This document shows, one piece after another, positions 1 to 49,361 of a stretch of DNA of 49,361 bases. Every line of letters starts with the position of its first letter. Position 1 is the first letter of the stretch. The translations under genes and the position numbers were made by a program. Source of the stretch: Geodermatophilaceae bacterium (lineage in GTDB: Bacteria > Actinomycetota > Actinomycetes > Mycobacteriales > Geodermatophilaceae); assembly GCA_051000515.1 (NCBI GenBank), contig JBPCOF010000344.1:1-49361 (forward strand). Direction: 5' to 3'. The notes beneath the pieces were generated by a model. The model saw nothing but the letters and a program-made list of their open reading frames with translations. It was not told the origin of the DNA and made no database searches.

Positions 1-1
1 C

Positions 2-784
2 GTCGCTCTTGGCGGTGACGGCACGATCAACGAGGTGGTCAACGGCCTGCTCTCGGCCGGCCCGGGGCCCGATGTCCCGATGTTAGCCGCAGTTCCTGGC
101 GGATCGACCAACGTGTTCACCCGCGCCTTGGGCATGTCCCGCGATCCGATCGAGGCCACTGCCGAGATCCTCGACCTGCTACGGGCCGATCAGTCCCGGA
201 CAGTCTCGCTGGGCAGGGCCGACGAGCGGTGGTTCACCTTCACCAGTGGCCTGGGCTTCGATGCCGACGTCATCGCTGCGGTCGAGCTCCGCCGCGCCGC
301 CGGACGGCGCGCCTCCCCCGGGCTGTACATCAGCGCGGCGGTCAGGGAGTTCACGACCGGACGGGGACGGCGGCATCCGCACCTGACCGTGGAGGTGCCT
401 GGTCATCAGCCGATGCCGAGGGTCTTCCTCTGTCTGGTCAGCAACGTCAACCCTTGGACCTACGTGGGGTCCTGGCCGGTCGCGCCCAACCCACAGGCCA
501 GCTTCGAGACCGGTTTGGACCTCTTCGCACTGCGCAAGGTCGGCGTCGCGCGCATGCTCGGGCACGTTCGACAGAGTCTGCACGGTGGCGCGGGGTCACG
601 TGGCCGCCGGGCGCTGACCTGCCACGACGTCGCGTGGATCCGGCTGCGCGCGCAGGCTCCGCTGCACTGGCAGGTCGACGGTGACTGGGCCGGGCAGCGC
701 CAGGAATTGATCCTGCGCAGCGTCCCCGACGCGCTACGAGTTGTGGCTCCCCCGGTGCGTTCCGGGCTGGAAACCAAGCGCTGA
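2..784 (+). CDS. Diacylglycerol/lipid kinase family protein (5' end cut by window edge)
   Basis: The frame of ORF 35..784 stays open back to nt 2 and reads VALGGDGTINEVVNG, the GGDGT catalytic motif of DAGK-type lipid kinases. A lipid kinase sits next to whiB1 in mycobacteria (from memory). Confidence 0.8.
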   Translation, partial: VALGGDGTINEVVNGLLSAGPGPDVPMLAAVPGGSTNVFTRALGMSRDPIEATAEILDLLRADQSRTVSLGRADERWFTFTSGLGFDADVIAAVELRRAAGRRASPGLYISAAVREFTTGRGRRHPHLTVEVPGHQPMPRVFLCLVSNVNPWTYVGSWPVAPNPQASFETGLDLFALRKVGVARMLGHVRQSLHGGAGSRGRRALTCHDVAWIRLRAQAPLHWQVDGDWAGQRQELILRSVPDALRVVAPPVRSGLETKR

Positions 785-811
785 TCTGCCGCGAGGGACG
801 CTCGTCTCCCC

Positions 812-827
812 GGTGAGGTTGCTCACC
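812..827. promoter_or_regulatory. CRP/FNR-type palindrome GGTGAGGTTGCTCACC (GTGA-N6-TCAC); alternatively the terminator hairpin of the lipid kinase gene
   Basis: Perfect inverted repeat read directly from the sequence, 28 nt after the upstream stop codon and 217 nt before the whiB1 ATG. Confidence 0.35.
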
Positions 828-871
828 GAATTGCGATCGGCGGCGGGTAAGCCCTTGACATCGCGCTCACT

Positions 872-887
872 CGTGAAAGCATTCACA
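872..887. promoter_or_regulatory. CRP/FNR-type site CGTGAAAGCATTCACA (consensus TGTGA-N6-TCACA)
   Basis: Matches GTGA-N6-TCACA. It is centred 60 bp from the first palindrome, in the lower-GC whiB1 upstream region next to a TTGACA hexamer at 855-860. Confidence 0.4.
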
Positions 888-1043
888 AAGAGCGAGCGCG
901 TTTGTGGGCTGGTACGGGCGGTTATCGGTTGACTGACACCGAGCCGTGCCGGACCGTTCCACAGTGCGAAACGTTGACATCTCGAGACCGTGTTCATCGA
1001 CAGTGTTCCATTCCGTTCGTCCAGCCGAAAGTGAGAGTTTCCG

Positions 1044-1295
1044 ATGGATTGGCGCCACCGCGCCCTGTGCCGCGACGAGGATCCCGAACTGTTTTTCCCG
1101 ATTGGGACGACCGGTCCGGCGCTGCTCCAGGTCGAGCAGGCCAAGGCAGTATGCCGTCGTTGCCCGGCCACCCGGGAGTGCTTGGACTGGGCGTTGGCCA
1201 CTGGCCAGGACTCCGGTGTCTGGGGCGGGCTGTCCGAGGACGAGCGCCGTGCGCTCAAGCGGCGCAGCGCCCGTCCTCGCGCGCACACCGCCTGA
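1044..1295 (+). CDS. whiB1: WhiB-family [4Fe-4S] transcription factor, WhiB1 type
   Basis: The 83-aa product MDWRHRALCRDEDPELFFP...CRRCPATRECLDWAL...GVWGGLSEDERRALKRR has the four Cys, the GVWGG turn and a basic tail. It is near-collinear with M. tuberculosis WhiB1 as I recall it. It is convergent with pdtaS, as in mycobacteria. Confidence 0.9.
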   Translation: MDWRHRALCRDEDPELFFPIGTTGPALLQVEQAKAVCRRCPATRECLDWALATGQDSGVWGGLSEDERRALKRRSARPRAHTA

Positions 1296-1305
1296 GCTAC
1301 CCGGA

Positions 1306-2820
1306 TCAATTCGCCCGCGGCTGACCCTCGTGCAAGGGCACGCTCAAGACTGCCTCGGTTCCATGAGCGCCACGGTCATCCCGGCGGCGGCCCAGTCGAA
1401 TGGAACCGCGGATCTCCGATTCGACCAGGGTCCGCACGATCTGTAGGCCCAGCGAATCGCTGGCCTCCAACGAGAACCCCTGGGGTAGGCCGGAGCCGTC
1501 GTCGGTGATCCGGACAGTCAGCAGGCCGGGAGATCGCGCGGCGGTGATCACCACACTGCCTTCTTCCCGGTCGACATAGCCGTGTTCGACCGCGTTGTGC
1601 AGGAGTTCGGTCAGGACCATCACCAGTGGAGTCGCCAGTTCGGCCGACAGCTCACCGAGGTGCCCGTCCCGCTCAATGCGGATGCCGGGAGCCACACTGA
1701 CTTCGCTGATCATGGGGATGAGCGCGTCAAGGATCCCGTCGAGGTCGGCTGATCCGTCCCTAGAGGCAGCCAGAGTCTCGTGGACGAGCGCGATAGAGGA
1801 CACCCGCCGTACGGATTCGGCTAGCGCCGCACGCGCGGCGGGGTGATGCATGCGCCGGCCTTGGAGACGTAGCAGGGCAGCGACGGTCTGCAGGTTGTTC
1901 TTGACCCGGTGGTGGATTTCGCGGATCAGGACATCCTTGGACTGCAGGGCAAGGTCACGATGCCGGAGATCGGTCATGTCACGAAGCAGCACGACGCAGC
2001 CGTGCGAGGTGCCCCGGCGACTCAACGGGATGATCCGGTAGGCAGCGGTGACCAAGCCGGCCGACAGTTCGCCGGTGTGCGGGTTGGCCGCGGCCAGGGC
2101 AGCGCGCAGCCCACCGATTGCTGCCTCGGCGGAGGGATTCAGGTCACCATCTGCTCCGGCCGCGACCAGCGATCGACCGACCTCGGCCAGTTCTCGACCG
2201 ACCAGATCCGCGGTCAACCCCATCCGTCGGAACGCCGAGAGTCCGTTCGGACTCGCGTAGCGAACCACCCAGGCGGTGTCCAATCGGAGGAAGCCGTCGC
2301 CGACCCGCGGGCCCAAGGGGTCAGCATCCCCTCCCTCGGAGGCGGGGAAACTTCCTTCGGCCACCATGTGGAACAACTCCCCGGCGGCGTCGAGGTAGGC
2401 CAGTTCCATCTCAGACGGGGTGCGCGGAGATTGCAGGTTGGTGTCTCGCCCGAGGACGGCAATCACCCGGCCGGCACACCGAACCGCGATCCCCTCCGGG
2501 CGGATCGGAATCCCATTTCCCCACTCCGGATCCCGGTCCCGAACCATGCCGCCCGCAGCAAGGGTGCGATCCAACCAGCTCAGCTCTCCGGCCGCGACCC
2601 GACGACCGAGCTCGTGGATGGGATGCGAGGTCGGCGCCGTCGTCGGCCGCACGTGTCCCACGCATAGGAGGTCGCCGTCCCGGGTCCGGACCCACAGCAG
2701 CAGATCGGCGAAGGCTAGATCGGCCAGGATCTGCCAGTCCCCCACCAGCTGTTGCAGGTGTGCGGCGGCATCCGACCCCAGGTCGGTCTGCTCGCTGAGC
2801 AGGTCGGACAGCGCAGACAT
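1306..2820 (-). CDS. pdtaS: Cytoplasmic sensor histidine kinase, PdtaS type (GAF/PAS - HisKA_2 - HATPase)
   Basis: H-box HHRVKNNLQTVAALLRLQ and ATPase motifs LLHNAVEHG, DDGSGLP and SLGLQIV are present. There are no TM segments. Position beside whiB1 matches Rv3220c synteny (memory). Confidence 0.8.
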   Translation of the reverse strand: MSALSDLLSEQTDLGSDAAAHLQQLVGDWQILADLAFADLLLWVRTRDGDLLCVGHVRPTTAPTSHPIHELGRRVAAGELSWLDRTLAAGGMVRDRDPEWGNGIPIRPEGIAVRCAGRVIAVLGRDTNLQSPRTPSEMELAYLDAAGELFHMVAEGSFPASEGGDADPLGPRVGDGFLRLDTAWVVRYASPNGLSAFRRMGLTADLVGRELAEVGRSLVAAGADGDLNPSAEAAIGGLRAALAAANPHTGELSAGLVTAAYRIIPLSRRGTSHGCVVLLRDMTDLRHRDLALQSKDVLIREIHHRVKNNLQTVAALLRLQGRRMHHPAARAALAESVRRVSSIALVHETLAASRDGSADLDGILDALIPMISEVSVAPGIRIERDGHLGELSAELATPLVMVLTELLHNAVEHGYVDREEGSVVITAARSPGLLTVRITDDGSGLPQGFSLEASDSLGLQIVRTLVESEIRGSIRLGRRRDDRGAHGTEAVLSVPLHEGQPRAN

Positions 2821-2910
2821 GACCGGCCCGAGCCTAGGCGTCCTCGAGCGCCCGGGTGGAGCCGGACGGCACTGTGGATGAGCTAGCTGGCGCGCGTAGG
2901 TTCACCCGTC

Positions 2911-3408
2911 GTGGCTCCTACGACGATCCGCCCGGCCCGTGCAGATGAATTGGACGCGGTGGGCGCTCTCACCGCCGAGGTCTATCGCGCGGAACAACTG
3001 GCTCCCGAGAAGTACTCGGTGAGCTTGGCCGATGCGAGAGGCCGGGCTCTGCATACCGAGATTCTGGTAGCCGTCGATGGTCAGGATCAGCTGATGGGCG
3101 CGGTCGCGCTGGTGCTCAACGGCGGGCCGTACGCCGAACTCGCGGAGTCCGAGGACGAGGCCGAGTTTCGGATGCTGGCGGTGTCGGCTCGGTCACGTGG
3201 TAAGGGTGTCGGCACGGCCCTGATCGAGGAATGCTTGGTACGCGCTCGGGAGGCCGGCAAGCGCCGGATGGTGATCTCGACCGGCGACAACATGCAGGCC
3301 GCCCATCGGCGGTACGAGGCGCTGGGTTTCCTCCGAACACCGGAGCGGGACTGGTCTCCCCTACCCGGCGTGCGGCTGCTCGGCTATGCGCTCGCACTCG
3401 CTGGCTAG
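2911..3408 (+). CDS. GNAT family N-acetyltransferase
   Basis: Acetyl-CoA motif A RSRGKGVGTALIEECLVRA and C-terminal YEALGF are typical of GNAT. Confidence 0.75.
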   Translation: MAPTTIRPARADELDAVGALTAEVYRAEQLAPEKYSVSLADARGRALHTEILVAVDGQDQLMGAVALVLNGGPYAELAESEDEAEFRMLAVSARSRGKGVGTALIEECLVRAREAGKRRMVISTGDNMQAAHRRYEALGFLRTPERDWSPLPGVRLLGYALALAG

Positions 3409-3647
3409 CTCACGGACGAGGTGCTGTCGATCACGGCGATCAGGTCACCCTCCTGGATGACCTCGCCCTCGTGTACCGCGATCTCGGTGATCACTCCGCC
3501 GGCTTCGCAGACGACGGGGATCTCCATCTTCATGGACTCCAGAATGACCACTGTGTCGCCGGGTCCGACCTGGTCTCCCACCGCGACCATGATCTTCCAG
3601 ACATTGGACACCATCTCGGCCTGGATCTGCTCCGCCACGGGGTTCAT
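3405..3647 (-). CDS. Free-standing biotinyl/lipoyl carrier domain protein (TB7.3-like)
   Basis: The 80-aa product from ATG 3645-3647 carries the biotinylation motif ILESMKME (E-x-M-K-M). The upstream part of ORF 3405..3887 is Arg/Pro-rich and non-coding-like. Confidence 0.8.
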   Translation of the reverse strand: MNPVAEQIQAEMVSNVWKIMVAVGDQVGPGDTVVILESMKMEIPVVCEAGGVITEIAVHEGEVIQEGDLIAVIDSTSSVS

Positions 3648-3657
3648 CCAAGCACGG

Positions 3658-4710
3658 TCAGGCAGAACCGTCGTGCATTCGCGCAGCGATGTCCTCGGCC
3701 CGGGCTCGGAGCTGGTCGAGATCGGCAGGGAGGCCAGCGATGCGGACCGCTGCGGTGGCTGCGAGAAAGCCGGCCACCGCCGCGGCCAGGTCATCGCCGC
3801 GCACGGCAAGGATGCCCAGAACCGGGTCGTAGCACGGCGACAGCGAATCGCCGGTGGCATACCCCGGTTCCCATCGCACGTCCACACCGTCCGGCCCGGT
3901 CAGCTCATTGATCGAAGCCCGCTGGCCCGCACCCGGTATGGCAGTGGCACGCACGACTGCGCCTACCGCGGCCGGCGCACCAGGGGACCCGGCCGGTGGT
4001 GAGCTCCCTTCGGCAAGCGCGAGAGCCGAGTGGACCAGATCGCGTCCCGCGCGCAGTTCGACGAGTCCGAGTTCGGCGGGCAGACCACCCCGAACTGCCA
4101 CCGGAGCGCCATCCGGACCGAAGGCGATCGACACCAGGCCGCGCCAACCCAGTTCCACGGCCAGGTCCGACAGCGTGGCCAGGATCTTCGCCGCTGGCGG
4201 GAGTCCGTCGACGGCCAACGAGCCCGGCTCCTCGGCACTGGTCCAGCCCAGGGCGGCGCCACCGGCACGGGTCCGCCGGACCACGAGGCCGTCGATCCTG
4301 AATCCGTCGGCCAGGCCGATCACCCAACCGGGCGACTCATCGGGCACCGCAGCGCCCCAACCTGATTGCTGAGCAGCCGCCAGCGAATCGGGGTCTGCCC
4401 CGATCCAGAGCAGTCCGGCTTCGCGGGCGCGACGCGCCAGCTCAGCCGATCCGGCCAGAACGGCGTGGACGGGCAACAATGCCTGGGCGCCACTGACCTG
4501 AGCCGCCTCGACGAGAGCAGCCAGATCCAGGTAGGAAGCCTCCGGGGCGCCCGCGCCGATGAGGACCGATTCGTCGGCCACGCGGACATGCCGGGCGTTG
4601 GTGTCGACGTCGGAATGCACCGAGACCGCCTTCGACCCCGAGTGCTGGCATGATCTGATCGCCCTGGTGGCCATCGGGCCGCGGCCAGCGACCAGCACCA
4701 CCTCAGGCAT
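3658..4710 (-). CDS. Biotin carboxylase-like protein, apparently catalytically degenerate
   Basis: N-terminus VVLVAGRGPMATRAIRSCQHSGSKAVSVHSD...HVRVADESVLIG aligns by eye with the biotin-carboxylase N domain. The glycine-rich loop reads RAGGAALGW instead of ASAGGGGRGM. The EMNTR-QVEH region reads RGGLPAELG. The protein is 350 aa versus about 450 aa for canonical enzymes. Confidence 0.6.
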   Translation of the reverse strand: MPEVVLVAGRGPMATRAIRSCQHSGSKAVSVHSDVDTNARHVRVADESVLIGAGAPEASYLDLAALVEAAQVSGAQALLPVHAVLAGSAELARRAREAGLLWIGADPDSLAAAQQSGWGAAVPDESPGWVIGLADGFRIDGLVVRRTRAGGAALGWTSAEEPGSLAVDGLPPAAKILATLSDLAVELGWRGLVSIAFGPDGAPVAVRGGLPAELGLVELRAGRDLVHSALALAEGSSPPAGSPGAPAAVGAVVRATAIPGAGQRASINELTGPDGVDVRWEPGYATGDSLSPCYDPVLGILAVRGDDLAAAVAGFLAATAAVRIAGLPADLDQLRARAEDIAARMHDGSA

Positions 4711-4736
4711 GGATCAACTCGGATCGGTGGAGGTGC

Positions 4737-5006
4737 TCACCGGCTGTCGGCTTCCACCACAACGGTTCTCAGGTGCAGCAGGACCCGTTCCTTGAGCCCG
4801 TCCGGAGCCCGGTCGCCGCCGCACTTGCGAGCCACCAGTTCCTTTACTTGAGCCTCGATTCCGAATTGCTGCAGGCATGGCCCGCATTCCTCGAGGTGCT
4901 CGGCGATCAGGTGCCTTCGTGGCTCGTCACACTCGGAATCGAGGAACAGAAAGACCTCGGCGAGCACTTCCGAGCACGGCAGATCATGGTGGTCGCCGCA
5001 GCTCAT
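4737..5006 (-). CDS. rshA: Zinc-binding anti-sigma factor (ZAS), RshA/RsrA type
   Basis: ZAS motif HLEECGPC (H-x3-C-x2-C) plus an N-terminal Cys (LPCSEV). The start overlaps the sigH stop (ATGA at 5003-5006). Confidence 0.9.
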
Positions 5007-5599
5007 GCCTGCTCACCCCCCGTACCGGCGCGCACCATGCCTCGGTCGGCAGCATAGGAAGCCAGCATCCTTTGCAGGCCACGGCGGCCGCGGTGCAAGC
5101 GGGACATGACGGTACCGATCGGTGTTTCCATGATCTCGGCGATCTCCTTGTAGGAGAAACCCTCGACGTCGGCGAGATAGACAGCGAGGCGGAAGTCCTC
5201 CGGTAGCGCCTGCAGGGCCTCTTTCACGTCGCTGTCAGGAAGGCGGTCCAGGGCTTCCATCTCGGCCGAGCGCAGGCCGGTGGAGGTGTGTTGTTCGGCG
5301 GCAAAGAGCTGCCAGTCCTCGACCTGCTCGACGGAATTCTGTTGCGGCTGTCGTTGCTTCTTGCGGTAGGTGTTGATGTAGGCGTTGGTCAGGATCCGGT
5401 AGAGCCAGGCTTTGAGATTCGTACCCTCCGAGAACTGATGGAAGGCCCCGTACGCCTTGGTGAAGGTCTCCTGGACGAGGTCTTCGGCATCGGCGGGGTT
5501 ACGGGTCATCCGCAGCGCAGCGGGATAGAGCTGGTCGAGGAAAGGCAAAGCATCCCGCTCGAACCGAGCGTCGCGTTCTGCACGGGTTTCCTCAGCCAC
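5003..5599 (-). CDS. sigH: ECF sigma factor SigH/SigR
   Basis: Region 2 ([26 protein letters not shown]) and region 4 ([23 protein letters not shown]) are present. I chose the GTG at 5597-5599 because GGGAGAGGA lies 6-8 nt upstream. The ORF itself stays open to 5731. Confidence 0.9.
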
Positions 5600-5740
5600 C
5601 AACGATCCTCTCCCGGACGCGCCTGCGGGCGGAAAGCCCCGGCGCGATGAGGATACGCGGCCACCCGGAGCACGGCCGGGCGGCCGATCCGCGTCGCGGC
5701 GGCTGGTACGGGCACTTCTGAGACCGTTCACACTTGCAGC

Positions 5741-5766
5741 AACACCGCCGACCGCGCAGTGATTCC
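5741..5766 (-). promoter_or_regulatory. SigH/SigR-type autoregulatory promoter GGAAT-N18-GTT
   Basis: Minus strand reads GGAATCACTGCGCGGTCGGCGGTGTT. GGAAT is at 5766-5762, GTT at 5743-5741, and the spacer is exactly 18 nt. It overlaps the stop codon of the PucR-like gene. Confidence 0.65.
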
Positions 5767-7157
5767 TAGGTGCTGGAGACCTGCCCCACGTGCGAGGCCA
5801 CGATCGTCAACGCCACCTGAGCCAGCAGCCGGTCGTCGGCATCGGTGAGATCCAACCCGGTGATCTTCTCGATCCGCTGCGCCCGGTAGGCCACGGTGTT
5901 CGGATGCACCCGCAGCGCACGCGCGGTCTGCTTGGGGCTGCTCTGGTTGCGGAGGTAGACCGACAAGGTCGTGATCAACTCGCCACCGTGGGCGGCGTCG
6001 TAGGTGATCAGCGCTCCGAGGACCTCGTCGGCGAAGCGCCACAGATCTCCCATGTCGGCGATCCGCAGGAGCAGACGGTAGATCCCCAACTCGCGGTAGT
6101 CGATCAGCTGGCCGGCCCGGCCCAGGCGCAATCCGAGCTCGACTGCTTGTTCGGCCTGCCCAAAGCCCAGCGGTGCCAATTCGGCGCGGTCGAGCGGCTC
6201 GCTCAGGCCGCAGGTCCAGGTCGAGTCGAGGGACAGGTCCTGCCAGATCGCACGCCAACCCGGCGCGGAGTTGACTGTGCCGGGTTCAGTGGCCGACGCG
6301 CTGCCCACACGGAGCTCTGGGACGATCGCGACCACACCGAAGTCCCGCACCGTCGCCTTGGCTCCGGGCGGTTGCGCGTCAAGGCAGGCCATGATCGCAT
6401 CGACATCATGGTCACCTGTGCCGAGGGGCGGTGCCCCGTGCCGCCGTACGACACAGATCCGGTAGCCCGCCGAGTCGGCCAGGCCCAGGGACTTAGCCTT
6501 CTCCCGCGCATCCTCGGCATCGAGGAAATGCCCTGAGACCAGCGCGTCCACGATTGTGCGCAGGTAGCGCAGCCCGAGCTCGGTGCTGGTGCGCTCATGG
6601 GCCAAGGTGAGGGCGAAGAGGGTCGCAGCGTAGGTGGCAGTCAGCAGATCCACGTCGTCGGGTTGGGAGTCCCCATCCTCCTCGAGTACGAGCAGGTAGC
6701 CGAGGGTGTCTTCGCCGATGACGATCGGCGTCACCAGGCAGCCGAGCGCCAACGACGACCCAGGAACCGATGGAACCCGCAGAGGACGCCGCTGGGCACG
6801 CAGGGCGGTGCGCAATCGATCCACGCTCGGATCACCGCGATCCCACTTCAGATCTGTGAACTCCCCGTCTCCCCCCGACTGAGCCCGAGATCGAAACGCG
6901 GGATCCAGCAACACGATCCGCTTTCCGACCAGATCGGCGAATACCCGAGTCAGCTCGTCGGGGTCCACGCCCCTAAGAGCGGTGTCGGCAAGCTGGTCAC
7001 AGACAGCGATGGTGCGCCGGTAGACTGAGTTCTGCCGGGACAGCCCGGTCAGCACTTCGGCGAGTTCGGCGTTGGGTGCCGGTGACTCCTGTGCAGGACG
7101 CGCTAGCCGCATCGGTCGCGATCGCGGCCGGGCCTCCGTCACCGTCGAACCGCGCAC
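5766..7157 (-). CDS. PucR/CdaR family transcriptional regulator
   Basis: C-terminal PucR HTH ([31 protein letters not shown]) follows a GGDEF-like/GAF-like middle region. The start is uncertain (7157 or ATG at 7112). With 7157 it overlaps the upstream stop by 19 nt. Confidence 0.75.
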
Positions 7158-9004
7158 TCGGTGAGCCGGCTCAGCAGATCGACGGCTGGTCGCTGGGATG
7201 CTCGCGGCACGTGGACGAGGACCCCGGAGACCAACCCGTGGAGCTTCTCGATGACCTCCACCGATGCCTCGACGGCGTCGGCCGGCTGTCCCCCCACTCG
7301 AGGCAGCCCGCCGACCGCGGTCGAGAGTACGGACATCTCGGGGACCTCGTTGCGCAGCCGCTCCATGGCCCGGAGGCTCTCGAACGGCGCAATCGAGGCG
7401 ATCACAGGAATGTCGATGCCGCGGGCGGGCAGAGCAGCCAGCAGCAGGATCGCCTCGTCGGCGTCGTAGATGGCGTCGGTGATCAGGAAGTGCGCACCGG
7501 CCTGAGCCTTGGCCTCCGCGCGCTCGACCTCCCGATTCAGATCGGCCGCTGCGGTGCTGATCGAGGCACCAATCACGAATTGGGTGCGCTCACGGGTCGC
7601 GACACCACGCCAGTCCTGGCCCTCGTTGAGCCCTCGCAGGGCGGCGATCAACCGGACCGAATCGACATCCCACGGTTGAGCCGCCTCGGGATAGTCGCCG
7701 GCAACTCTAGGAGACCCGGTGCGGCAGACCACGATTCGCAGGCCGAGTGCGTGGGCGCCGAGCAGGTCGGCCTGGAGCGCCGGCAATGTCCGGTCAGCCG
7801 TCTCGGCTGGTAGAAGCACCTCTGCCTCGACCCGCTCGTGCAGCACGACAGCGGCCGCGACTGGCCCGACCCGAGTCGCGGGCGGCGCCGGCTCGGTGAT
7901 CGCGAGTACGTCCGCGCCGGCTGCCATCAACTCGCGGGCCTGATCGACGAAGTCACCCACATGCGGCCCCTGAGGGGCGGCAAGGCCGGCGATGATCACG
8001 AATCCCGCCTCCCGTGGCCAAGCCGGCGGGTCCGGTGCGTGCTCGGGCGCCAACGGCACCGTACGTACCCGCTGCCGGTCCATCGGCGTCCTGCGTCGGG
8101 CCCGGGGGGCGGGTACGAGTCCGGCGACCGCCTTTGCCACGGCTCGGGTATGTGCCGGCGTCGTGCCACAGCAGCCACCGACGATCGTTGCCCCGTTTCC
8201 GACGAACTCAGCTGCCGCTGCAGCGAAGTAGGCGGTGTTGTGTACGTAGCGCACCTGCCGGCCCAGGCGTTGCGGCGTGCCAGCATTGGGCTGCACGACA
8301 ATTGGCAGCTCTGCCGATGCGGCAAGCTCGGCGATCACGTCCTGTAGGGCAGCCGGCCCGACCGTGCAGTTTGCACCGATGGCCGCGAGGTCCGAACGGT
8401 CCAGGGCGCCGACGACGGCGGCCGGGTCCTCTCCACGCAGGGTTCGCCCGTCGTCGCCGAAGGTCATCTGGGCGATGATGGGGAGGTCGGACTCCGCCAA
8501 GGCCACTTCGACTGCCTGGACGAGGGAGTCGAGATCACCGAAGGTTTCCAGCATAAGCAGGTCGACCCAGTCGACCAGGCCCGCTATCTGTTCCCGAAGT
8601 ACTTCGGCACGCATCTGCCGCGGAACCCGGTTGACAGCGGTCGCGCTGTTGGCCGGACCCACCGAGCCGGCGACAAGGACCCTACGGTCGCTGTCCCTGG
8701 CCGCCTCCCGGGCCAGCCGGGCGCCGGCGATGTTGAGTTCGACGACACTGTCCTCCAGACCTACCCGGGTCAGACGAAGCCGGTTGGCGTCGAAGGTGTT
8801 GGTCTGAATGATGTCCGCACCGGCGGAGACGTACGCGGCATGCAGGTCGCGGACCAGCCGAGGCTGGGTGATGTTCAGTTCGCACAACGATCGATCCAGC
8901 GGGACGCCAGTGGCGTGCAGCATCGTCCCCATCGCACCGTCACAGACCACGATCTGCTCGGCGAAACGGCGGCGCAGCCCAGAGCGCGAGTCGTCCAAGA
9001 GCAT
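7139..9004 (-). CDS. Bifunctional homocysteine S-methyltransferase / methylenetetrahydrofolate reductase (YitJ-like)
   Basis: N-terminal Hcy-MT domain has VVCDGAMGTML and the zinc motif GGCCGTTPAH. The C-terminal half is MTHFR-like (LGLRIVVCRTG, FLITDAIYD). The start is taken at ATG 9002-9004. Confidence 0.8.
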   Translation of the reverse strand: MLLDDSRSGLRRRFAEQIVVCDGAMGTMLHATGVPLDRSLCELNITQPRLVRDLHAAYVSAGADIIQTNTFDANRLRLTRVGLEDSVVELNIAGARLAREAARDSDRRVLVAGSVGPANSATAVNRVPRQMRAEVLREQIAGLVDWVDLLMLETFGDLDSLVQAVEVALAESDLPIIAQMTFGDDGRTLRGEDPAAVVGALDRSDLAAIGANCTVGPAALQDVIAELAASAELPIVVQPNAGTPQRLGRQVRYVHNTAYFAAAAAEFVGNGATIVGGCCGTTPAHTRAVAKAVAGLVPAPRARRRTPMDRQRVRTVPLAPEHAPDPPAWPREAGFVIIAGLAAPQGPHVGDFVDQARELMAAGADVLAITEPAPPATRVGPVAAAVVLHERVEAEVLLPAETADRTLPALQADLLGAHALGLRIVVCRTGSPRVAGDYPEAAQPWDVDSVRLIAALRGLNEGQDWRGVATRERTQFVIGASISTAAADLNREVERAEAKAQAGAHFLITDAIYDADEAILLLAALPARGIDIPVIASIAPFESLRAMERLRNEVPEMSVLSTAVGGLPRVGGQPADAVEASVEVIEKLHGLVSGVLVHVPRASQRPAVDLLSRLTECAVRR

Positions 9005-9140
9005 CTTCACCCCCAGAACAGCTGAATCACCTCGAAGCACGAGCTTAAGCCGCCCGGAGCCGTTGCCCCCCTGTTACCGCGAGGCTACGCTCCGATTTCC
9101 GAGTTGAGACAGACCGGTCTACATAAGGAGTGCGCTACAA

Positions 9141-10316
9141 ATGACCGAATACGACCCGAGAACTGCCACCGGGATTCCCACCGAGCCAGTCGGTTCGCTG
9201 CCCCGTCCGGCCAAGCTGCAGGAGGCCTACGCGGGCTACGACGCCGGCACGACCAGTAAGGACGAGCTCGAATCGCTTCAGGAAGAAGCGGTTCAGGACT
9301 CCCTCGACCGCGGCGCCGCCACTGGCGCGCCGATCATCTCCGACGGGGAGCAGCGCTGGTCCAGCTTCGCGACCTATCCGATCACCGACACCCTGGCCGG
9401 GACCGGACTCGTCGACACCCTGTCCGGTGAAGGGGGCCAGTTCTTCGCCATCTTCGCCGACGGCCACGGCCGCCAGCTGCCGCGCCTGACCCACGGTCCG
9501 TTCACGTACAAGACCTATGCCGCGGAGACGCTGCAGAAATCCCTTGGGATGACCAACACGCCGCTCAAGCAGGCCGTCATCGCGCCGTCCATGCTCGCTC
9601 TGCTCTACCCGCTCAAGGACGAGATCTCGGACTACTCCCGCGAGCAATTCGAGTCCGACGTCTGCGACGAGACCGAGAAGGACATCCGGCAGGCCTTCGA
9701 GGCCGGTGCCGCTCGGGTCTCGATCGACTTCACCGAGGGCCGGTTGGCCACGCGGGCAGATCCCCGTAACCCGTGGACCGGGGCCGGCCTGCTTCCGCAC
9801 TTCATCGAGCTGAACAACAACGTCTTGGGCCGGTTCTCGGCCGAGGAGCGGGCCAGGATCGGCATCCACACCTGCCCCGGCGGTGACCGGGACTCGGTGC
9901 ACAGCGCCGACGTCCCCTACAACGACCTCCTGCCCAGCATGTTCAAGATCAATGCCGGGTACTTCCTGATCCAGCTCGCCAGCGAACGGGACAAGCCCAC
10001 GGTGCACAAGACGATCGGTGAGAACATTCGCGGTGATGCCGACGGCGTGACGCAGATGGCCTACATCGGTGTGATCAATCCGGGTAACCCTCGGGTGGAA
10101 TCGGCCGAGGAAGTATGCGATCACCTGATCGCGGCGGCCAACCACATCGACAAGCAGCAGCTGGGATCGACCGACGACTGCGGGTTCTCGCCGTTCAGCA
10201 TCGACGAGAAGCCCAACCACGGCTCCCCGGACTACGCCCGTGATGTCGCGTTCCAGAAGATCACGAATCGGGTCAAGGGCACCCAGATGGCCGCTGAGAA
10301 GCTGGGTATCTCCTAG
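9141..10316 (+). CDS. Single-barrel cobalamin-independent methionine synthase-like protein (MetE C-terminal-domain family)
   Basis: The 391-aa product shows Zn-ligand contexts IHTCPGGD and DDCGFSPF, and an N-terminal PTEPVGSLPRP. It lacks the second (folate-binding) barrel of about 760-aa MetE. AAGGAG lies 10 nt upstream of the ATG. Confidence 0.75.
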   Translation: MTEYDPRTATGIPTEPVGSLPRPAKLQEAYAGYDAGTTSKDELESLQEEAVQDSLDRGAATGAPIISDGEQRWSSFATYPITDTLAGTGLVDTLSGEGGQFFAIFADGHGRQLPRLTHGPFTYKTYAAETLQKSLGMTNTPLKQAVIAPSMLALLYPLKDEISDYSREQFESDVCDETEKDIRQAFEAGAARVSIDFTEGRLATRADPRNPWTGAGLLPHFIELNNNVLGRFSAEERARIGIHTCPGGDRDSVHSADVPYNDLLPSMFKINAGYFLIQLASERDKPTVHKTIGENIRGDADGVTQMAYIGVINPGNPRVESAEEVCDHLIAAANHIDKQQLGSTDDCGFSPFSIDEKPNHGSPDYARDVAFQKITNRVKGTQMAAEKLGIS

Positions 10317-10356
10317 GCCCTAGCCCTCGATGCAGTCCGGCACCGGAACTACGGCG

Positions 10357-10410
10357 CTGGTACTACAACACCGCGGTAGCGACCTTGATGCCGCGGTGTT
10401 GTAGTACCAG
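10357..10410. terminator. Perfect 20-bp inverted repeat (14-nt loop) between convergent genes
   Basis: CTGGTACTACAACACCGCGG (10357-10376) pairs with CCGCGGTGTTGTAGTACCAG (10391-10410). It covers the last 16 codons and the stop of the TetR gene. Confidence 0.4.
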
Positions 10411-10980
10411 GACCCCGATTTCCTTGGCCCGCATCGCTGCCTGGCCATCACCTTCCAGGGCGGAGATGATGGAGCCCTTCATCAGGATGTGCCACTGACG
10501 AGCAAACGAGTCGGTGTCGGCGATCCCAGCGCCCTCGGCGAGTTCGCGCAGGAAGCCGCGGATGTTCTCCAGATTCGCGACTGTGGCAACCCGCACCGGA
10601 TTGGTCACGTCGGTGTGTTCGAGCAGGACTTGGATGAACGTGCAGCCCTCGAACTCCGGGGTCTGGAACCAGTCATGGAAGACATCGAAGATCGCGAGCA
10701 GCCGGGCGCTCGGGTCGGATTCGCGTCGGACCACCTCGGCGGCCAGCCACTGTCGGGTCCAGAGTTGTTCACGACGCTCCAGAAAGGCCAGGATCAGGTC
10801 TTCCTTGGAGGGGAAGTGCCGGTAGAGCGTCATCTTGGCCACGGCCGCCCGTGCCACCACCGCGTCCACACCGACGGTGCGCGTACCGCCACGACTGAAC
10901 AGTTCATAGGCCGCGCGCATCGTGCGTTCACGGCCGCCGTCGACGAGCACGGGGTTCCTACCCTGTTGCTTCGTTGTCAT
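10363..10980 (-). CDS. TetR/AcrR family transcriptional regulator
   Basis: The HTH GVDAVVARAAVAKMTLYRHFPSKEDL is the TetR signature. The start is taken at ATG 10978-10980 (MTTKQQ). Confidence 0.8.
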   Translation of the reverse strand: MTTKQQGRNPVLVDGGRERTMRAAYELFSRGGTRTVGVDAVVARAAVAKMTLYRHFPSKEDLILAFLERREQLWTRQWLAAEVVRRESDPSARLLAIFDVFHDWFQTPEFEGCTFIQVLLEHTDVTNPVRVATVANLENIRGFLRELAEGAGIADTDSFARQWHILMKGSIISALEGDGQAAMRAKEIGVLVLQHRGIKVATAVL

Positions 10981-11004
10981 GTCGTCACCAACTGTTCGAC
11001 CCAA

Positions 11005-11020
11005 TGGACATCGATGTGCA
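11005..11020. promoter_or_regulatory. Candidate TetR operator palindrome TGGACATCGATGTGCA
   Basis: A 16-bp palindrome with 7 of 8 positions paired, lying 25-40 nt upstream of the TetR start codon. Confidence 0.25.
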
Positions 11021-11137
11021 CGAGGATGGGGCTCTCCTCGCACTCCCACGAGTGTCGCAGACACCCCTTCATTGACCGCTGGACGTCTCGGCAAACCTAT
11101 TCAAGCCTCGTTCCGACGATCAGGGATCGACTGTGGG

Positions 11138-12340
11138 TCAGAGCCCTGCTGCACTGCGCAGTACATCGGCGTGATCGGTGTTCTCCCAAATGAACTCGGC
11201 GTCGTCGCGGCCGAAGTGGCCATAGGCCGACGTCGCGCTGTAGATCGGCCGGTGCAGCTTGAGGTAGTCGCGGAAGGCGGCCGGGCGCAGGTCGAAGTGC
11301 TCGTCGACGAGTTCGCGGATCACCGACTTGGCCACCTTCTCGGTTCCGAACGTCTCCACCAGCAGCGACAGCGGACGGGCCACCCCGATGGCGTAGGCGA
11401 CTTGGACCTCCGCGCGGTCGGCCAGGCCGGCAGCGACGATGTTCTTGGCGACGTATCGGGCGGCATAGGCAGCCGAGCGGTCCACCTTCGACGGATCCTT
11501 TCCGGAGAAGGCGCCTCCGCCGTGACGGGCGAAACCACCGTAGGTGTCCACGATGATCTTGCGACCGGTCAGGCCGGCGTCCCCGACCGGGCCGCCGATG
11601 ACGAATCGACCGGTCGGGTTCACGAAGAAGTTCGCCCGCAGGCTTTCGGCGTCGTAGAGCTCGGCCGGGATCACCTTGACGACGACCTCGTTCCAGAGCT
11701 CGTCGACCAGGTTGGCCTCGGAATCCTCGTCGTGCTGGGTCGAGATCAGGACCTTCTCCACCGACACCGGCACGCCGTCGACGTACCGGACGGTGACCTG
11801 GGTCTTGCCGTCCGGGCGCAAGTGCGGCAGGACGCCGCTCTTGCGCACATGGGCCAGCTGACGGGCCAGCCGGTGGGCCAGCGCAATCGCCATCGGCATG
11901 AGCTCCGGCGTCTCGTTCGTGGCGTAGCCGAACATCATTCCCTGATCGCCGGCACCGACCGAGTCGAGCGTGTCCGTGCTGGACTGCGACCGCGCCTCGC
12001 GGGCGGTGTCGACACCCTGGGCGATGTCCGGGGACTGCCGGTCCACGGCGACCAGCACCGCGACGTGGTCAGGGTCGAAGCCACAGGCGGCGGTGTAGCC
12101 GATCCTGCGAATCGTGTCCCGCACGATGTCGGTGTACGGGATCTGCCCGGGCGTGGTGATCTCACCGGCGATGACGACCATGCCGGTGGTGACCATCGTC
12201 TCGCAGGCCACCCGGGAGTACGGGTCGAGTTGCAGAGCCGCGTCCAGGATCGCGTCGGAGATGGCGTCGGCCATCTTGTCCGGATGGCCTTCGGTCACCG
12301 ATTCCGACGTGAACATGAACTCGTTGTCAGCGTGGGCCAT
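11138..12340 (-). CDS. metK: S-adenosylmethionine synthetase
   Basis: Signature motifs [29 protein letters not shown] and [19 protein letters not shown] are present. The start lies 5 nt after the upstream stop. Confidence 0.95.
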
Positions 12341-12345
12341 GGGGG

Positions 12346-13452
12346 CTAGCTCTCCTCTGTCAGGGCGGGTGCCGAGGGTTCGGCAATTGCCTCGTTGCTG
12401 GGTAGGGACAGATCTCGGCGTACGGCGGCGGCACCGCTGACCATCGCCTTCAATTTGGCGCGGGCCACAAAGGCCGGAAGATGCCGAAGGCCGCAGTCCG
12501 GATTGACGATCAACCGTTCCGGGGGGACGACCTCGAGAGCGCGGCGGATGCGTGCGGCCACGACATCCGCGCTCTCGATGTCCTCGCTCTTCACGTCGAC
12601 GACGCCGAGCCCGAGCCGACGCTCCCAGGGATAGCGCTTGAACAGGGCAAGGTCGCCGTATCCCTTGCGGGCGAACTCCAAGACGAGCGTGCCGACTTCA
12701 GCGTCGAGGACTGCCGGGAAGAGGAAGTCGTAGTGGCCCTCCCAGGACGGGCGGGCGTAGCGGTTGCCGTAACAGACGTGCAGGGCCCAATCGGCCTGCA
12801 CGTCCTTGGTGACGAGATTGATCGCGTCAATGGCCAATCCGGCGTCGTCGGGATAACCGGCCAGGAACGGCTCGTCGATCTGCAACCGCGTAGCACCGGC
12901 TGCCACCAACTCCCGGGCCTCGGCGTTCAGCGCGCGGGCAAGCGATCGAACCAGATCGGCACGGTCGGAATAGGCCGAGTTGCGGATCCGTCGGGACAGC
13001 GAGAAGGGTCCGGTGAAGCTGAACTTGATCGGTCGGTCGGTCTGGCTGCGGGTGAAGACGAAGTCGTCGACCAGGCCCAATGCCGATGTCTCCCCGGTCG
13101 GGAGCGGTTCGGGCACTTCTGCGTCGTAGTAGTCGTAGTAGTAGGACTTGTTGGTGTCCGAGATGGACACACCGGGGATCCGGGCCAGGAGATAGTCGAT
13201 GTCGTTGTCGCGCCGCAGCTCCCCGTCGGAGACGACATCGATGCCAGCCTGTTCCTGGTCCTTGATCGCCGCCTTGATCGCGACGTCGTGGATCTCGGCC
13301 AGGTGTGCCGGACTGATCCGGTGCAGGTAGTAGTCGGTCTTGAGCCGCTCCAGCCACTCCGGAACCGAGTAGGAGCCGACCACGGTGGTGGGCAGCAGCG
13401 GCAGGGTCGACGAGTCCGACGGTTTGGTCGAGTGCGCGGTTTCCTGACTCAT
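12346..13452 (-). CDS. Core (single-barrel) MetE-like homocysteine methyltransferase
   Basis: The 368-aa product has [21 protein letters not shown] and Zn-ligand contexts HVCYGN and NPDCGL. There is no N-terminal folate-binding barrel. ATG 13450-13452 lies 1 nt after the upstream stop. Confidence 0.8.
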
Positions 13453-13453
13453 G

Positions 13454-14938
13454 TCAGTCGCGTACCTGGGCGGTGAGCGTGACGATGTTCGTGCCGCTGC
13501 GGTGCGCGAACGGGGCGTAGCCGACGTCAAAGCCCTTGCGCCGCCCGATGTGTTGCAGCAGCGGCCCGTTCACCCAGTTGACGATGGAGCCGTCGTATTT
13601 CCCAGGGCCTAGGAAGCCGGTGCGGTATTGGTGCGGGTCGGTGACGAAGATGTCGTGACATTGCAGCCGGCCGTATGGATGCAGTAGCGGCAGGGTGTCG
13701 ACGAAGCTCGCGATCGCTCCGTTGCTGACCTGCATCCGTACGTCACCGTGCCGCTCGAGCAGCGGCCGGAGCATCTCACCGTTGACGCCGGGTGCGATCT
13801 CGTAGAGGTCGAGTCCGGACATCGGCGCATAGCGCTCCTCCAGCTTCAGCGCATCCCAGACAGCCATCCAGAAAGCCGCTGCACGAGCGACATCCGGGAA
13901 GTGGGCCGACAGTGCGTCGACCAACACGTCCGGCCCGAGCGCTAGGAGCTTGTCGATCGCACCGACCAACTTGTCCGCCTCGATCCCGAACTCCGCGCAG
14001 ATCCGGGCCGCGTCGGACTTTCCGACATAGGACCGGATTTCAGCGCTGTAGGTGTGCCCGCCGATCTGGGCGACGTCCTCGGTGGGCAGGTTGTCGTAGA
14101 CGTTCGAGATGTAGACCAGGAAGACCTTGTAACGCAGGAAACCCAGGGCGGTCATCGGGGTGGTCGCATCCAGGGCGAACGAACTCACGTGGGCGGCATG
14201 GTCGGACACGTTCTCCCGGGCCAGTGCCAGCACGTGCTCGGAGTAGTCGCACATCATGTAGTGCAGCCGGCGGTAGTACTCGCTGCCGTGCGCGGCATCG
14301 AGTTTCGCGAACTCGTCGAGCCAGGTCTTGGCCTGGTTGCCATTGCCCACGCCGAGTTCGATGACGTACAGCTCGTCGGGCAGAGCGTTGTGTGCGGCCA
14401 GATCGTCCCAGACGGTCAACATCTCTTTGATGAGCTCGTGGACGCCGGCGATGTTTCGAGCATCGCTCTCCCCGCCCGGCAGCGCCTGCTCGTACAGCCG
14501 ACCGGTCGCCTTCTCCCAGACCCCGAGGAAGCGCCAGTACAGCGAATTGAACTCCCAGATCCGGCTCGTGGTTCCGGTGGACCAGTCCTCGAGATAGACC
14601 CGGTCCAGCCCTTCGGGCTCGCTGCGGCGGGCCAGTACGTCGCGCACCACGTCGGCGAGATCGGTGTCGGCACACCGACGCAGGTCGACTGCGATCTCGA
14701 GGTTGTCCTCGTCCGGCTCGGCGTTGGCACCGTTGCGCGCAGCCGGCGACAGGATCGGCCGTACGTCGATGACATTTCGGAAATTGTTCTTGTACTGCAC
14801 CCAGTCACAGACCAGCCGCAGCCGGGACAGGTCGATGGCGTCCTCGCACAGGGCGTCGACGATGGGCGACAGACAGGCCGTCAGGTCCAGCGCTCTGGCG
14901 CCCCGCAGTTTCTTTGTGGGACGAACCTCAACCAGCAT
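13454..14938 (-). CDS. Uncharacterised class I SAM-dependent methyltransferase-like protein (MidA/DUF185-like by eye)
   Basis: Motif I is YVIELGVGNGNQA. It is followed by HYMMCDYSEHVL and VYISNVYDNLP, which resembles the MidA pattern E-x-G-x-G...Y-x-x-E-x-S...NE-x-x-D-A-x-P. The start is ATG 14938 (GAAAGG 6 nt upstream) or 14944. Either start overlaps the metF stop at 14928-14930. Confidence 0.6.
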   Translation of the reverse strand: MLVEVRPTKKLRGARALDLTACLSPIVDALCEDAIDLSRLRLVCDWVQYKNNFRNVIDVRPILSPAARNGANAEPDEDNLEIAVDLRRCADTDLADVVRDVLARRSEPEGLDRVYLEDWSTGTTSRIWEFNSLYWRFLGVWEKATGRLYEQALPGGESDARNIAGVHELIKEMLTVWDDLAAHNALPDELYVIELGVGNGNQAKTWLDEFAKLDAAHGSEYYRRLHYMMCDYSEHVLALARENVSDHAAHVSSFALDATTPMTALGFLRYKVFLVYISNVYDNLPTEDVAQIGGHTYSAEIRSYVGKSDAARICAEFGIEADKLVGAIDKLLALGPDVLVDALSAHFPDVARAAAFWMAVWDALKLEERYAPMSGLDLYEIAPGVNGEMLRPLLERHGDVRMQVSNGAIASFVDTLPLLHPYGRLQCHDIFVTDPHQYRTGFLGPGKYDGSIVNWVNGPLLQHIGRRKGFDVGYAPFAHRSGTNIVTLTAQVRD

Positions 14939-15905
14939 TGTCATCCTTTCGGCGGCTTCCCGTTGCCGTGGCGGACGCGGTCGCCGTACGTGGCGGGAGC
15001 CCGGCGCGCTCGAGCAGTTCGGGTACGACCTGCTCCTGGCCAAAAGCCATGACATGTACACCGGCCACGCCAGTCATCTCACGCAGCTGCTCGATGGTCT
15101 CGACGCACAGTGCCATGCCCTGCGCCGCAACCTGATCCGAGGGAACGCCGCGTAACCGCCGTACGACGTGGTCGGGGATGTGGATACCGGGAACCTTGGA
15201 CTGCATGAACTCCATCGCCCGTACCGTGCGGATCGGTCCGACGCCGGCGATCACTCCGCAGCGCTGCTCGAGCCCGAGGTCGGTGACCTCGCTCATCCAG
15301 CGGCCGAAGAGGTCCAGATCGAAGACGAACTGGGTCTGGATGAACTCCGCGCCGGCAGCGACCTTCTTACCCATCCGTCGGGCACGAAAACGCAGCGGCG
15401 GTGCGAAGGGGTTCTCGACGGCGCCGATCAGCCAGTGCGGTGCCGGCTTCACCGGCTTACCGGACAGCAGCCGTCCCTGGTCACGCATCAACCGTGCGGT
15501 CCAGATGAGCTGGACGCTGTCCAGGTCGAAGACCGGCATCGCGTCAGGATGATCGCCGAAGGTCGGATGATCCCCGGACAGCATCAGGACGTTCGGGATG
15601 CCGACGGCGCCGGCCGAGATCAGATCCGATTGCAGGGCGATCCGGTTGCGGTCGCGAGTCGTCAGCTGCATGACCGGCTCGACGCCATTGCGCAGGGCCA
15701 GGATGCTGCCCGCCCAGCTCGCCAAGCGGGTGTGCGAGCCCTGGTTGTCGGTGATGTTGGCCGCGTCCACCCAGTCCCGGAGCAGCTCCGCCTTGTTCGC
15801 GATCGCCCCAGCGTCGGCACCGCGCGGCGGCCCGATCTCCGCGGTGACCGCGAATCGGCCGGAGTGCAGCGCGGTTCGCAGCCGTCCCTTCCCGGCCGGG
15901 ATCAC
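14928..15905 (-). CDS. metF: Methylenetetrahydrofolate reductase
   Basis: MTHFR family pattern is present: FAVTAEIGPPRG, ANITDNQG, QLTTRDRNR and LMLSGDHP. The start overlaps the metV-like stop (ATGA at 15902-15905). Confidence 0.85.
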   Translation of the reverse strand: MIPAGKGRLRTALHSGRFAVTAEIGPPRGADAGAIANKAELLRDWVDAANITDNQGSHTRLASWAGSILALRNGVEPVMQLTTRDRNRIALQSDLISAGAVGIPNVLMLSGDHPTFGDHPDAMPVFDLDSVQLIWTARLMRDQGRLLSGKPVKPAPHWLIGAVENPFAPPLRFRARRMGKKVAAGAEFIQTQFVFDLDLFGRWMSEVTDLGLEQRCGVIAGVGPIRTVRAMEFMQSKVPGIHIPDHVVRRLRGVPSDQVAAQGMALCVETIEQLREMTGVAGVHVMAFGQEQVVPELLERAGLPPRTATASATATGSRRKDDNAG

Positions 15906-16390
15906 AGGTTCGGTCCCTCGGCCACCAGTCGTAGGTCGGTGAGCACCAGATGGGTGCGGGTCAGGCCGTCATCTGTGGTCCACAAGTCGTCGTCGCGGCC
16001 CTGCCAGTAGCTGACCCAGGAACTCTTGCCCCACTCCCGGTGGTCGATCGGACGCTGCAGGAGGGTCAGATCGCTGACTCTGCCCTGCTGTTCGGCCCGT
16101 TCGTATGCGGTGACCCAGACGCACTGGGTGTCGGGGTAGACCTCGCAGGCGCCAGTGGCCGACACCCCTCCACAGGGGCCGTTGCGCAGCTGCTTGGGGC
16201 AGGTCATGGGACAGGCATAGCCGGTTGCCGGCAGCGCACACTGACCGCACATCCGGCACCCGAACGCGCGGCCCTTGACCTGCTTCTCGGCCTGGGTGAA
16301 CGCCTTGCCCAGCCGCTCGTGCCGTTCCAGGAAACCGGCGATGAAGCGCTTCACCGGGCCGGGGGTCAGGAGGTGATGCAACATGTACAT
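15902..16390 (-). CDS. MTHFR C-terminal-domain (MetV-like) Cys-rich protein
   Basis: The Cys cluster FGCRMCGQCALPATGYACPMTCPKQLRNGPCGG is typical of the small subunit of MetVF-type reductases. ATG 16388-16390 was chosen, but no clear SD precedes it. Confidence 0.7.
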   Translation of the reverse strand: MYMLHHLLTPGPVKRFIAGFLERHERLGKAFTQAEKQVKGRAFGCRMCGQCALPATGYACPMTCPKQLRNGPCGGVSATGACEVYPDTQCVWVTAYERAEQQGRVSDLTLLQRPIDHREWGKSSWVSYWQGRDDDLWTTDDGLTRTHLVLTDLRLVAEGPNL

Positions 16391-16634
16391 CGAACGTGCC
16401 GACCACGAGGGCCTAGTCGGTCGGGGCCAGGCCGCCCCGCTGACGACCGTGCTCAGTCCCGTACGGACAGGAGCACGGCGACAGTGCTGCGCATCGTGCC
16501 TCCAGCCAGCGCTCATCCACCCGGTCGGGTGACCGAACTCCCATCATCGCCTCAATGTGCAAGCCCGGGTAGCCGCATTCGACCACAAATTCCATCGCCC
16601 GGGCTTTGTGCCGCCAGCACAACCCTCGGCTCTT

Positions 16635-18155
16635 TCAGCCGTACGGCGTGAGGAGTTGATCGACGGGCGCGAAGTCATCGGTCAGAATCAACGGGTCCAG
16701 GCCGAGAAAGTCGTCGAGCTGCTGCTGGCTCACCATCGACATCGGGGTGGCCCGGTCGAGCAGGCCGGCTCCAATCGCGACCCGGTCCAACGGCTCGTCG
16801 GATGCCAGCACCACGATGTTCCCGCCAGGGGCGCCGCTCAGGTCGCCGGTGGGACTGATGACCAGCAGGTGGTCGAATATCGAGGCGACGGTGGCGATCT
16901 CGGCGCGGGCGAAGTCCAACGGGTCGTGATCGATGACGTTGAGCGCATACAGACCGCCGGGCACGAGCGCTCTGGATACCTCCGCGACGGCTTCGCGAGT
17001 GGTCAGATGCCAGGGAACGGCCACCCCACCGAAGGCATCCCCGACCACGACGTCGGATTGGCGACTCGGCGCCTGGGCCAGGCCGACTCGTCCGTCGCCC
17101 ACCGTGACCTGCAGCTCGTCGACGTCTGGGAGCGCAAGCCGCTCGCGGTCCACGGCGACCACTCCTGGGTCGAGCTCCACAACTGTGTTGACTCCCCCGG
17201 GTCGGGTATTCAGCAGGTACCGCGGCAGGGTCATCCCCCCGCCACCGATATGCAGAACCGACAGCGGCGTGCCCGGTATCGCATGCGCGTCGAGGGCGGC
17301 TGCGATGGCACGGGAGTAGGCGAACTCGAGGCGGGTCGGGTCGTCAAGGTCGACGTAGCTGTGCCGCAGGGTGTCCAGAATCAGCAGCCGTCCGCCATCG
17401 GAAACCGGCTGCACGCTGGCACAGTGATAACGCGTCTCGGTGTCACAGGGTTGTGGTGCAAGCACACCGAGACCGGCGCCCACGACGACGAGCGCGAGCA
17501 GTGCCGCCGTGGGACGCTGGATGGTTCTCGATCGGCCGGTCGTCGATCCACTGGAGGTCAGCAGCATCCCGAGGCCGGCCAGGGCCAGGAGTCCTCCGGT
17601 GCCGAGCAGGATGATGCTGGTCGGGACCAGCGCGACCAGGACGAATCCGGTCACGAAGGTGGCCACGATCGCCCCGAGAGTGCTGATGCCCGAGAGCCGC
17701 CCGACCACCGAGCCGGTCTCGGCGAGGCTGGCCAACTGCAGCTTGACGACCATGGGCGGGACCGCCGAGAGCAGTGCAGCGGGGGCGAACACGGTGATCG
17801 CGGCCAAGAGCAAGGCGACACTTGCCGCCTGACTCGGGCCGACCCATTGCGCGACGAACCGCACGATCGGAGTGATCAGCAGGACCAGGGCACCGCCGGA
17901 CAGCAGCAGCGGCCCGATCAGCCGGCGCGGGTTGCTCTGGTCCGCGACCCGCCCGCCGGCCCAGGCGCCGAGGGCGATCGCGGCGAGGGCGAACCCGATG
18001 ACCGCGGTGTTGGTCTCCAACGTGATACCGACGTACGGAGCGATCAGTCGCAGGGAGGTGATCTCCAGCACCAGCACAGCGGCCGAGGCTCCGAAGACCA
18101 GCGCCGCGGCGAGGTAGGGGTGTAGTTCTCGGGTCCGTGGGGTGGGCTCGCTCAT
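16635..18155 (-). CDS. Fused polytopic membrane domain / spermidine synthase-like protein
   Basis: The N-terminal half has about 7 hydrophobic helices. The C-terminal Rossmann fold shows VLHIGGGGMTLPRYL and DVVVGDAF. The start ATG overlaps the SRAP stop (ATGA at 18152-18155). Confidence 0.75.
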   Translation of the reverse strand: MSEPTPRTRELHPYLAAALVFGASAAVLVLEITSLRLIAPYVGITLETNTAVIGFALAAIALGAWAGGRVADQSNPRRLIGPLLLSGGALVLLITPIVRFVAQWVGPSQAASVALLLAAITVFAPAALLSAVPPMVVKLQLASLAETGSVVGRLSGISTLGAIVATFVTGFVLVALVPTSIILLGTGGLLALAGLGMLLTSSGSTTGRSRTIQRPTAALLALVVVGAGLGVLAPQPCDTETRYHCASVQPVSDGGRLLILDTLRHSYVDLDDPTRLEFAYSRAIAAALDAHAIPGTPLSVLHIGGGGMTLPRYLLNTRPGGVNTVVELDPGVVAVDRERLALPDVDELQVTVGDGRVGLAQAPSRQSDVVVGDAFGGVAVPWHLTTREAVAEVSRALVPGGLYALNVIDHDPLDFARAEIATVASIFDHLLVISPTGDLSGAPGGNIVVLASDEPLDRVAIGAGLLDRATPMSMVSQQQLDDFLGLDPLILTDDFAPVDQLLTPYG

Positions 18156-18913
18156 TCGGGGTTGTCGAAGCTCAGTTGCTGGGTCTGCTGCTGATCGGCG
18201 CGGCCGAGATCGACGCGCTCGAGCAGCTCCGGTCCGTTGTTCTTGACGTTTCCCACGTCCGGACCGACGGGCCGCCGTTCCAGCGCTTCGACGACCTCCA
18301 GCGGCGTCGGGTCCAGCAGGGTGCCCGGATCCTGCTCGTTCGGATCCAGCCAGGCATCCCAGCGATCCCGAGGCAGCACGAACGGCATCCGGTCGTGGAT
18401 CTCGGCCAGCGGACCGACGGCCGGGATGGTGATCACCGTGCAGGTGAGCAGCAGATCCGGTTTGGTTCCCCAGATCTCCCACAGGCCGGCCAGGGCCAGC
18501 ACCGAGCCGTCCTCGGGGCTCATGAAGTAGGGCTGTTTCACCGCGCCTCTCGGCCCCGAGCCGGTGACCTTCCACTCGTACCAGCCGTCGGCCGGGATGA
18601 GTGCCCGGCGGCGCTCGAAAGCCTTGCGGAAGGCGGGTTTGTCGGTCACCGACTCGACCCGGGCGTTGAACATCTTCGAGCCGATCTTGCGGTCCTTTGC
18701 CCAGGACGGAACCAGGCCCCAGCTCACCACCGAGAGTTCGCGGTAGGTCGGCTGGTCATCGTCTTTGGGCTTGCGGGTACGTACGGCATACACCGGATCG
18801 GTCGGGGCCACGTTGTAGTCGGCCGGCACCGGCGGCGCGCCGTCGGCCAGGATCGCCTCGAACTCCACTTCGAGATCGTCCGGGCTGTTGCTCGCCGCGT
18901 ACCGGCCACACAT
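18152..18913 (-). CDS. SOS response-associated peptidase (SRAP/YedK family)
   Basis: The N-terminal MCGRY supplies the Cys2 nucleophile, and WGLVPSWAKD and FNARVES motifs are present. The upstream part of ORF 18152..19357 is antisense to aroA. Confidence 0.85.
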   Translation of the reverse strand: MCGRYAASNSPDDLEVEFEAILADGAPPVPADYNVAPTDPVYAVRTRKPKDDDQPTYRELSVVSWGLVPSWAKDRKIGSKMFNARVESVTDKPAFRKAFERRRALIPADGWYEWKVTGSGPRGAVKQPYFMSPEDGSVLALAGLWEIWGTKPDLLLTCTVITIPAVGPLAEIHDRMPFVLPRDRWDAWLDPNEQDPGTLLDPTPLEVVEALERRPVGPDVGNVKNNGPELLERVDLGRADQQQTQQLSFDNPE

Positions 18914-18968
18914 GTCGCCAACTCTAGGCCGCAGTGCGCGGCGGGCGAGATGGGAGACACTGGGCGTG

Positions 18969-20291
18969 ATGGACACCGCGACGCTCACCTCGACCGCGGC
19001 CTGGTCGGCGCCGTACGCTGCCGCGCCGGTCGATGCCCGGGCGACCGTCCCGGGCTCGAAGTCGATGACGAACCGAGCCCTGATCCTGTCCGCCCTCGCC
19101 GAGGGACCAAGCCGGATCGACGCTCCGCTGCGGGCCAGGGACACCGCGCTGATGGCCGATGCGCTGCGTGCGATCGGGACCGAGATCACCGACGAGACCG
19201 ATGGGTCGTGGATCGTCACGCCGCGGCACCTCGTCGGGCCCGCCGAGATCGACTGCGGGCTTGCCGGGACCGTGCTGCGGTTCGTACCCCCGGTCGCTGC
19301 CCTGGCGCGCGGGGAGGTCCGATTCGACGGGGACGCACGGATCCGGGAGCGACCCAATGGGCCCCTGATCGCCGCCCTGCGTCAACTGGGCGCCGACATC
19401 GACGACGAGGGCCGCGGTACGGCGCCGTTCGTCGTTCGCGGGACAGGGGCGCTGCCCGGCGGGTCGGTGACAGTGGATGCCACTGGCTCCTCGCAACTGA
19501 TCAGCGGCCTGCTGCTCGCCGCAGCACGCTTCGAGGCTGGGGTCGAGGTGATCGCGGCCGGCGCCGTGCCTTCAGCGCCCTACCTCGGGATGAACATCGC
19601 GATGCTGCGCGAACGTGGAGTCGACGTGGAGGCCGACGTCGACTTTGGGCGCGAACGCTGGCGGGTGGCACCGGGGGTCGTGCGGGCACGCGACGTACGA
19701 ATCGAGCCTGACCTGAACACTGCTGCCCCGTTCGCGGCCGCGGCACTGGCCACCAGTGGGCGGGTGACCATTTCCGGGTGGCCACAGTCCACGACCCAGC
19801 CCGGCGGCCAGCTGCCCAGGTGGCTGACCGCGATGGGTGCGACGTGCGCGGTCACTGCTGGGGGCTTGACGGTCAGCGGCGGCTCGGCGATCAACGGAAT
19901 CGAAGCTGATCTCGGTGAGGTCTCCGAATTGGTCCCGGTGCTCGCCGCGCTTGCCGCCCTTGCCGATTCCCCCTCGCGGTTGACCGGAGTCGCCCACATC
20001 CGCGGCCACGAGACCGATCGGATCACTGCTCTCGCGACAGAGTTGTCGGCCTGCGGCGCGGATATCAGCGAACTACCCGACGGACTCGTCATCCTCCCGC
20101 GTCCGTTGCACGGTCGATCCTTTGCTACCTATGACGACCATCGCTTGGTGATGGCCGCCGCAGTGCTCGGTCTGGCCGTCAAAGGAATCGCCGTCGTTGG
20201 CGCCTCGACCGTGGGAAAGACGATGCCCGACTTCACTCACCGCTGGCAGGCGATGCTCGACCACGGGGATTGCGGAGCAGCCATCGAGTGA
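18969..20291 (+). CDS. aroA: 3-phosphoshikimate 1-carboxyvinyltransferase (EPSP synthase)
   Basis: VPGSKSMTNRALILSALAEG, LRFVPPVAAL, RIRERPNGPL and HETDRITALATEL are present. The start is taken at ATG 18969. Confidence 0.9.
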   Translation: MDTATLTSTAAWSAPYAAAPVDARATVPGSKSMTNRALILSALAEGPSRIDAPLRARDTALMADALRAIGTEITDETDGSWIVTPRHLVGPAEIDCGLAGTVLRFVPPVAALARGEVRFDGDARIRERPNGPLIAALRQLGADIDDEGRGTAPFVVRGTGALPGGSVTVDATGSSQLISGLLLAAARFEAGVEVIAAGAVPSAPYLGMNIAMLRERGVDVEADVDFGRERWRVAPGVVRARDVRIEPDLNTAAPFAAAALATSGRVTISGWPQSTTQPGGQLPRWLTAMGATCAVTAGGLTVSGGSAINGIEADLGEVSELVPVLAALAALADSPSRLTGVAHIRGHETDRITALATELSACGADISELPDGLVILPRPLHGRSFATYDDHRLVMAAAVLGLAVKGIAVVGASTVGKTMPDFTHRWQAMLDHGDCGAAIE

Positions 20292-21304
20292 GTTCTCGCG
20301 GCTCGCACATCGACAGTGATCGCTACGACGAGGACTCGGTCCGGGTTCGTCCCTCGCGGCACGGTTCACGGGCACGTACGCGTACCCGCCCGGCACACGA
20401 GGACGCCCGGTTCGGGGTCGTGCTCATCGTTGACCGTGGTCGGTTCAGGTGTCTGGTCGACGGCGAGCCGGTCACGGCCATGCGGGCCAGAGAGCTCGGC
20501 CGGCGGGCCATCGTCGTCGGTGACCACGTCCGCATCGTCGGTGACATGTCGGGTGGGGCAGATGCCTTGGCGCGCATCGTGACCGTGCACGAGCGAGCGA
20601 GTGAGCTACGCCGTACGGCCGATGACACCGATCCCACCGAGCGGGTCGTGGTGGCGAATGCGGATCAGCTCGTGATCGTGACGGCGATCGCCGATCCACC
20701 GCCGCGGACCGGCTTCATCGACCGGTGCCTGGTGGCCGCCTTCACTGCGGGCCTGGATCCGCTGCTCTGCCTGACCAAGGGCGATCTCGGTGATGCCACG
20801 GCACTGTTCGACACCTACGATGTGTTGTCCGTGGCCGCCGTCGTGGTTCGCCACGATGCGCCACTGGACTCCTTGGCCGGGCGCCTGCACGGGCGCACGA
20901 GTGTCCTCATCGGACATTCGGGAGTCGGCAAGTCCAGCTTGGTCAATCGGCTGGTCCCGGACGCCGATCGCGCGATCGGGGATGTGAGCAAGATCGGCAA
21001 GGGCCGGCACACCTCGTCCTCGGCGATCCTGTTGCCGCTGCCAGGTGGCGGTTCGGTGATCGACACGCCCGGTATTCGCTCCTTCGGTCTAGCGCATGTC
21101 AGCGCCGACGACCTGCTGAGCGCATTCGCCGATCTGGCCCAGGGAGCCGAGCAGTGCCCGCCTGGTTGTGCGCACATGGATGCCGCGGACGGCTGTGCCC
21201 TGGATGCGTGGGTCGCCGACGGTCACGCCGAAACGGAGCGTCTGGAGTCATACCGGCGGCTCGCGGGTGCTCGGCGCGCGGATCCGGAGGACCTCACGCG
21301 CTAA
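20288..21304 (+). CDS. rsgA: Ribosome small-subunit-dependent GTPase A
   Basis: It is a circularly permuted GTPase: LTKGDL precedes the P-loop GHSGVGKSSLVNRL. A C-terminal zinc knuckle CPPGCAHMDAADGC is present. The GTG start overlaps the aroA stop (GTGA). Confidence 0.85.
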   Translation: MSSRGSHIDSDRYDEDSVRVRPSRHGSRARTRTRPAHEDARFGVVLIVDRGRFRCLVDGEPVTAMRARELGRRAIVVGDHVRIVGDMSGGADALARIVTVHERASELRRTADDTDPTERVVVANADQLVIVTAIADPPPRTGFIDRCLVAAFTAGLDPLLCLTKGDLGDATALFDTYDVLSVAAVVVRHDAPLDSLAGRLHGRTSVLIGHSGVGKSSLVNRLVPDADRAIGDVSKIGKGRHTSSSAILLPLPGGGSVIDTPGIRSFGLAHVSADDLLSAFADLAQGAEQCPPGCAHMDAADGCALDAWVADGHAETERLESYRRLAGARRADPEDLTR

Positions 21305-21313
21305 CGTTCGCGC

Positions 21314-22201
21314 GTGGTCGATGCCTCGGGGGGACCAAGCCGGTTCGCTGAGGACCTGCGCTTGGCCCATGCCCTCGCCGACGGTGTCGACTCGATGGCG
21401 CTGGAGCGCTTCCGCGCTCAGGACCTGACGATCTCGACCAAGGCGGACCAGACGCCGGTCACTGATGTCGACCGGACCATCGAAGACGCGCTGCGTTCCA
21501 CGCTGTCCCGGGTACGGCCGCGCGATGCGGTGCTGGGTGAGGAGTACGGCGAGTCCGGCCACGGATCGCGCCGATGGGTGATCGACCCGATCGACGGTAC
21601 GAAGAACTTCGTCCGCGGCGTGCCTGTCTGGGCTGTGCTCATCGCCCTGATGGACGGCGACGACGTGGTCGTCGGCCTGGTGGCCGCGCCTGGGCTGCAA
21701 CGACGTTGGTGGGCATGCAAGGACGGTGGCGCGTGGACCGGCCGAAGTCTGAGTGCCGCATCCCGCTGCGAGGTCTCGTCAGTCGACTCGATGCCTGATG
21801 CCTTTCTGTCGTACTCCAGCCTCGGAGGCTGGGCGGAGCGCTACCGGTTGGAGAACTTCCTGCACCTGACCCGCTCCGTCGGGCGGACCCGCGCGTACGG
21901 CGACTTCTGGTCCTACATGCTCCTCGCCCAGGGTGCCGTCGACATCGCCTGCGAGCCGGAGGTCTCACTCTGGGATCTCGCCGCGCCATCGGTGATCGTC
22001 ACCGAGGCCGGGGGCCGATTCACCGATCTGTCCGGTGTGGACGGTCCGGCCGGAGGAAGCGCAGTAGCGACCAACGGGACGCTGCATGACGGTGTGCTGG
22101 AACTACTCTCGCGAGATCTGTCCCAGGACGACGAGCCAGACCCCGACGAGACTGCGACGCAATCCAGCGAGGACCGCCACGGCATGTGCGCCGGACCTTG
22201 A
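21314..22201 (+). CDS. hisN: Inositol monophosphatase family protein, HisN-type histidinol-phosphatase
   Basis: IMPase motifs are TPVTDVDRTIE, LGEEYG and WVIDPIDGTKNFVRGVPVWAVLIAL. The N-terminal DLRLAHALAD pattern is typical of actinobacterial HisN (memory). Confidence 0.7.
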   Translation: MVDASGGPSRFAEDLRLAHALADGVDSMALERFRAQDLTISTKADQTPVTDVDRTIEDALRSTLSRVRPRDAVLGEEYGESGHGSRRWVIDPIDGTKNFVRGVPVWAVLIALMDGDDVVVGLVAAPGLQRRWWACKDGGAWTGRSLSAASRCEVSSVDSMPDAFLSYSSLGGWAERYRLENFLHLTRSVGRTRAYGDFWSYMLLAQGAVDIACEPEVSLWDLAAPSVIVTEAGGRFTDLSGVDGPAGGSAVATNGTLHDGVLELLSRDLSQDDEPDPDETATQSSEDRHGMCAGP

Positions 22202-22754
22202 CAACTGGGAGTCAGGGCTGCCTCGCGGCTTGCCACGGCTCCACGCAGCGACGAGGGGCGACGGTCGCCTGGGTGTGTTTCGAACCCAGCGTTGGCTCAC
22301 CTCATTCATTGGCGACCGGTGCCATGGTTTGCGCCCTCCCCGACCACGTTTCAAGCAAGCGTGAGCGATATGGGCGACATGCGCGCCGAGTTGGCCGAAG
22401 CGGTCAGCCTCGGCCAGCTGGACGAGGTAGCCGACAGTCCCCGTCGTGGAACAACACTCCCGTCGTGACCGTCGCCGACCCAGGACGGGAGTTCGCCTTC
22501 AGCCGTACCGAGAAGTTCGCCGGCACCATCGTCTGGCGCTACCTGCTCGAGCCCGAGGGCAGCCGAACGCAGCTGACGGAGTCCTACACGGTCCTGGAGC
22601 CGGTCAGTCGGCTCGGCTGGTTCGTCACGAGAAGCTGTTCGGCAACGGCGATCTTCGTCGCGGCATGACGGAGACGTTGCGCCGAGTCAGTACTGCCGCC
22701 GAAAGCGACCAGCGCGCCCTGGATTCCAAGATCGCCGAGCCGCAAGCAGGTTAG
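22200..22754 (+). pseudogene. Decayed SRPBCC (START/polyketide-cyclase-like) gene with several frameshifts
   Basis: SRPBCC-like segments lie in different frames. WNNTPVVTVADPGREFAFSRTEKFAGTIVWRYLLEPEGSRTQLTESYTVLEPVSRLGWFV is in frame A. HEKLFGNGDLRRGMTETLRRVSTAAE is in frame A+2. The N-terminal pieces are again shifted. Confidence 0.4.
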
Positions 22755-22840
22755 GTCGGCGGTGCGGCAGCCCAACGACTTTCGTCATTCTTGCACTACT
22801 GGAAGCACAGACACGCAGCCGGACAACCTATCGTCCACCC

Positions 22841-23296
22841 ATGACTGAACGCTGGCGACATGACGGAGTCCACGTCGTACCTTCGGATTCCCTCGACAAC
22901 AACACTCCGCAGACACCGGGAATGCTGCGCGCGGCGGCGATCTCGTACGCGCGTACCGGAGCCACCGCGCTGTGGGCCGGCACAGTGACCATCGAACCCA
23001 ACGCCAAAACCGGTGCGCACCATCACGGTGCGGTGGAAAGTGTCATCTACGTCGTCAGCGGCCGGGCCCGCATGCGATGGGGAGAGCGGCTCGAGTACAC
23101 AGCCGAGGCCGGTCCAGGTGCCTTCATCCACGTACCACCGCACGTTCCGCATCAGGAGATCAACGCCTCGGCCGAGGAGCCCTTGGTCTGTGTGCTGACT
23201 CGCAGCGGTCAGGAACCGGTGGTGGTCAACCTGGACATCGACGGCATCGAGGATGCGACCGAAGTCCGGTGGCGTGATCGGCTGCACGGCCCCTGA
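22841..23296 (+). CDS. Cupin domain protein
   Basis: Cupin motifs are GAHHHGAVESVIYVVSG (motif 1) and FIHVPPHVPHQEIN (motif 2). Confidence 0.75.
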   Translation: MTERWRHDGVHVVPSDSLDNNTPQTPGMLRAAAISYARTGATALWAGTVTIEPNAKTGAHHHGAVESVIYVVSGRARMRWGERLEYTAEAGPGAFIHVPPHVPHQEINASAEEPLVCVLTRSGQEPVVVNLDIDGIEDATEVRWRDRLHGP

Positions 23297-23300
23297 CAAC

Positions 23301-23332
23301 AAGAGGTCCCTGACGACTGTCAGGGACCTCTT
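23301..23332. terminator. Perfect 14-bp stem / 4-nt loop hairpin between the cupin gene and tRNA
   Basis: AAGAGGTCCCTGAC-gact-GTCAGGGACCTCTT lies 5 nt after the cupin stop and 6 nt after the tRNA 3' end. No strong U-tract is present. Confidence 0.5.
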
Positions 23333-23337
23333 CGTTG

Positions 23338-23411
23338 TAGCGGGGGCAGGATTTGAACCTGCGACCTCTGGGTTATGAGCCCAGCGAGCTACCGAGCTGC
23401 TCCACCCCGCG
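23338..23411 (-). tRNA. Initiator tRNA-Met (CAT)
   Basis: Minus strand reads CGCGGGGTGGAGCAGCTCGGTAGCTCGCTGGGCTCATAACCCAGAGGTCGCAGGTTCAAATCCTGCCCCCGCTA. It has a CAT anticodon, three G-C pairs closing the anticodon stem, and a 1:72 mismatch (C-U). It is near-identical in layout to E. coli tRNA-fMet. CCA is not encoded. Confidence 0.9.
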
Positions 23412-23470
23412 TCGGTATGCCCAGTCTAGGCGACTTGCGGCACTTCGGCACAACCGGGGTGCGAGTCTGA

Positions 23471-23532
23471 GTTGATCATCGGCAAACGGCTGGTTCGCCA
23501 GGGATAAAACCCCTCGTTTGCCGATGATCAAC
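23471..23532. terminator. Perfect 18-bp inverted repeat with 26-nt loop downstream of the UPF0182 gene
   Basis: GTTGATCATCGGCAAACG (23471-23488) pairs with CGTTTGCCGATGATCAAC (23515-23532). It lies 22 nt after the UPF0182 stop on the minus strand and upstream of the tRNA promoter region (a candidate -10 TAGACT at 23423-23428). Confidence 0.4.
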
Positions 23533-23553
23533 TTTCGTCCGGCGTTCGCGTCG

Positions 23554-26535
23554 CTAGCCGCCGCCGTCTGCCCCTCCGCATGCCTCGTAGGCCGCCGCAT
23601 AGGCGTCGGTGGCTGCGGCCAGCGCCGATTGTGCGGTACCGATTCCGCTGAAGTCACCGGACTGCTGCGCTGCAGCCAGGGCATCCAGAGCGGCACTGAT
23701 GTCGGCTGCCGCCGCTGCCACCAATGCCTGGTCGCACTCGGCCGGCGCCCCCGTCCCCGGATCCGGACTCGGCGTGGGCGATGGCGTTGGCGTTGGCGCA
23801 CCCGGATCCGTGGGAGCCGGGTCCGCGCCGCCGTCGGCGGCCCCCTCCCCGGCGCCGGGTCCGAACACCTGATCCAAGGCTTCGGCCAGGGTGTCGGCGT
23901 AGCCCACGTCACCCGCGAAGTTGACCAGGACCTTCTGCAGCAACGGGAAGCCGTTCTCCCCGGTGCCCTGCACATACAACGGCTCGATGTAGAGCAGCCC
24001 GCCCTCTCCGATCGGCAGTGTCAACAGATTGCCGAACACGGCGTCGGACTCGGCCGAGTCGAACAGGGTCAGGTCAGGTCTCACCTCGTTGTTGGTGATG
24101 AAGGCCTGCTGCACCTGTTGCGGTCCTCGGTACGGCGTATCCCCCGGTAATCGCAGGACCTGGAGCTCGCCGTAGTTCTCCGGATCCGAGGACGCGGAGA
24201 CAAAGGCGGACAGGTTCTGGCGTTCCAGCGCGTTCAGCGCGCTGGTCAGCTGGAAGCTCGCCGCGTCGTCACCAGGTCGTTGGGCGAGGATGTAATAGGG
24301 CGGCTGCACCTCGGTCGAGTTCGCGTCGGTCGGGTCGTCGGGGACCTGCCAGAAGTCATCAGAGTTGTAGAAGGCCACCGGGTCATCCACGTGATACTTG
24401 GTCAACAGATCGCGCTGCACCTTGAACAGATCCTCCGGGTAGCGGAAATGTTCGCGGAGGTCATCGCTGATCTCGCTCTCCGGCGTGATCAGATCCGGGA
24501 ACGCCGACATCCAGGTGGCCAGCACCGGATCCTCGGTGTCGAACTGGTACAGCGTCACCGTGCCGTCGAAGGCGTCCACGGTGGCCTTGACCGAGTTCCG
24601 GATGTAGTTGACCTGGTCGTTGGCCAGCGCAGTCGTGCCCTGACCGGTCAGCGAGTCCTGGGTCACCTCTCCGAGTTCCTGCTCGAACGAGTACGGGTAG
24701 CTGTTCAGCGTGGTGTACCCGTCCAGGATCCACACGATCCGGCCGTCGATCACCGCCGGATACGGATCACCATCCATCTCCAGGAACGGCGCCGCCTTCT
24801 CGACCCGGTCGCGCGGATCGCGGACGTACATCACCCGGGATTCGTCGTTGAGTTCACCCGAGAGCAGGAAGTTGCGTTCCCGGTACTCGATGGCGAAGAC
24901 CAGCTGGCGGAACAGACTGCCCACCGACACCCCGCCCTCACCGTCGTAGGTGGAGTTCGTTGGGTCGGCCGTGGCACCGCCGCCCTCGGGCCGGTCGAAT
25001 TCGCGGGGCGCGGAGTCCGCGGGTGCGCCGACGACGGAGTAGGTCTCGTCGAAGAGCTCCCCGTAGTAGATCCGGGACTGCTCCACCTCGATGTTGCCCC
25101 GGACTGGCAGGTCGAGGGTCGTGAAGTCCGGTTCGCCACCCTCCGCGCCAGCCACGACCGTGTTGGCCGGCGCAGCGACGAAGCCGTTCCCGTGTGTGAA
25201 CACCGTGTGCATGTTGATCCAGTTGGTCTGGCTCTCGGTCAGTGCATTGATGTCGAGTTCGCGTACGGCGACCACATAGTCCTGGGTGACCCCGTCGATC
25301 GTGTACCGGTCGATGTCCAGCTTCTCCGGGAAGCCGTAGACGTTGCGGATCTGCTGGCGCGCAGTGAATGTCGCGGAGAGCACGTTCGGGTCCAGGAGCC
25401 GGGCGTTGGGGATGGTCTCGGTGTCGTTACGCAGCTCCTCGGGAGTGGCTGCGGTCCCCGGATCCTGGGTGTAGTCCACGTAGTCCACATCGGTGATCCC
25501 GTACGCCTCACGGGTCGCTTCGATCGCGCGATCGATGAAGTCCGCCTCACGCTGGTTGGCGCTGGGTTGGACGAAGAACTGCTGCATGATCGCCGGGAAC
25601 GCGACTCCGATGACCAGGCTGGTCAGCATGAGCAGCACCAGCGCGACGGCCGGGAGCACGAAGTTCTTCACCAGGATGTTGGCCAGCATGGCCACCGCGC
25701 AGATGACGGCGACGAACATCAGGATGGTCTTGGCCGGCAACAGGGCATTGACATCGGTGTAGGAAGCCCCGGTGAACACCTCGCCTCGGTCGGAGTACAC
25801 CAGGCCGAAGCGGTCGAGGTAGTACGCAATTGCCTTGAGTAGCACGAAGAGTCCGAGCAGCACCGACAGGTGCACCCGCGCAGCGACCGACAACTTCTGC
25901 CCTGGTGTCTGCAACCGGATCCCACCGAAGAGGTAGTGCGTGCCGGCGGCCGCGATCAGGGACAGCAGCACGATCGCAAAGGCGAATCCGAGCAGGAATC
26001 GGTAGAACGGGTAGTCAAAGGCAAAGAAGGAGATGTCGCGGCCGAACTGCGCATCCGTGGTGCCGAACTGTTGGCCGTTGCGCCACAGCAGCCACGTCTG
26101 CCAGCTGCCTTGCGCGGTGAAGCCGGCGAACAGCGCCAGCACGACGCTGCCGGTGATGATGGCCAGCTTGCGGCGCGGCTCGACGCTGCGCCGGTAGCGC
26201 TCGAGGTTCTGCTGTTCCAAGGACATCGGACGGAAGGCGGGCTTGAACCGATAGGCCAGATACAGGTTCAGGGCGACGATGGCACCCATGGCGATCGCAG
26301 CCAACGCGAACAGCAGCGCCCGGGTCTGGATCTCGGTCCAGAACACATTGGTGAACCCGGTCTCCTCGAACCACAGGAAGTCGACGTAGACACCGGTCAG
26401 CGTGCCGACGACGACGAACAGGGCGATGAGCACCCCGACGGCGCCGAGCACGACCTTGGCACGTCGAGAAAGGGTCGGCACCGGAAGGGGAGACCGCATC
26501 GTCACGGGTAAGGCTCCTGGGAGAGGGTCGTGCAC
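23554..26535 (-). CDS. UPF0182 family polytopic membrane protein
   Basis: The protein is about 990 aa. N-terminal TM helices include YVDFLWFEETGFTNVFW, followed by a large extracytoplasmic domain and a Pro/Thr/Ala-rich tail. This matches the Rv3193c-type family (memory). The start could be at M13 (26499). Confidence 0.85.
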   Translation of the reverse strand: MHDPLPGALPVTMRSPLPVPTLSRRAKVVLGAVGVLIALFVVVGTLTGVYVDFLWFEETGFTNVFWTEIQTRALLFALAAIAMGAIVALNLYLAYRFKPAFRPMSLEQQNLERYRRSVEPRRKLAIITGSVVLALFAGFTAQGSWQTWLLWRNGQQFGTTDAQFGRDISFFAFDYPFYRFLLGFAFAIVLLSLIAAAGTHYLFGGIRLQTPGQKLSVAARVHLSVLLGLFVLLKAIAYYLDRFGLVYSDRGEVFTGASYTDVNALLPAKTILMFVAVICAVAMLANILVKNFVLPAVALVLLMLTSLVIGVAFPAIMQQFFVQPSANQREADFIDRAIEATREAYGITDVDYVDYTQDPGTAATPEELRNDTETIPNARLLDPNVLSATFTARQQIRNVYGFPEKLDIDRYTIDGVTQDYVVAVRELDINALTESQTNWINMHTVFTHGNGFVAAPANTVVAGAEGGEPDFTTLDLPVRGNIEVEQSRIYYGELFDETYSVVGAPADSAPREFDRPEGGGATADPTNSTYDGEGGVSVGSLFRQLVFAIEYRERNFLLSGELNDESRVMYVRDPRDRVEKAAPFLEMDGDPYPAVIDGRIVWILDGYTTLNSYPYSFEQELGEVTQDSLTGQGTTALANDQVNYIRNSVKATVDAFDGTVTLYQFDTEDPVLATWMSAFPDLITPESEISDDLREHFRYPEDLFKVQRDLLTKYHVDDPVAFYNSDDFWQVPDDPTDANSTEVQPPYYILAQRPGDDAASFQLTSALNALERQNLSAFVSASSDPENYGELQVLRLPGDTPYRGPQQVQQAFITNNEVRPDLTLFDSAESDAVFGNLLTLPIGEGGLLYIEPLYVQGTGENGFPLLQKVLVNFAGDVGYADTLAEALDQVFGPGAGEGAADGGADPAPTDPGAPTPTPSPTPSPDPGTGAPAECDQALVAAAAADISAALDALAAAQQSGDFSGIGTAQSALAAATDAYAAAYEACGGADGGG

Positions 26536-26650
26536 ATGGACAAGGGTGCTGCTGGGAACGCCGCAAAAGGCGGCCCGGTAAGAGAACTACAGGAGCGGGT
26601 ACGGGGTTCCCGGCCACACCCGATCGTGACCTGAGAGTGCGCCATCGAGC

Positions 26651-27673
26651 TCAGCATGACGGTGGTGCCCGTCCCGCGCGGACGTCGGCCAGTCCGCTGA
26701 TCGCGTCGTCGAGGGTCGCGACGCTGGCCAGGGCGAGTCCCTCGGGCACCTGCAGCAGCGCCTCGGCGCAGTTCGCCTCGGGTACCAGGAAGATCTGGGC
26801 GTCGAGGTTGTCGGCCGCGATCATCTTCAATCTGATGCCGCCGATCGGACCGACGACACCCTTGTTGTCGATCGTGCCGGTTCCGAAGATCGGGTCCCCG
26901 CCGGTGAGGTCATCGTCCCCCACCAGATCGAGAATGCCGAGGGTGAGCATCAGTCCGGCCGACGGACCGCCGACCTCGTCGACCCGGATCTCCACGTCGA
27001 ACGGTGCCGAGCGCGCGTCGGCCACGAGGACCCCGAGCACCGACCCCTCCCGGTCGGTCGCCTCGCCGGTGGTGATCGAGACGGTGGACTCGCGGTCGAG
27101 GCGGGTCCGTACCACGTCCACGGTGCTGCCCACAGGGATGGCGGTCAAGACGGCGGCCACGGCGGCCAGGTCCGGGGTGGGCCGGCCGTCGATCGACTCG
27201 ATGGCGTCCCCGGCCAGCAGCCGGCCCTGGGACGGCGAATCAGCACTGAGTTCCTGGACGACGACCTTGAGCGGGAAGCCGAGTTCGTTGAAGGCTGCCT
27301 GTTCGGCGGACTGCTGGGAGTTCAGGAAGTCGGCCCGGTTGGCTTGGTCGACCTGTTCCTCGGACTGATCGGGTGGGTAGATCTCCTCGCGCGGCACGAT
27401 CGCCACCTCGTCGTCGAACCAACCCTCCAGCGCGGTGAAGAAGTCGATCCGGTCATAGACGGCCACAGTGGTCAGGCTCAACAACCCGCTGGTGTCGTTG
27501 GTCTCGGTCCCGGTGACGGTGATGATCGGGTTCCCGCTCGGCCCTTCGCCCAGGGTGTCGTAGGTCGGGCCCGGAGTCAGCGCGACGTACGGCACAGGCA
27601 GCAGGACTCCGAGGCCGCCGAGGGTGAGTAGGAGGACGACGCCCACCACCAAAGTGCCCAGTCGTCGGCTCAC
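26651..27673 (-). CDS. PDZ domain-containing Lon-like (S16) protease, YlbL type
   Basis: It has an N-terminal TM helix, a PDZ segment (LLAGDAIESIDGRPT) and a Lon C-terminal protease domain (GPSAGLMLTLGILD, GTGTID). GTG start at 27671-27673. Confidence 0.8.
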   Translation of the reverse strand: MSRRLGTLVVGVVLLLTLGGLGVLLPVPYVALTPGPTYDTLGEGPSGNPIITVTGTETNDTSGLLSLTTVAVYDRIDFFTALEGWFDDEVAIVPREEIYPPDQSEEQVDQANRADFLNSQQSAEQAAFNELGFPLKVVVQELSADSPSQGRLLAGDAIESIDGRPTPDLAAVAAVLTAIPVGSTVDVVRTRLDRESTVSITTGEATDREGSVLGVLVADARSAPFDVEIRVDEVGGPSAGLMLTLGILDLVGDDDLTGGDPIFGTGTIDNKGVVGPIGGIRLKMIAADNLDAQIFLVPEANCAEALLQVPEGLALASVATLDDAISGLADVRAGRAPPSC

Positions 27674-27736
27674 TGCTGACCCGCCTCGTGCGCTCCGCGC
27701 ACCGCTCGCTCCGCTCCTCGGGCCGTGAATGGCCCT

Positions 27737-27797
27737 GCGATGCTCACTCGCTCTCGGCTCACTGCTGGCCCGCGATGCTCACTCGCTCTCGGCTCAC
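27737..27797. repeat. Tandem duplication: a 26-bp perfect copy at 35-bp period
   Basis: GCGATGCTCACTCGCTCTCGGCTCAC occurs at 27737-27762 and 27772-27797. In addition, CGGCTCACTGCTG(A/G)CCCGC at 27665-27684 (spanning the PDZ-protease start codon) is repeated at 27755-27774. Confidence 0.85.
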
Positions 27798-27860
27798 CCG
27801 TCCGAGCGTAGGTGACGACGTCGCGGAACGACTGGCCAGGACATCGCGTTGAATCGTGAT

Positions 27861-29222
27861 ATGAGCAGTGATCTCCCATTCGGTTTCGGAGGAAGTGGGC
27901 GTGAGCCCGAGCGTCGCGAACCCGGCGGCGGCCCACCTGGGGCAGGCGGAAGTGGCGGTCCGGGTGGGGGTGGGGGACCCGAGGATCTGCTGGGCAAGAT
28001 TCCGCTCTTCGCCGAATTGCAGAAGCTCTTGACCTACAACGGCGGTCCGGTCAACTGGGATCTTGCGCGACAAGGGGCGATCGGTGCGGTCGCGGGTGGA
28101 CATCGACCGGTCAGCGACGACGAGCGCCAGGCAGTACGCGCCGCGCTGGACCTCGCCGACCTGTGGCTCGGCGAAGTGACCGAACTGCCCTCCGGCATCA
28201 CCACCGCCACCGCGTGGTCGCGGGTGGAATGGATCGAGAAGACCCTGCCGGTGTGGTCCAACCTCTGCGATCCGGTGGCCGACCAGATCGCCACCACGAT
28301 GACCGCCGTGATCCCGCCCGAAGCGGCGCAGGCAGCCGGCCAGATGGGCGGAATGCTCAAGGCCTTGGGCGGGATGATGTTCGGTGCACAGGTAGGTCAG
28401 GCGATGGCCAGCCTGTCCAGTGAAGTGCTTACCGGTACCGACGTGGGACTTCCGCTGGCGCCACCTGGCACGGCCGTACTGCTCCCGCAGAACGTCACCG
28501 AGTTCGGCACCGGCCTGGGGCTGCCTGAAGACGAGATCCGGCTCTTCCTCGCTCTGCGGGAGGCGGCTCATCAGCGGCTGTTCGGGCATGTTCCGTGGCT
28601 GCGCCAGCGGTTGCTGGACACCGTCGAGTCCTACGCCCGCGGGATCACCGTCGATGTGGACGCAATGCGTTCGAAGATGGAGGAGGCAATGGGCTCGGTC
28701 GACCCGACCAATCCGGAGAGCCTCCAGGCGGCCATGCAGTCGGGCATGTTCACCCCCCAGGAGAGTCCTGAGCAGCAGCGCGCGCTGGCGCGCCTGGAGA
28801 CTTTGCTCGCCCTGACCGAGGGCTGGGTGGACGCTGTGGTGTACCAGGCCTGCGCGGACCGGCTGCCCGGGGCAGTCAAGCTGACCGAGACGATCCGGCG
28901 ACGCCGGGCCAGCGGCGGACCCGCCGAACAGACCTTCGCCACGCTGGTCGGGCTGGAGTTGCGTCCGCGGCGGTTGCGCGATGCGGCGACGCTGTGGACG
29001 GTGCTGCACAAGGAGCACGGGACCGAGGGCCGTGACCGGCTGTGGAACCACCCGGATCTGCTGCCCAGCGCCGAGGACCTAGACGACCCGGAAGCCTTCG
29101 CCGCCACCTGCGGTCACGGTGATGGCACTGCCACGGAGTGGTCCGTCGCAGCCTTGGACGAGGCTGGCCCGGCACCGACCGATCCTGAGCAGAACAAACC
29201 CTCCGCCGGCGAAACCGCCTGA
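27861..29222 (+). CDS. DUF2342-family putative hydrolase (databases usually call this a zinc-dependent metalloprotease)
   Basis: It has a Gly/Pro-rich N-terminus followed by a conserved helical domain, and it is placed divergently from the PDZ/Lon gene as in Rv3194c/Rv3195 (memory). I see no canonical HExxH; the closest is EAAHQ. ATG 27861 is preferred over TTG 27849. Confidence 0.7.
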   Translation: MSSDLPFGFGGSGREPERREPGGGPPGAGGSGGPGGGGGPEDLLGKIPLFAELQKLLTYNGGPVNWDLARQGAIGAVAGGHRPVSDDERQAVRAALDLADLWLGEVTELPSGITTATAWSRVEWIEKTLPVWSNLCDPVADQIATTMTAVIPPEAAQAAGQMGGMLKALGGMMFGAQVGQAMASLSSEVLTGTDVGLPLAPPGTAVLLPQNVTEFGTGLGLPEDEIRLFLALREAAHQRLFGHVPWLRQRLLDTVESYARGITVDVDAMRSKMEEAMGSVDPTNPESLQAAMQSGMFTPQESPEQQRALARLETLLALTEGWVDAVVYQACADRLPGAVKLTETIRRRRASGGPAEQTFATLVGLELRPRRLRDAATLWTVLHKEHGTEGRDRLWNHPDLLPSAEDLDDPEAFAATCGHGDGTATEWSVAALDEAGPAPTDPEQNKPSAGETA

Positions 29223-29461
29223 CCCGGCTCGGCCCGCACGGCCAGTATCCTGCGTCCGTCCACAGCGCGACTGGACGGCGTCCCCAAGCTATCCACACCC
29301 CTGTCCACACGCCGTGCATAACTGTCCTGGCCCGGCGCTGCTTGACCCTGGGGCGTGGACGCTTCTACCGTCGACGCGAGAACCCCCCGGCTTCGGCTCG
29401 AGGACGCGCTGGCAGGGGAAGGCCAACGGGTCCAGCGGGTCGAACCCGGGGGATTCTGCGC

Positions 29462-30322
29462 TCAACGGCCGGTGCAGCGCGGACTGCGCCGCTCTCTGGC
29501 GGCTGCGATGCCCTCGACCAGATCCTCGGTCGCCATGGTCAGTGGCGCAGCGACCGCCTCCCACTTCAGGGCCGCCTCGAAGCTGAGATGACCGCCGTCG
29601 GTCAGCGCCTGTCTGGTCAGCCGGGTTGCGATCGGAGCACGAGTGGCAATGGTCGAGGCGATGTCCAGCACCTGTGTCAACAGAGTCTCCGCTGGGAAGA
29701 TCTGGTTGACCAGCCCGACAGCCAGCGCGCCGTCGCCGCGGAGCACGCGTCCGGTCAGCAACATCTCACCAGCCACCCCGAGGCCCACCACCTCCGGCAG
29801 CAGGAACGTCGAGGTCATCCCCGGGTGGATGCCCAGTGAGGTGAATGGCATAGCCCGGCTTCAGGTGTGGCATAACGCACGCCATCGCCATCGCCGTCGC
29901 CATCGCCATCGCCAAGCCAAGCCAGCTCCGACCGCTGCGCCATTGAGCGCCGCGATGGACGGAACGTCCGCGGCTCGGATCCCCAGCCAGGCCCTGTAGA
30001 AGGTCAGCATCCGGGTGCGCAGTCGATCCGGAGTCATCGTTGCGGACTTCTTCAGCCAGGCCAGTTCACCGCCGGCGGAGAATGCCTTGGCCACGCCCGT
30101 GACGACGACTGCGCGCAGGCCAGGATCGGTTTGTAGCTGCTCGATCGCGACTTGCCATGCCTCGGTGAGTTCGTCGGTCATGGCGTCATCAGATGGAACA
30201 GCGTCAAGAGCATCGATCCGAGCGTCGGGCATGAGACCTCCGGAGTCAGCGGGCCGGCAAGCTGGCGGTCTGTGCAGGCTGACCCTCGATGCGACGCGCC
30301 GCGTCGCGCAGCGTGCGCCCAA
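29462..30322 (-). pseudogene. Enoyl-CoA hydratase/isomerase (crotonase) family gene, disrupted
   Basis: The upstream ORF ends ...AALNGAAVGAGLAWRWRWRRRWRWRALCHT*. The downstream ORF restarts MPFTSLGIHPGMTSTFLLPEVVG in the same frame after an in-frame TGA. The expected crotonase segments GLAMAMATAMAMAC and VRYATPEAGL lie in the two other frames, which implies three successive 1-nt shifts within about 90 nt. Confidence 0.6.
29881..29913. repeat. Hexanucleotide tandem repeat (GCCATC)5.5 inside the disrupted crotonase gene
   Basis: gccatc gccatc gccgtc gccatc gccatc gcc, followed by (gccaa)2. On the coding strand this reads as (Ala-Met)n in the active-site helix frame. Confidence 0.9.
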
Positions 30323-30422
30323 GCGGCTGCCTACGCTGCGGCGAGTACCGTGTCCCGCGACAGCGTGCCCGCGCTGCGCAAGCCGCAGTGGGGTACGGGA
30401 CTGCCGACAGCAGGGAGGAACT

Positions 30423-30575
30423 GTGGCCGAGACCTATAACGGCTACTGCGTGAAGTGCAAGGAGAAGCGCGACTTCGATGGTGAAGTCAGCGTGAGTGAG
30501 TCGGGGCGGCGGATGGCCAAGGGCATCTGTCCGGTGTGCAACACCAAGATGAACCGCATTCTCGGCAAGGCCTGA
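30423..30575 (+). CDS. 50-aa Cys4 zinc-ribbon mini-protein (DUF5679-like)
   Basis: The product is VAETYNGYCVKCKEKRDFDGEVSVSESGRRMAKGICPVCNTKMNRILGKA, with two CxxC pairs. The GTG is preceded by GGGAGGAA at a 4-nt spacing. The rest of ORF 30015..30575 is antisense to the crotonase gene. Confidence 0.6.
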   Translation: MAETYNGYCVKCKEKRDFDGEVSVSESGRRMAKGICPVCNTKMNRILGKA

Positions 30576-30605
30576 GCAACTCAGCCCACCGACGCCGCCG
30601 GTAAC

Positions 30606-30637
30606 GGCGACCCTCTCGAGTTGTCGAGAAGGTCGCC
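30606..30637 (+). terminator. GC-rich imperfect hairpin after the mini-protein gene
   Basis: GGCGACC-CTCTCGA-gttg-TCGAGAAG-GTCGCC has about 13 bp of stem with one bulge and no U-tract. Confidence 0.35.
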
Positions 30638-30656
30638 GTCGCCTGTGGAGCCGCTA

Positions 30657-30688
30657 GTGGATGACCGGCGCCTGTGGATGACCGGCGC
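30657..30688. repeat. Direct repeat GTGGATGACCGGCGC x2 (17-bp period) upstream of the E1-like gene
   Basis: Copies are at 30657-30671 and 30674-30688. GCCTGTGGA also recurs at 30641 and 30670, and the gene itself starts with GTGGATCAAACC at 30721. Confidence 0.8.
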
Positions 30689-30720
30689 ACGACGTCACCC
30701 ACCTTTGCCAGGCTGGCGTT

Positions 30721-31806
30721 GTGGATCAAACCCGCCCGACCTTTCATTCTCGACCGACCATCAAGCCGTGGCTGCCGAGACTGTGGCGTGATCCAGAGAC
30801 CCTCCAGATCGGGATAGATCCAGCCGGCGGCGCGATCGTCTCGGGTGTGGACGCTGCCGCCGCGAGCTGGCTGGTCGGGCTGGACGGGAGCCGCAGCGAA
30901 GCCGAGACCCTCGTCGAGGCCGCCGCCGCTGGCCTCGACGTCGCGAACGCAGTGGGCATCCTGTCCGGACTGCGCCGAAGCGGGGTCCTGCTGTCAGAGC
31001 CGATCGACGTCGACGACCTCGGGGACACCGGGCCGCTGTTACCCGAGTTGGTGGATTTGACCGCTGCTCTGACCTCGGCAGAGCAGGGCAGTCAGGCGCT
31101 GAGCGCCCGAAGCCGACAGCACATCGCCATCGAAGGTGCCAACCGGATCGGAGTGCCGCTGGGCGCCCTGCTCGCAGCCAGTGGCGTCGGGCGCCTCAGC
31201 TTCCTCGACGCCCAACCCGTACGACGCTGCGATGCCGGCGTGGGTGGCCTCAGCCTGGACGACGAAGGCGAGCCACGGGTCGCCGCTGCGCAACGTGCGA
31301 TCCGCCGGATCTCTGCGTTGGAGCAGGCGCTGATCCAAGCCGCACCTCACGAGGCCGACCTGCTCGTCCTGTGCCAACCCTGGACGGTTCATGACCCACT
31401 GCGCAATCGTGGGATGAACGAGCGGACCGCCCATCTGGCAGTCGCCGTATGCCAGGGCACGGTGGTGATCGGTCCCCTGGTGCTGCCAGGCAGGACCAGC
31501 TGTCTGCACTGCGCGGAACTGCATCGCACCGATCGTGATCCACGGTGGCCGGCCGTGGCCGCCCAGCTGGTGGCCGCTCCGAACCGGGCGATGCACGAAC
31601 CAACCAGCGTGCTGGCCAGCCTCGCCGCGGCCCTGGCCGCCGCGCAGATCTTGGACCATCTCGACGGCATCCGCGTACCCGACGTGGTCGGAGCCACTCT
31701 GGAACTGCGCCCGCCGGACTGGCAACTGCAGCGGCGCTCGTGGCCGCCGCACGCCGACTGTGACTGCGTCGACGCCGTATCGGAGCCGATCAGAGCCGCC
31801 GGCTGA
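30721..31806 (+). CDS. E1/ThiF-like protein with N-terminal winged-helix (RRE-like) domain; 'cyclodehydratase C-protein-like', orphan
   Basis: The Rossmann segment is IAIEGANRIGVPLGALLAASGVGRLSFLD, a degenerate GxGxxG. CLHCAELHRTDRDPRWPAVAAQL is present, and the N-terminal 90 aa (LQIGIDP..AIVSGVD...WLVGLDGSRS) resemble leader-peptide-binding domains. Position before the ABC1 kinase matches Rv3196 (memory). Confidence 0.55.
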   Translation: MDQTRPTFHSRPTIKPWLPRLWRDPETLQIGIDPAGGAIVSGVDAAAASWLVGLDGSRSEAETLVEAAAAGLDVANAVGILSGLRRSGVLLSEPIDVDDLGDTGPLLPELVDLTAALTSAEQGSQALSARSRQHIAIEGANRIGVPLGALLAASGVGRLSFLDAQPVRRCDAGVGGLSLDDEGEPRVAAAQRAIRRISALEQALIQAAPHEADLLVLCQPWTVHDPLRNRGMNERTAHLAVAVCQGTVVIGPLVLPGRTSCLHCAELHRTDRDPRWPAVAAQLVAAPNRAMHEPTSVLASLAAALAAAQILDHLDGIRVPDVVGATLELRPPDWQLQRRSWPPHADCDCVDAVSEPIRAAG

Positions 31807-31876
31807 GCCGATCCATCACGCCGGCGCGGTGCCGCCTTTGCCCGCTGAGCGCCGCGTTGTCGGCCTGGAGTGGACA

Positions 31877-33208
31877 ATGGCACCGGTGAGCCACGACTCA
31901 GGGCCAATTCCGCGCCGGAGCGCGTCCCGTACGGCGCGGCTCGCATCGCTGCCTATCAATGCCGCGGGCCGCGCCACCCTCGGACTGGGCAAGCGACTGT
32001 CGGGCCGTTCCGCCGAAGAGGTGACGCTGGAGTTACAGCAGCAGACCGCCGAGCAGATCTTCGCCGTCCTGGGTCAGCTCAAGGGCGGGGCGATGAAATT
32101 CGGGCAGGCGATGTCGGTGTTCGAGGCCGCCTTCCCCGAGGAGGTGGCCGCACCGTACCGCGCTGCGTTGACAAAGCTGCAGGAGGCGGCGCCGCCGATG
32201 CCGGTCAGAACGGTGCACGCCGTCCTTGCCCAGCAGCTGGGCAGTCGCTGGCGGGAACGGTTCCTGCACTTCGACGACCACGCCGCCGCCGCGGCCAGCA
32301 TCGGCCAGGTCCACCGCGGGACGTGGCGGGACGGGCGCTCGGTCGCGATCAAGGTGCAGTACCCAGGTGCCGGCCCGGCTCTGATGGCTGACCTCAACCA
32401 GCTGGCCCGCTTTGCCCGCCTGTTCGGAATGTTGGCGCCCGGGATGGACGTGAAGCCGCTGATCGCCGAGATCAGGGATCGGGTCTCGGAGGAACTGGAC
32501 TACGCCCTGGAGGCAAACTCTCAGCGTGCTTTTGCCGCGGCGTACGCCGGCGATCGGGAGATCCACGTACCGCGTGTCGTCGCCAGCGCGCCCAAGGTGA
32601 TCGTATCGGAGTGGATCGAGGGCCTACCGCTGTCGACGATCATCGACAGCGGTACGCAGGAGCAGCGCAACCAGGCGGGTCTGTTGCTGGCCACGCTGCA
32701 CTTCTCCGGTCCGGAGCGTGCTCGGCTACTGCACGCCGATCCGCACCCGGGCAACTTCCGGCTCATGGCCGACGGCCGGCTCGGGGTCATCGACTTCGGT
32801 GCCGTGGCGCGATTGCCGGAAGGCCACCCAGAACCGATCGGGCGGATGGCCCGCTTGGCCCTGGACGGACAGGCCGACGCAGTCCTCGCTGAGTTGCGCA
32901 AGGAGGGCTTCGTCCGGCCGAACATCAACGTGGACGCCCAGGCCACCCTGGACTATCTGCAGCCGATCCTGGCCCCGATCGCCGATGACCACTTCCGATT
33001 CAGTCGCGACTGGATGCGCCGGGAAGCGGCCCGGATCGGTGACCCGCGATCAGAGGCCAACAAGCTCGCCCGTCAGCTGAACCTTCCGCCGGGCTATCTG
33101 ATGATCCACCGGGTGACGATCGGCTCGATCGGCGTCTTGTCCCAGCTCGGCGCCGAGGGCAACTTCCGGCAGATCCTGAAGCGCTGGATGCCCGGCTTCG
33201 CCGGTTGA
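31877..33208 (+). CDS. ABC1/UbiB family atypical kinase
   Basis: AAASIGQVHRG...VAIKVQYPG, LLHADPHPGNFRL and GVIDFGA are present. The start is taken at ATG 31877 (MAPVSHD). Confidence 0.85.
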   Translation: MAPVSHDSGPIPRRSASRTARLASLPINAAGRATLGLGKRLSGRSAEEVTLELQQQTAEQIFAVLGQLKGGAMKFGQAMSVFEAAFPEEVAAPYRAALTKLQEAAPPMPVRTVHAVLAQQLGSRWRERFLHFDDHAAAAASIGQVHRGTWRDGRSVAIKVQYPGAGPALMADLNQLARFARLFGMLAPGMDVKPLIAEIRDRVSEELDYALEANSQRAFAAAYAGDREIHVPRVVASAPKVIVSEWIEGLPLSTIIDSGTQEQRNQAGLLLATLHFSGPERARLLHADPHPGNFRLMADGRLGVIDFGAVARLPEGHPEPIGRMARLALDGQADAVLAELRKEGFVRPNINVDAQATLDYLQPILAPIADDHFRFSRDWMRREAARIGDPRSEANKLARQLNLPPGYLMIHRVTIGSIGVLSQLGAEGNFRQILKRWMPGFAG

Positions 33209-33213
33209 TTCGC

Positions 33214-33681
33214 TCAGCTCCGTTTGCGGACGACGACCACGGTGCACGGCGCGTGCCGTACGACGTTCTCGGCGACCGAGCCGATGATCGCGCCGGCGAA
33301 GCCACCCCGCCCGCGGTTGCCCAGGACCACCATGTCCGCGGTGGCCGCAGCGGCGAGAATGACATCGGTCGATGCCTCGTGGATCACGTGGGTGTGCACC
33401 TCGACGCCTTGTGGTTCACAGGTCGCCAGACTCTCGTGCAGTTGTTGCTCGACCCAGGTCCCTGCCTCGTCGAAGCTGGGTACACCGGCCGAGATCCCAC
33501 CCATGTCGCGGATCACCCCGGACAGCACCCAGGCCCGGACCACGTGGACGGCCTGGGTACGTACCCGACCCTCCTCGACCGCCCAGCGCATTGCCTCGTG
33601 TGCCGCCGATGAGCCGTCGTGTCCGACCACGATTCCACCCGCGATCGGTGGGTCGAAGCCGATCTCCTCAGTACGGGCCAC
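33214..33681 (-). CDS. Universal stress protein (UspA family)
   Basis: IVVGHDGS is at the N-terminus and the ATP motif GNRGRGGFAGAIIGSVAENVVRHAPCTVVVV at the C-terminus. Confidence 0.85.
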   Translation of the reverse strand: MARTEEIGFDPPIAGGIVVGHDGSSAAHEAMRWAVEEGRVRTQAVHVVRAWVLSGVIRDMGGISAGVPSFDEAGTWVEQQLHESLATCEPQGVEVHTHVIHEASTDVILAAAATADMVVLGNRGRGGFAGAIIGSVAENVVRHAPCTVVVVRKRS

Positions 33682-34088
33682 GCCTTACCACCACCTCTGG
33701 TCCAGGCGCCCCTCGATCGATCGCAGATGGGCGCGCGCGCAAGCCTCACACATCCAGCGGACCATGCCCCGATCGACCTCGTACGTTCCACGTCAGTGGC
33801 GGATCGGCTGTGCCGTCGTGCTCCATCTCGGATGCCAGCTGATCGGCCGGGGCGGGCGCGGTCATCGGCCCGATCGCGCTTGGATTCGCCACTCGTTACA
33901 AGATCAACCCGCTGATGAGGGCATGCTGGTCGTGTATGGCCATGCTGAAGCTGCACGCCGATCTGCTGGAGAGGGACGGCCGGGTCGAGGAGGCCCGCGT
34001 CGCCTATGCCATTGCGGCTGGCCTGGCCACCAGCATTTCCGGAGCAGCGTTATCTCAACACCAAGGCTGCGCTGCAGATAAGGACGTC

Positions 34089-34466
34089 ATGTCTGACTCG
34101 ATCAGGCTCAGTTCGGTTGCGATCAACTGCCCCGACGCCGCGAAGCTGGCCGCGTTCTACGCCGACATCACCGGCGGAGAGGTCACCGTCTTCGACCGAA
34201 CGTGGGCCACCGTCCAGGGCCCCGGCGGGCGGATCGACTTCCAAACCGTTCCCGACCACACTCCGCCGACGTGGCCCGAATCGGAAGTGCCGACGCATCT
34301 GCATCTGGACTTCTATGTCGATGACCTGACCGCCACCGAGGCTCGGGTGCTGGCGGCCGGGGCGACCAAGTACGGCATCCAGCCCAACCCTGATCACTGC
34401 TCCGTGTTTGCCGACCCCGCCGGTCATCCGTTCTGCCTGTCCACCTGGGACGAACTGCGGCCCTGA
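34089..34466 (+). CDS. VOC (glyoxalase/bleomycin-resistance/dioxygenase) family protein
   Basis: The 125-aa product has SSVAINCPDAAKLAAFY, HLHLDFYVDDL and ADPAGHPFCL. ATG at 34089. Confidence 0.8.
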   Translation: MSDSIRLSSVAINCPDAAKLAAFYADITGGEVTVFDRTWATVQGPGGRIDFQTVPDHTPPTWPESEVPTHLHLDFYVDDLTATEARVLAAGATKYGIQPNPDHCSVFADPAGHPFCLSTWDELRP

Positions 34467-34593
34467 CCGGCCAGTAAGCAATCGCACGCGGGAGACGTGA
34501 CCGAGCCCCCGGCGTGCATCTGCGCTGAGATGTACGGCGAGGGCTCGGATTGGGTGATCGGTGAGCGCGCTGACTGCCGCTCGAACCGTCCGG

Positions 34594-34758
34594 TCACCAG
34601 ATGGCGCTGCGCGCCATCTGCGCGCGTCGTGCGGCGCGCTCGGCGCGACGCTGCCAGCGCTGGGCGGCGATCAGCCGTCGGGCGCGGGATCCGGCCAGCG
34701 CGTCGGCGCGCAGGTCACGGATGCGGGCTCGGGCCACATCGTTGGCGATGGAGTTCAT
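34594..34758 (-). CDS. Hypothetical 54-aa Arg/Ala-rich helical protein
   Basis: ATG 34756-34758 is preceded by GAAAGGAA (8-nt spacing) and lies 68 nt downstream of whiB7. There is no recognisable family, and the composition is compatible with a chance ORF. Confidence 0.3.
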   Translation of the reverse strand: MNSIANDVARARIRDLRADALAGSRARRLIAAQRWQRRAERAARRAQMARSAIW

Positions 34759-34826
34759 GTCAAGGATTCCTTTCTGATCTCGGGGCTGAATGGTGCTCGG
34801 GGCTGTGCTTGGGACGGATGCAGAGC

Positions 34827-35135
34827 TCATGCGGCAACCTCCTTGCGGGGACGGCCTCGTGGGCGCTTGCGGGCGATGACGACACCTCGTTCGAAGATCT
34901 CTCCGCCCCACACCCCCCATGGCTCGGAGCGGGCCATCGCTCCGCGCAGGCATGCCTGGCGAACCGGGCAGGTGGCGCAGAAGTCCTTGGCGATCTCGAG
35001 TTCGGCCGGTGTCTCTGCGAACCACAGGTCGGGGTTCTGGACCCGACATGGCAGTTCGTCATCGGCAAGGGCGAGGTCGGCAACATCCAGCGTGATCGAC
35101 CAGACAGCGGTGTCGGTCGTGGTGGCCCCGTTCAC
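34827..35135 (-). CDS. whiB7: WhiB7-type transcriptional activator (WhiB domain + AT-hook)
   Basis: LPCRVQNPDLWFAE...CATCPVRQACL...EPWGVWGGEIF plus a C-terminal AT-hook RKRPRGRPRK. The GTG start at 35133-35135 has AAGGAGG 8 nt upstream. Confidence 0.9.
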   Translation of the reverse strand: MNGATTTDTAVWSITLDVADLALADDELPCRVQNPDLWFAETPAELEIAKDFCATCPVRQACLRGAMARSEPWGVWGGEIFERGVVIARKRPRGRPRKEVAA

Positions 35136-35210
35136 GGGGTTCACCTCCTTGTTCTTCAGGACGGATCGGCTACTCGGAGGGACTGGGTTGGTGGACGGTG
35201 GGCTGGCCGG

Positions 35211-35254
35211 GGAAATGAAAGAGGCCGCGAATCCCGGGTGGGATTCGCGGCCTC
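35211..35254 (-). terminator. Intrinsic terminator / attenuator in the whiB7 leader
   Basis: Minus strand reads GAGGCCGCGAATCCC-ACCC-GGGATTCGCGGCCTC (perfect 15-bp stem), followed directly by TTTCATTTCC. It lies between the uORF stop (35281) and the whiB7 start (35135). Confidence 0.7.
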
Positions 35255-35280
35255 GAAGGGGACCTGCGTTGATCGTCGGA

Positions 35281-35463
35281 TCAATGCGGTTCTCTTCGAG
35301 GCGGAATGCCACCCTGGGCCTGGGCAACCATGCTGTGGACGGACTTCTCCACATCGGCGGCGAAATCGGGCGCGATGCAAGGCGCCCCCAGGTACCGGAG
35401 CCGGTTGGAGGCAGCCCACGTCATGCCGTCAGCGTTGCCGATGGCATTGGTCTTTGTGATCAC
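35281..35463 (-). CDS. whiB7 leader uORF (60 codons)
   Basis: The GTG at 35461-35463 has AGGAGGAA 5-7 nt upstream. The product is MITKTNAIGNADGMTWAASNRLRYLGAPCIAPDFAADVEKSVHSMVAQAQGGIPPRREPH. The stop lies 27 nt before the terminator stem. Confidence 0.55.
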   Translation of the reverse strand: MITKTNAIGNADGMTWAASNRLRYLGAPCIAPDFAADVEKSVHSMVAQAQGGIPPRREPH

Positions 35464-35520
35464 GGGGCTTCCTCCTCTCAGACGAACCGAGCGCGCGCCA
35501 GTTGTACGCGCAGGTCGGAG

Positions 35521-35558
35521 AGTATGCCTGGTGCCGGACAGGCCGCAATCGAATTACC
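35521..35558 (-). promoter_or_regulatory. Candidate whiB7 promoter with AT-rich upstream element
   Basis: Minus strand reads GGTAATTCGA-TTGCGG-N16-CATACT. The -35 is at 35548-35543 and the -10 at 35526-35521. The AT-rich GGTAATTCGA lies directly upstream of the -35, where WhiB7 AT-hook binding is described in mycobacteria. It overlaps the uvrD2 stop. Confidence 0.35.
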
Positions 35559-37584
35559 GAGAACTTTCGACGACTGTCCGAAAATCGGTGGACTCGCCGC
35601 TGACGACCGCGAGAACGGCGGGCCCGTACCGTTCCCACTTCGCCGGCCCGACCCCGCTGACCATGCGCAGTTGGGCCTGAGTTCGGGGCCGGCTCTCGGC
35701 AATGGCGACCAGCGTGGCATCGGAGAACACCACGTAGGCCGGTACCGATCCCGCCTTGGCCTGATCTGCTCGCCAGGTGCGTAGCCGTTCGAAGACTTCG
35801 GCATCGCCGGGCTGCAGGTCGGCCCGGCGCTGCTTGCTGGCCGACTTCCGGCGCCGGTCTCCGAGGTCGTGCTCTCCGTCGAGGGTGGTCAGGAAGCGGC
35901 TGCGGCGACGGTTGCCTGCCCCTCCGGCCTGCCGGGACCGGTGCCAGCTCAGGGCAAGTCGCTGCCGTGCCCGGGTCACCGCGACGTAGAGCAGCCGGCG
36001 CTCCTCCTCGATCTCCTCCTCGCGCTTGGCGTGCGCGATCGGCAAGACCCCGTCGACCAGGCCGACGCAGAACACCGCATCCCATTCCAAGCCCTTGGCG
36101 GAGTGCATCGAGGCAAGGGTGACTCCGGGTACGGCGGGAGCGTGCTGGGCGGCGGCACGGCCCTCGAGTTCGGTGACCAGATCGGTCAGCCCGGTCCCGG
36201 GGGTGATGGCGATCTGGGCGGCGAGGTCGACCAGGGCGGCCAATGAACCCCAACGTTCCAGCGCGGCACCAGAACTGGGGGCATCGTCGGCCAGCCAACC
36301 CATCGAGGTCAGGACGTCTCGGACCGAACCCGGCAGGTCCGATGCCGGTGCTGCGTGGGCCGGGTTATGCGGCTGTTCCGAGCGCGCGGCCGCCCGGAGC
36401 AGGACCAGCGCCTGGCGGACCTCAGGTCGGTCGAAATAGCGCTGACCACCGTGCAGCACATAGGGCACACCGGCGGAGGCCAGCGCCGCCTCGTACGCAG
36501 CCGAGGCGGCATTGATCCGGAACAGCACCGCGATCTCGGCTGGTGCCAGTCCCTTGGCGATCAACTCCAGGCACTGGTGTGCCACCCAAGCGGCCTCGGC
36601 GGGTTCGTCGGCCAGCTCGGTGATCGCCGGGACCGGGCCGTCGGGTCGTTGCCCGACCAGCTCCAAACCCGTGACCTTGGGCTCCCGGGTACGGCTCATC
36701 AGCCGGTTGGCCAGACCCACGATCTGCGGTGTGGATCGGTAGTCGCGGTGCAGTCGGATCACCTGCGCGTTCGGGAAACGAGCGGGAAACTCCAGCAGGT
36801 AGTCGGGGCTGGCTCCGGTGAAGGAGTAGATGGTCTGCCGCGGGTCACCGACGACGCAGAAGTCATCCCGATCGCCCAGCCAGACGTCGAGCAGGCGCTG
36901 CTGCAACGGGTTGACGTCTTGGTACTCGTCGACCACGAAATAGCGATACCGGGCGCGCACTTCCTCGCAGACGTCCCGATGCGATTCCAGGGAGTAGGCC
37001 GTGACCAGGAGCAGATCCTCAAAATCCAGAGCACCCTGATCGGACTTCGCCTGTTCGTAGCGGGCGTAGGCGGCAGCCACCTTGGCGAAGTCGAGTGGAG
37101 CGTGCCGGTCGGCGGCCGCGGCCCGGTCGCGGTAGTCCTCCGGGGCGATCAGGCTGGTCTTCGCCCACTCGATCTCACCGGCCAGGTCCCGTACCAACGC
37201 ACGATCCGGATGCGCACCCACCGCGGAAGCGGCGGCGGCGACCAGGCGGGCCTTGTTCTCGACCAGCGGCGGGATGGGCCCGCCGAGCACCCGGGGCGCG
37301 AAGTACTTGAGCTGGGCCAGCGCGGCTGCGTGGAAGGTTCGGGCGCTGACCCCGTCAGCGCCCAACTGCCGCAGCCGGGAGCGGAGTTCCCCTGCGGCGC
37401 GGGCGGTAAAGGTCACCGCCAGTACGTGGCCGGCCACGACCTGCTCGGAGGCGACGGCGTGGGCGATGCGGTGGGTGATCGTCCGCGTCTTCCCGGTGCC
37501 GGCTCCGGCCAGGATGCAGACCGGCCCGCGGACGGCCTGCGCGGCCCGCTGCTGCTCCTGATCCAATGCGGCGATCAGCTCCAC
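35554..37584 (-). CDS. uvrD2: ATP-dependent DNA helicase UvrD2 (SF1 helicase + HRDC)
   Basis: Walker A is LAGAGTGKTRT. VVDEYQDVNP and the Cys-less tetra-Cys-region equivalent are present, as is a C-terminal HRDC (FERLRTWRADQAKAGSVPAYVVFSDATLVAIAE). Confidence 0.9.
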   Translation of the reverse strand: MELIAALDQEQQRAAQAVRGPVCILAGAGTGKTRTITHRIAHAVASEQVVAGHVLAVTFTARAAGELRSRLRQLGADGVSARTFHAAALAQLKYFAPRVLGGPIPPLVENKARLVAAAASAVGAHPDRALVRDLAGEIEWAKTSLIAPEDYRDRAAAADRHAPLDFAKVAAAYARYEQAKSDQGALDFEDLLLVTAYSLESHRDVCEEVRARYRYFVVDEYQDVNPLQQRLLDVWLGDRDDFCVVGDPRQTIYSFTGASPDYLLEFPARFPNAQVIRLHRDYRSTPQIVGLANRLMSRTREPKVTGLELVGQRPDGPVPAITELADEPAEAAWVAHQCLELIAKGLAPAEIAVLFRINAASAAYEAALASAGVPYVLHGGQRYFDRPEVRQALVLLRAAARSEQPHNPAHAAPASDLPGSVRDVLTSMGWLADDAPSSGAALERWGSLAALVDLAAQIAITPGTGLTDLVTELEGRAAAQHAPAVPGVTLASMHSAKGLEWDAVFCVGLVDGVLPIAHAKREEEIEEERRLLYVAVTRARQRLALSWHRSRQAGGAGNRRRSRFLTTLDGEHDLGDRRRKSASKQRRADLQPGDAEVFERLRTWRADQAKAGSVPAYVVFSDATLVAIAESRPRTQAQLRMVSGVGPAKWERYGPAVLAVVSGESTDFRTVVESSR

Positions 37585-37664
37585 GCCCGCATCCTCCCAG
37601 CCCGCACCGACTCAGTCCGGTTCAGGGCGGGACCGGTGAATGGGCCGCATTGCGCTGTGGACGG

Positions 37665-37691
37665 GGGAAGAGATGTCGGCGCGGCGGCGTT
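37665..37691 (+). promoter_or_regulatory. Near-consensus SigH/SigR-type promoter GGGAAG-N18-GTT upstream of mycoredoxin
   Basis: GGAAG is at 37666-37670, the spacer is exactly 18 nt, and GTT is at 37689-37691 in a cGTTg context. The ATG lies 38 nt downstream. Confidence 0.5.
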
Positions 37692-37728
37692 GTCTCCGAG
37701 GACCGACGACCCGACCGGAAGGACTTCG

Positions 37729-37977
37729 ATGAGCTCCGCGCAGGTGACCATGTACACGACCAGTTGGTGCGGCTATTGCGTGCGCCTGAAGCGTCATCTG
37801 AACAACGAGGGCATCGAGTTCGCAGAGGTCAACATCGAGAGCGACCTGGCCGCCGCGGATCTCGTGGAGAAGGCCAACGGTGGCAACCAGACCGTGCCGA
37901 CGCTGATCTTCCCGGACGGCACCGCGCTGACGAACCCCACGATCGAGCAGGTCAAGTCCCAGCTCGCCGCCGCCTGA
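37729..37977 (+). CDS. Mycoredoxin / NrdH-glutaredoxin-like thiol-disulfide oxidoreductase
   Basis: The 82-aa product has VTMYTTSWCGYCVRLK (CGYC active site) and TVPTLIFPDG (cis-Pro loop). GGAAGGA lies 6 nt upstream of the ATG. Position after uvrD2 is as for Rv3198A (memory). Confidence 0.85.
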   Translation: MSSAQVTMYTTSWCGYCVRLKRHLNNEGIEFAEVNIESDLAAADLVEKANGGNQTVPTLIFPDGTALTNPTIEQVKSQLAAA

Positions 37978-38079
37978 CCCGCTCGGACGTAATGCGCAAA
38001 CGTCGCGACGGAGGGTCAGGTCCAGGCCTGGGTCGCCGGTTCTCGCCGAACCCGGAGGCCGGCGCTGCGGCGGACCGCC

Positions 38080-38139
38080 GTGCGCGGTAGGCGGCACCTT
38101 GCGTTGCTTGCACCTGTCAGGTGCGCGGTAGGCGGCACC
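38080..38139. repeat. 19-bp direct repeat GTGCGCGGTAGGCGGCACC x2 flanking a palindrome
   Basis: Copies are at 38080-38098 and 38121-38139. The palindrome GCACCTGTCAGGTGC at 38110-38124 lies between them and overlaps the second copy. Confidence 0.8.
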
Positions 38140-38521
38140 CTGCCGTGCTCGCAGCCCGTCGGGGTGCCCAGTAGCGGCAGCACCCTGACTCAGCACATCG
38201 AGTGAACCGAGAACTAGCCGACGGCCCCGGCCTAGCCGGCCGTTCTGAGCCAATGACGCGCTTGCTGAGTTCGACGTTGTTGGGTCATCCGCCGTCCGGG
38301 ACGACCGCGACATCCTCGAAGTGGCGCTCCGGACCGCACTAAAGCCACGGTTGTCTCACCTGACCCGCGGACATCGGCGAGGCCTAGCGAGACGAACGCG
38401 CGCCAAGTGCTCGGCACTCGACGCCTAGGACGCGCTGGCCGCAGACGGAGCTCCACTGTTGAGCCGGTGACCGCTGCAACTCAACCGGACGAGGCCTACG
38501 GCGACAAGAGTGGTTCCAGGG

Positions 38522-39454
38522 TCAGATCCAGGCCGGCGTCGCCGGTTTCTCGCCTAACCAGTCGGTGATCAGCTGATAGGCGATCGACACCGGGGGCGGC
38601 AATTTAGGCCGTACCCGGTCCGGTTGAACGAGATCGGCCCGCGAGAACCAGGCCGCCTCGGCGAGTTCCTTTTGGTCGACGACCAGCCTCTGATCACCGT
38701 CCACCCGCGCGGTGAAGCCGAGCATCAGCGACTGCGGCAGAGGCCATGGCTGGCTGGTCACGTAGTGGACGTCGGTGACGTTGAGTCCCACCTCTTCGAA
38801 GACCTCCCGGGCGACCGCTTGCTCCGCTGACTCCCCCGGCTCGATGAAGCCGGCCAATACCGAGAACCGGTCAGCCGGCCATACCGATTGTCGGCCCAGC
38901 ACACAGCGGTCGGCCCCGTCGTGTACCAGCACGATCATCGCCGGATCGGTGCGCGGGAAGCTGTCGGTCCCGTCGTCGGGGCAGTGCCGTACCCAGCCCG
39001 CATCCCGCAGCTCGGTGATCGCGCCACACAGTGGGCAGTGCAACGATCGGTCGTGCCACTGCGCCAGGCCCACTGCCTCGACCAGCAGCCCGGCGTCCAT
39101 GTCGTCGACCTCGGCACCGATCTCGCGCAGCCCCGCCCATCGGTCGGCCCGGATGTCGCGGCTCCCCCGTGCCATCGCGTAGACGACCCCGTCGTGGCTC
39201 CCGAGATAACTCCAACCCGCCGGGTCGGAGTCCACCGTGTCGGCTCGCCGCAGGTCCAGCTCTGGCCCGCGTTGTGTCTCGACCGTTGGCACCAGGTAGT
39301 CATCGGTCACTACCAGGACGCGGAGAGCGGGGTTCCGTTGCAGCGTCCCGCTCAGTTCCGCCCGCCGGAGCCCGTCCCGGTCATGGACGGCGCGGGAAAG
39401 TGCCGGTCGTACGGGCCGGGCGTGCGGGGCTGCCACTGGCCGCTCGTGGCTCAC
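38522..39454 (-). CDS. nudC: NAD(+) diphosphatase (NADH pyrophosphatase)
   Basis: The zinc ribbon is CPLCGAITELRDAGWVRHCP and the Nudix box is GFIEPGESAEQAVAREVFEEVG. The GTG start overlaps the upstream stop (GTGA). Confidence 0.9.
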   Translation of the reverse strand: MSHERPVAAPHARPVRPALSRAVHDRDGLRRAELSGTLQRNPALRVLVVTDDYLVPTVETQRGPELDLRRADTVDSDPAGWSYLGSHDGVVYAMARGSRDIRADRWAGLREIGAEVDDMDAGLLVEAVGLAQWHDRSLHCPLCGAITELRDAGWVRHCPDDGTDSFPRTDPAMIVLVHDGADRCVLGRQSVWPADRFSVLAGFIEPGESAEQAVAREVFEEVGLNVTDVHYVTSQPWPLPQSLMLGFTARVDGDQRLVVDQKELAEAAWFSRADLVQPDRVRPKLPPPVSIAYQLITDWLGEKPATPAWI

Positions 39455-40812
39455 TCCGGATTCCGGATCACGGCCAACGAGCGAAGCGAATCCTCGACCA
39501 CCGCTGCGTCTCCGACGACGACGGTGGTCAAGGAGCTCACCGAAAGATAGCAGCGCGAGGCCTCTCGCACGTCGGCGATCGACACATCGGCTACCGCCTT
39601 CTGGTAGTCGGCCAGCCAGGAGGCTGAAAGACCCTGCCCAGCAAGGCTGGTCAAGATCGATGCAAGCCCGGCCTGGGTTGCTGTGGACAGCGCCAGCGTA
39701 CCCAATGCATACCGTCGCGCCTGGTCCAGTTCGTCCTGGGACACCGGGGCCAGCGCCATCCGACCGAGCTCGTACCAGGTCTCGTGTACGGCGCGCGCGG
39801 TCACCTCAGTAGCGACGTCGGCGTCGACGAGGAAGGTGGAGCCAGCGGCTGAGTTGTCGACCCCGCTGCTTGGGCTGTAGGTGAACCCGTTGCGCTCCCT
39901 GAGATTTTCGGTCAACCGCGAGGAGAAGTAGCCACCGAAGACCAGGTTGGCCAACTGCAGTGCGGCGTAAGCCGGATCACGCCGGCCCACGGCCGCGCCA
40001 CCGATCCGGATGTTGGACTGCACGGCACCGGGCCGGTCCACCAGGGTGATCCCGCCCGGCTCGAAGTCCGGCAGCGCCAAGAGCCTCGAGCGCCGCGCCG
40101 GACCCACCCAGTCCGCAAAGGCAGAACTCGCTTGCTTGGCCACTGTCCTCGGCTGCACGTCGCCAACGACGACAAGGGTTGCACCGGATGGCCGTACGCG
40201 GTCGCGATGGCTGCGTCGGAGCGTGCCTGCCTCCAGCTCGCCCACCATGGCCGGGTCGGGCATCGTGTGCGCATACGGGTGATCACCGAACAGCCGCCGG
40301 GACCGCGCCATCCTGGCGACGACACCGGGCTGGGTGAGCGCCATCGCGATCCGTTGACCGAGCCGATCGCGTTCGGCCAGCACCTCTGCCGACGGGTAGG
40401 ACGCCGAGGTGAGGATCTCGGCGAGCAGATCGAGCACAGTGGACAGGCCAGTGCGCAGGACCGCCGTCGAGAAAAGCAGCCGATCCGCGTCGGCCGAGAC
40501 CGACAGATCCGCTCCCACGGCTGCGAGGCCGTTGGCCAGTTCTCGCTGATCGTGCTGGGCAGTTCCGAACAGCATCGATGACGACATCAAGGAGCCACGC
40601 GCGATGGTCGCTGCTGCGGTATGGCTGTTGGCCATCGAGAGCGGGATACGCAGTCGCAGCTCGACCATCGGGACGGTGGGGCGTCGTAGGACCAGAGTGT
40701 TCAGTCCGTTGGGCAGGGTCGCGGCGACCGCCCGAGGTGCCCGCGCCGACCGTGCCTCGACCAAGGGCGGCAGAAGCATCGCGGTCGGATCGTCGCCCAG
40801 CACGATGCTCAC
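39451..40812 (-). CDS. M16 family peptidase, non-catalytic (beta-like) subunit
   Basis: It has the pitrilysin fold pattern (LPNGLNTLVLRRP, FGDHPYAH) without HxxEH. The start overlaps the stop of the upstream M16 gene. Confidence 0.8.
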   Translation of the reverse strand: MSIVLGDDPTAMLLPPLVEARSARAPRAVAATLPNGLNTLVLRRPTVPMVELRLRIPLSMANSHTAAATIARGSLMSSSMLFGTAQHDQRELANGLAAVGADLSVSADADRLLFSTAVLRTGLSTVLDLLAEILTSASYPSAEVLAERDRLGQRIAMALTQPGVVARMARSRRLFGDHPYAHTMPDPAMVGELEAGTLRRSHRDRVRPSGATLVVVGDVQPRTVAKQASSAFADWVGPARRSRLLALPDFEPGGITLVDRPGAVQSNIRIGGAAVGRRDPAYAALQLANLVFGGYFSSRLTENLRERNGFTYSPSSGVDNSAAGSTFLVDADVATEVTARAVHETWYELGRMALAPVSQDELDQARRYALGTLALSTATQAGLASILTSLAGQGLSASWLADYQKAVADVSIADVREASRCYLSVSSLTTVVVGDAAVVEDSLRSLAVIRNPE

Positions 40813-42113
40813 GCTTGCGCCCCGGGGGCCAGTTCGAGCACGGCTCGGTGCGCCGTGCCCAGCGCGGCCGCTGCCGCGGCTACCGATCCGGCGTCCACCT
40901 GCGCCAGCCGACTCGGTAGCTCGGTCGCGAACTCCGCCCGGCCATGGATCAACTCCCCGGCAGCAAAGGCCTGGGTACGGCCGAGGACACTGTCAGCCTG
41001 GCGCAGCAACTGGGCGGCGATCCGTGCCTGTACCCGGGCGAGTTCGGTCTCACTGACTCCTTGGTCGGCCACCGATTCCAGCTCCTCCTCGACCGCGGTG
41101 ATCAGCTGGTCGGCACTGACGCGGCTCCCATGGTGGGCCTGGAACATCAGCGCTGTGGCGTCTCGAGCATCGAACGGGTCACCGAACAGCCCGAGGTACA
41201 TCGCCTGATGCAGCGCGAGGTGATCCCGGTGGATGAGGCGCTGTTCCAGCCGCGAGGCGTCGGAGTCCGACATCAGTTCGCTCAACACGACGTAGGGCAG
41301 AAACGCCTCCAAGTCCCCGACCGGGTCAGGGACCCGCCAGCCGATGGCCAGCGCCGGTGTCGCGGCGAGCGGATCGACGACCTCGGCGTGCCGGTCCTCG
41401 GCCAGGGCGGGCTCGGCGAAGGGCGGGCGCTGCGGTGTCGTGCGAGCAGGTATGCGCGAGAAGTACCGCCGTACCCACTCCCTGGCCTGCTCGGTGTCGA
41501 AATCCCCGCCGACTGCAAGGACCGCGTTTCCGGGCGCGTAATAGGAGTCGAAGAATTGCGCAGCGTCATCGGCGGTCGCGCTTCCCAGGTCGACGAAGTC
41601 GCCGTAGCCGTTGTGGGTGTTGGCGAAGGAGTCGAACAGGACTTCAGGCAGTTGCAGCCACGGGAAAGCACCGTAGGGACGATTGAGGACGTTGACCCTG
41701 ATCTCTTCCTTGACCACGTCGATCTGGTTGTCGATGGTCTCCTGGGTCAGCAGCGGAGCAGCCATCCGGTCTGCCTCGCAGAACAGCGCCCGCTCCAAGG
41801 CGCCTGAGGGCAGCAACTCGAAATAGTTGGTGTAGTCCGGATGGGTACTGCCATTGAAGACCCCGCCACTGCCCTGCACCTGGCGGGCATGCTCAAGTTT
41901 GGGCAGATGCGCTGAGCCTTGGAACATGACGTGTTCGAAGAGATGGGCGAATCCGGTGCGGCCCACCGGCTCACTGCGCATACCGACGTCGTAGTACACC
42001 GCGACGGCGACCACCGGCGCGGTCGAATCCGGCGCCAGGACGACGCGCAGCCCGTTGTCCAGGGTCAGGCGATGCAGTGGATGGGCCGGCAGGGTCGGAA
42101 CGCGGACGGGCAC
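40809..42113 (-). CDS. M16 family zinc metallopeptidase (insulinase-like)
   Basis: The inverted zinc motif is HLFEHVMFQGS (HxxEH), with LDNGLRVVLAPD at the N-terminus. Confidence 0.85.
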   Translation of the reverse strand: MPVRVPTLPAHPLHRLTLDNGLRVVLAPDSTAPVVAVAVYYDVGMRSEPVGRTGFAHLFEHVMFQGSAHLPKLEHARQVQGSGGVFNGSTHPDYTNYFELLPSGALERALFCEADRMAAPLLTQETIDNQIDVVKEEIRVNVLNRPYGAFPWLQLPEVLFDSFANTHNGYGDFVDLGSATADDAAQFFDSYYAPGNAVLAVGGDFDTEQAREWVRRYFSRIPARTTPQRPPFAEPALAEDRHAEVVDPLAATPALAIGWRVPDPVGDLEAFLPYVVLSELMSDSDASRLEQRLIHRDHLALHQAMYLGLFGDPFDARDATALMFQAHHGSRVSADQLITAVEEELESVADQGVSETELARVQARIAAQLLRQADSVLGRTQAFAAGELIHGRAEFATELPSRLAQVDAGSVAAAAAALGTAHRAVLELAPGAQA

Positions 42114-42168
42114 CCGCGCGACGATAGCTGCTGCCCGAGAGTCGGTGGTTCGGTGCGCCGATCCAGGC

Positions 42169-43143
42169 TCAGTTCAGGACGTCGATCTCGGCGATCACCT
42201 GGTCGACGATGCCGTAGAGCTCGGCATGGGTGTTCGGGATCGAGATGTACATCAGCGCCGGAGCCGCACGTCCGGTCTCGATCAGGATCAGTGCCGCCCG
42301 CTCGCCCGTCGAGTCGTATCCCGCGACGTCCCAGCTCAGGTTGAACTCCAGGAGATAGGCCGCGGCGCCGTCGACGGTGACGGCCTCGTCACGCAGGATT
42401 TCGATCTCGTTGGGCAGCGGGTAGTAGTTTCCGCGCACACTGGCCTGCACGGCCGCGATGGTGCCGGCGAAGGTGCTCGGACCGGCGTACCCGAACGTCG
42501 CCTGCAGCGGACCCGACGTGACCTGGGCGATGAATTGGCCACCAGAAGGGACCTGCTCCTGGGTCACGATGTACTGCCCCGCCGTGGAAGTGGTCTCGAG
42601 TACCTCGTTGACGAACTCCAGCCAGTAGGTGCCGAGGTAGGGGTAGGCGACACCGGCCTCCTCGTCGACGATCCGGGTCTGTCCTGGCGGCCGGGTCGCT
42701 GACTCGATCGACCCGCCGGAGGCGATGGGCGGCGAAGGGTCGCTTTTCGAACCGCTGCCGACGAAGACGACCACAGTGATGATGAGCGCCAGGACCACAG
42801 CGCCGACGAGCCCGGCGATCCAGGCAGCGCGCGACCTCGCGCCGCCGGCCCCCACCTGCCGTGGGTCGGCCGCCCCCGTTGCTTCCGGCTGAAAGCTTTC
42901 GGCCTGCCACGGCCCTTGCGGCGCTGCTTGCCGCTCCCAGTAGTCGGGGTCTGCGCCGATGCCTGGCTCGTACCTGGTGCCGTACGGCGTGCTGGCCCGG
43001 TCACGGTTCTGTGCAGTGAGCACCATGCCAGAACTCGACACGGGCCGGATCGACTCGGCCCAGCCCAGGCCGTTCCACCAGCGCTCCAGGCCTGGGCGGC
43101 CCTCCGGGTCCGGGTACCACCCAGCCGTCGAGGTGTCCGTCAC
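42169..43143 (-). CDS. DUF2510-domain membrane protein
   Basis: The N-terminal AGWYPDPEGRPGLERWWNGLGW is the DUF2510 signature. One TM helix (AAWIAGLVGAVVLALIITVVVFV) is followed by an extracytoplasmic C-terminal domain. Confidence 0.7.
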   Translation of the reverse strand: MTDTSTAGWYPDPEGRPGLERWWNGLGWAESIRPVSSSGMVLTAQNRDRASTPYGTRYEPGIGADPDYWERQAAPQGPWQAESFQPEATGAADPRQVGAGGARSRAAWIAGLVGAVVLALIITVVVFVGSGSKSDPSPPIASGGSIESATRPPGQTRIVDEEAGVAYPYLGTYWLEFVNEVLETTSTAGQYIVTQEQVPSGGQFIAQVTSGPLQATFGYAGPSTFAGTIAAVQASVRGNYYPLPNEIEILRDEAVTVDGAAAYLLEFNLSWDVAGYDSTGERAALILIETGRAAPALMYISIPNTHAELYGIVDQVIAEIDVLN

Positions 43144-43222
43144 GCTCCCAGCCTACGGCGGGGGTCGACTCGAGCGCGACGTCCCGAGCCGGGGCTACCG
43201 GCGGCACTATCGTGACCAAATC

Positions 43223-44767
43223 ATGACCGCCGCCGGGCCTTTCGTTGCTCGTACCGGTGATCTGACCCGGAAGCTCCTTGACACCGACATCTGGTCGGAA
43301 CAGCTGCTCTTCGACGCCGGGATACCGATCGCCGATGCACCGATGGTCTGCGTCGGCGGCGGACTCGGCTCGTTCGCGTTGATCGACCACCTGCGGATCT
43401 GCGGGGTCCGGCCGGAATCACTGCAAGTCCTCACGCCACTGAGCACTCCCTGGGAGAGCTTCGCGTACCTGACTCGGGTCTCCCAGATCTCGCGCGAGGA
43501 CCGGCTGCGCTCGGACGCATCGTCTTGCCCCGACAATCTCTGGGGCTTCCCGTCCTTCGCCGTACGCGAGGGATTCGGGGCGGACACCGTGCGTGGATCG
43601 CTCCGGCCGCTCTGGCAGGTGCTCACCGAACCGATCTTCGGCGAGCACTACGCGCCGCGCCTGGGACAGGTGCTCGACGCGTTGGCTCGCGAAGCCCACC
43701 GGATCCGCTATCCGGCGATGGTCACCCAGGGACAGGTGCGGATGGTTCGTCGCCGGGAGGCAGGCGGGTACTTCACCGTCCTCACCCCACCGGAGCGAGC
43801 CACCGGAGCCAGGCGGATCGCGTTCCGGTCGGCGTATGTGCATCTGGCCGTCGGGTACGCCGGATTGCGCTTTCTCCCCCCACTGGCGGCCTACCGTGAG
43901 TCGACCCGGAACTCCAGCCGGGTGGTGAACGCCTACGAACCGCACGAGCACGTCTACGACCAGCTGCGACGACGTCCGGGCACGGTTTTGGTCCGAGGTT
44001 CGGGAATCGTTGCCGCGCGGGTGGTGCATCGCCTGATCGAGGAACGCAACGCCCACGGTCTGCAGACGCGCGTGGTACATCTCCTGCGCCATCACGTCTC
44101 CGGACCGCAGGGGCCCAGGTTCATGCGCCGCAAGGCAGGTGACGGCTTCGCCTACCAGGCCTTCGACGAGCCAAAGGCGGTGTGGAGTGGGCAGTTACGG
44201 GATCGTGCGCGGGCAACCGAAGGGATCGAGCGAGTGCAGTTCTACGACTCGCTCGGCGGCCCGTCGACGCCGTACCGCAAGGACTGGCAGACCCAAGTGG
44301 CAACAGCACGCGCGCAGGGCTGGTATTCGACCATCGTCGGCGAGGTCGAGGCGCTGGACCCGCAATCCGATGACCTCATCTCGGCGCGGATCCAGACGAG
44401 CGACAGCGTCCTGATGGCGCAGGCGTCCTTCGTCGTCGACTGCACCGGGCTGCAGACCGACATCGGCGAGCAGCGGATCTTCGCCGACCTGCTGCAACAT
44501 ACGAATGCGGGTCGAAATCCACTGGGCGGCTTGGATGTGGAACCCTCCTTCGAGGTGCGAGGCACTCGCAGCGGCAAGGGCCGGCTCTACGCCTCGGGTG
44601 CGGCGACCCACGGCGGCTACCTTCCCGGGGAGGACACCTTCGCCGGGCTGCAGATCGCCGCGCAGGAGATTTCCGACGACCTTGCCGCCCAGGGTTTCTG
44701 CCCCCGTCTGAATGTTTCCAAGTCGGCCCGACAGTGGCTGCGCTGGGCCGCCAACCGGGTGATCTGA
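43223..44767 (+). CDS. Two-dinucleotide-binding-domain flavoprotein (FAD/NAD(P)-dependent oxidoreductase), uncharacterised
   Basis: The first Rossmann motif is MVCVGGGLGSFALIDHL and the second is VLVRGSGIVAARVVHRLIE. A late VVDCTGL motif is present. The ATG at 43223 has no SD, and TATCGT lies 10-15 nt upstream, so the mRNA may be leaderless. Confidence 0.65.
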   Translation: MTAAGPFVARTGDLTRKLLDTDIWSEQLLFDAGIPIADAPMVCVGGGLGSFALIDHLRICGVRPESLQVLTPLSTPWESFAYLTRVSQISREDRLRSDASSCPDNLWGFPSFAVREGFGADTVRGSLRPLWQVLTEPIFGEHYAPRLGQVLDALAREAHRIRYPAMVTQGQVRMVRRREAGGYFTVLTPPERATGARRIAFRSAYVHLAVGYAGLRFLPPLAAYRESTRNSSRVVNAYEPHEHVYDQLRRRPGTVLVRGSGIVAARVVHRLIEERNAHGLQTRVVHLLRHHVSGPQGPRFMRRKAGDGFAYQAFDEPKAVWSGQLRDRARATEGIERVQFYDSLGGPSTPYRKDWQTQVATARAQGWYSTIVGEVEALDPQSDDLISARIQTSDSVLMAQASFVVDCTGLQTDIGEQRIFADLLQHTNAGRNPLGGLDVEPSFEVRGTRSGKGRLYASGAATHGGYLPGEDTFAGLQIAAQEISDDLAAQGFCPRLNVSKSARQWLRWAANRVI

Positions 44768-44774
44768 GCCCTCG

Positions 44775-45212
44775 ATGACCTATTCGCTGGCTGGCCGGCT
44801 CCAGACCCGGATCGTGCTGTTCGGTGTGATCGGCGGGATCTGGACGGCGCTGATCACCCCGATCCTGCCGACGAGGTTGCCACTGGGCCGGTCCTACGAG
44901 ATGTCGTTCACCGTGCTGGGACTGATCATCGTGCTGGGCGTGGGTTGGGAGTTGGCCTACCACCTGCTGCAACAGTTCCGATGGGACAAGGACTGGCCGA
45001 CCGGATTCTCCCTGCTGGGCGGCGTACCCGAGGGCCTGGTGCTCTGGCTGCTGCTGGACAGCGGCACGTGGTTATGGGAGGTACCGGTGACCGCGCGCGG
45101 CTTCTGGACGCTGTTCGTGTCCACCTGGCTGCTCGTCTGGGCGGTGCTCTCCGGACCGATCCGGGTCCTGCTCGTGCGGCGACGATGGCGTGGCGGGAGG
45201 CTGTTCGGGTGA
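44775..45212 (+). CDS. Small integral membrane protein (4 predicted TM helices)
   Basis: Hydrophobic stretches are IVLFGVIGGIWTALITPIL, FTVLGLIIVLGVGW, LVLWLLL and FWTLFVSTWLLVWAVL. The start lies 8 nt after the upstream stop. Confidence 0.6.
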   Translation: MTYSLAGRLQTRIVLFGVIGGIWTALITPILPTRLPLGRSYEMSFTVLGLIIVLGVGWELAYHLLQQFRWDKDWPTGFSLLGGVPEGLVLWLLLDSGTWLWEVPVTARGFWTLFVSTWLLVWAVLSGPIRVLLVRRRWRGGRLFG

Positions 45213-46303
45213 GCCGAGAGGGTGGGAGCATCGCTGCAGCCACAGCCGCCTTCGACCGGATGACGGTCACGATCCGGCCCGGCTCCGATGTCGTGGCCCG
45301 GATGCCAGGCGTCCTGCTCCTGACCAGGACGCCAGCCTCCGACGACGGTGACCGAGTCCTGCGAACGGTCTTGGCCCTGCTCGAGACCAGCGGCGAGGGC
45401 GCGACCGCGGCCCCCGGGCACCGCCTGAGTCGTGAACTGCGCGCACTCGTGCAGGGCGGTGGTGCGCCCGCCGATCTGGCTCTGCTGGCCGCGACCGACG
45501 ACGGCTTGGCCGTCGGGCTCGCGGGGACGGGTACGGCGGCGGTGTCCGCGCGCGGCTGGCGGCTGGGCTGCGAGGAGGAAGGCGGCCTACTGACCCGTGA
45601 GGTCGACTGGCCACCTGCTCCAGTGGTCCTACATCTCGGGGGATCCGCCACGGAGTCCAACGGCGCGGAGTCCAACGGCGCGGAGTCCGACGTCGCGGCG
45701 CCGGATCACCGGCCGGCTCGACCGTTCGATCTGCGTGCCGGAGTCGTTCCCGGAAGCGCCGCCATCTTGGCCTCGCCTCCGGCTGCCCCGCTGGCGATCG
45801 CCGTAGCGAGGGCCGAGCAACTCCCCGGTACCCGGGTGCGTGGATATCGTTGCCGGACGGGTCACCTCAACGACCCGCGGGCGCTGTTCTGTGCCCTCTG
45901 CGGCATCAGGATGGCCGAGAGCACGGGGGTCTACGTCGAAGGACCGCGGCCGCCCTTGGGGCTGTTGGTCTTCGACAATGGGGCCAGCTTCGTTCTGGAC
46001 GAGAGCTATCTGCTCGGCCGCGAACCCGACATCGACCAGCGGGTACGTAGCGGACGGCTGCGCCCGCTGGTGCTCTTCGACACCAGCGGAGTGATCTCGC
46101 GTCGGCACGCCGAGATCAGGCTCGAGGAGTGGGATGTGCTGTTGATCGACTGTGGCTCGGCCAACGGCACGCTGGTCGCCGAACGGGGCAGCACGCACTG
46201 GTCGGCCCTCCTACCCGGTCAGCCGGTCCGGATGCTGCCCGGCATGCAGGTACGCATCGGCGAACGCAGCTTCGTCTTCGAACCCCTGCACGGCGCGCCG
46301 TGA
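45209..46303 (+). CDS. FHA domain protein with central zinc-ribbon
   Basis: The C-terminal FHA is LLGREPD...ISRRHAEIRLE...LIDCGSANGTLV. The zinc ribbon is YRCRTGHLNDPRALFCALCG. The GTG start overlaps the upstream stop (GTGA at 45209-45212). Confidence 0.8.
   Translation: MSREGGSIAAATAAFDRMTVTIRPGSDVVARMPGVLLLTRTPASDDGDRVLRTVLALLETSGEGATAAPGHRLSRELRALVQGGGAPADLALLAATDDGLAVGLAGTGTAAVSARGWRLGCEEEGGLLTREVDWPPAPVVLHLGGSATESNGAESNGAESDVAAPDHRPARPFDLRAGVVPGSAAILASPPAAPLAIAVARAEQLPGTRVRGYRCRTGHLNDPRALFCALCGIRMAESTGVYVEGPRPPLGLLVFDNGASFVLDESYLLGREPDIDQRVRSGRLRPLVLFDTSGVISRRHAEIRLEEWDVLLIDCGSANGTLVAERGSTHWSALLPGQPVRMLPGMQVRIGERSFVFEPLHGAP
45651..45695 (+). repeat. 15-bp in-frame tandem repeat x3 in the FHA-protein linker
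   Basis: CGGAGTCCAACGGCG x2 plus a diverged third copy CGGAGTCCGACGTCG. It encodes ESNGA-ESNGA-ESDVA. Confidence 0.9.
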
Positions 46304-46304
46304 G

Positions 46305-48047
46305 TCAGCGGCGGATGATCTGTCCGCGGGTCACCCACCAGTCATAGAGCGCCCGCAACCCGGCTGCCTCCCCGCTGGCCGCGGAGGTGATCGCGAAGAC
46401 CTTCAGATCGGTGTTGGTCCAGACCAGGTGGGCGGTGTTCTCGGAGTCGATGAAACAGGCCAGTGCACCCACGACCGGCCCGCCCTGGGTGTATTCGCCG
46501 AAACCCTGTTGGTCACCACATTCGGCCCCATCACTGGACGGAAGTTCGTCCAGCGAGCGCTTCTGTACGTAGGCCCGGAAAGCCCCGTCCAGGTCATCGC
46601 CTTCTTGGTAGAGGAAGAAATCGCTCGCGTTGGCACCCGGTGCGGAGATGCTTGCCCCACAGGTCAGGGCAGCCAGCGAACCGTCGTCGATCGGCCGTCC
46701 GGTCGCCGTGCAGCGGCTCGCGGTGAAGTCCAGCGGGATGAGATCCCGCAGCGCTGATTCGTCGGTAGGGTCAGCCGGTCCGGCCTGCTCCTGGGCTCCG
46801 GAACCGCCGACACCGTCGAGGATCCCACCCGCCGGCAACTCCTCGATCGGGGTAGCGCTGGCCGTGCTCGTCATCGCGTCAGTCGATGACGCCGAGGGAT
46901 CGTCCCCGGTCCTCAGCGTCACGGTGAGCGTGACCGCGATGGCGAGCACCACGACCGCAACGATGGCCGCCGCCACCAGCCGGCGCCTCCGCCGTGGACC
47001 CGGGTCGACCGGTCGCACCTCCAACGGACCGGGGGCGGACTCGGGGCGCCGGGGTGGTAGCCAGCTGGGCACTGGTGGTGAAGGGCGTCCGCGTCCGGGA
47101 TCACTGCCAGGGTCGGGGTAGGACGGACCCGACCACGGCCGAGGGTGCTGGCCGTGGTTGCCCGGCGGGCCGGGACCTCCCAGGTGTGAGGGTTGAGACC
47201 GCGCCCCGGCAAGGGCCGCTCGAGCCGCCGCCCCGAGTTCGCCGGCCCGGGCGAAGCGCTGGTCGGGCCGCTTGGCCATTCCGGTCGCGATCACCTCGTC
47301 CAGCCCGGACGGAATACCGGATCGTTGGGTGGAGGGGCGCGGTGGCGGCAGATTGAGGTGGGCATACATCAGGGTCGGCAGGCCGTCGCCGTTGAACGGC
47401 CGGCTCGCCATCAGGCACTCGTAGAGCAGGCAGGCCAGTGAATACACGTCGGTACGGCGATCGACGGCTGCCTCGAGGAAGCGTTCCGGTGCCATGTAAT
47501 CGAAGCTGCCCAGGGCTGCTCCCGTCTGGGTGAGCGCAGCCGCCTTGCCCGAGCCGATGGTGCGAGCGATGCCGAAGTCCACCAGATAGATGAAGTCTTC
47601 GCCGCTGCCCGGGTTGCTCAGCAGCACGTTGGACGGCTTCACATCGCGGTGGATCAGCCCGTCGTCGTGAGCAGCGTCCAGGGCGCGGGCGACCTGGGCG
47701 ATGATATTGACCGCCCGATCCGGGGGCATGGGCCCGTCGCGGTCGAGTGCTTCGCCGAGGTCCTCCCCCTCGACCAGGCGCATGTCCAGGAACAGCCGGC
47801 CGTCGATCTCGCCGTAGGAATGGATCGGGATGACGTGCGGATCGCGCAGCCGTGCGGCCAGTTGTGACTCACGCCGGAAACGCTCCCGGTAACCGGCGTC
47901 GTCGGCCAAGCTCTCGGTGAGCAGCTTGAGGGCGACGTGCCGGTCATGGGTCTCGTCGTAGGCCCGGTAGACCTCGCCCATGCCGCCCCGGCCGAGCACG
48001 CCCTCGATCCGGTACGGACCGAACTGCTGCACGGGACTCCGATCCAC
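46305..48047 (-). CDS. Transmembrane Ser/Thr protein kinase with Cys-containing extracellular domain
   Basis: Kinase motifs are GRGGMGEVYRA, VALK, HRDVKPSNVLL, DFGIA and APE. These are followed by a Pro-rich linker, a TM helix (LVAAAIVAVVVLAIAVTLTV) and a roughly 190-aa 4-Cys ectodomain. The GTG start has AAGGAG 8 nt upstream. Confidence 0.9.
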   Translation of the reverse strand: MDRSPVQQFGPYRIEGVLGRGGMGEVYRAYDETHDRHVALKLLTESLADDAGYRERFRRESQLAARLRDPHVIPIHSYGEIDGRLFLDMRLVEGEDLGEALDRDGPMPPDRAVNIIAQVARALDAAHDDGLIHRDVKPSNVLLSNPGSGEDFIYLVDFGIARTIGSGKAAALTQTGAALGSFDYMAPERFLEAAVDRRTDVYSLACLLYECLMASRPFNGDGLPTLMYAHLNLPPPRPSTQRSGIPSGLDEVIATGMAKRPDQRFARAGELGAAARAALAGARSQPSHLGGPGPPGNHGQHPRPWSGPSYPDPGSDPGRGRPSPPVPSWLPPRRPESAPGPLEVRPVDPGPRRRRRLVAAAIVAVVVLAIAVTLTVTLRTGDDPSASSTDAMTSTASATPIEELPAGGILDGVGGSGAQEQAGPADPTDESALRDLIPLDFTASRCTATGRPIDDGSLAALTCGASISAPGANASDFFLYQEGDDLDGAFRAYVQKRSLDELPSSDGAECGDQQGFGEYTQGGPVVGALACFIDSENTAHLVWTNTDLKVFAITSAASGEAAGLRALYDWWVTRGQIIRR

Positions 48048-48123
48048 GACCGCACTCCTTGCGCGCGGTCACCGGGCAGGGACCCACCCAGGCTAGTCCG
48101 CCCCTGCACCACCGGTATTCCGC

Positions 48124-48161
48124 GGCATCAGAGCACCCTGGCATCAGAGCACCCTGGCATC
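48124..48161. repeat. 16-bp tandem duplication GGCATCAGAGCACCCT x2 (+ partial third copy) in a divergent promoter region
   Basis: Copies are at 48124-48139 and 48140-48155, with GGCATC repeated at 48156-48161. It lies between the kinase start (48047) and the hydrolase start (48204). Confidence 0.9.
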
Positions 48162-48203
48162 GGCGGCGATCACTGAGAAAACGGATCTGGCAGGCTCGGT
48201 GGC

Positions 48204-49028
48204 ATGCAGATATCGGTGGGCGAGCTGGCCTTCGACGTCACCATGGACGGACCGCAGGACGGTCGACCGGTGCTGTTGCTGCACGGGTTCCCGGAAACCG
48301 GGCACAGCTGGGACGCCGTACGCGAGAACTTGCTACGGGCTGGGCACCGCGTCATCGTGCCCGATCAGCGAGGATATTCTCCCGGTGCGCGACCCTCCGG
48401 CGTCGAGGCCTATGGAATGCGCCCCATCGTCTCCGACGCGATCGGCATCCTCGATGCCCTGGGTATCTCCACTGTGGACGTCGTTGGTCACGACTGGGGT
48501 TCGATCGTGGGTTGGTGCCTTTCGGCCTGGTATCCGGCCCGGGTCCGTTCGCTGACGGCGGTGTCTGTGCCGCATCCGCAGGCGTTCACCTGGGCGATCA
48601 GCAATGACATCGACCAGCAGAAACGTTCGGCCTACATCAGGCTCTTCCAGACCGAGGGCAAGGCCGAGAAGGTCTTGCTGGCCGAGGACGCCGCCGCTCT
48701 CCGTGCGGCCCTTGTCGGCCTGCCCAATAAGTCGATCGAGCACTACGTGTCGGTGCTGTCCGAGCCAGGCGCCCTGACCGCCACCTTGAATTGGTACCGC
48801 GCGATTCCCGCCGACGAACTCGACCGAGTGCCGCTGGTCACCGTGCCCACGACGTACGTGTGGAGCACTGACGATCTTGCGGTGGGTCAGGCGGCGGCGC
48901 AGAAGTGTGGCGAATTCGTCGACGCCACATACCGCTTCGTCATTCTCGATGGCGTCTCGCACTGGATTCCGGAGCACGCGCCCGACCAGTTGACCGCCGC
49001 CATCCTCGACCAGATGGCCGCTGCATGA
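48204..49028 (+). CDS. Alpha/beta hydrolase (epoxide-hydrolase/haloalkane-dehalogenase-like)
   Basis: It has the oxyanion HGFPE, the nucleophile elbow GHDWGS (Asp nucleophile type) and a C-terminal catalytic His in GVSHWIPE. Confidence 0.85.
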   Translation: MQISVGELAFDVTMDGPQDGRPVLLLHGFPETGHSWDAVRENLLRAGHRVIVPDQRGYSPGARPSGVEAYGMRPIVSDAIGILDALGISTVDVVGHDWGSIVGWCLSAWYPARVRSLTAVSVPHPQAFTWAISNDIDQQKRSAYIRLFQTEGKAEKVLLAEDAAALRAALVGLPNKSIEHYVSVLSEPGALTATLNWYRAIPADELDRVPLVTVPTTYVWSTDDLAVGQAAAQKCGEFVDATYRFVILDGVSHWIPEHAPDQLTAAILDQMAAA

Positions 49029-49361
49029 CCGAGAGTTCTCCCTGTGTTCGTGGCGCCGAGCTGACCGACGCTGCCGCTCTGGGCAGGGTGCACGTCCGGG
49101 CCTGGCAGGCCACCTATCGCGGCATGATGCCCGATGCCTTCCTCGACGGACTCGATCCCCACGAGCGCGGTGACATGTGGGCGCGGGCCTTGGGCACAGC
49201 CCGCCCAGGGTCGTCGAGGCTGGTGGTCTGTACTGAACCCGGGGACGATCCCGTGGGATTCGCCATCGTCGGGCCGGTGCGCGACTCCGAGGCGAGCGGA
49301 TCGGGACTCGGCGAGCTGTACGCGATCAATCTCGACCCTGACGCCTGGGGCCTGGGACTCG
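49025..49361 (+). CDS. GNAT family N-acetyltransferase (3' end cut by window edge)
   Basis: My own translation from ATG 49025 (overlapping the upstream TGA) is MTESSPCVRGAELTDAAALGRVHVRAWQATYRGMMPDAFLDGL...GELYAINLDPDAWGLGL. This is a typical GNAT N-terminal half. It is open to the window end and is not in the ORF track because no stop is reached. Confidence 0.6.
   Translation, partial: MTESSPCVRGAELTDAAALGRVHVRAWQATYRGMMPDAFLDGLDPHERGDMWARALGTARPGSSRLVVCTEPGDDPVGFAIVGPVRDSEASGSGLGELYAINLDPDAWGLGL

What the first reader, a model, noticed from the sequence alone, without database searches (positions are those of the whole stretch)
13454..14938. Uncharacterised 494-aa MidA-like methyltransferase embedded in a metV-metF-X-coreMetE-metK operon
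Five minus-strand genes (16390 to 11138) are translationally coupled. The junctions are ATGA at 15902, an 11-17 nt overlap at 14928-14944, a 1-nt gap at 13453 and a 5-nt gap at 12341-12345. Four of them form a methyl-supply line: methylene-THF reduction, homocysteine methylation and SAM synthesis. The middle gene has a class I SAM-binding motif (YVIELGVGNGNQA) and a MidA/DUF185-like layout (HYMMCDYSEHVL, VYISNVYDNLP), but I cannot assign a substrate.

I see two hypotheses:
- It is a high-flux methyltransferase with its own dedicated SAM-regeneration module.
- It is an accessory factor that delivers methyl groups to the folate-domain-less core MetE.

I know of no description of such an arrangement.
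Basis: inference. Interest (0 to 1): 0.7.

Follow-up and report, generated by a model that had tools for sequence, protein, structure and literature searches.

The report
Unknown partner protein of a methionine synthase
A conserved 494-residue methyltransferase-like protein of unknown function is almost always encoded right next to a stripped-down methionine synthase and is fused to methylene-tetrahydrofolate reductase in other bacteria, so it is probably a missing component of an undescribed vitamin-B12-independent route to methionine.

Summary
Five tightly packed minus-strand genes encode MetV, MetF, a 494-aa protein X, a single-barrel core MetE, and MetK. One detail is wrong: the metV/metF junction is GTGA, not ATGA.

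- **X:** it has a class I methyltransferase fold. Its nearest relatives are MidA/COG1565, but only remotely. No curated family or paper in the searched library names it.
- **Linkage in close relatives:** among 121 related loci from Actinomycetota, Chloroflexota and Eremiobacterota, core MetE follows X almost without exception, with gaps of -4 to +8 nt. MetVF and MetK are there less often.
- **Core MetE:** it keeps the zinc and homocysteine residues but lacks the folate-binding residues of canonical MetE.
- **Distant relatives:** the X domain is fused to MTHFR in three arrangements. These fusions sit beside either of two unrelated homocysteine methyltransferase families.

My reading is that X is an obligate component of the homocysteine methylation step. 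Most likely it presents or activates methyl-THF for the core enzyme. The mechanism is inferred, not shown. A SAM/SAH-sensing regulatory subunit is the main rival. It is a new variant of a known kind (core methionine synthase plus dedicated partner). Interest is about 0.7.

The parts
13454..14938 (-). X: a 494-aa MidA-like class I methyltransferase-fold protein, the subject of the finding. An alternative start lies at 14944.
   Evidence: - ORF and sequence.
- Pfam Methyltransf_28: 24 bits against a cut-off of 23.3. All 37 aligned members match it weakly.
- No NCBIfam match.
- AF2 model: pLDDT 82.9, pTM 0.83, with canonical beta1 / G-loop / beta2-Asp / beta4 topology.
- Foldseek best hits: MidA 5zu0/5ztz, 1zkd and 4g67, with TM 0.35-0.50.
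12346..13452 (-). Core MetE: a 368-aa single-barrel, zinc-dependent homocysteine methyltransferase, translationally coupled to X.
   Evidence: - Meth_synt_2 only.
- Best NCBIfam model is PRK04326 at 291 bits, below its cut-off of 406; it is also below the cut-offs of PRK09121 and PRK00957.
- Best PDB match is 3rpd, E 9e-42.
- In 100 orthologues the zinc ligands H225/C227/E259/C320 and the homocysteine-binding residues S27/E78/D193 are about 98% conserved.
- The folate determinants of canonical MetE are absent.
14928..15905 (-). MetF: the catalytic subunit of methylene-THF reductase. Its GTG start overlaps the metV stop.
   Evidence: - PF02219, E 3.8e-35.
- Lies directly upstream of X in 45 of 64 metagenome loci and in most genome loci.
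15902..16390 (-). MetV: the Cys-rich small subunit of MetVF-type MTHFR (DUF5981/MTHFR_C).
   Evidence: - PF12225, E 2.9e-28.
- Present upstream in 38 of 54 loci.
11138..12340 (-). MetK: SAM synthetase, the last gene of the tightly packed run.
   Evidence: - TIGR01034, 548 bits.
- Lies downstream of core MetE in 30 of 44 metagenome loci. In the named-genome set it follows core MetE only in Actinomycetota, including uncultured MAGs.
16391..16634 (-). Intergenic leader of 244 nt upstream of metV; presumably the promoter region.
   Evidence: - No Rfam riboswitch at the gathering threshold, or at E <= 5.
- No sigma-70 consensus match.
9141..10316 (+). MetE2: a second, distant 391-aa Meth_synt_2-family protein with an intact H-x-C ... 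C zinc signature. It is a recurrent neighbour of X and core MetE.
   Evidence: - Pfam Meth_synt_2, E 9e-6; weak NCBIfam matches to PRK06520 and PRK06233.
- Found next to X and core MetE in L025-27, L035, L037, L067, L088, L091, L103 and L116.
7139..9040 (-). YitJ-type fusion protein: homocysteine S-methyltransferase joined to MTHFR.
   Evidence: - NF006396, 481 bits, above its cut-off of 453.
- A homologue lies within the flanks of 11 of the 80 metagenome loci.
10363..11094 (-). TetR-family regulator downstream of metK. Its start codon is uncertain. It is conserved only in close relatives.
   Evidence: - TetR_N and TetR_C_13.
- Present in L002, L003, L034 and L039.

Best explanation
X is an obligate, stoichiometrically co-produced component of a two-protein, B12-independent methionine synthase, made of X and a single-barrel core MetE.

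The proposed pathway runs as follows:
1. MetVF reduces methylene-THF to methyl-THF.
2. Core MetE binds and activates homocysteine on its zinc. It has lost the residues that canonical MetE uses to hold the folate.
3. X binds, orients and activates the methyl donor. This is most likely methyl-THF, bound in or beside what looks like a nucleotide/SAM-type pocket. X also closes the active site. [quoted passage not shown]
4. MetK then converts the methionine to SAM.

What is shown:
- the gene identities;
- the near-invariant, translationally coupled X/core MetE pair across phyla;
- the loss of folate determinants in the core enzyme;
- the recurrent fusion of the X domain to MTHFR;
- the adjacency of those fusions to two unrelated homocysteine methyltransferase families.

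What is inferred:
- that X and core MetE form a complex;
- that methyl-THF is the donor;
- that X rather than core MetE binds it;
- the role of the SAM-type pocket (folate site, allosteric SAM/SAH site, or both).
For: 1. **Near-invariant pairing.** Core MetE lies directly downstream of X in nearly all of the 41 genome loci with enough flank and in 65 of 67 metagenome loci. These come from Actinomycetota, Chloroflexota and Eremiobacterota. The X-stop to MetE-start gap is -4 to +8 nt in nearly all loci where both ends could be placed. MetF is upstream in only 45 of 64, and MetK downstream in 30 of 44. X therefore stays with core MetE when the operon is broken up.

2. **Core MetE needs a donor-binding partner.**
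   - The zinc ligands and homocysteine-binding residues are about 98% conserved in 100 orthologues.
   - The positions that bind folate in canonical MetE are replaced or deleted: the DMV motif, the hairpin Arg/Lys, Trp539(Tm)/Trp567(At) and Glu583(Tm)/Glu611(At), as described in PMC539065.
   - The replacements are themselves conserved: NDI, an [FY]Y[FY]DYY hairpin, R155, and FLAGYP.

3. **Fusion evidence.**
   - The X domain occurs as MTHFR-X, as MTHFR-MetV-X and as X-MTHFR, the last sometimes extended by a weak MetV-like match.
   - The MTHFR-MetV-X form is about 1,200 aa. It comprises about 40 clusters going down to 39% identity, and the named members come from Binatia-like, Planctomycetota, Phycisphaerae and Bryobacter-like MAGs.
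   - Even stand-alone distant homologues lie next to an MTHFR gene.

4. **Two unrelated homocysteine methyltransferases as neighbours.**
   - The Binataceae X-MTHFR fusion follows a Meth_synt_2 gene.
   - Three of the four MTHFR-MetV-X loci examined have a stand-alone PF02574 S-methyl_trans gene immediately upstream.
   - The common theme is MTHFR + X + a homocysteine-activating zinc enzyme, with no MetK.

5. **Enzyme-like conservation.** X is nearly as conserved as its enzyme neighbours. Against Eremiobacterota and Chloroflexota it is 54-55% identical, compared with 60-67% for MetF and core MetE. About 120 columns are invariant, spread over the whole length, including three invariant Trp. Two invariant Gly-rich loops are the only low-confidence parts of the model: LPGGxSDARN at 153-162 and GPGKYDGS at 444-451.

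6. **Possible co-decay.** In L039 both X and core MetE are broken into several frames and metK is gone, while MetV, MetF, TetR and MetE2 on the same contig are intact.

7. **Folate link.** Streptosporangiales and Pseudonocardiales operons add PurU, a folate one-carbon enzyme.
Against: - There is no direct evidence for a complex, for folate binding by X, or for the donor's identity.
- X keeps the hallmarks of a SAM-binding class I methyltransferase: E-x-G-x-G-x-G after beta1, an invariant Asp at the end of beta2, and an N-x-x-D-x-L-P loop after beta4. I know of no class I methyltransferase fold that uses methyl-THF; this rests on my own knowledge.
- HMT-MTHFR pairings exist without X (YitJ, including one in this window). 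Pairing therefore does not by itself demand X.
- Some MTHFR-X fusions have no homocysteine methyltransferase nearby.
- Every junction in this operon is tight, so coupling is not unique to the X/MetE junction in this window.
- Core MetE could have evolved its own non-canonical folate site (conserved R80/R81, R154/R155 and the Tyr-rich hairpin).
Confidence: 0.45

Rival explanations
1. X is a SAM/SAH-sensing regulatory subunit or domain. It binds SAM in its methyltransferase-type pocket without turnover and shuts down MTHFR and/or core MetE when SAM is plentiful. It would be a bacterial, non-homologous counterpart of the C-terminal SAM-binding regulatory domain of eukaryotic MTHFR, or of SAMTOR.
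For: - The SAM-type motifs are conserved.
- The MTHFR-X and MTHFR-MetV-X fusions have the same order as eukaryotic MTHFR, with the catalytic part first and the SAM-binding part second.
- Fusions and stand-alone homologues occur with MTHFR even where no homocysteine methyltransferase is adjacent.
- No SAM or B12 riboswitch precedes these operons, which leaves room for post-translational feedback.
- That methyltransferase folds can act as SAM sensors (SAMTOR) and as accessory proteins in methionine synthesis (MetW) is my own knowledge.
Against: - In the clade of this window X stays with core MetE, not with MetF, when the operon is split: 19 of 64 loci lack MetF upstream of X, and most of these still have core MetE directly downstream.
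- This reading leaves the methyl donor of a folate-site-less core MetE unexplained.
- Conservation is enzyme-like over all 494 residues, including two invariant flexible loops far from motif I.
- No structural match to an MTHFR regulatory domain appeared among the top 50 Foldseek hits.
- The Gly-rich motif I is degenerate in the fused relatives (EIGVAS, EIGTAG, DLGAGS).
Confidence: 0.25
2. X is a genuine SAM-dependent methyltransferase, as in the reader's first hypothesis. It would be either a high-flux methylase of a small molecule, served by a co-encoded methyl-cycle module, or a MidA-like protein methyltransferase that modifies core MetE or MetF. The McmA/methyl-coenzyme M reductase pairing would be a precedent.
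For: - X has a class I fold, the closest structures are the protein arginine methyltransferase MidA and COG1565 proteins, and all SAM motifs are present.
- MetK is in the operon in the Actinomycetota loci. In Streptosporangiales and Pseudonocardiales the operon also holds PurU and a PfkB nucleoside-kinase-like gene, which would fit adenosine removal in an activated methyl cycle. A PfkB gene also follows the Binataceae cluster.
Against: - No SAH hydrolase was seen in any neighbourhood examined.
- MetK is absent from all Chloroflexota, Eremiobacterota, Binataceae and Planctomycetota-type loci, while X and the homocysteine methyltransferase persist.
- Fusion of a consumer methylase to MTHFR in three independent architectures is hard to rationalise.
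- No candidate substrate gene is conserved.
- Similarity to MidA is remote (TM 0.40/0.48, 11-15% identity) and there is no complex I context.
Confidence: 0.17
3. X acts on SAH. It would bind S-adenosylhomocysteine and release or hand over homocysteine to core MetE, as a non-orthologous replacement of SAH hydrolase. X, core MetE and MetK would then be consecutive steps (SAH to homocysteine to methionine to SAM), and the PfkB kinase would remove adenosine.
For: - The gene order X, core MetE, MetK matches consecutive steps.
- SAH hydrolase is the one methyl-cycle enzyme missing from the extended operons.
- A nucleoside-kinase-like PfkB gene recurs in two distant lineages.
- Methyltransferase folds bind SAH tightly (my own knowledge).
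Against: - No known chemistry lets this fold cleave the thioether of SAH without an NAD-type cofactor.
- This reading does not explain the fusions to MTHFR or how core MetE gets its methyl group.
- These phyla normally have AhcY (my own knowledge; not tested here).
Confidence: 0.05

Closest known systems
MesD/MesX (core methionine synthase plus DUF1852 partner; Price et al. 2021, PMC7857596)
   Same: - Both pair a single-barrel Meth_synt_2 methionine synthase, with intact zinc and homocysteine residues, with an adjacent dedicated partner gene of unknown mechanism.
- Both occur in lineages that are mostly aerobic (my own knowledge for the X carriers; not tested) and show no corrinoid protein in the operon.
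- Among solved structures, core MetE is closest to the MesD structure 3rpd (E 9e-42).
   Different: - The partner here is a MidA-like methyltransferase fold, not DUF1852.
- Core MetE scores 172 bits on PRK09121, which I take from memory to be the MesD-type model, against a cut-off of 392.
- MesD was shown not to need methyl-THF. Here an MTHFR is co-encoded, or even fused to the partner.
Canonical MetE and archaeal split MetE (Meth_synt_1 barrel plus Meth_synt_2 barrel)
   Same: - The catalytic barrel and the zinc/homocysteine chemistry are the same.
- A second polypeptide or domain is encoded next to the catalytic barrel, and it is thought to close the active site around methyl-folate (PMC539065; PMC7857596).
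- The best NCBIfam model for core MetE is PRK04326, at 291 bits. From memory this is an archaeal single-barrel type.
   Different: - X has no similarity to Meth_synt_1.
- Core MetE lacks the DMV, Trp and Glu folate determinants that sit in the catalytic barrel of canonical MetE.
MidA / NDUFAF7 / COG1565 (Pfam Methyltransf_28)
   Same: - These are the best Pfam and Foldseek matches.
- Both have a class I Rossmann methyltransferase core with an extra C-terminal domain, and an N-x-x-D-x-L-P loop after beta4 that resembles the ANEFFDALP motif of the family (the motif is from memory).
   Different: - The match is marginal: 24.0 bits against 23.3, 106 of 249 profile positions, TM 0.40/0.48, 11-15% identity.
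- X has an extra conserved N-terminal domain of about 150 residues.
- There is no complex I context; instead X is linked to MTHFR and methionine synthase.
Eukaryotic MTHFR C-terminal regulatory domain; SAMTOR; MetW of metXW operons (own knowledge)
   Same: - All are SAM-binding, non-catalytic or accessory modules attached to, or encoded beside, enzymes of the methionine/one-carbon branch.
- The MTHFR-X fusions mimic the domain order of eukaryotic MTHFR.
   Different: - No fold match to an MTHFR regulatory domain was seen among the top hits.
- X is far larger than MetW.
- In this clade X tracks the methionine synthase rather than MTHFR.
MetH (PF02574 homocysteine domain, pterin-binding, B12-binding and activation domains)
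   Same: - In Planctomycetota-type loci a stand-alone PF02574 domain precedes MTHFR-MetV-X.
- A 1,830-aa MetH-MTHFR-MetV fusion also exists (P0325).
- X therefore occupies the place that the methyl-delivery modules hold in MetH.
   Different: - X has no pterin-binding (PF00809) or B12-binding domain.
- The mechanism cannot be the same unless a corrinoid protein is recruited in trans.

Membership tests
Pfam Methyltransf_28 / COG1565 (MidA, NDUFAF7) | Match to PF02636 above the gathering score | tested here: met
   The score is 24.0 bits against a cut-off of 23.3, E 3.2e-5. Only residues 173-290 match, covering profile positions 6-111 of 249. All 37 aligned orthologues match, with a best E of 8.7e-7. 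The match is marginal and partial.
Pfam Methyltransf_28 / COG1565 (MidA, NDUFAF7) | Overall fold like the solved MidA/COG1565 structures | tested here: inconclusive
   The top Foldseek hits are 5zu0, 5ztz, 1zkd and 4g67, but with TM 0.35-0.50, rmsd 5-8 A and 11-15% identity. Generic class I methyltransferases follow closely.
Pfam Methyltransf_28 / COG1565 (MidA, NDUFAF7) | Protein arginine methyltransferase activity on a complex I subunit | not testable with these tools
No nuo/complex I genes appear in any of the neighbourhoods examined.
Class I SAM-dependent methyltransferases (functional sense) | Motif I (acidic residue plus G-x-G-x-G after beta1), an acidic residue at the end of beta2, and a motif IV loop after beta4 | tested here: met
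   In the close clade, ELGVGNG (194-200), D231 and SNVYDNLP (278-285) are invariant or nearly so, and they sit on the expected strands of the model. In distant fused relatives only E194, G196, D231, N279, D282 and P285 persist.
Class I SAM-dependent methyltransferases (functional sense) | Binds SAM and transfers its methyl group | not testable with these tools
   This needs binding and turnover assays.
Core methionine synthases (single-barrel Meth_synt_2; for the neighbouring gene) | Meth_synt_2 barrel only, with the zinc ligands His/Cys/Glu/Cys and the homocysteine-binding Ser/Glu/Asp | tested here: met
   Only Meth_synt_2 is present. H225, C227, E259, C320, S27, E78 and D193 are about 98% conserved in 100 orthologues.
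MesD/MesX system | The partner protein is DUF1852 (MesX), and the synthase reaches MesD-level similarity | tested here: not met
   X has no DUF1852 match. Core MetE scores 172 bits on PRK09121, which I take from memory to be the MesD-type model, against a cut-off of 392. It scores 147 bits against 3rpd.
Canonical or split MetE | A Meth_synt_1 barrel (fused or separate) and the folate determinants in the catalytic barrel (DMV, Trp, Glu, basic hairpin) | tested here: not met
   No Meth_synt_1 domain is found in X or nearby. The determinants are replaced or deleted.
MesA/MesB/MesC (corrinoid-protein-dependent core synthases) | A corrinoid protein donor (MtrA or CoFeSP), a strictly anaerobic host, and family-level similarity | tested here: inconclusive
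   No corrinoid protein gene lies in the close-clade operons. The hosts are soil and rock Actinomycetota, Chloroflexota and Eremiobacterota. Core MetE is below the cut-offs of all NCBIfam methionine synthase models.
Eukaryote-type MTHFR regulatory domain | A SAM-binding domain fused C-terminal to the MTHFR catalytic domain, homologous to the solved regulatory domain | tested here: inconclusive
   The domain order is met in relatives. No MTHFR regulatory-domain structure appears among the top 50 Foldseek hits. SAM binding was not tested.

The most novel reading that the evidence does not exclude
X is a class I methyltransferase fold that has been repurposed to use methyl-tetrahydrofolate instead of SAM. 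Together with a zinc homocysteine-activating enzyme (Meth_synt_2 or PF02574) it would form a third mechanistic type of folate-dependent, B12-independent methionine synthase. This type is widespread in soil Actinomycetota, Chloroflexota, Eremiobacterota, Binatia and Planctomycetota, and in some lineages it is fused to its methyl-THF supplier, MTHFR.
Probability: 0.25. Interest if true: 0.85.

Novelty: new variant of a known kind. Interest (0 to 1): 0.7.

Why it matters
- **Central step, open question.** Methionine synthesis is a central reaction, and it shapes how microbes depend on vitamin B12. Single-barrel core methionine synthases lack a folate-binding domain. How the aerobic ones obtain methyl groups is still unknown, even for MesD/MesX.
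- **A concrete candidate.** This finding supplies a conserved candidate partner that is linked to methyl-THF production by repeated gene fusion. That makes the question directly testable with two or three genes in an E. coli metE metH background.
- **If X is needed for catalysis.** A large protein family now labelled "hypothetical protein" or "SAM-dependent methyltransferase" would gain a function. More than 2,100 homologues were found in one search and 914 distinct 50%-identity representatives in another.
- **Consequences for annotation.** Metabolic reconstructions of abundant uncultured soil phyla would need a new methionine synthase rule. B12-auxotrophy predictions for those phyla would change.
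- **If X is a SAM sensor instead.** It would be a bacterial analogue of the feedback control of eukaryotic MTHFR.

Tried and rejected
- **Riboswitches.** I looked for a SAM or B12 riboswitch upstream of the operon and in ten related loci. None was found at the gathering threshold or at E <= 5.
- **Sequence search of the PDB** with the family profile gave only chance hits at E > 0.1.
- **Pfam at E <= 1.** The only consistent matches were weak generic methyltransferase families over the core; nothing matched the N-terminal 150 residues. The few other hits were scattered, chance-level matches in one to three members.
- **RNA-seq for co-transcription.** Only metagenomic DNA runs and runs of unknown type hold the sequence.
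- **Reaching distant relatives in metagenome contigs.** The broad alignment had no searchable conserved stretch. The narrower one returned only close relatives of 56% identity or more. These were useful for statistics but not for diversity.
- **Fusions of X with core MetE.** None appeared among the best 150 representatives; every fusion is with MTHFR or MTHFR plus MetV.
- **X regenerating bound SAM from SAH and methyl-THF as a methyl relay.** Rejected on thermodynamic grounds: transfer from a sulfonium to N5 of THF is downhill, so the reverse is uphill (my own knowledge).
- **The module running in reverse**, from SAM to methyl-THF to methylene-THF. Rejected as unlikely because of its ATP cost and the presence of MetK.
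- **Modelling an X/core MetE complex.** Not attempted.
- **Upstream genes in loci that lack MetVF** are unrelated housekeeping genes and gave no clue.
Full report

Yes. The window is high-GC DNA (about 67% GC). Its closest relatives are Geodermatophilaceae MAGs, whose X is 85-94% identical at the protein level.

On the minus strand, five ORFs run from 16390 to 11138:
- MetV: 15902-16390, Pfam DUF5981/MTHFR_C.
- MetF: 14928-15905, PF02219.
- X: 13454-14938, 494 aa.
- A 368-aa protein with only the Meth_synt_2 barrel: 12346-13452.
- MetK: 11138-12340, TIGR01034 at 548 bits.

The metV/metF overlap is GTGA (a GTG start), not ATGA. The quoted motifs are present and conserved. X can start at 14938 or at 14944; the Shine-Dalgarno-like AAAGGA and most orthologues favour 14938. 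No internal promoter-like or terminator-like consensus site was found. RNA data could not be obtained.

**2. What is X by itself?**

- Pfam gives a marginal, partial hit to Methyltransf_28, the MidA/NDUFAF7 family. The score is 24.0 bits against a cut-off of 23.3, over residues 173-290. NCBIfam gives nothing.
- All 37 aligned orthologues hit Methyltransf_28 weakly, along with generic methyltransferase domains.
- A profile search of PDB sequences finds nothing.
- An AlphaFold2 model built from a 37-sequence alignment is confident (pLDDT 82.9, pTM 0.83). It has the canonical class I layout: beta1 (190-195), then the Gly-rich loop ELGVGNG; beta2 (225-231), ending in the invariant D231; beta3 (251-255); and beta4 (272-277), followed by SNVYDNLP.
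- Foldseek ranks MidA (5zu0, 5ztz) and the COG1565 structures (1zkd, 4g67) first, but with TM-scores of only 0.35-0.50 and 11-15% identity.

X is therefore a remote MidA-like class I methyltransferase fold. It carries an additional conserved N-terminal domain of about 150 residues and a C-terminal domain. Two invariant Gly-rich loops, LPGGxSDARN and GPGKYDGS, are the only low-confidence parts of the model. That is what one expects of loops that become ordered on a ligand or a partner.

**3. How big is the family and where is it found?**

One search returned more than 2,100 homologues. Most carry no name or are labelled "hypothetical protein", and a few "SAM-dependent methyltransferase". An exhaustive profile search of 50%-identity representatives gave 914 hits at E <= 1e-3.

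Named genomes with close homologues include Nonomuraea, Streptosporangium, Sphaerisporangium, Haloechinothrix and Pseudonocardia. MAGs of Geodermatophilaceae, Dehalococcoidia, Chloroflexia and Eremiobacterota/Vulcanimicrobiota also carry them. The runs that hold this exact sequence and carry a label are sediment, soil, rock, biocrust and sand metagenomes.

**4. Gene neighbourhood of close relatives**

- In 41 genome loci, core MetE follows X in nearly every locus with enough flank. MetV-MetF precede X in most loci. MetK follows only in Actinomycetota, counting uncultured MAGs. Five loci carry only X and core MetE, with a divergently transcribed MetE2.
- In 80 metagenome loci, core MetE is directly downstream in 65 of 67, MetF is upstream in 45 of 64, MetV in 38 of 54, and MetK is downstream in 30 of 44.
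- The X stop and the MetE start are separated by -4 to +8 nt in nearly every locus where both ends could be placed, typically as TGAcATG, TGATG or ATGA.
- In Streptosporangiales and Pseudonocardiales the operon extends to PurU (TIGR00655, 368 bits) and to a PfkB-family nucleoside-kinase-like gene.
- No riboswitch precedes any of these operons.
- In one MAG (L039), X and core MetE are each split over several reading frames and metK is missing. MetV, MetF, TetR and MetE2 on the same contig are intact. This suggests joint decay of the pair. Assembly error cannot be fully excluded.

**5. The partner enzyme**

Core MetE is closest among solved structures to the MesD protein 3rpd (E 9e-42). It is below the curated cut-offs of all NCBIfam methionine synthase models: PRK04326 at 291 of 406, PRK09121 at 172 of 392, and PRK00957 at 156 of 258.

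Across 100 X-linked orthologues, the zinc ligands (H225, C227, E259, C320) are essentially invariant. So are the residues equivalent to the homocysteine-binding Ser433/Glu484/Asp599 of E. coli MetE, namely S27, E78 and D193. It is therefore very probably a real homocysteine methyltransferase.

Pejchal and Ludwig showed that in canonical MetE most folate determinants sit in the catalytic barrel. These are the DMV turn, the Arg493/Arg496 hairpin, Trp539 stacking on the pterin, and Glu583 binding N3 and the 2-amino group (PMC539065). I aligned core MetE to Arabidopsis MetE and matched the Thermotoga maritima numbering by offset. The results were:
- DMV becomes NDI.
- The basic hairpin becomes a [FY]Y[FY]DYY stretch.
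- Trp567(At) becomes Arg155.
- Glu611(At) is deleted (FLAGYP).

These replacements are themselves highly conserved. The enzyme is thus a true core type that cannot hold methyl-THF the canonical way, yet it has a conserved clade-specific surface at that spot.

**6. Distant relatives: fusions**

Among the best 150 representatives, several long proteins carry an X domain. Pfam and phmmer show three arrangements:
- MTHFR-X, about 850-990 aa (P0206, P0259, P0241, P0251).
- MTHFR-MetV-X, about 1,200 aa (P0159, P0175).
- X-MTHFR, with or without a MetV motif (P0262/P0271, P0263).

A 2,863-aa protein also has MTHFR next to X. The named examples come from Gemmatimonadaceae, Binataceae, Elusimicrobiota, Planctomycetota and Omnitrophota MAGs. 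The MTHFR-MetV-X architecture alone comprises about 40 clusters going down to 39% identity. Two stand-alone distant homologues also lie next to an MTHFR gene. No fusion to core MetE was seen.

**7. Neighbourhoods of the fusions**

- Binataceae: HpcH/HpaI aldolase, Meth_synt_2, [X-MTHFR], a 508-aa protein with a MetV-like Cys motif, then PfkB.
- MTHFR-MetV-X: a stand-alone PF02574 homocysteine S-methyltransferase domain of 300-312 aa lies immediately upstream in three of four loci. It is absent in the fourth.
- Gemmatimonadaceae and one other lineage: no homocysteine methyltransferase is nearby.

The recurrent theme is MTHFR + X + a zinc enzyme that activates homocysteine. That zinc enzyme is drawn from two unrelated families, and SAM synthetase is absent. 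A 1,830-aa MetH-MTHFR-MetV fusion (P0325) shows that MTHFR-MetV can also be joined to a complete B12-dependent synthase. In the X systems, X stands where the methyl-delivery modules of MetH would be.

**8. Interpretation**

The most economical reading is that X belongs to the homocysteine methylation step itself. It is co-produced with core MetE, it is tied to the source of methyl-THF by fusion, and its partner enzyme has lost its own folate site. I therefore propose that X binds and presents methyl-THF and closes the active site of core MetE. It would be a non-homologous replacement for the second barrel of MetE.

The shown facts are listed in sections 1-7. The complex, the donor and the binding site are all inferred.

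The main difficulty is that X looks like a SAM binder. The acidic residue plus Gly-rich loop and the beta2 Asp are conserved in the close clade. Across the whole family, only E194, G196, D231, S233, N279, D282 and P285 persist at the SAM-type motif positions, and the Gly-rich loop degenerates to forms such as EIGVAS or DLGAGS. A few residues outside these motifs are equally conserved family-wide, among them W128, N131, W135, R302, W357, E368, H420, G423, D429 and N457. Acidic residues and stacked aromatics are also what pterin sites use, and there are three invariant Trp. So the pocket could hold either ligand, and this cannot be settled by sequence.

**9. Rivals**

- **(a) SAM/SAH-sensing regulatory subunit.** It would be analogous to the regulatory domain of eukaryotic MTHFR. 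This explains the MTHFR fusions well. It does not explain why X follows core MetE when MetVF is elsewhere, nor how core MetE gets its methyl group.
- **(b) A real SAM-dependent methylase.** It could act on a small molecule at high flux or modify a protein. MetK, PurU and PfkB in some operons would fit this. MetK is absent outside Actinomycetota, no SAH hydrolase or substrate gene is conserved, and fusion to MTHFR would be odd.
- **(c) An SAH-processing enzyme feeding homocysteine to core MetE.** The gene order is suggestive, but the chemistry has no precedent.

I assign about 0.45, 0.25, 0.17 and 0.05 to the main model and rivals (a), (b) and (c), and leave the rest open.

**10. Comparison with known systems and novelty**

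The system works most like MesD/MesX, a core synthase with a dedicated partner of unknown mechanism, and like split MetE. It fails the membership tests for both. The partner is neither DUF1852 nor Meth_synt_1, and the synthase is below every family cut-off.

X is at best a fringe member of Methyltransf_28. Literature searches for core methionine synthases, MesB/MesX/DUF1852, COG1565/DUF185 with methionine synthase, and new or alternative methionine synthases found no description of this family or arrangement. Price et al. did note that 40 of 147 genomes with a split-MetE-type catalytic subunit lacked a recognisable folate-binding subunit. Whether any of those correspond to X carriers was not tested.

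I rate the finding as a new variant of a known kind. Its interest is fairly high, because three or four simple experiments would decide it.

Noticed in passing
window 9141-10316 (+): MetE2 is a second, very divergent 391-aa Meth_synt_2-family protein with an intact H-x-C ... C zinc signature. It recurs next to the X/core MetE pair in several lineages: divergently upstream in L025-27, L035 and L037, and downstream in L088, L091, L103 and L116. Its substrate is unknown.
   Followed up: partly
window 7139-9040 (-): A YitJ-type fusion of homocysteine S-methyltransferase and MTHFR lies 2 kb from the operon (NF006396, 481 bits). The region therefore holds three different homocysteine methyltransferase-type genes and two MTHFRs. 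Homologues lie near X in 11 of the 80 metagenome loci.
   Followed up: partly
window 10343-10424: A long hairpin sits between the convergent MetE2 and TetR genes. It produced spurious sub-threshold matches to microRNA families on both strands. It is probably a bidirectional terminator.
   Followed up: no
window 16635-18575 (-): A 646-aa protein lies directly upstream of the operon. It has an apparently hydrophobic, membrane-like N-terminal half (by eye, not tested) and a weak spermidine-synthase/methyltransferase-like C-terminal domain. It is conserved at this position only in the close relatives, mostly Geodermatophilaceae MAGs (L001, L003, L005, L006, L034, L039).
   Followed up: no
L047 4044-4829; L042 5225-6004: An HpcH/HpaI-family aldolase gene lies directly upstream of the X-fusion cluster in two unrelated lineages, Binataceae and Gemmatimonadaceae. 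The two proteins are 30% identical. Such aldolases can split or form 4-hydroxy-2-oxo acids. A link to one-carbon or homoserine supply is conceivable but untested.
   Followed up: partly
L009 9721-11677; L011 2211-3131 and 8575-9573; L047 11019-11927: PurU (formyl-THF deformylase) and a PfkB-family nucleoside-kinase-like gene are added to the operon in Streptosporangiales and Pseudonocardiales. A PfkB gene also follows the Binataceae cluster. If it is an adenosine kinase, the operons cover most of the activated methyl cycle except SAH hydrolase.
   Followed up: partly
P0325: A 1,830-aa protein combines all MetH domains (PF02574, PF00809, PF02607, PF02310, PF02965) with MTHFR and the MetV domain in one chain.
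   Followed up: no
L134 11229-11567; L135 11001-11686: A small corrinoid-binding protein gene (B12-binding_2 plus B12-binding, about 230 aa) lies about 3.5 kb downstream, on the opposite strand, of the PF02574 and MTHFR-MetV-X pair in two Planctomycetota-type loci. This could be chance, or a hint that a corrinoid carrier takes part there.
   Followed up: no
L039 6001-8511: X and core MetE are both split over several reading frames and metK is missing, while flanking genes on the same contig are intact. This is either a decaying copy of the module or a local assembly error.
   Followed up: partly
That is odd for a soil or rock actinobacterium. Four runs of unknown type from one study hold 63-83% of its sampled words.
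   Followed up: no
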